Counted from the stretch's first letter, positions 1-15,382 are shown. The stretch: 15,382 nt of DNA from Pseudomonadota bacterium (GCA_031416315.1 JANOTL010000182.1:1-15382), one strand, 5' to 3'. Notes: a model not told the origin generated them from the sequence alone. A program made the numbers and translations.

Positions 1-40
1 CAAAGTCTGCATGATCAAGCGATCGGGAAATTGCCGGGGA

Positions 41-146
41 ATCCGGCGAGAGCGAGGGTCGCGTGACGGACGCTATGGGTAGCGCCGCGAGATCCCTCGC
101 TCCGCTCGGGATAGACCCTGGCGCGAAAGCGCCAGGGTCTAACTAG
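41..146. repeat. REP-like composite palindromic element (long imperfect hairpin plus 13-bp GAAA-loop hairpin, ending in ACTAG)
   Basis: GAGCGAGGG (50-58) pairs with CCCTCGCTC (94-102), TCGCG (59-63) with CGCGA (86-90), and CGCTA (71-75) with TAGCG (80-84). It is followed by a perfect stem TAGACCCTGGCGC-GAAA-GCGCCAGGGTCTA (112-141) plus ACTAG. Related copies lie at 15243-15382. Confidence 0.75.
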
Positions 147-223
147 CTAAAACGTCGCCTAAAATCCCGGCTTCGGCGGCAGCACGATCTGCGGTACAAA
201 CGCGCATCGCCAAAGGAGCTCGC

Positions 224-889
224 ATGCGCCGTCTGATCTTGACCGTGATCGTCACCGGATTCGCCCTCACGCTCGTCGTCGGAGCCTTTCTCTACGAGAA
301 GCGCCGTCCTGGCGAGCAGGTCCTCGGCATCGCCGAGCTGAGCGGCACCGCGGTCGAGACGCCCGAGTCTTTCCCCGCCGCCTATCCGCGCACCGAGCGT
401 CCCGCCCCGGCGATCGAGCTCGTCGGCCACGACGGCCGCCCCGCCAGCCTCGCCGCCCTACGCGGTCGTCCCGTGATCGTGTCGTTCGCCTTCGCGCACT
501 GCTCCGCCGTTTGCCCGACGCTCGTGAAGACTTTGAGCGCCGTGCACACCAAGCTCGCGGCGCAGACGGCGCCCTCGATTCGCCCTGCGACGCTCGTCGT
601 CACGCTCGATCCCGAGAATGACACGCCCGCAGAGACCGCGCACCTCGCCGCGACCTGGGGCATGCCGGCTGGCATGATCTACGCCTCCGGCCCAAAGGCC
701 GACGTCGAGGGCGTTCTCGACGCCTACAAAGTACCGCGCGGCACCGACGAGAAAACCGGCGAGATCGCGCATCCTGCGCTCGTCTACGTCTTGGACGCCG
801 AAGGCCGCATCACCTACACGCTGAACAATCCCACCGCCCTATGGTTGGAAGAGGCCGTGCGGCGCGCGGCCGGGCCGGTCACGCACTGA
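224..889 (+). CDS. SCO1/SenC-family copper chaperone (CuA assembly)
   Basis: AAGGAG RBS at 213-218, N-terminal TM anchor, FAFAHCSAVCP (CxxxC), VTLDPENDTP and the conserved third ligand His in IAHPALVY. Confidence 0.92.
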   Translation: MRRLILTVIVTGFALTLVVGAFLYEKRRPGEQVLGIAELSGTAVETPESFPAAYPRTERPAPAIELVGHDGRPASLAALRGRPVIVSFAFAHCSAVCPTLVKTLSAVHTKLAAQTAPSIRPATLVVTLDPENDTPAETAHLAATWGMPAGMIYASGPKADVEGVLDAYKVPRGTDEKTGEIAHPALVYVLDAEGRITYTLNNPTALWLEEAVRRAAGPVTH

Positions 890-900
890 GCCGCCTGCCC

Positions 901-953
901 AAGGTTCTCGGCGATGTACATCGAGCGCGAAGCGTTCATCGCGGCGCTGAGAT
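901..953. repeat. Degenerate remnant of the same palindromic repeat family
   Basis: AAGGTTCTCGGCGAT (901-915) is identical to 15299-15313 inside the right-end element. The following ATCGCGGCGCTGAGAT resembles that element's opposite arm. It lies between convergent genes. Confidence 0.45.
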
Positions 954-961
954 GAGGCGTG

Positions 962-984
962 GCTCTCGGTAATCACCCGAGAGC
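962..984. terminator. Stem-loop between convergent SCO and kinase genes, likely terminator
   Basis: GCTCTCGG (962-969) pairs with CCGAGAGC (977-984), abutting the kinase stop codon. There is no U-tract. Confidence 0.5.
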
Positions 985-3111
985 TTAACGGGGCTTCGCG
1001 GCCGAGCGCAGCAGGCTCGCGAGGTCGACCGGTTTCATCAGGAAGTCGTCGCAGCCGGCGGCGAAGCAGGCGGCCCTTTCGCCGCTCATGGTTCGGCCCG
1101 TCAAGGCCACGATGCGCGAGGTGCAGCCGCGCTCCCTGAGGCGCCGAGTGACTTCGTAGCCGTCGAGACCTGGCATCTGCACATCCATGAAGATCACGTC
1201 GTAGGCTCCGGCCAAGGCACGGGCGAGCCCTTCTTCGCCGTCCGCCGCGACGTCGACGGCGCAGCCGCCGAGCGCGAGAGCTCCCGCGACGAAGTCGCGC
1301 ATGTCGGCGGTATCGTCGACGACGAGCGCACGGCGGCCAGTGAGGTCGACGACCGGTGCCGACGACCCGAAGGCGGCGACAGCGAGCTCGCGGCCACTTT
1401 CCCTCGACGCTACGACCGTGCCGACACCGACTGTGACGACGAAAACGCTTCCCTTGCCGACCTCGCTGTGCGCCAGAATGATGTCGCCGCCCATGGCGCG
1501 CGCCAGGGCACGCGACAGCGACAGACCGAGACCGGTGCCGCCGAACCGGCGGCTCGTCGAGGCGTCGGCCTGCGTGAACGGCTGGAAGAGCCGCGACGCG
1601 TCCCCCTCCGCGACGCCGCTGCCCGTGTCCTCGACCTCGAGGACCAGCAGCGACTCGCTTGCGCCCGGCTGCATGCGGACCCTCACGTCGACGCGCCCAA
1701 CGCTGGTGAACTTGACGGCGTTGCCGACGACATTGATGACGATCTGCCGCAGCCGTACCGGATCGCAGCTCGCCTCCGCCGGTAGAAGCGCGTCGTACGT
1801 CTCGCTGAAGCCGAGCCCTTTTGAAAGCGCGGCGCGCCGCGCCTCGTCGAGCACCCCTTCAAGCTCCGCCACGAGCGAGATGGGCCGGCGCTCCACCCGC
1901 AGTTTCCCCGCCTCGACGAGCGAGAGGTCGAGGATGTCGCCGACGAGCGCATTGAGGTGGCGGGCGTTGCGAAAGATGGACTCCAGAGCGGCCGCGCGCT
2001 TGTCCGTGGGAAACGCCGGATTGACGAGCGCCTCGGCGAAACCGAGCACCGCGCTGAGCGGCGTCCTCAGCTCGTGGCTGACGTTCGCGAGGAAGAAGGT
2101 CTTCGCTTCGCTCGCCGCCCGTGCGGCGTCGCGGGCCTGCGCGAGGTCTTTCTGCAGTCGGCGGTCCTCGGTCACGTCGCGCGAGACGCCGACGATGCCG
2201 ATCACGTCGCCGGCCTCGTTACGCGCGGGCGAAAGTGAGATCGTGAAACAATAGGCGCGCCCTTCGGCTCCGGGCACGTGGTGCTCTACCGTGATCTCGG
2301 CGCCCTCCTCCAGCACCTTGCGGTGGCTTTCCTCGATCTGCTTTCCGAGATCGGGAGGGATGAGGTCGACGACGCGCTTGCCGATCATCGCGCTCGGCTC
2401 CATGCCGTAGCGCCGCACGCGCGGGTTCACCGAGACGTAGCGCTGCTCCTTGTCCATCAGGAAAACGACGTCCGTCACGCTCGCGAAGATCGAGCGGAGC
2501 CGGCCCTCCGACTCGCGCAGATCCGCCTCGAAGCGCACCGTCCCGAGGTACAGATAGACGAAGGCGGCGAGGATCGTCGCGGCTGTCGATCCGACGATGG
2601 CGCGCGCGATCCAACGCAGCGCCTCCGGGGCGACAGGCAGCGAGACGACCCCGAAGAAGTTGGTCGCATCGAGCAGAATGAGAAGAGCGAGCGGCAAACA
2701 CACCGAGGTGTAGAAGGCCGCTTTTTCTTGCTTTCCGAAGAGCACGAATGGCATGCAGAGCGTCGCGAGGAGGTAGAGGTGGATCCCCGCGTCCTCGCCG
2801 ACGAGGAGCGAGAACGCAAACGGCGCGGCGTTGCCGACGACGACCATCCCGGCGCGCGACGCGCGCACGTGCCCGAGCGCGTTGAGCAGCGGCAGCACCG
2901 CGTAGCCGAGCGCGACCGGCACGACGCACAGTCCGAGCGTTCTTTGCCCGGCGAGCGCGAAGATCAAGACGTAGGGCAAAGTGATGAGGACGATGGTCGC
3001 CGAGAGGCGGTTGGTAAGCGCGACGCGCTTCGCCAGCTCGGGTGGCAGGTCGCGACCCAACCCGGCCTCAAGGATCCGTTTAAGCAAGCGAGGCGCCATG
3101 TTGGCTACCAT
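985..3111 (-). CDS. Hybrid sensor histidine kinase: multi-TM (MASE7-like) sensor, PAS/PAC, HisKA, HATPase_c, receiver
   Basis: About 6 hydrophobic N-terminal helices, a PAS/PAC region ending VGVSRDVT, H-box FLANVSHELRTPL, N-box NVVGNAVKFT, G-boxes DTGSG and GGTGLGL, and a receiver domain with VVDD, FMDVQMP and KP. The start could also be ATG at 3099. The MASE7 call is by resemblance only. Confidence 0.93.
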   Translation of the reverse strand: MVANMAPRLLKRILEAGLGRDLPPELAKRVALTNRLSATIVLITLPYVLIFALAGQRTLGLCVVPVALGYAVLPLLNALGHVRASRAGMVVVGNAAPFAFSLLVGEDAGIHLYLLATLCMPFVLFGKQEKAAFYTSVCLPLALLILLDATNFFGVVSLPVAPEALRWIARAIVGSTAATILAAFVYLYLGTVRFEADLRESEGRLRSIFASVTDVVFLMDKEQRYVSVNPRVRRYGMEPSAMIGKRVVDLIPPDLGKQIEESHRKVLEEGAEITVEHHVPGAEGRAYCFTISLSPARNEAGDVIGIVGVSRDVTEDRRLQKDLAQARDAARAASEAKTFFLANVSHELRTPLSAVLGFAEALVNPAFPTDKRAAALESIFRNARHLNALVGDILDLSLVEAGKLRVERRPISLVAELEGVLDEARRAALSKGLGFSETYDALLPAEASCDPVRLRQIVINVVGNAVKFTSVGRVDVRVRMQPGASESLLVLEVEDTGSGVAEGDASRLFQPFTQADASTSRRFGGTGLGLSLSRALARAMGGDIILAHSEVGKGSVFVVTVGVGTVVASRESGRELAVAAFGSSAPVVDLTGRRALVVDDTADMRDFVAGALALGGCAVDVAADGEEGLARALAGAYDVIFMDVQMPGLDGYEVTRRLRERGCTSRIVALTGRTMSGERAACFAAGCDDFLMKPVDLASLLRSAAKPR

Positions 3112-3433
3112 ATTAGCGGACTGCCCAGACTTGCACGGCCTTTGTTCGCCGCTGCCGCAAAGTTCCGCGGCCCGGCCCGCCCGACTGTACCGGCACTCTG
3201 ACAGTTCCGCTTCTCCCCGGATGACTAATCAGTCGCCTTAAGGATGATCGATCCTCCCAAAGCCCCCCCCTTGTCGCACTAGGCTCTTGACTCCTGTTGC
3301 TTCTGCAGCCTCGACGCACGCTACTTTTGCCGGCGTTGCGCGGCTCGGAAACCCTTGTTTCACGTTTTGGGACTTGGTCTCGGCTTATCGTTCGCATTGC
3401 GGGCATGGTGCGGCCATGCCCATCGAGGTCTTT

Positions 3434-3806
3434 GCCGTTGGCGCTGAAGCACCGTCTTCCCTTCGCGAACGGCGTCTCGTCTTCGAAGCCAAAGCCCTTT
3501 CCGATATGCCGCACCTTGAGGCCGGCGCGCTCGCCAAACGCGATGCGCATGACGGCACTCGCCGCGACGGCGGCGGCGAGCTGCTCGAATGCGGCAAAGA
3601 CCGGGTCGAGTGAGCTGGGTTCGAGCGCGTCGCCCATCTCCTCGGTCAGATACCTGTGGGCGCGGAGGTCACTGATGACGGCTTGGGCCACCGCTTCCAC
3701 GATGCCCGCGACCTCCTCGTCGGTCGGACCAGGGAGGTGATGAAACACGGGCACGGGACCGGCCACCGAGAAGACGCCGTCGAGGGCGACGGTGTGGAAG
3801 TGGATG
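3434..3806 (-). mobile_element. IS91-family (HUH/Y2 rolling-circle) transposase internal fragment, copy 1
   Basis: Translates IHFHTVALDGVF...RIAFGERAGLKVR...CFSANG (HUH motif), breaking off where GFSLHA would be expected. Bases 3528-3806 match 8737-9015 with 10 mismatches in 279 bp. No N-terminus or catalytic Tyr region. Confidence 0.85.
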
Positions 3807-3807
3807 G

Positions 3808-4510
3808 ATCGGCGACAATCTGACGACCGAGGCATGGAAGGGCCACCTCGCAAGGACCTCTAGCGATTGGAACAACCCGGCGGCATTCGGCGCAACGTCG
3901 ACCCCGCTGACCACGACCGTCGTAGCCGGCTCCTCGTCGAAACGATGCTCGATGGTTCCTGGCACTGTGCAGGTCTGCAACGGCAATTATGGCAAAAACG
4001 GCTGGCTGGGCCTGGCCTCGATCAACATCTCGGGCGGGCACATTACGCAAGGCTCGGCGAAGATGAACGACTCGTATTTCAGCAGCGCAACGTACAACAA
4101 TCCCAACGAGAAGCTGCAGGTGATGTGCCAAGAGGTGGCGCATACCTTCGGTCTCGGCTATCAATCGGAGGATGGGTCCTCGCAGAACTCCTGCATGGAC
4201 TATTTCTCCAATACGGGCGTCAACGCCGGCAGCACGCTGAGCACGACGCCGAACGCGCATGACTTTGACGATCTGAACCTGATCTATGGCCATTTGGATA
4301 CGACGACGACCGTGGCGGCCACCACTGCGGCTGCCGATGCGGTCACCGACGAGCCCAAGAGTTGGGGCGACCTCAAGGCACAAAACAAATCGGGCAAGGG
4401 ATCAGTCTATGAGCGCAAGCTTGCCGACGACTCGGTGACTATAACCCATGTTTTACTGGACGGACGAAGTCGCCGCCAAATGCGCCAGCTGCGACCATCG
4501 CAACAATTGA
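3808..4510 (+). pseudogene. 5'-truncated, frameshifted secreted zinc-metalloprotease (metzincin/matrixin-like) gene
   Basis: The frame is open from the IS junction (IGDNLTTEAWKGHLARTSSDW...VQVCNGNYGKNGWLG), with a degenerate zinc motif CQEVAHTFGLGYQ and Met-turn SCMDY. Removing one T from 4451-4454 gives ITHVYWTDEVAAKCASCDHRNN* ending at 4510, just before a hairpin. Confidence 0.7.
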
Positions 4511-4520
4511 TGTCGGAGCG

Positions 4521-4545
4521 GAGTTGCGGCGCTCCGCCGCAACTC
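4521..4545 (+). terminator. Perfect 11-bp stem-loop, probable terminator of the protease gene
   Basis: GAGTTGCGGCG-CTC-CGCCGCAACTC, followed by T-rich TGATTAGTCTTCT. Confidence 0.6.
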
Positions 4546-4552
4546 TGATTAG

Positions 4553-4771
4553 TCTTCTGCTTGCTCTGATGCGCCGGGAGCTCTCCCATGGCCGCCCGAC
4601 CGCATCATCTTGGGCACCGAGGTTCTCGCTGCGCTGTTCCTGCCGGTGGACATCAAGAAGTTCAAGGCCGAGCATGGCTTTCGCGATCTGAAAGACGACG
4701 AAGTTTTCTGCGTCGAGGACACCGGGGCGGTCGAGTCTCTCCAGCCGCGTCGGCTCAAAGCGATTGCATGA
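4553..4771 (+). pseudogene. Start-less coding fragment of unknown function
   Basis: Frame +2 reads ...WPPDRIILGTEVLAALFLPVDIKKFKAEHGFRDLKDDEVFCVEDTGAVESLQPRRLKAIA* with GC3-rich codons. There is no convincing start or RBS after the TAG at 4550-4552. Confidence 0.35.
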
Positions 4772-6380
4772 AGTGGATCAGGTCGCTTTTTTCGGCGGCC
4801 GAGAAGAGTTCCGCGCCGTTCGTGAGGAGGATGCCTTCGTCGTGGCCGACGTTGGAGAGGCCGGGGCGCGCCGAGTCGTAAAGGTACTCGTCGCCGAGAT
4901 TTCGTGGTGCGCGCGGATAGCCGTTGCAGGCGCCGTCGAAGTCCCTGGCGGGGTCGTCCGGAGGCACCGCGCGGTAAACCTTCGGACGCTCTTCACCGCG
5001 TGTCAGCACGTCGCAGAGCGTCGGGGCGGCGTTGTTGTGGAAATACGGCCAACGCGCCCAGATGCCGACCAGCGGCGGGGGCACGTAGCCACCGGTCGCC
5101 CGGACCTCGATGCCGTTCAGACGGGAGTAGCGGAGAGCATTCAGCTTAGGAGCAAGCCCCGCCATGCCGCGCCGGCGGGCAGAATCAGTGCCGACGTCGA
5201 CGACCCTGGTCGGCTGCGGATAGTCGACGCGGACGGTTAGGTAGCGTTCGGCGGGAGTCAGACGCTCTGAGCCCGGTGCTTCCCAGGCTTTGACGTACGT
5301 GCCGTGGCAACGGGAGCAATTGGCGTCGAAAAGAGCTTGCCCGCGGCGGGCGGCGGCGACGTCTGCGTCCTCGACCGGAAAAAAATCCGAGAAGAGAGGC
5401 GCTTCGCTCGCGAACACCGCCGCGGTCAGCTCGCGGACGATGTGCGGGTTGGCGTCGACGAAAGCCTGAAGCGCTGGCAGCGACGTGCCTCGGCCTATCT
5501 CGTTCCAGAGGAGGTTCGTCAGAATGGGATTTCCTGCGACGAGCGAGCCGTCGGCTGCCCAGCGGTTCTTGTAACGGACGTTCCACCAGACCGGAGGTTT
5601 GCTGGCGGCGGCTTCGTCTCGGAGCAGGTCGGTTTGCGGGAAGGCTTCATAAAAGTTGCTGCGCGTGGCGTCGGCGTCTGGCGCGCGGCGGGTGAGGGAC
5701 AGGGACACCTGGGCGACGGAGGCGTCGAGGCCGAGCGCCTGGGGTCTCATCGTTTCGACGGCGCGGAGGGCGCGGCCGAGACTACGAAACAGGGCTGTTT
5801 CCTGGGGCGAAGCGGCGAAAGTCGCCTGCCACACGGAGGCCGGCACGAGCGACGTCGCGGATTTCACTTTGAGGAAAAATTCGTTGGCGCGGGGGAAGCG
5901 GGTCGAGAGTCCAAGCACCGTCTTGCCGAAGAGAGAGCCGGCATGGCACGCCGGGCAACCGTACGTGAGCACGGTAAGGCCGTTGCGTTCCTGATACGTC
6001 GCGCCGAGGCGACGGTTGGCGACATCGCTCGGGAGCGGCACAGCGTAGACGCCTGCGTCTTCAGGCCGAGGGAACGGCGGCAGGCCCAGCCAGGCGTATG
6101 CGTCGTCGGGAGAGTCGTAACCGGAGGCCGCGCGAAACACCGCGCTGTCGAAGCCCCGGAAAAATACGTCCAGAGGATAGACAGTGTCGGAGGCTCCCGA
6201 CGGATAATTGACCGCGTGGGCGCGGCCGGCGGCGACGGTCGTCGCAAGATCCTGCTCGTTCAATTGATAGGGATTGGCCCGGCCTCCGGAAGGCAAAGGT
6301 TCGTCGACGCCCCAGGTCGGCTGCGCCGCTGCGAGCGACGCCTGGAACGTCGTCAGGAGGAGGGTTAGAAGGCGCGACAT
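4755..6380 (-). CDS. Secreted diheme c-type protein, RoxA/MauG/bacterial cytochrome c peroxidase superfamily (RoxA-like)
   Basis: Signal peptide, two widely spaced CxxCH motifs (CPACH, CSRCH), KPPVWWNV, GYVPPPLVGIWARWPYFHNN (PYxHN motif), C-terminal GLSNVGH and EKSDLIHFMQSL. Confidence 0.82.
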   Translation of the reverse strand: MSRLLTLLLTTFQASLAAAQPTWGVDEPLPSGGRANPYQLNEQDLATTVAAGRAHAVNYPSGASDTVYPLDVFFRGFDSAVFRAASGYDSPDDAYAWLGLPPFPRPEDAGVYAVPLPSDVANRRLGATYQERNGLTVLTYGCPACHAGSLFGKTVLGLSTRFPRANEFFLKVKSATSLVPASVWQATFAASPQETALFRSLGRALRAVETMRPQALGLDASVAQVSLSLTRRAPDADATRSNFYEAFPQTDLLRDEAAASKPPVWWNVRYKNRWAADGSLVAGNPILTNLLWNEIGRGTSLPALQAFVDANPHIVRELTAAVFASEAPLFSDFFPVEDADVAAARRGQALFDANCSRCHGTYVKAWEAPGSERLTPAERYLTVRVDYPQPTRVVDVGTDSARRRGMAGLAPKLNALRYSRLNGIEVRATGGYVPPPLVGIWARWPYFHNNAAPTLCDVLTRGEERPKVYRAVPPDDPARDFDGACNGYPRAPRNLGDEYLYDSARPGLSNVGHDEGILLTNGAELFSAAEKSDLIHFMQSL

Positions 6381-6427
6381 GGCCGGGAACTTAAGAAAAA
6401 AGCGGGCTTTCGTGCTAGCTTAAATTC

Positions 6428-6565
6428 ATGAATCCCAAAAGAAACGGGGGCCTGGACACACTGCGCGCGGCGGCGATTCTTGTCGTGATCGCCCGCCACG
6501 CTTTGGAGTTCCTGAAATAACCGCTCCCGGAGGTGTTCAACCACGGCGGCGCTTTCGCGTGCACG
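6428..6565 (+). pseudogene. Acyltransferase-3 (OafA-like) 5' remnant with internal stop
   Basis: ATG 6428 gives MNPKRNGGLDTLRAAAILVVIARH (family LDxLRxxAxxxVxxxH motif). TAA at 6518-6520 is followed by PLPEVFNHGGAFACT, breaking off before the expected GVDLFF. Not in the ORF track. Confidence 0.72.
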
Positions 6566-6832
6566 CCTAGCGCACGACCGTCACGTGGGGTCACGGTCAC
6601 TCGCTTATAGTCGACTCGATTCGTGGCCCCGCGCTCTTCGCCCGCGATCAGGCTGCCACTTTGTCATTCTTTGGGCCCCCGGGGAGACGCTGCAGGCCAG
6701 CAAGGCGCGCAACCCGGACCGGCGATTGACGATCTTAGCCACAGAACCCGAGGTTTAGCCGGCTCCTGGGACGCCCGATCTTCTGATTTGATAGGGATGG
6801 TGGTCCCATCCTTCAACGGAGACCTCCCGCCC

Positions 6833-7270
6833 ATAACGAAATCAGCCTTCATCGCCCTTTCGACCGCCGTCGCGACCTTGTGCGCCACGGCGGTTATCGC
6901 CGAGACCACGCCGACGAAGCTGGCCGACGTCGAGATCAAGATCGACGATCTGAGCCTCGTGCAGAAGGGCGCCGGCATCAACACGCTCTACATCTCGCTG
7001 TATGACGCCGACAGCCCGATGCCGCGTCCGTACGCCGCGATCAAGATCGCCTTGGACAAGGGCGCGGCGAAGGGCACGATCTACCGTGGCAGCTTGAACA
7101 CGGCGAACGTGACGGTCATGGGCGGCGCGCAGCCGAAGGCCTTCCGCGTGAAGGCGAAGCTCGACAAGGGCGGGGCGGCCGGGCCGGATGCGGCGGGGGA
7201 TTTGGTCGGGATCATCGAGAAGGTCGTGGTTGGGGCGGCGACGGTGGTGACGATCGACAGGGCGATGTGA
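6833..7270 (+). CDS. Exported stand-alone CycH/CcmI C-terminal Ig-like domain protein; start codon uncertain
   Basis: Signal peptide (I/M)TKSAFIALSTAVATLCATAVIA, then TLYISL...PMPRPYAAIKI...VMGG...RVKAKLDKGGAAGPDAAGDLVG...VTIDR, which resembles the CcmI C-terminal domain. GGAG at 6818-6821 precedes ATA at 6833. An alternative in-frame ATG is at 6797. Confidence 0.62.
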   Translation: MTKSAFIALSTAVATLCATAVIAETTPTKLADVEIKIDDLSLVQKGAGINTLYISLYDADSPMPRPYAAIKIALDKGAAKGTIYRGSLNTANVTVMGGAQPKAFRVKAKLDKGGAAGPDAAGDLVGIIEKVVVGAATVVTIDRAM

Positions 7271-7379
7271 CCTTCTTGCCCCTGACGCTCCTCGGAGCGA
7301 GGCCGCGCGCCTAGGCGACAGGAACGGGGGCTTGACTCTCTCAGCTCTCGTTGTCGGTGCTCATTCCACCTTGCAAGCG

Positions 7380-7800
7380 GCAAGAGGTTACGACGATTGA
7401 CCCGGTCCCGGTCCGGCTCTTGAAGCCAAGGTGAACTTCGGAACGGCGCTTCCTCGAAGACCACGTCGATCCCGTACGCGCGGAAGACCTCGACGTAGTA
7501 GTAGTAGCCGACGATCTGTCGCTGCTAGCTGAAATCAGGCGCCAGCGACAGCGCCGCAGCGGCTCCAGCTCGACGCGCTGCGCATCGGAATCGCGGACGA
7601 CGTGATTGCGCGCATGCGTCGCCGGATCCGTGCTCATCAGGCGACGAAAGGTGACGTTGTCGATGCTCAAGCTGGCCGCGAACACTATGCCGCGCTTCGG
7701 GGTCAAGGTCGAATCCTTGCTGCTCGACGCGCTGCCCGGGATCCCGGTGGGTGCTCTCGCCCACTGAGTCCCGAGCACATTCGTGCGCCAGCTCAGCTCG
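7380..7800 (-). pseudogene. Possible decayed gene fragment, unknown function
   Basis: Protein-like text in two frames: ...KRGIVFAASLSIDNVTFRRLMSTDP...RVELEPL, then after a shift ALSLAPDFS*QRQIVGYYYYVEVFRAYGIDVVFEEAP with TAG at 7525-7527. Boundaries approximate. Confidence 0.3.
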
Positions 7801-7809
7801 GCAAGCCGA

Positions 7810-8728
7810 TCACTCGACCGGGACGGCGATTTTGTCCACCGTCGGCACCGGGAGCATTCCGCTCGCACCGATCGGGCCACCCGAACCTTGGACGACCGGC
7901 GGCGGTGGCGGGTTCGCGTGCCAGGCAGCGCAGCTCGCCGCGTCCGTCGGTAGGCCGGTCGTACGGCGCGGGTCGCCAACCGGCGCGCCGCAGGTGCCCG
8001 GACGGAATGTGTTGCCTTGGTCGAGGCACTCGTGCTCCTTGCCGATGCTCCACGCGCCGGTGAAGTCGCGGCGCGTGTTGCAGCAGCAGTGCAGGTCGCC
8101 GGAGTATCCGGTCTCGGCGGTGAATTGCGGCGCCGGGCCGGTGTTCTGGATGGCGTTGTAGCAGAAATCTTTCATGTTTCTGCAGACGTACCAGTCGGCG
8201 GCCATGCTGACGCCGCTGCAGGTGATGCCGCCGATCATGGTCACGGTCGAGGCCGGGCCGGCGATGCCGCATTGCGAAATGGTGTTCATCGCTTGGCAGC
8301 CGAGGCGCGCCGCGTCGTCCATGGCCTGCAAATCGCCGCTCAAGAAGTCGTTCGTTTTGCATCCCGCCATCGCTTCAAAAGAACGAACGAGCAAGTCGAT
8401 CACGGACATGCCGCAAGCTGCGGCGCGCAAGGAGCGCATCCAGGGCGAGCTGCGGATGCGGTTCGCGGCGACGTCGGCGCTGATGGTCCGACTTGCAACC
8501 GCGTCGGCGAGCCCGGGCGAGATCAAGTTCAAGATCCAGTTTCGAACAAGCTCGCGGCGGCGCTCGCGCCGGCGCGCGTCCATAGAGTCCGAGCGCATTC
8601 AGCACCGCGTGGACGATAAACGGCGCGGTGACAAGCTCGCAGTCTTCTGGCGCGAATGCTGCGCCGCATGCCGAGCAGCGCGTCATGGCGATGGCGAAGA
8701 CGCGCGCGAGAAGCTTGGCCTACGACAT
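7810..8728 (-). pseudogene. Cysteine-rich secreted protein gene with disrupted 5' end
   Basis: The main frame 7810-8598 has 13 Cys including CCC and a Pro-rich tail. A signal-peptide-like start MS*AKLLARVFAIAMTRCSACGAAFA begins at ATG 8728 in another frame with TAG as codon 3, implying a nonsense change plus a frameshift near 8560-8590. It starts 8 nt from the IS remnant. Confidence 0.55.
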
Positions 8729-8736
8729 CCGCTCGA

Positions 8737-9175
8737 CGCTCGCCGAAGGCGATGCGCATGACGGCGCTCGCCGAGACGGCGGCGGCGAGCTGCTCGGATG
8801 CCGCAAAGACCGGGTCGAGTGAGCTGAGTTCGAGCGCCTCGGCCATCTCCTCGGTCAGATACCTGTGGGCGCGGAGGTCACTGATGACGGCTTGGGCCAC
8901 CGCTTCCACGATGCCCGCGACCTCCTCGTCGGTCGGACCAGGGAGGTGATGAAACACGGGCACGGGACCGGCCGCCGAGAAGACGCCGTCGAGGGCGACG
9001 GTGTGGAAGTGGATGTTGAGATTCAAAGCGCTACCGAACCGCTGCACGAAGGTGACCCCGCCGCTCACGGGCTGCTTAACGCCGCGCTCCTTCGCCTTGT
9101 GGGTGTTGTAAAGCTGGATCATTGCCGTGACGCGGCGGTGGATGATGCTTGTCAGCTTCCGGCTTGCAGCCAGCC
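8737..9175 (-). mobile_element. IS91-family transposase internal fragment, copy 2
   Basis: Translates LAASRKL...GGVTFVQRFGSALNLNIHFHTVALDGVF...RIAFGER, the typical QRFGSALNLNxHFH signature of IS91/IS801-like Y2 transposases. Truncated at both ends. Confidence 0.88.
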
Positions 9176-9277
9176 GCCGAGCAAAAGATCGGACGACGCG
9201 TCGATGGCGCGTCGGCGCGGGCGTCGCCGGAACTCGGGAAAGCAGGCCTCGAGCTTTTTCTTCCGGCTCTTCAACGT

Positions 9278-9865
9278 CTAATGCGTCGCCCAACTATCCT
9301 GAACGTCCCGCGACAACATCCGCTCGACCGCCCCGATCGCCGCCTGACTCGAGACCGGCCCGTCGTGCCGGTAGAGAACGCGCCCAGTATTGTCGAGCAC
9401 GATCGTGACCGGCAGCGTCTTCACCGCAAAGGCCTCTGCGACCTGGCCATCCGTGTCGAACAGAATCGGAAAATGCTCGGCGCTGACCCGGCCGGTGCGT
9501 TGCACGGCGGCCCAGTCGTCGCCGGTCGCGATGGCGTACATCCCGTAACGCTTGTTCTTCCGCTTCTTCCAGATGGCGTCGAGATAGGGCTTCTCGTCCA
9601 TGCAGGCGACGCACCAGCTCGCCCAGAAATTGAGGACGACGGGACCGCCGCGCAGCTCCTCGGAGCTCACCACCTTCGCGCCCGGGCCCTGGGCTTCCGG
9701 CTCGACCAGCGGCAAGGCGAACGCCGGCGCCATGGGCAGCTCCGGCTGCGTCTTGCGCCGCTCCATCGCCCAAGAGTCCGCGAAAAAACTGATCAGAGCG
9801 TACGCGGCCGCAACCGGCACGACGTACCAGAGGTGCTTCACGACGCTGCGCAGGCGGCTCTTCAA
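9278..9865 (-). CDS. TlpA/ResA-family membrane-anchored thiol-disulfide oxidoreductase
   Basis: N-terminal TM, VVLNFWASWCVACMDE and cis-Pro motif LPVTIVLD. Likely start is TTG 9865 overlapping the upstream TGA; GTG 9841 is an alternative. Confidence 0.9.
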   Translation of the reverse strand: MKSRLRSVVKHLWYVVPVAAAYALISFFADSWAMERRKTQPELPMAPAFALPLVEPEAQGPGAKVVSSEELRGGPVVLNFWASWCVACMDEKPYLDAIWKKRKNKRYGMYAIATGDDWAAVQRTGRVSAEHFPILFDTDGQVAEAFAVKTLPVTIVLDNTGRVLYRHDGPVSSQAAIGAVERMLSRDVQDSWATH

Positions 9866-10053
9866 CTCTTGCTGCGCTTGTAGAGAAAGTAGATCAAGCC
9901 ACCGATGCCGCTGACCGGCACCGCGGACATCAAAGCCGTGCTGAGGAGGAAGGCCTGGCGGCTTTCCTCGCGACCGAAGCCGCACACGGTGCAAGCGAGC
10001 GCTGACGATGCCGGCAGGAGCGTTGCCGCAAAAGCCCAGAGAAATTTCGCCAT
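9862..10053 (-). CDS. 63-aa membrane peptide: signal peptide, CxxC, TM helix
   Basis: GAGGA RBS, then MAKFLWAFAATLLPASSALA-CTVCGFGREESRQAFLLSTALMSAVPVSGIGGLIYFLYKRSKS*. It fills the gap between subunit III-b and TlpA. Confidence 0.75.
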   Translation of the reverse strand: MAKFLWAFAATLLPASSALACTVCGFGREESRQAFLLSTALMSAVPVSGIGGLIYFLYKRSKS

Positions 10054-10064
10054 GACCGGAGTCC

Positions 10065-10673
10065 TCAGAAGTAGACGAGGCCGTAAAGCATGGGCCAGAC
10101 GCCGACGATGAAGTACCAGAAAATGCGCATCGCCGTGAAGCCCGCAGGCGTGAGCGTACCGCGCTTCATGCGATAGTACACGTAGCTCATCGCGATCACG
10201 GCTGACAGAGCATGCAGGCCGTGCGTGCCGATCAGCAGGAAAAACGTCGCCCCGAAGAGGCCGGACTGCAGAGTCATGCCGAACTTGATCAGCTTCACCC
10301 ACTCGTAACCCTGGAATGTAACGAAGAAAACCCCGAGAGTCAGGGAGCCGAGGTAGGTCCGCGTCACACGTTCTTTTAAGGCGGGGTTGGCGAACTGGCG
10401 TCCGGCGAGGAAGATCAGGAGGCCACTCATCATGAGAATGACCGTGTTCAGCGCGGTCGTGGCGACCGGCAGACGCACGTTCTCCGGCGGCACCCAAGTG
10501 TTGCCCGTCCCGGCTTTGATGATCACGTAGGCGCTGACCAGCGCGGAAAAGAAAATCGCCTCCGTGATCACGAAGATCAAGGTGGCGAGCACGGCGTTCT
10601 CGAGCAGGGGCTTACGGCGGGAGGATCCGCCGCTGCCGGAGGCCTCGATCAAGCCGAGCGCGGCGGCACTCAT
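10065..10673 (-). CDS. ctaE: Heme-copper oxidase subunit III paralogue b (short, 5-TM)
   Basis: FVITEAIFFSAL, ALNTVILMMSG, FQGYEW, LIGTHGLHAL and FWYFIVGVW. ATG 10673 overlaps the subunit IV stop (ATGA). Confidence 0.88.
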   Translation of the reverse strand: MSAAALGLIEASGSGGSSRRKPLLENAVLATLIFVITEAIFFSALVSAYVIIKAGTGNTWVPPENVRLPVATTALNTVILMMSGLLIFLAGRQFANPALKERVTRTYLGSLTLGVFFVTFQGYEWVKLIKFGMTLQSGLFGATFFLLIGTHGLHALSAVIAMSYVYYRMKRGTLTPAGFTAMRIFWYFIVGVWPMLYGLVYF

Positions 10674-11131
10674 GGATTGTTTCCTTGGTTCGGAAGCTTC
10701 CCGGCGTTCGATTCTTTCGCGCCCGGATCCGGCTTGTAATTTGGGTCGCTCAGTCCAGGGTTGTTCTTGTGGTCTTCGATCAACTTGATCGCCGAGTCCT
10801 TCACCCAGTTTTGTCCCGTCGGCTTCATGAGGTCGGTCATGACGCCGAGGAAGAACATCGCGACCGCGAGCAGCATCGCATAGAGCACGTAGTGGACGAA
10901 CCTTTTCTCGATCTTGAGATGCATGAAGTAGGCGCAAACGATCAACGCCTTGACGAAGGCGATGCCGAAGGCCGTGATGATCGTGAGGACGCGGATCTCG
11001 AGCATCGGGCCGGCGACCGAGATCGCGAAGAGCACGAGCAGCAAGAGATAGATTTTCACGTAGTGCATCGTGCCGTGGCCGTGATGCTCGTGATGCGGAT
11101 GCGCGTCGGCGGTATGAGACGTGTTAGCCAT
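10670..11131 (-). CDS. ctaF: Cytochrome c oxidase subunit IV family protein
   Basis: His-rich N-terminus, YVKIYLLLLVL, AFVKALIVCAYFMHLK signature and 3 TM helices. Confidence 0.88.
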   Translation of the reverse strand: MANTSHTADAHPHHEHHGHGTMHYVKIYLLLLVLFAISVAGPMLEIRVLTIITAFGIAFVKALIVCAYFMHLKIEKRFVHYVLYAMLLAVAMFFLGVMTDLMKPTGQNWVKDSAIKLIEDHKNNPGLSDPNYKPDPGAKESNAGKLPNQGNNP

Positions 11132-11143
11132 CGGATCAGGTCC

Positions 11144-11716
11144 TCACTTCGCGATGTAGAGGAGCGGGAACAGGAAGATCCACACGACGTCGACGAAGTG
11201 CCAGTAGATGCCGATCAGCTCGACGCGGTGCAGGTTCTTGTTGCGTATGCAGTCGAGGGAGATGATCGCCATGATGACCATGCCGGCGATCACGTGCAAC
11301 CCGTGCAGGCCGGCGGCGGTGTAGTAGAAGGACCAAAAGAGGCTCTGCGTGATGGTGAACCCGTTCAGGATCTCCGTCGTCCATTCGATCGACTTGATGA
11401 CGAGGAAGGTGGCGCCCCCGCCGATCGTCAGCCAAAGAAATCCGGCCGCCTTCGTGCCCTGGCCCTTTTCGGCCGCCTGGTGGGCGAGCACGGCGAAAAG
11501 CGACGACGTCAGAAGGACGAAGGTGTTGATCGCGCCGGCGACAGTGTTGGTGTGGGCCGCGCTCTCCGACCAGTGACCATAGAGTTGCCGCAGGATGATG
11601 TACGCGCCGAGCAGGCCGCCGAAGATCACGATCTCCGAGCCGAGGACCCACCAGATCGCCAGGCGGCCGGTCGGGACGCCGGAGGCACTTCTACGCGTTG
11701 CAAGGGGTTGAGCCAC
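11144..11716 (-). CDS. ctaE: Heme-copper oxidase subunit III paralogue a (short, 5-TM)
   Basis: GTG start with GAGG RBS, GRLAIWWVLGSEIVIFGGL, INTFVLLTSS, GLHGLHVIAG and GIYWHFVDVVWIFLFPLLY. Confidence 0.92.
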   Translation of the reverse strand: MAQPLATRRSASGVPTGRLAIWWVLGSEIVIFGGLLGAYIILRQLYGHWSESAAHTNTVAGAINTFVLLTSSLFAVLAHQAAEKGQGTKAAGFLWLTIGGGATFLVIKSIEWTTEILNGFTITQSLFWSFYYTAAGLHGLHVIAGMVIMAIISLDCIRNKNLHRVELIGIYWHFVDVVWIFLFPLLYIAK

Positions 11717-11751
11717 GATATCCTCTTCGTTCAGGTCGGGAACGCTTCAGT

Positions 11752-13476
11752 TCAGTTCGGTTCGTTCTGCGGCCAGAAGTCTTGCGCGCGTCCGGGGACG
11801 CTGAACTCGTACGGGCCGCGGTACACGGTCGGCATCGTCGCGAAGTTGCCGTGCGGCGGCGGCGACGGGCACTGCCACTCGAGCGTGTTGGCGTTCCACG
11901 GGTTCGGGCCGGCCTTCTTGCCCTTGAACATGCTCCAGACGAAGTTGATTAGGAACGGCACCTGGAACGCCAGCATGACGATCAAGGAGATCGTGGCGAA
12001 CACGCGCCAGCGGTACATGTCCGGCGTGTTGAGGTCGATGAAGTTCTGGTAGTTCGAGATGCGGCGGTGGTCGCCGGCGGCCCCGAGGAAAAAGAGCGGG
12101 ATGAAGATGCCGTTGAACGCCAGGGTCGTGCCCCAGAAGTGGATCTTGCCCCAGGTCTCATTCATGAAGCGGCCGAAGATCTTCGGGAACCAATAGTAGA
12201 TACCCGAGTACACCGCGATGATGGCGATCGGCACGAAGGTGTAATGGAAGTGGGCGATCACGAAGTACGTGTCGTGGAAGTACACGTCCGCGCCGGAGGC
12301 TCCGAGGAAGATGCCGGTGACGCCGCCGATCAGGAACTCGGCGACGAAGCAGAGCGCGAAGAGCATCGCCGTGCTGAGCGTGATCGAGCCGCCGTAGAGG
12401 GTCGCAATGTAGACGAAAAGCATCTCGGCGATCGGCACGGAGATGATCACGGTCGTGACCGCGAAGACGTTCGCCATGCGCGGGTCGATGCCCGAGATGA
12501 ACTGGTGGTGGGCCCACACGAAGAACGAGATGATGCCCGTCGCGATCGCCGTGTAGAGGACCGTCTTGTAGCCGAAGAGCTTCTTGCGGGAGAAGGTGCA
12601 CATGACCTCCGCCACGATGCCCATTGCCGGCAGGAGGACGACGTAGACCTCGGGGTGGCCGAAGAACCAGAACAAGTGCTGCCAGAGGACGGGGTCGCCG
12701 CCGCGGGCCGGGTCGAAGAAGCCGGTCCCCAATGTCTGGTCAAAGACGAGCATCGCGGCGCCGGCGATCAGCGGACCGACCGAGGCCATGAAGAGGATCG
12801 AGGCGATAACGATGAACCAGACGACGATCGGGATGTCGTGCCACTTCATGCCGGGCGCGCGTGCGTTCATCAGGGTGGTGATGAAGTTGATGCCGCCGAG
12901 GAGGAAGGCCACGAACTCGAGCGCGATCGCGATGACCCAGAGCGACGAGCCGAGCGGCGTCAGGTTGTACTCGGCCTTCGCCGAGAGCGGCGGATAGGCC
13001 GTCCAGGCGCCGCCGAAGCTGCCGCCCGGAACGAAGAAGGAGGCTAGGAGCACGATGATTGAAAGAAGGAAGATCTGGTACGACAAGCGATTGATGCGTG
13101 GAAACACCATGTCGTCGCAGCCGATCATCAGCGGGATCAAGATGTTCCCGAAGGCCGCGATGAGGACCGGCATGGCGAACCAGAAGATCATCACCGCGCC
13201 GTGGTTCGTCACCAGCATGTTGTAGTTCGCCGGGCTCACGAGGCCGAAGCCCGGGACGTCGATGCCCGGGAAGGCGAGGTTCATCCGGAAGACGTAGACG
13301 AAGAAGGCGCCGAGGATGCCCATGAGCATGCCGGTAAAGAGGTACTGCAGCCCGATGATCTTGTGGTCGAGCGGGAAGAAGTACTTCGAGATGAACCCAG
13401 GCTCGTGGTGCTCGCCGTGACCGTGGTCGTCATGGGGCTCGTGGGCGTGGGCGGTCTTGGTGGTGGTCTTGGCCAT
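11752..13476 (-). CDS. ctaD: Cytochrome c oxidase subunit I, A1-type motif (GHPEVY), atypical K-channel
   Basis: DHKIIG, NHGAVM, DMVFPRIN, WTAYPPLS, WFFGHPEVY, WAHHQF, HDTYFVIAHFHY and an RR pair. All six His ligands are present. Confidence 0.97.
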   Translation of the reverse strand: MAKTTTKTAHAHEPHDDHGHGEHHEPGFISKYFFPLDHKIIGLQYLFTGMLMGILGAFFVYVFRMNLAFPGIDVPGFGLVSPANYNMLVTNHGAVMIFWFAMPVLIAAFGNILIPLMIGCDDMVFPRINRLSYQIFLLSIIVLLASFFVPGGSFGGAWTAYPPLSAKAEYNLTPLGSSLWVIAIALEFVAFLLGGINFITTLMNARAPGMKWHDIPIVVWFIVIASILFMASVGPLIAGAAMLVFDQTLGTGFFDPARGGDPVLWQHLFWFFGHPEVYVVLLPAMGIVAEVMCTFSRKKLFGYKTVLYTAIATGIISFFVWAHHQFISGIDPRMANVFAVTTVIISVPIAEMLFVYIATLYGGSITLSTAMLFALCFVAEFLIGGVTGIFLGASGADVYFHDTYFVIAHFHYTFVPIAIIAVYSGIYYWFPKIFGRFMNETWGKIHFWGTTLAFNGIFIPLFFLGAAGDHRRISNYQNFIDLNTPDMYRWRVFATISLIVMLAFQVPFLINFVWSMFKGKKAGPNPWNANTLEWQCPSPPPHGNFATMPTVYRGPYEFSVPGRAQDFWPQNEPN

Positions 13477-13500
13477 GGCAGTTTCTGCTCGCTCTCGGGT

Positions 13501-14214
13501 TCAGTTGGCGGCCAGGGAGGCGCGTTGCTTCAGCCACGCGTCGTGCGCGGCGTCGTCTTCCACCGTGATGCGCGACCGCATCAGGCCGTGGCCGATGCCG
13601 CACATCTCGGCGCATTGAAAGTCCCAGGTTCCGGTCTTGATCGGCTTGAACCAGCCGGTGATCGTCCGGCCGGGGACGGCGTCCTGCTTCAGCCGGAAGA
13701 CCGGCACCGACAGGCTGTGCATCACGTCGATGGACTCGAGCTTGAAGTGATACGTCTTGTTCACGCGGACGTGCAGCTCGTCGATCGTCTCGACGTCGTC
13801 CGGGGTGCCGAGCTGGCGGTCGGCGCCCGGATGCACGAAGCGCCAGGACCACTGCTGGCCGATGACGCGGATCGTCTCGTCCGCCGGCGGCAGCTCCTGC
13901 TTGATGTGGTGCCACGTCTTGATCGCGAAGAAGATGATCACCACGTCGCAAAGTAGGACGAGGTTATGCGGGAGGTGGATCCACTTCATCTCCTCCTTCT
14001 TCTCGCCCGAGACGTACAGCGCCTTCACGCCGTCCCGCTTCCGGTACTTGAAGATGAAGTAGAAGAAGATGACTTCCGAGAGGATCAACCAGAAGCCGAC
14101 GAGCACGCCGACCAAGAGAATCAGGAAGTCGACATCGGAGGCGAAGCTCGACGCCTGCTCGATCAGCGCGGCGGCGGGGGACGTCGCCTGGGTGAACTTG
14201 TCTAGGAATTCCAT
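13501..14214 (-). CDS. ctaC: Cytochrome c oxidase subunit II (CuA, no fused cytochrome c)
   Basis: Two TM helices, GQQWSWRF, DVMHS, KQDAVPGR and CAEMCGIGHGLM (complete CuA ligand set). Confidence 0.95.
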   Translation of the reverse strand: MEFLDKFTQATSPAAALIEQASSFASDVDFLILLVGVLVGFWLILSEVIFFYFIFKYRKRDGVKALYVSGEKKEEMKWIHLPHNLVLLCDVVIIFFAIKTWHHIKQELPPADETIRVIGQQWSWRFVHPGADRQLGTPDDVETIDELHVRVNKTYHFKLESIDVMHSLSVPVFRLKQDAVPGRTITGWFKPIKTGTWDFQCAEMCGIGHGLMRSRITVEDDAAHDAWLKQRASLAAN

Positions 14215-14241
14215 ACGCGAGCCTCGAGAGGTTCAGGATGC

Positions 14242-14361
14242 TCAGAATGCATAGATGAGCACGGCGACCATGAAGACGATTACGCCGCCGAGCGTCATGT
14301 AGAACAAGCGCTTCAACAGATGCTCGCCGTTCATGAACTTGTGATCGTCACCACTGGCCAC
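14242..14361 (-). CDS. 39-aa single-TM micro-protein in the oxidase operon (absent from ORF track)
   Basis: GAGGAG RBS 7 nt before GTG 14361, encoding MASGDDHKFMNGEHLLKRLFYMTLGGVIVFMVAVLIYAF* with GC3-rich codons. It fills the c4-to-subunit II gap. Confidence 0.75.
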   Translation of the reverse strand: MASGDDHKFMNGEHLLKRLFYMTLGGVIVFMVAVLIYAF

Positions 14362-14389
14362 GCCGGTTCTCCTCTACGCGAAGGGAAGA

Positions 14390-15064
14390 TCAGTTCTTCG
14401 ACGAATGCTGCTGCTGCGGAGGGGTCAAAGCGTTGATGTAAGCAATCACGTCGAGCATCCCCTGGTCGTCGAGGAGCATCGCGTTCGGCCGCATCGAGGC
14501 ACCGATCGGATCGCGCGCTACGTCTCCGCCACGCGCGCCGGACTTGAAGTTCTTCAGCTGCGTGAGGAGGTACCAGTCGCTCTGTCCCGCGAGCTTCGGC
14601 GCGTTCAGCTCTTTGTTGCCGTTGCCGTCGGGGCCGTGGCATGCCGAGCAGACGGCATACTTCTGCTCGCCCTTGACGAGGCTGCCTTTCAAGGTCGGCT
14701 GCGCGGGGACCGGCTTCATCGCCGCGACGTATTTCGCCACCGCCTTCAGCTCGTCGTCCCGCTTGAGGAAGCGGGCCATCGGCGCCATGCGGGTGCCGGC
14801 GATGTCGAGCGGATGCGTCCCGCGCGCTCCGGAGCGGTAGTTCACGAGCTGACGCTCGACGTACCATTCCGGCAGTCCGGCGATGCCGGGCGCGCCGATG
14901 GACTCTTGGCCGCCGCCGTCCTCCGCATGACATTGCTGGCAGAGGCGCGTGAAGATCACGGCATCCCGGACAGCCTCGGCATGCGCGGGGGTCGCGCGGG
15001 TCGCGAGGAGAAAGCCAGTGAGCAGAAGGAGGACGACAGGAATGGAACGCAACCGGAAATCCAT
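14390..15064 (-). CDS. Diheme cytochrome c4-type protein, probable electron donor to the oxidase
   Basis: Signal peptide from ATG 15064 (the ORF track extends to 15130), CQQCH and CSACH, duplicated PxL/IAG...WY...QLxN segments and a distal Met in each domain. Confidence 0.9.
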   Translation of the reverse strand: MDFRLRSIPVVLLLLTGFLLATRATPAHAEAVRDAVIFTRLCQQCHAEDGGGQESIGAPGIAGLPEWYVERQLVNYRSGARGTHPLDIAGTRMAPMARFLKRDDELKAVAKYVAAMKPVPAQPTLKGSLVKGEQKYAVCSACHGPDGNGNKELNAPKLAGQSDWYLLTQLKNFKSGARGGDVARDPIGASMRPNAMLLDDQGMLDVIAYINALTPPQQQHSSKN

Positions 15065-15242
15065 CGGCAACACCCACAACCAATAAGGCCAGATGGTATT
15101 TTTGGTATCACTCACTTTAGGTTTAAGCAACGGATAATCGAACGCAATCGGCCCTCGGACGCCACAGGCAGCGCTCTCTGCTGCCTCGGCGCGCCCCGTC
15201 CCTAGCGCTTACCCCGGGGGAACGGCACGACGAGCTATTCGA

Positions 15243-15382
15243 CTAGTTAGTCTCTGGCGCGAAACGCGCCAGAGACTATCGTGAGGTGCAAAGCGACGAA
15301 GGTTCTCGGCGATACCCAACTGTTTCGATCGTCGCGGTGATATCCTTGGCTGCGCTCTGGATAGTCTCTGGCGCGTTTCGCG
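15243..15382. repeat. Inverted pair of REP-like palindromes (REPIN-like), truncated by window end
   Basis: CTAGT + TAGTCTCTGGCGCG-AAA-CGCGCCAGAGACTA (15248-15278) + TC. Bases 15360-15382 (GATAGTCTCTGGCGCGTTTCGCG) are the exact reverse complement of 15258-15280. The spacer has imperfect inner arms. Confidence 0.8.

Follow-up and report, generated by a model that had tools for sequence, protein, structure and literature searches.

The window, by which we mean the whole 15,382-nucleotide stretch of DNA analysed here, contains a complete oxidase operon on the minus strand, running from a cytochrome c4 gene through a thioredoxin-like gene. Its central gene, coxA (11752..13476), codes for a 574-aa heme-copper oxidase subunit I (PF00115, E = 9e-128; alignment to 1M56) that bears the A1 motif GHPEVY and in which the K channel is erased; it scored 574.6 bits against TIGR02891, below the cut-off of 670.75. 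Upstream lie coxB (13501..14214, PF00116), which codes for a subunit II with intact CuA ligands, a 39-aa single-helix ORF read from the sequence (14242..14361) and a gene for a diheme cytochrome c4-like protein (14390..15130, two PF00034 stretches) whose true start is probably downstream of the listed TTG. Downstream of coxA follow a first coxC for a short-form subunit III (11144..11716, PF00510), coxD for a caa3-type subunit IV (10670..11131; PF03626, TIGR02229 above cut-off), a second subunit III copy, coxC2 (10065..10673, PF00510, start read from the sequence), a 63-aa membrane ORF with a CxxC motif (9862..10053) and a TlpA/ResA-like thioredoxin gene whose true start is uncertain (9278..9994; PF08534, NF002854 below cut-off), all on the minus strand. 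This gene order is conserved among the loci of the clade defined below. The c4-like gene lies directly upstream of coxB in all 18 of those loci L001-L019 that reach that far, and its product is the likely electron donor to the oxidase. The 63-aa ORF gave no Pfam match; 9 of 19 clade loci have a similar ORF in the corresponding position, and its product may be a copper-handling assembly factor. In locus L015, the ORF holding coxB (~6500-7975) is 683 aa long and may represent a c4-coxB fusion.

Elsewhere in the window we noted a SCO1/SenC copper chaperone gene (224-889, plus strand), a MASE7-PAS hybrid histidine kinase gene (985-3111, minus strand) and a gene for a 541-aa diheme protein (4755-6380, minus strand) with RoxA-like and di-heme peroxidase matches below NCBIfam cut-offs. 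Two 279-nt copies of a Y2_Tnp (IS91-type) transposase remnant, 96% identical, lie at 3528-3806 and 8737-9015, and a 28-nt inverted repeat, 93% complementary (15258-15285 and 15355-15382), occupies the end of the contig, upstream of the operon.

Subunit I was aligned with HMMER to 1M56 chain A, and residues are given in R. sphaeroides numbering (query offset +10). Homologues were grouped by identity and not by trait: the clade set comprises 155 rows of at least 60% identity (query included, near-duplicates kept, the broken L032 and L100 dropped) and the outgroup set 70 rows below 50% identity. From helix VI to helix IX the alignment is gap-free, and it bore out the substitutions that an earlier note had read from this DNA, at the positions given there. 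In the helix VIII stretch (12412..12432, minus strand), which includes IAEM at 12421-12432, T359 is replaced by I349 (12430-12432), I361 by E351 (12424-12426), K362 by M352 (12421-12423) and S365 by V355 (12412-12414); in helix VI, S299 is replaced by A289 (12610..12612), with Ala in 150 of 155 clade rows vs Ser in 70 of 70 outgroup rows. Positions 295, 299, 359, 362 and 365 are almost all hydrophobic in the clade, and the membrane portions of helices VI-IX show no gain of a conserved Lys or Arg. The retained residues that the note had listed were likewise all present (N121, D132, N139, E286, the cross-link Y288, the six His, W172/Y175, the Mg/Mn site residues D407/H411/D412 and R481/R482), as were Y33 and N207. 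E286 and Y288 (12643..12651) are found in 155/155 rows each, the six His ligands and the helix VI cross-link Tyr in 154-155 of 155 at each position, and D132, N139, N207 and E286 in every clade row. E286 lies in the XGHPEVY motif, as this is defined in PMC8361435.

Retention of the D channel thus held for the residues named but not for its upper part. In helix IV, S197E (12916..12918), S200A (12907-12909) and S201F (12904-12906) are fixed in 155/155 rows, with Glu at 197 in none of the 70 outgroup rows, and more fixed changes lie near the channel entrance (D121, R130 and Q134, query numbering). Two further gains were found: A356S in helix VIII (12439..12441), one turn above the lost T359 (Ser in 155/155 rows vs 1/70 in the outgroup), and L390E in helix IX (12337..12339), where the clade has E in 127 rows, T in 19, A in 7 and S and D in one each, and E is found in 0/70 outgroup rows. 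The earlier reading had missed S197E, S200A, S201F, A356S and L390E, together with His83 and Asp90 of subunit II described below. S356, also present in 79 of 80 rows of a search for a sister lineage (see below), is a candidate new hydrogen-bond partner near Y288. We considered and rejected its equation with S309 of ba3 oxidase, which maps to T359.

The state at position 362 is fixed across the clade (M in 150 rows, L in 4, A in 1 and K in none), while K362 is present in 69 of 70 outgroup rows. None of the 155 rows retains the lysine, and the substitutions are not private to the query. All 119 other top matches of a protein search (72-82% identity) have the same pattern, and a second search added 67 proteins, every one with E followed by M, L or A; the pattern is that of a clade (E361 in 154/155 rows, no K362). 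Close loci with the pattern lie in genomes whose titles read Myxococcota, Bdellovibrionaceae, Gemmatimonadota, Verrucomicrobiota and Eisenbacteria; among carriers with a name, the nearest bear the labels Oligoflexus sp., Bdellovibrionales and Polyangiales. A search of plasmids returned no clade member (best matches 44%), and the ESM Atlas returned generic COX1 clusters only. In genes from the host's own order, where most pairs were saturated and one row per group was dropped, five close pairs gave a dN/dS of 0.014-0.038 and a close canonical pair one of 0.021; when the query was paired with distant members, four pairs gave 0.13-0.20, compared to 0.14 for a distant canonical pair. Mean identity was 0.790 in the clade and 0.789 in the canonical set. 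The clade-wide fixed state, the purifying selection and the intact, conserved operon exclude decay and private mutation and support the earlier view of a selected rewiring. One clade member, L100 (G013:C6:35690-37349), is split in two frames, in a genome that has other heme-copper genes.

In a 166-row FastTree phylogeny, the clade, three basal rows and one degraded long branch form a group with a support of 100, itself nested in a 54-row group with lysine-bearing enzymes. In an IQ-TREE phylogeny of 38 rows from which the trait columns had been removed, the clade received a support of 99, L021 (Ca. Calescibacterium) joined the clade at 99, and another lineage that lacks the lysine (motif ISIPSV, with I for K), hereafter the sister lineage, joined at 91, unstarred. 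Nesting among lysine-bearing relatives suggests that the lysine was lost, the deep root being unsure. The note's statement that K362 is near-invariant in the A family did not survive: among the best 150 representatives of 50% clusters, 90 have K at 362, 56 another letter (some of these being fragments or degraded) and 4 a gap; a tree of 141 rows, drawn after 7 degraded rows and 14 near-duplicates had been removed, shows at least seven changes of state; and lysine-less cases are already in print.

Among the rows of that tree, 37 of the 63 without the lysine have an acid in helix VIII, vs 1 of the 78 others. Across lineages, however, association of lysine loss with S356 or with a helix VIII acid was not significant (4 independent pairs). 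Other lysine-less lineages have their helix VIII acid at 360 or 353 (P0192, P0195, P0203, P0233; P0153, P0193, P0194, P0205, P0260, P0270), a possible convergence with E361 to which the same non-significant result on independent pairs applies. The new helix VIII glutamate that the note had singled out, one turn from S365, is real, but E361 and K362 are both absent in L012, L020, L021 and P0123, and the sister lineage also lacks E361. We therefore rejected E361 as the sole replacement for K362; it is a later addition and not the core replacement. Three clade-carrying genomes also have oxidases of subunit I+III length (L124, L126, L127) in which K362 is replaced by Gln and E286 by Asp (HPDVY).

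Subunit II supplied a feature with a wider distribution. Its helix 2 (13945..13968, minus strand) contains His83 (13966-13968) and a buried Asp90 (13945-13947), each conserved in 35/35 core rows. A buried acid in this helix is present in 35/35 core and 36/36 sister-lineage rows and in none of 66 outgroup (K-type) rows, as well as in the four rows set aside, namely the basal L020 and L021 and the broken core L032 and L100. It is an Asp 11 residues before the helix-end Trp in core, basal and broken core rows, and a Glu or Asp 12 residues before it in 36/36 rows of the sister lineage, of whose 81 loci 36 reached subunit II; the register of helix 2 is ambiguous by up to four residues. This buried acid is the feature that best tracks lysine loss. 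Seven residues before it stand His in 35/35 core rows, Glu101 in 36/36 sister rows and Asp in L021, while L020 has no His or acid there. This shared spacing suggests that His83 sits at the old channel entrance, where E101(II) is kept in 12 of 35 core rows vs 66 of 67 outgroup rows. L012, the one core row without E361, alone among the 35 has Glu at position 80 of subunit II, possibly a swap of Glu80(II) for E361 seen in this single case. The CuA ligands H166, C201, C205, H209 and M212 are conserved in 35/35 core rows; the CuA glutamate is replaced by Gln in six of 35 clade members (L085, L087, L089, L092, L094 and L099).

Among 41 related genomes, 18 carry the clade enzyme, 18 a different A-type match, five neither and none both. 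The different A-type genes have the lysine in all 17 that were readable, of 18, and the same-genus genome G001 (82% complete) carries the lysine type. Ten of the 18 carriers, eight of them at least 90% complete, have no PF00115 gene besides the clade gene and yielded no bd oxidase; two of these sole-oxidase carriers, G015 and G030, are single-contig, and incompleteness of metagenome-assembled genomes could hide further oxidases in carriers. In a wider sample of the phylum, 23 of 86 genomes carry the clade enzyme, 20 of them with no other A-type match; the other three have extra A-type genes, one with the lysine. CtaA and CtaB (heme A / heme O synthases) were above cut-off in 18/18 carriers. 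NirK was found in one of 18 carriers, the source genome, vs three of 18 non-carriers with another A-type gene, and NirS was absent in the six genomes tested, with a weak control. Five genomes tested had no bc1 cytochrome b and had an NrfD-family gene of alternative-complex-III size (457-474 aa). The source genome has two PF00115 genes in all, the second being a cbb3 CcoNO fusion that profile search recovered and tblastn had missed; no separate NO reductase was found among the two. At L082 (758-1285, minus strand, and 1468-3615, plus strand) the CcoNO fusion is head to head with a NapC/NirT-family cytochrome. A link to a paper on the M. xanthus NmpR regulon was rejected, as that paper concerns cbb3. 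Because the clade enzyme is often the sole oxidase found, heme A synthesis is kept in 18/18 carriers and NirK is rare, its predicted activity is very likely the reduction of O2. Replacement of heme a3 by heme b3, raised by the polar residues near the farnesyl pocket, was rejected, CtaA and CtaB being kept in all 18 carriers.

How, then, could such an enzyme be supplied with the proton that K362 delivers elsewhere? Our leading reading, to which we give slightly less than even credence, is that the K channel is sealed by hydrophobic residues and that the proton comes through a relay of acids and His at the contact between subunits I and II. Electrons would pass from quinol through alternative complex III, the diheme c4, CuA and heme a to heme a3-CuB. 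His83(II) and E361(I) would form a new entrance in place of E101, with E390(I) in the same cluster, and Asp90(II), seven residues deeper, would take over from K362 as the group that holds the proton. From there, S356 and the farnesyl hydroxyl of heme a3 would hand it on to Y288 in the O to E step. The other protons would enter through the D channel as remodelled by S197E, S200A and S201F, so that pumping efficiency may change. The predicted closeness of Asp90, His83, E361 and E390 follows from helix position and from the presumed packing of subunit II helix 2 on helix VIII, and the course of the heme a3 farnesyl tail is likewise presumed. In a helical-wheel projection, E361 is offset from position 362 by 100 degrees in one direction and S356 by 120 degrees in the other; lying on different sides, the two offer no evident continuous path to Y288.

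Several other readings compete with this relay. The acid cluster could be structural or charge-compensating only, in an O2 reductase that takes all its protons through the remodelled D channel; this combination, the main rival, is unlikely but deserves real weight. E197 beside E286 would then serve as an extra store of protons in the O to E step, and the cluster would only stabilise the interface or compensate charge. A review (PMC12901375) describes the D path as able to carry seven of eight protons. The acid at 197 is found not only throughout the clade but also in the basal L020, L021 and P0123, which lack E361, and the constancy of the lower D-channel residues and the extra fixed changes near the entrance fit as well. 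The sister lineage, however, is lysine-less without E197 and yet has the subunit II acid; its upper D channel is unchanged (E197 in 0/80 rows; S200 and S201 in 73 of 74 filled rows each), which indicates that D-channel change is unnecessary for lysine loss. An invariant buried Asp would also be costly if merely structural. The laboratory S197D mutant of Namslauer, from 2007, was reportedly active but uncoupled, a phenotype that points to an effect on pumping and not to a new proton source. The same resemblance of S197E to an uncoupling mutant favours an O2 reductase with low or no pumping that draws some chemical protons from outside, or whose acid cluster binds Na+ and not H+, since four acids or His at what seems a similar depth could bind a cation. 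We hold this improbable: in many genomes the clade enzyme takes the place of an ordinary A-type enzyme as the sole oxidase found, and the set of D132, N139, E286 and R481/R482 is kept.

Equally improbable is a route inside subunit I that follows helix VII through small polar residues (E300, T319, T323, S327), a "KC channel" like that of the C family. These positions are well conserved in the clade (E/D300 and T/S319 in 155 rows, T323 in 154 vs 0/70 in the outgroup, S327 in 153), and the basal and sister branches were classed as KC channel in Degli Esposti 2021 (PMC8239418); but T323 is absent in L012, L020, L021 and the sister lineage, S327 and the acid at 300 also occur in lysine-bearing enzymes, the pore positions are almost all hydrophobic, and the KC proposal is based on sequence alone. 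The earlier note had also offered peroxide or NO chemistry. An NO reductase or peroxidase would need no K-channel proton, and the source genome has NirK and no separate NO reductase that we found. The K362M mutant reportedly keeps peroxide-driven activity, which would speak for the peroxidase. Against such chemistry, the cross-link tyrosine and the three CuB His are kept, and NirK occurs no more often among carriers than among non-carriers, with 10 of 18 carriers having a sole oxidase; we judge it very improbable. NO reductases of the heme-copper superfamily lack the cross-link tyrosine, according to Murali et al. 2024 (PMC11214002). Decay or sequence error is scarcely credible, with a state fixed in 155 rows from several phyla and low dN/dS; nothing here speaks for it, one broken copy in the relative G013 apart.

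Returning to the acid/His relay, its fullest form is that a lineage spanning several phyla has moved the K channel out of subunit I, with an Asp of subunit II in place of the lysine, a His(II)-Glu(I) entrance, two D-channel glutamates, and service as sole oxidase; taken whole, we offer this tentatively and would sooner doubt than assert it. If true, the lysine would be dispensable once subunit II supplies a carboxylate, despite K362M killing the laboratory enzyme. Why two proton channels are needed in A-type oxidases, the mitochondrial one included, has long been asked, as has whether the role of K362 is to carry a proton or chiefly to balance charge; nearly all work on the matter has used dead mutants. 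The clade is a living version of the loss of K362, T359, S299 and S365, often in the sole oxidase found in a genome, and its fixed gains provide a short list of candidate compensating residues. K362 is also a poor test of whether environmental oxidase genes are functional. The thorough erasure, the His/Asp pair of subunit II, the glutamates E361 and E197 and the argument from sole oxidases are new here; that lysine-less A-family oxidases have already been tabulated makes the finding less surprising.

Those tabulated oxidases are the nearest published relatives. Degli Esposti et al. 2021 (PMC8239418), in the parts examined, list many lysine-less A-family oxidases from sequence only, with an A1 "KC channel" subclade from Elusimicrobia, Ca. 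Calescamantes and Methylacidiphilaceae. Our enzyme (row Y A M I V E G V T S) shares with it the A1 motif, the loss of K354 and the polar KC positions. The Calescamantes row agrees with the basal L021 at 8 of 10 subunit I positions and the Elusimicrobia GWA2_38_7 row with sister-lineage locus L135 at 9 of 10, a link made by residue rows only, the accessions of that study lying outside our trees. None of the rows in those parts has the core pattern Y, A, M, I, V, the "Oligoflexia" rows (Bacteriovorax, Halobacteriovorax) differ from the core clade, and E361, E197, His83(II) and the buried subunit II acid go unmentioned there. By residue patterns, the clade thus appears to belong with or next to a published lysine-less group known from sequence. 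The literature searched contained no study or tabulated row for the core clade, which subscription papers or preprint supplements may list, and the parts examined of Murali et al. 2024 (PMC11214002), supplement searched, contain no lysine-less A group. The oxidases of acidophilic iron oxidisers and Thioclava (bioRxiv 2020.03.01.968255, in part) resemble the clade in having a hydrophobic residue for K354, in having lost E78(II) and in keeping the D channel; unlike the clade, the iron-oxidiser group is classed as A2, is deep-branching and keeps T351. Another lysine-less oxidase is reported from Ferrigenium (10.64898/2026.01.22.701106). The examined parts of these two preprints contain no biochemistry on lysine-less oxidases.

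Compared to the canonical A1 aa3 oxidases (R. sphaeroides 1M56, P. denitrificans 1AR1), the clade enzyme keeps the six His, E286, Y288, the lower D channel, the Mg/Mn site, the arginine pair, the CuA subunit II and subunit III. The presence of the latter two in the operon and of heme O/A synthases in 18/18 genomes is as in canonical A1, the bound heme being only predicted. In model enzymes the K path starts at a glutamate of subunit II and leads by way of a serine, the lysine and a threonine to the tyrosine (PMC8361435), and a mutant of its lysine is blocked at the O to E step, or heme a3 reduction, according to PMC12901375. The clade lacks K362, T359, S299 and S365, does not conserve E101(II) and has lost S200/S201; it has instead E361, E390, S356, E197, His83(II) and Asp90(II). 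Since the K-channel set (K362, T359, S299, S365, E101(II)) fails, we file the enzyme as A-family-derived and not as canonical A1. NO reductases are without the cross-link tyrosine, whereas Y288 is present in 155/155 clade rows. The ba3 oxidase of T. thermophilus (B family) is likewise lysine-free and reduces O2, but its best match is E ~1e-7 vs 1e-121 for the A type, and, in Table 2 of PMC12901375, it has Ser/Thr at the T359/K362 positions (S309, T312) and no active D path, where the clade has Ile349/Met352 and keeps the D channel. Finally, the laboratory K362M mutant (bovine K319M) bears the very substitution found here, which in the clade is fixed under purifying selection and accompanied by compensating gains.
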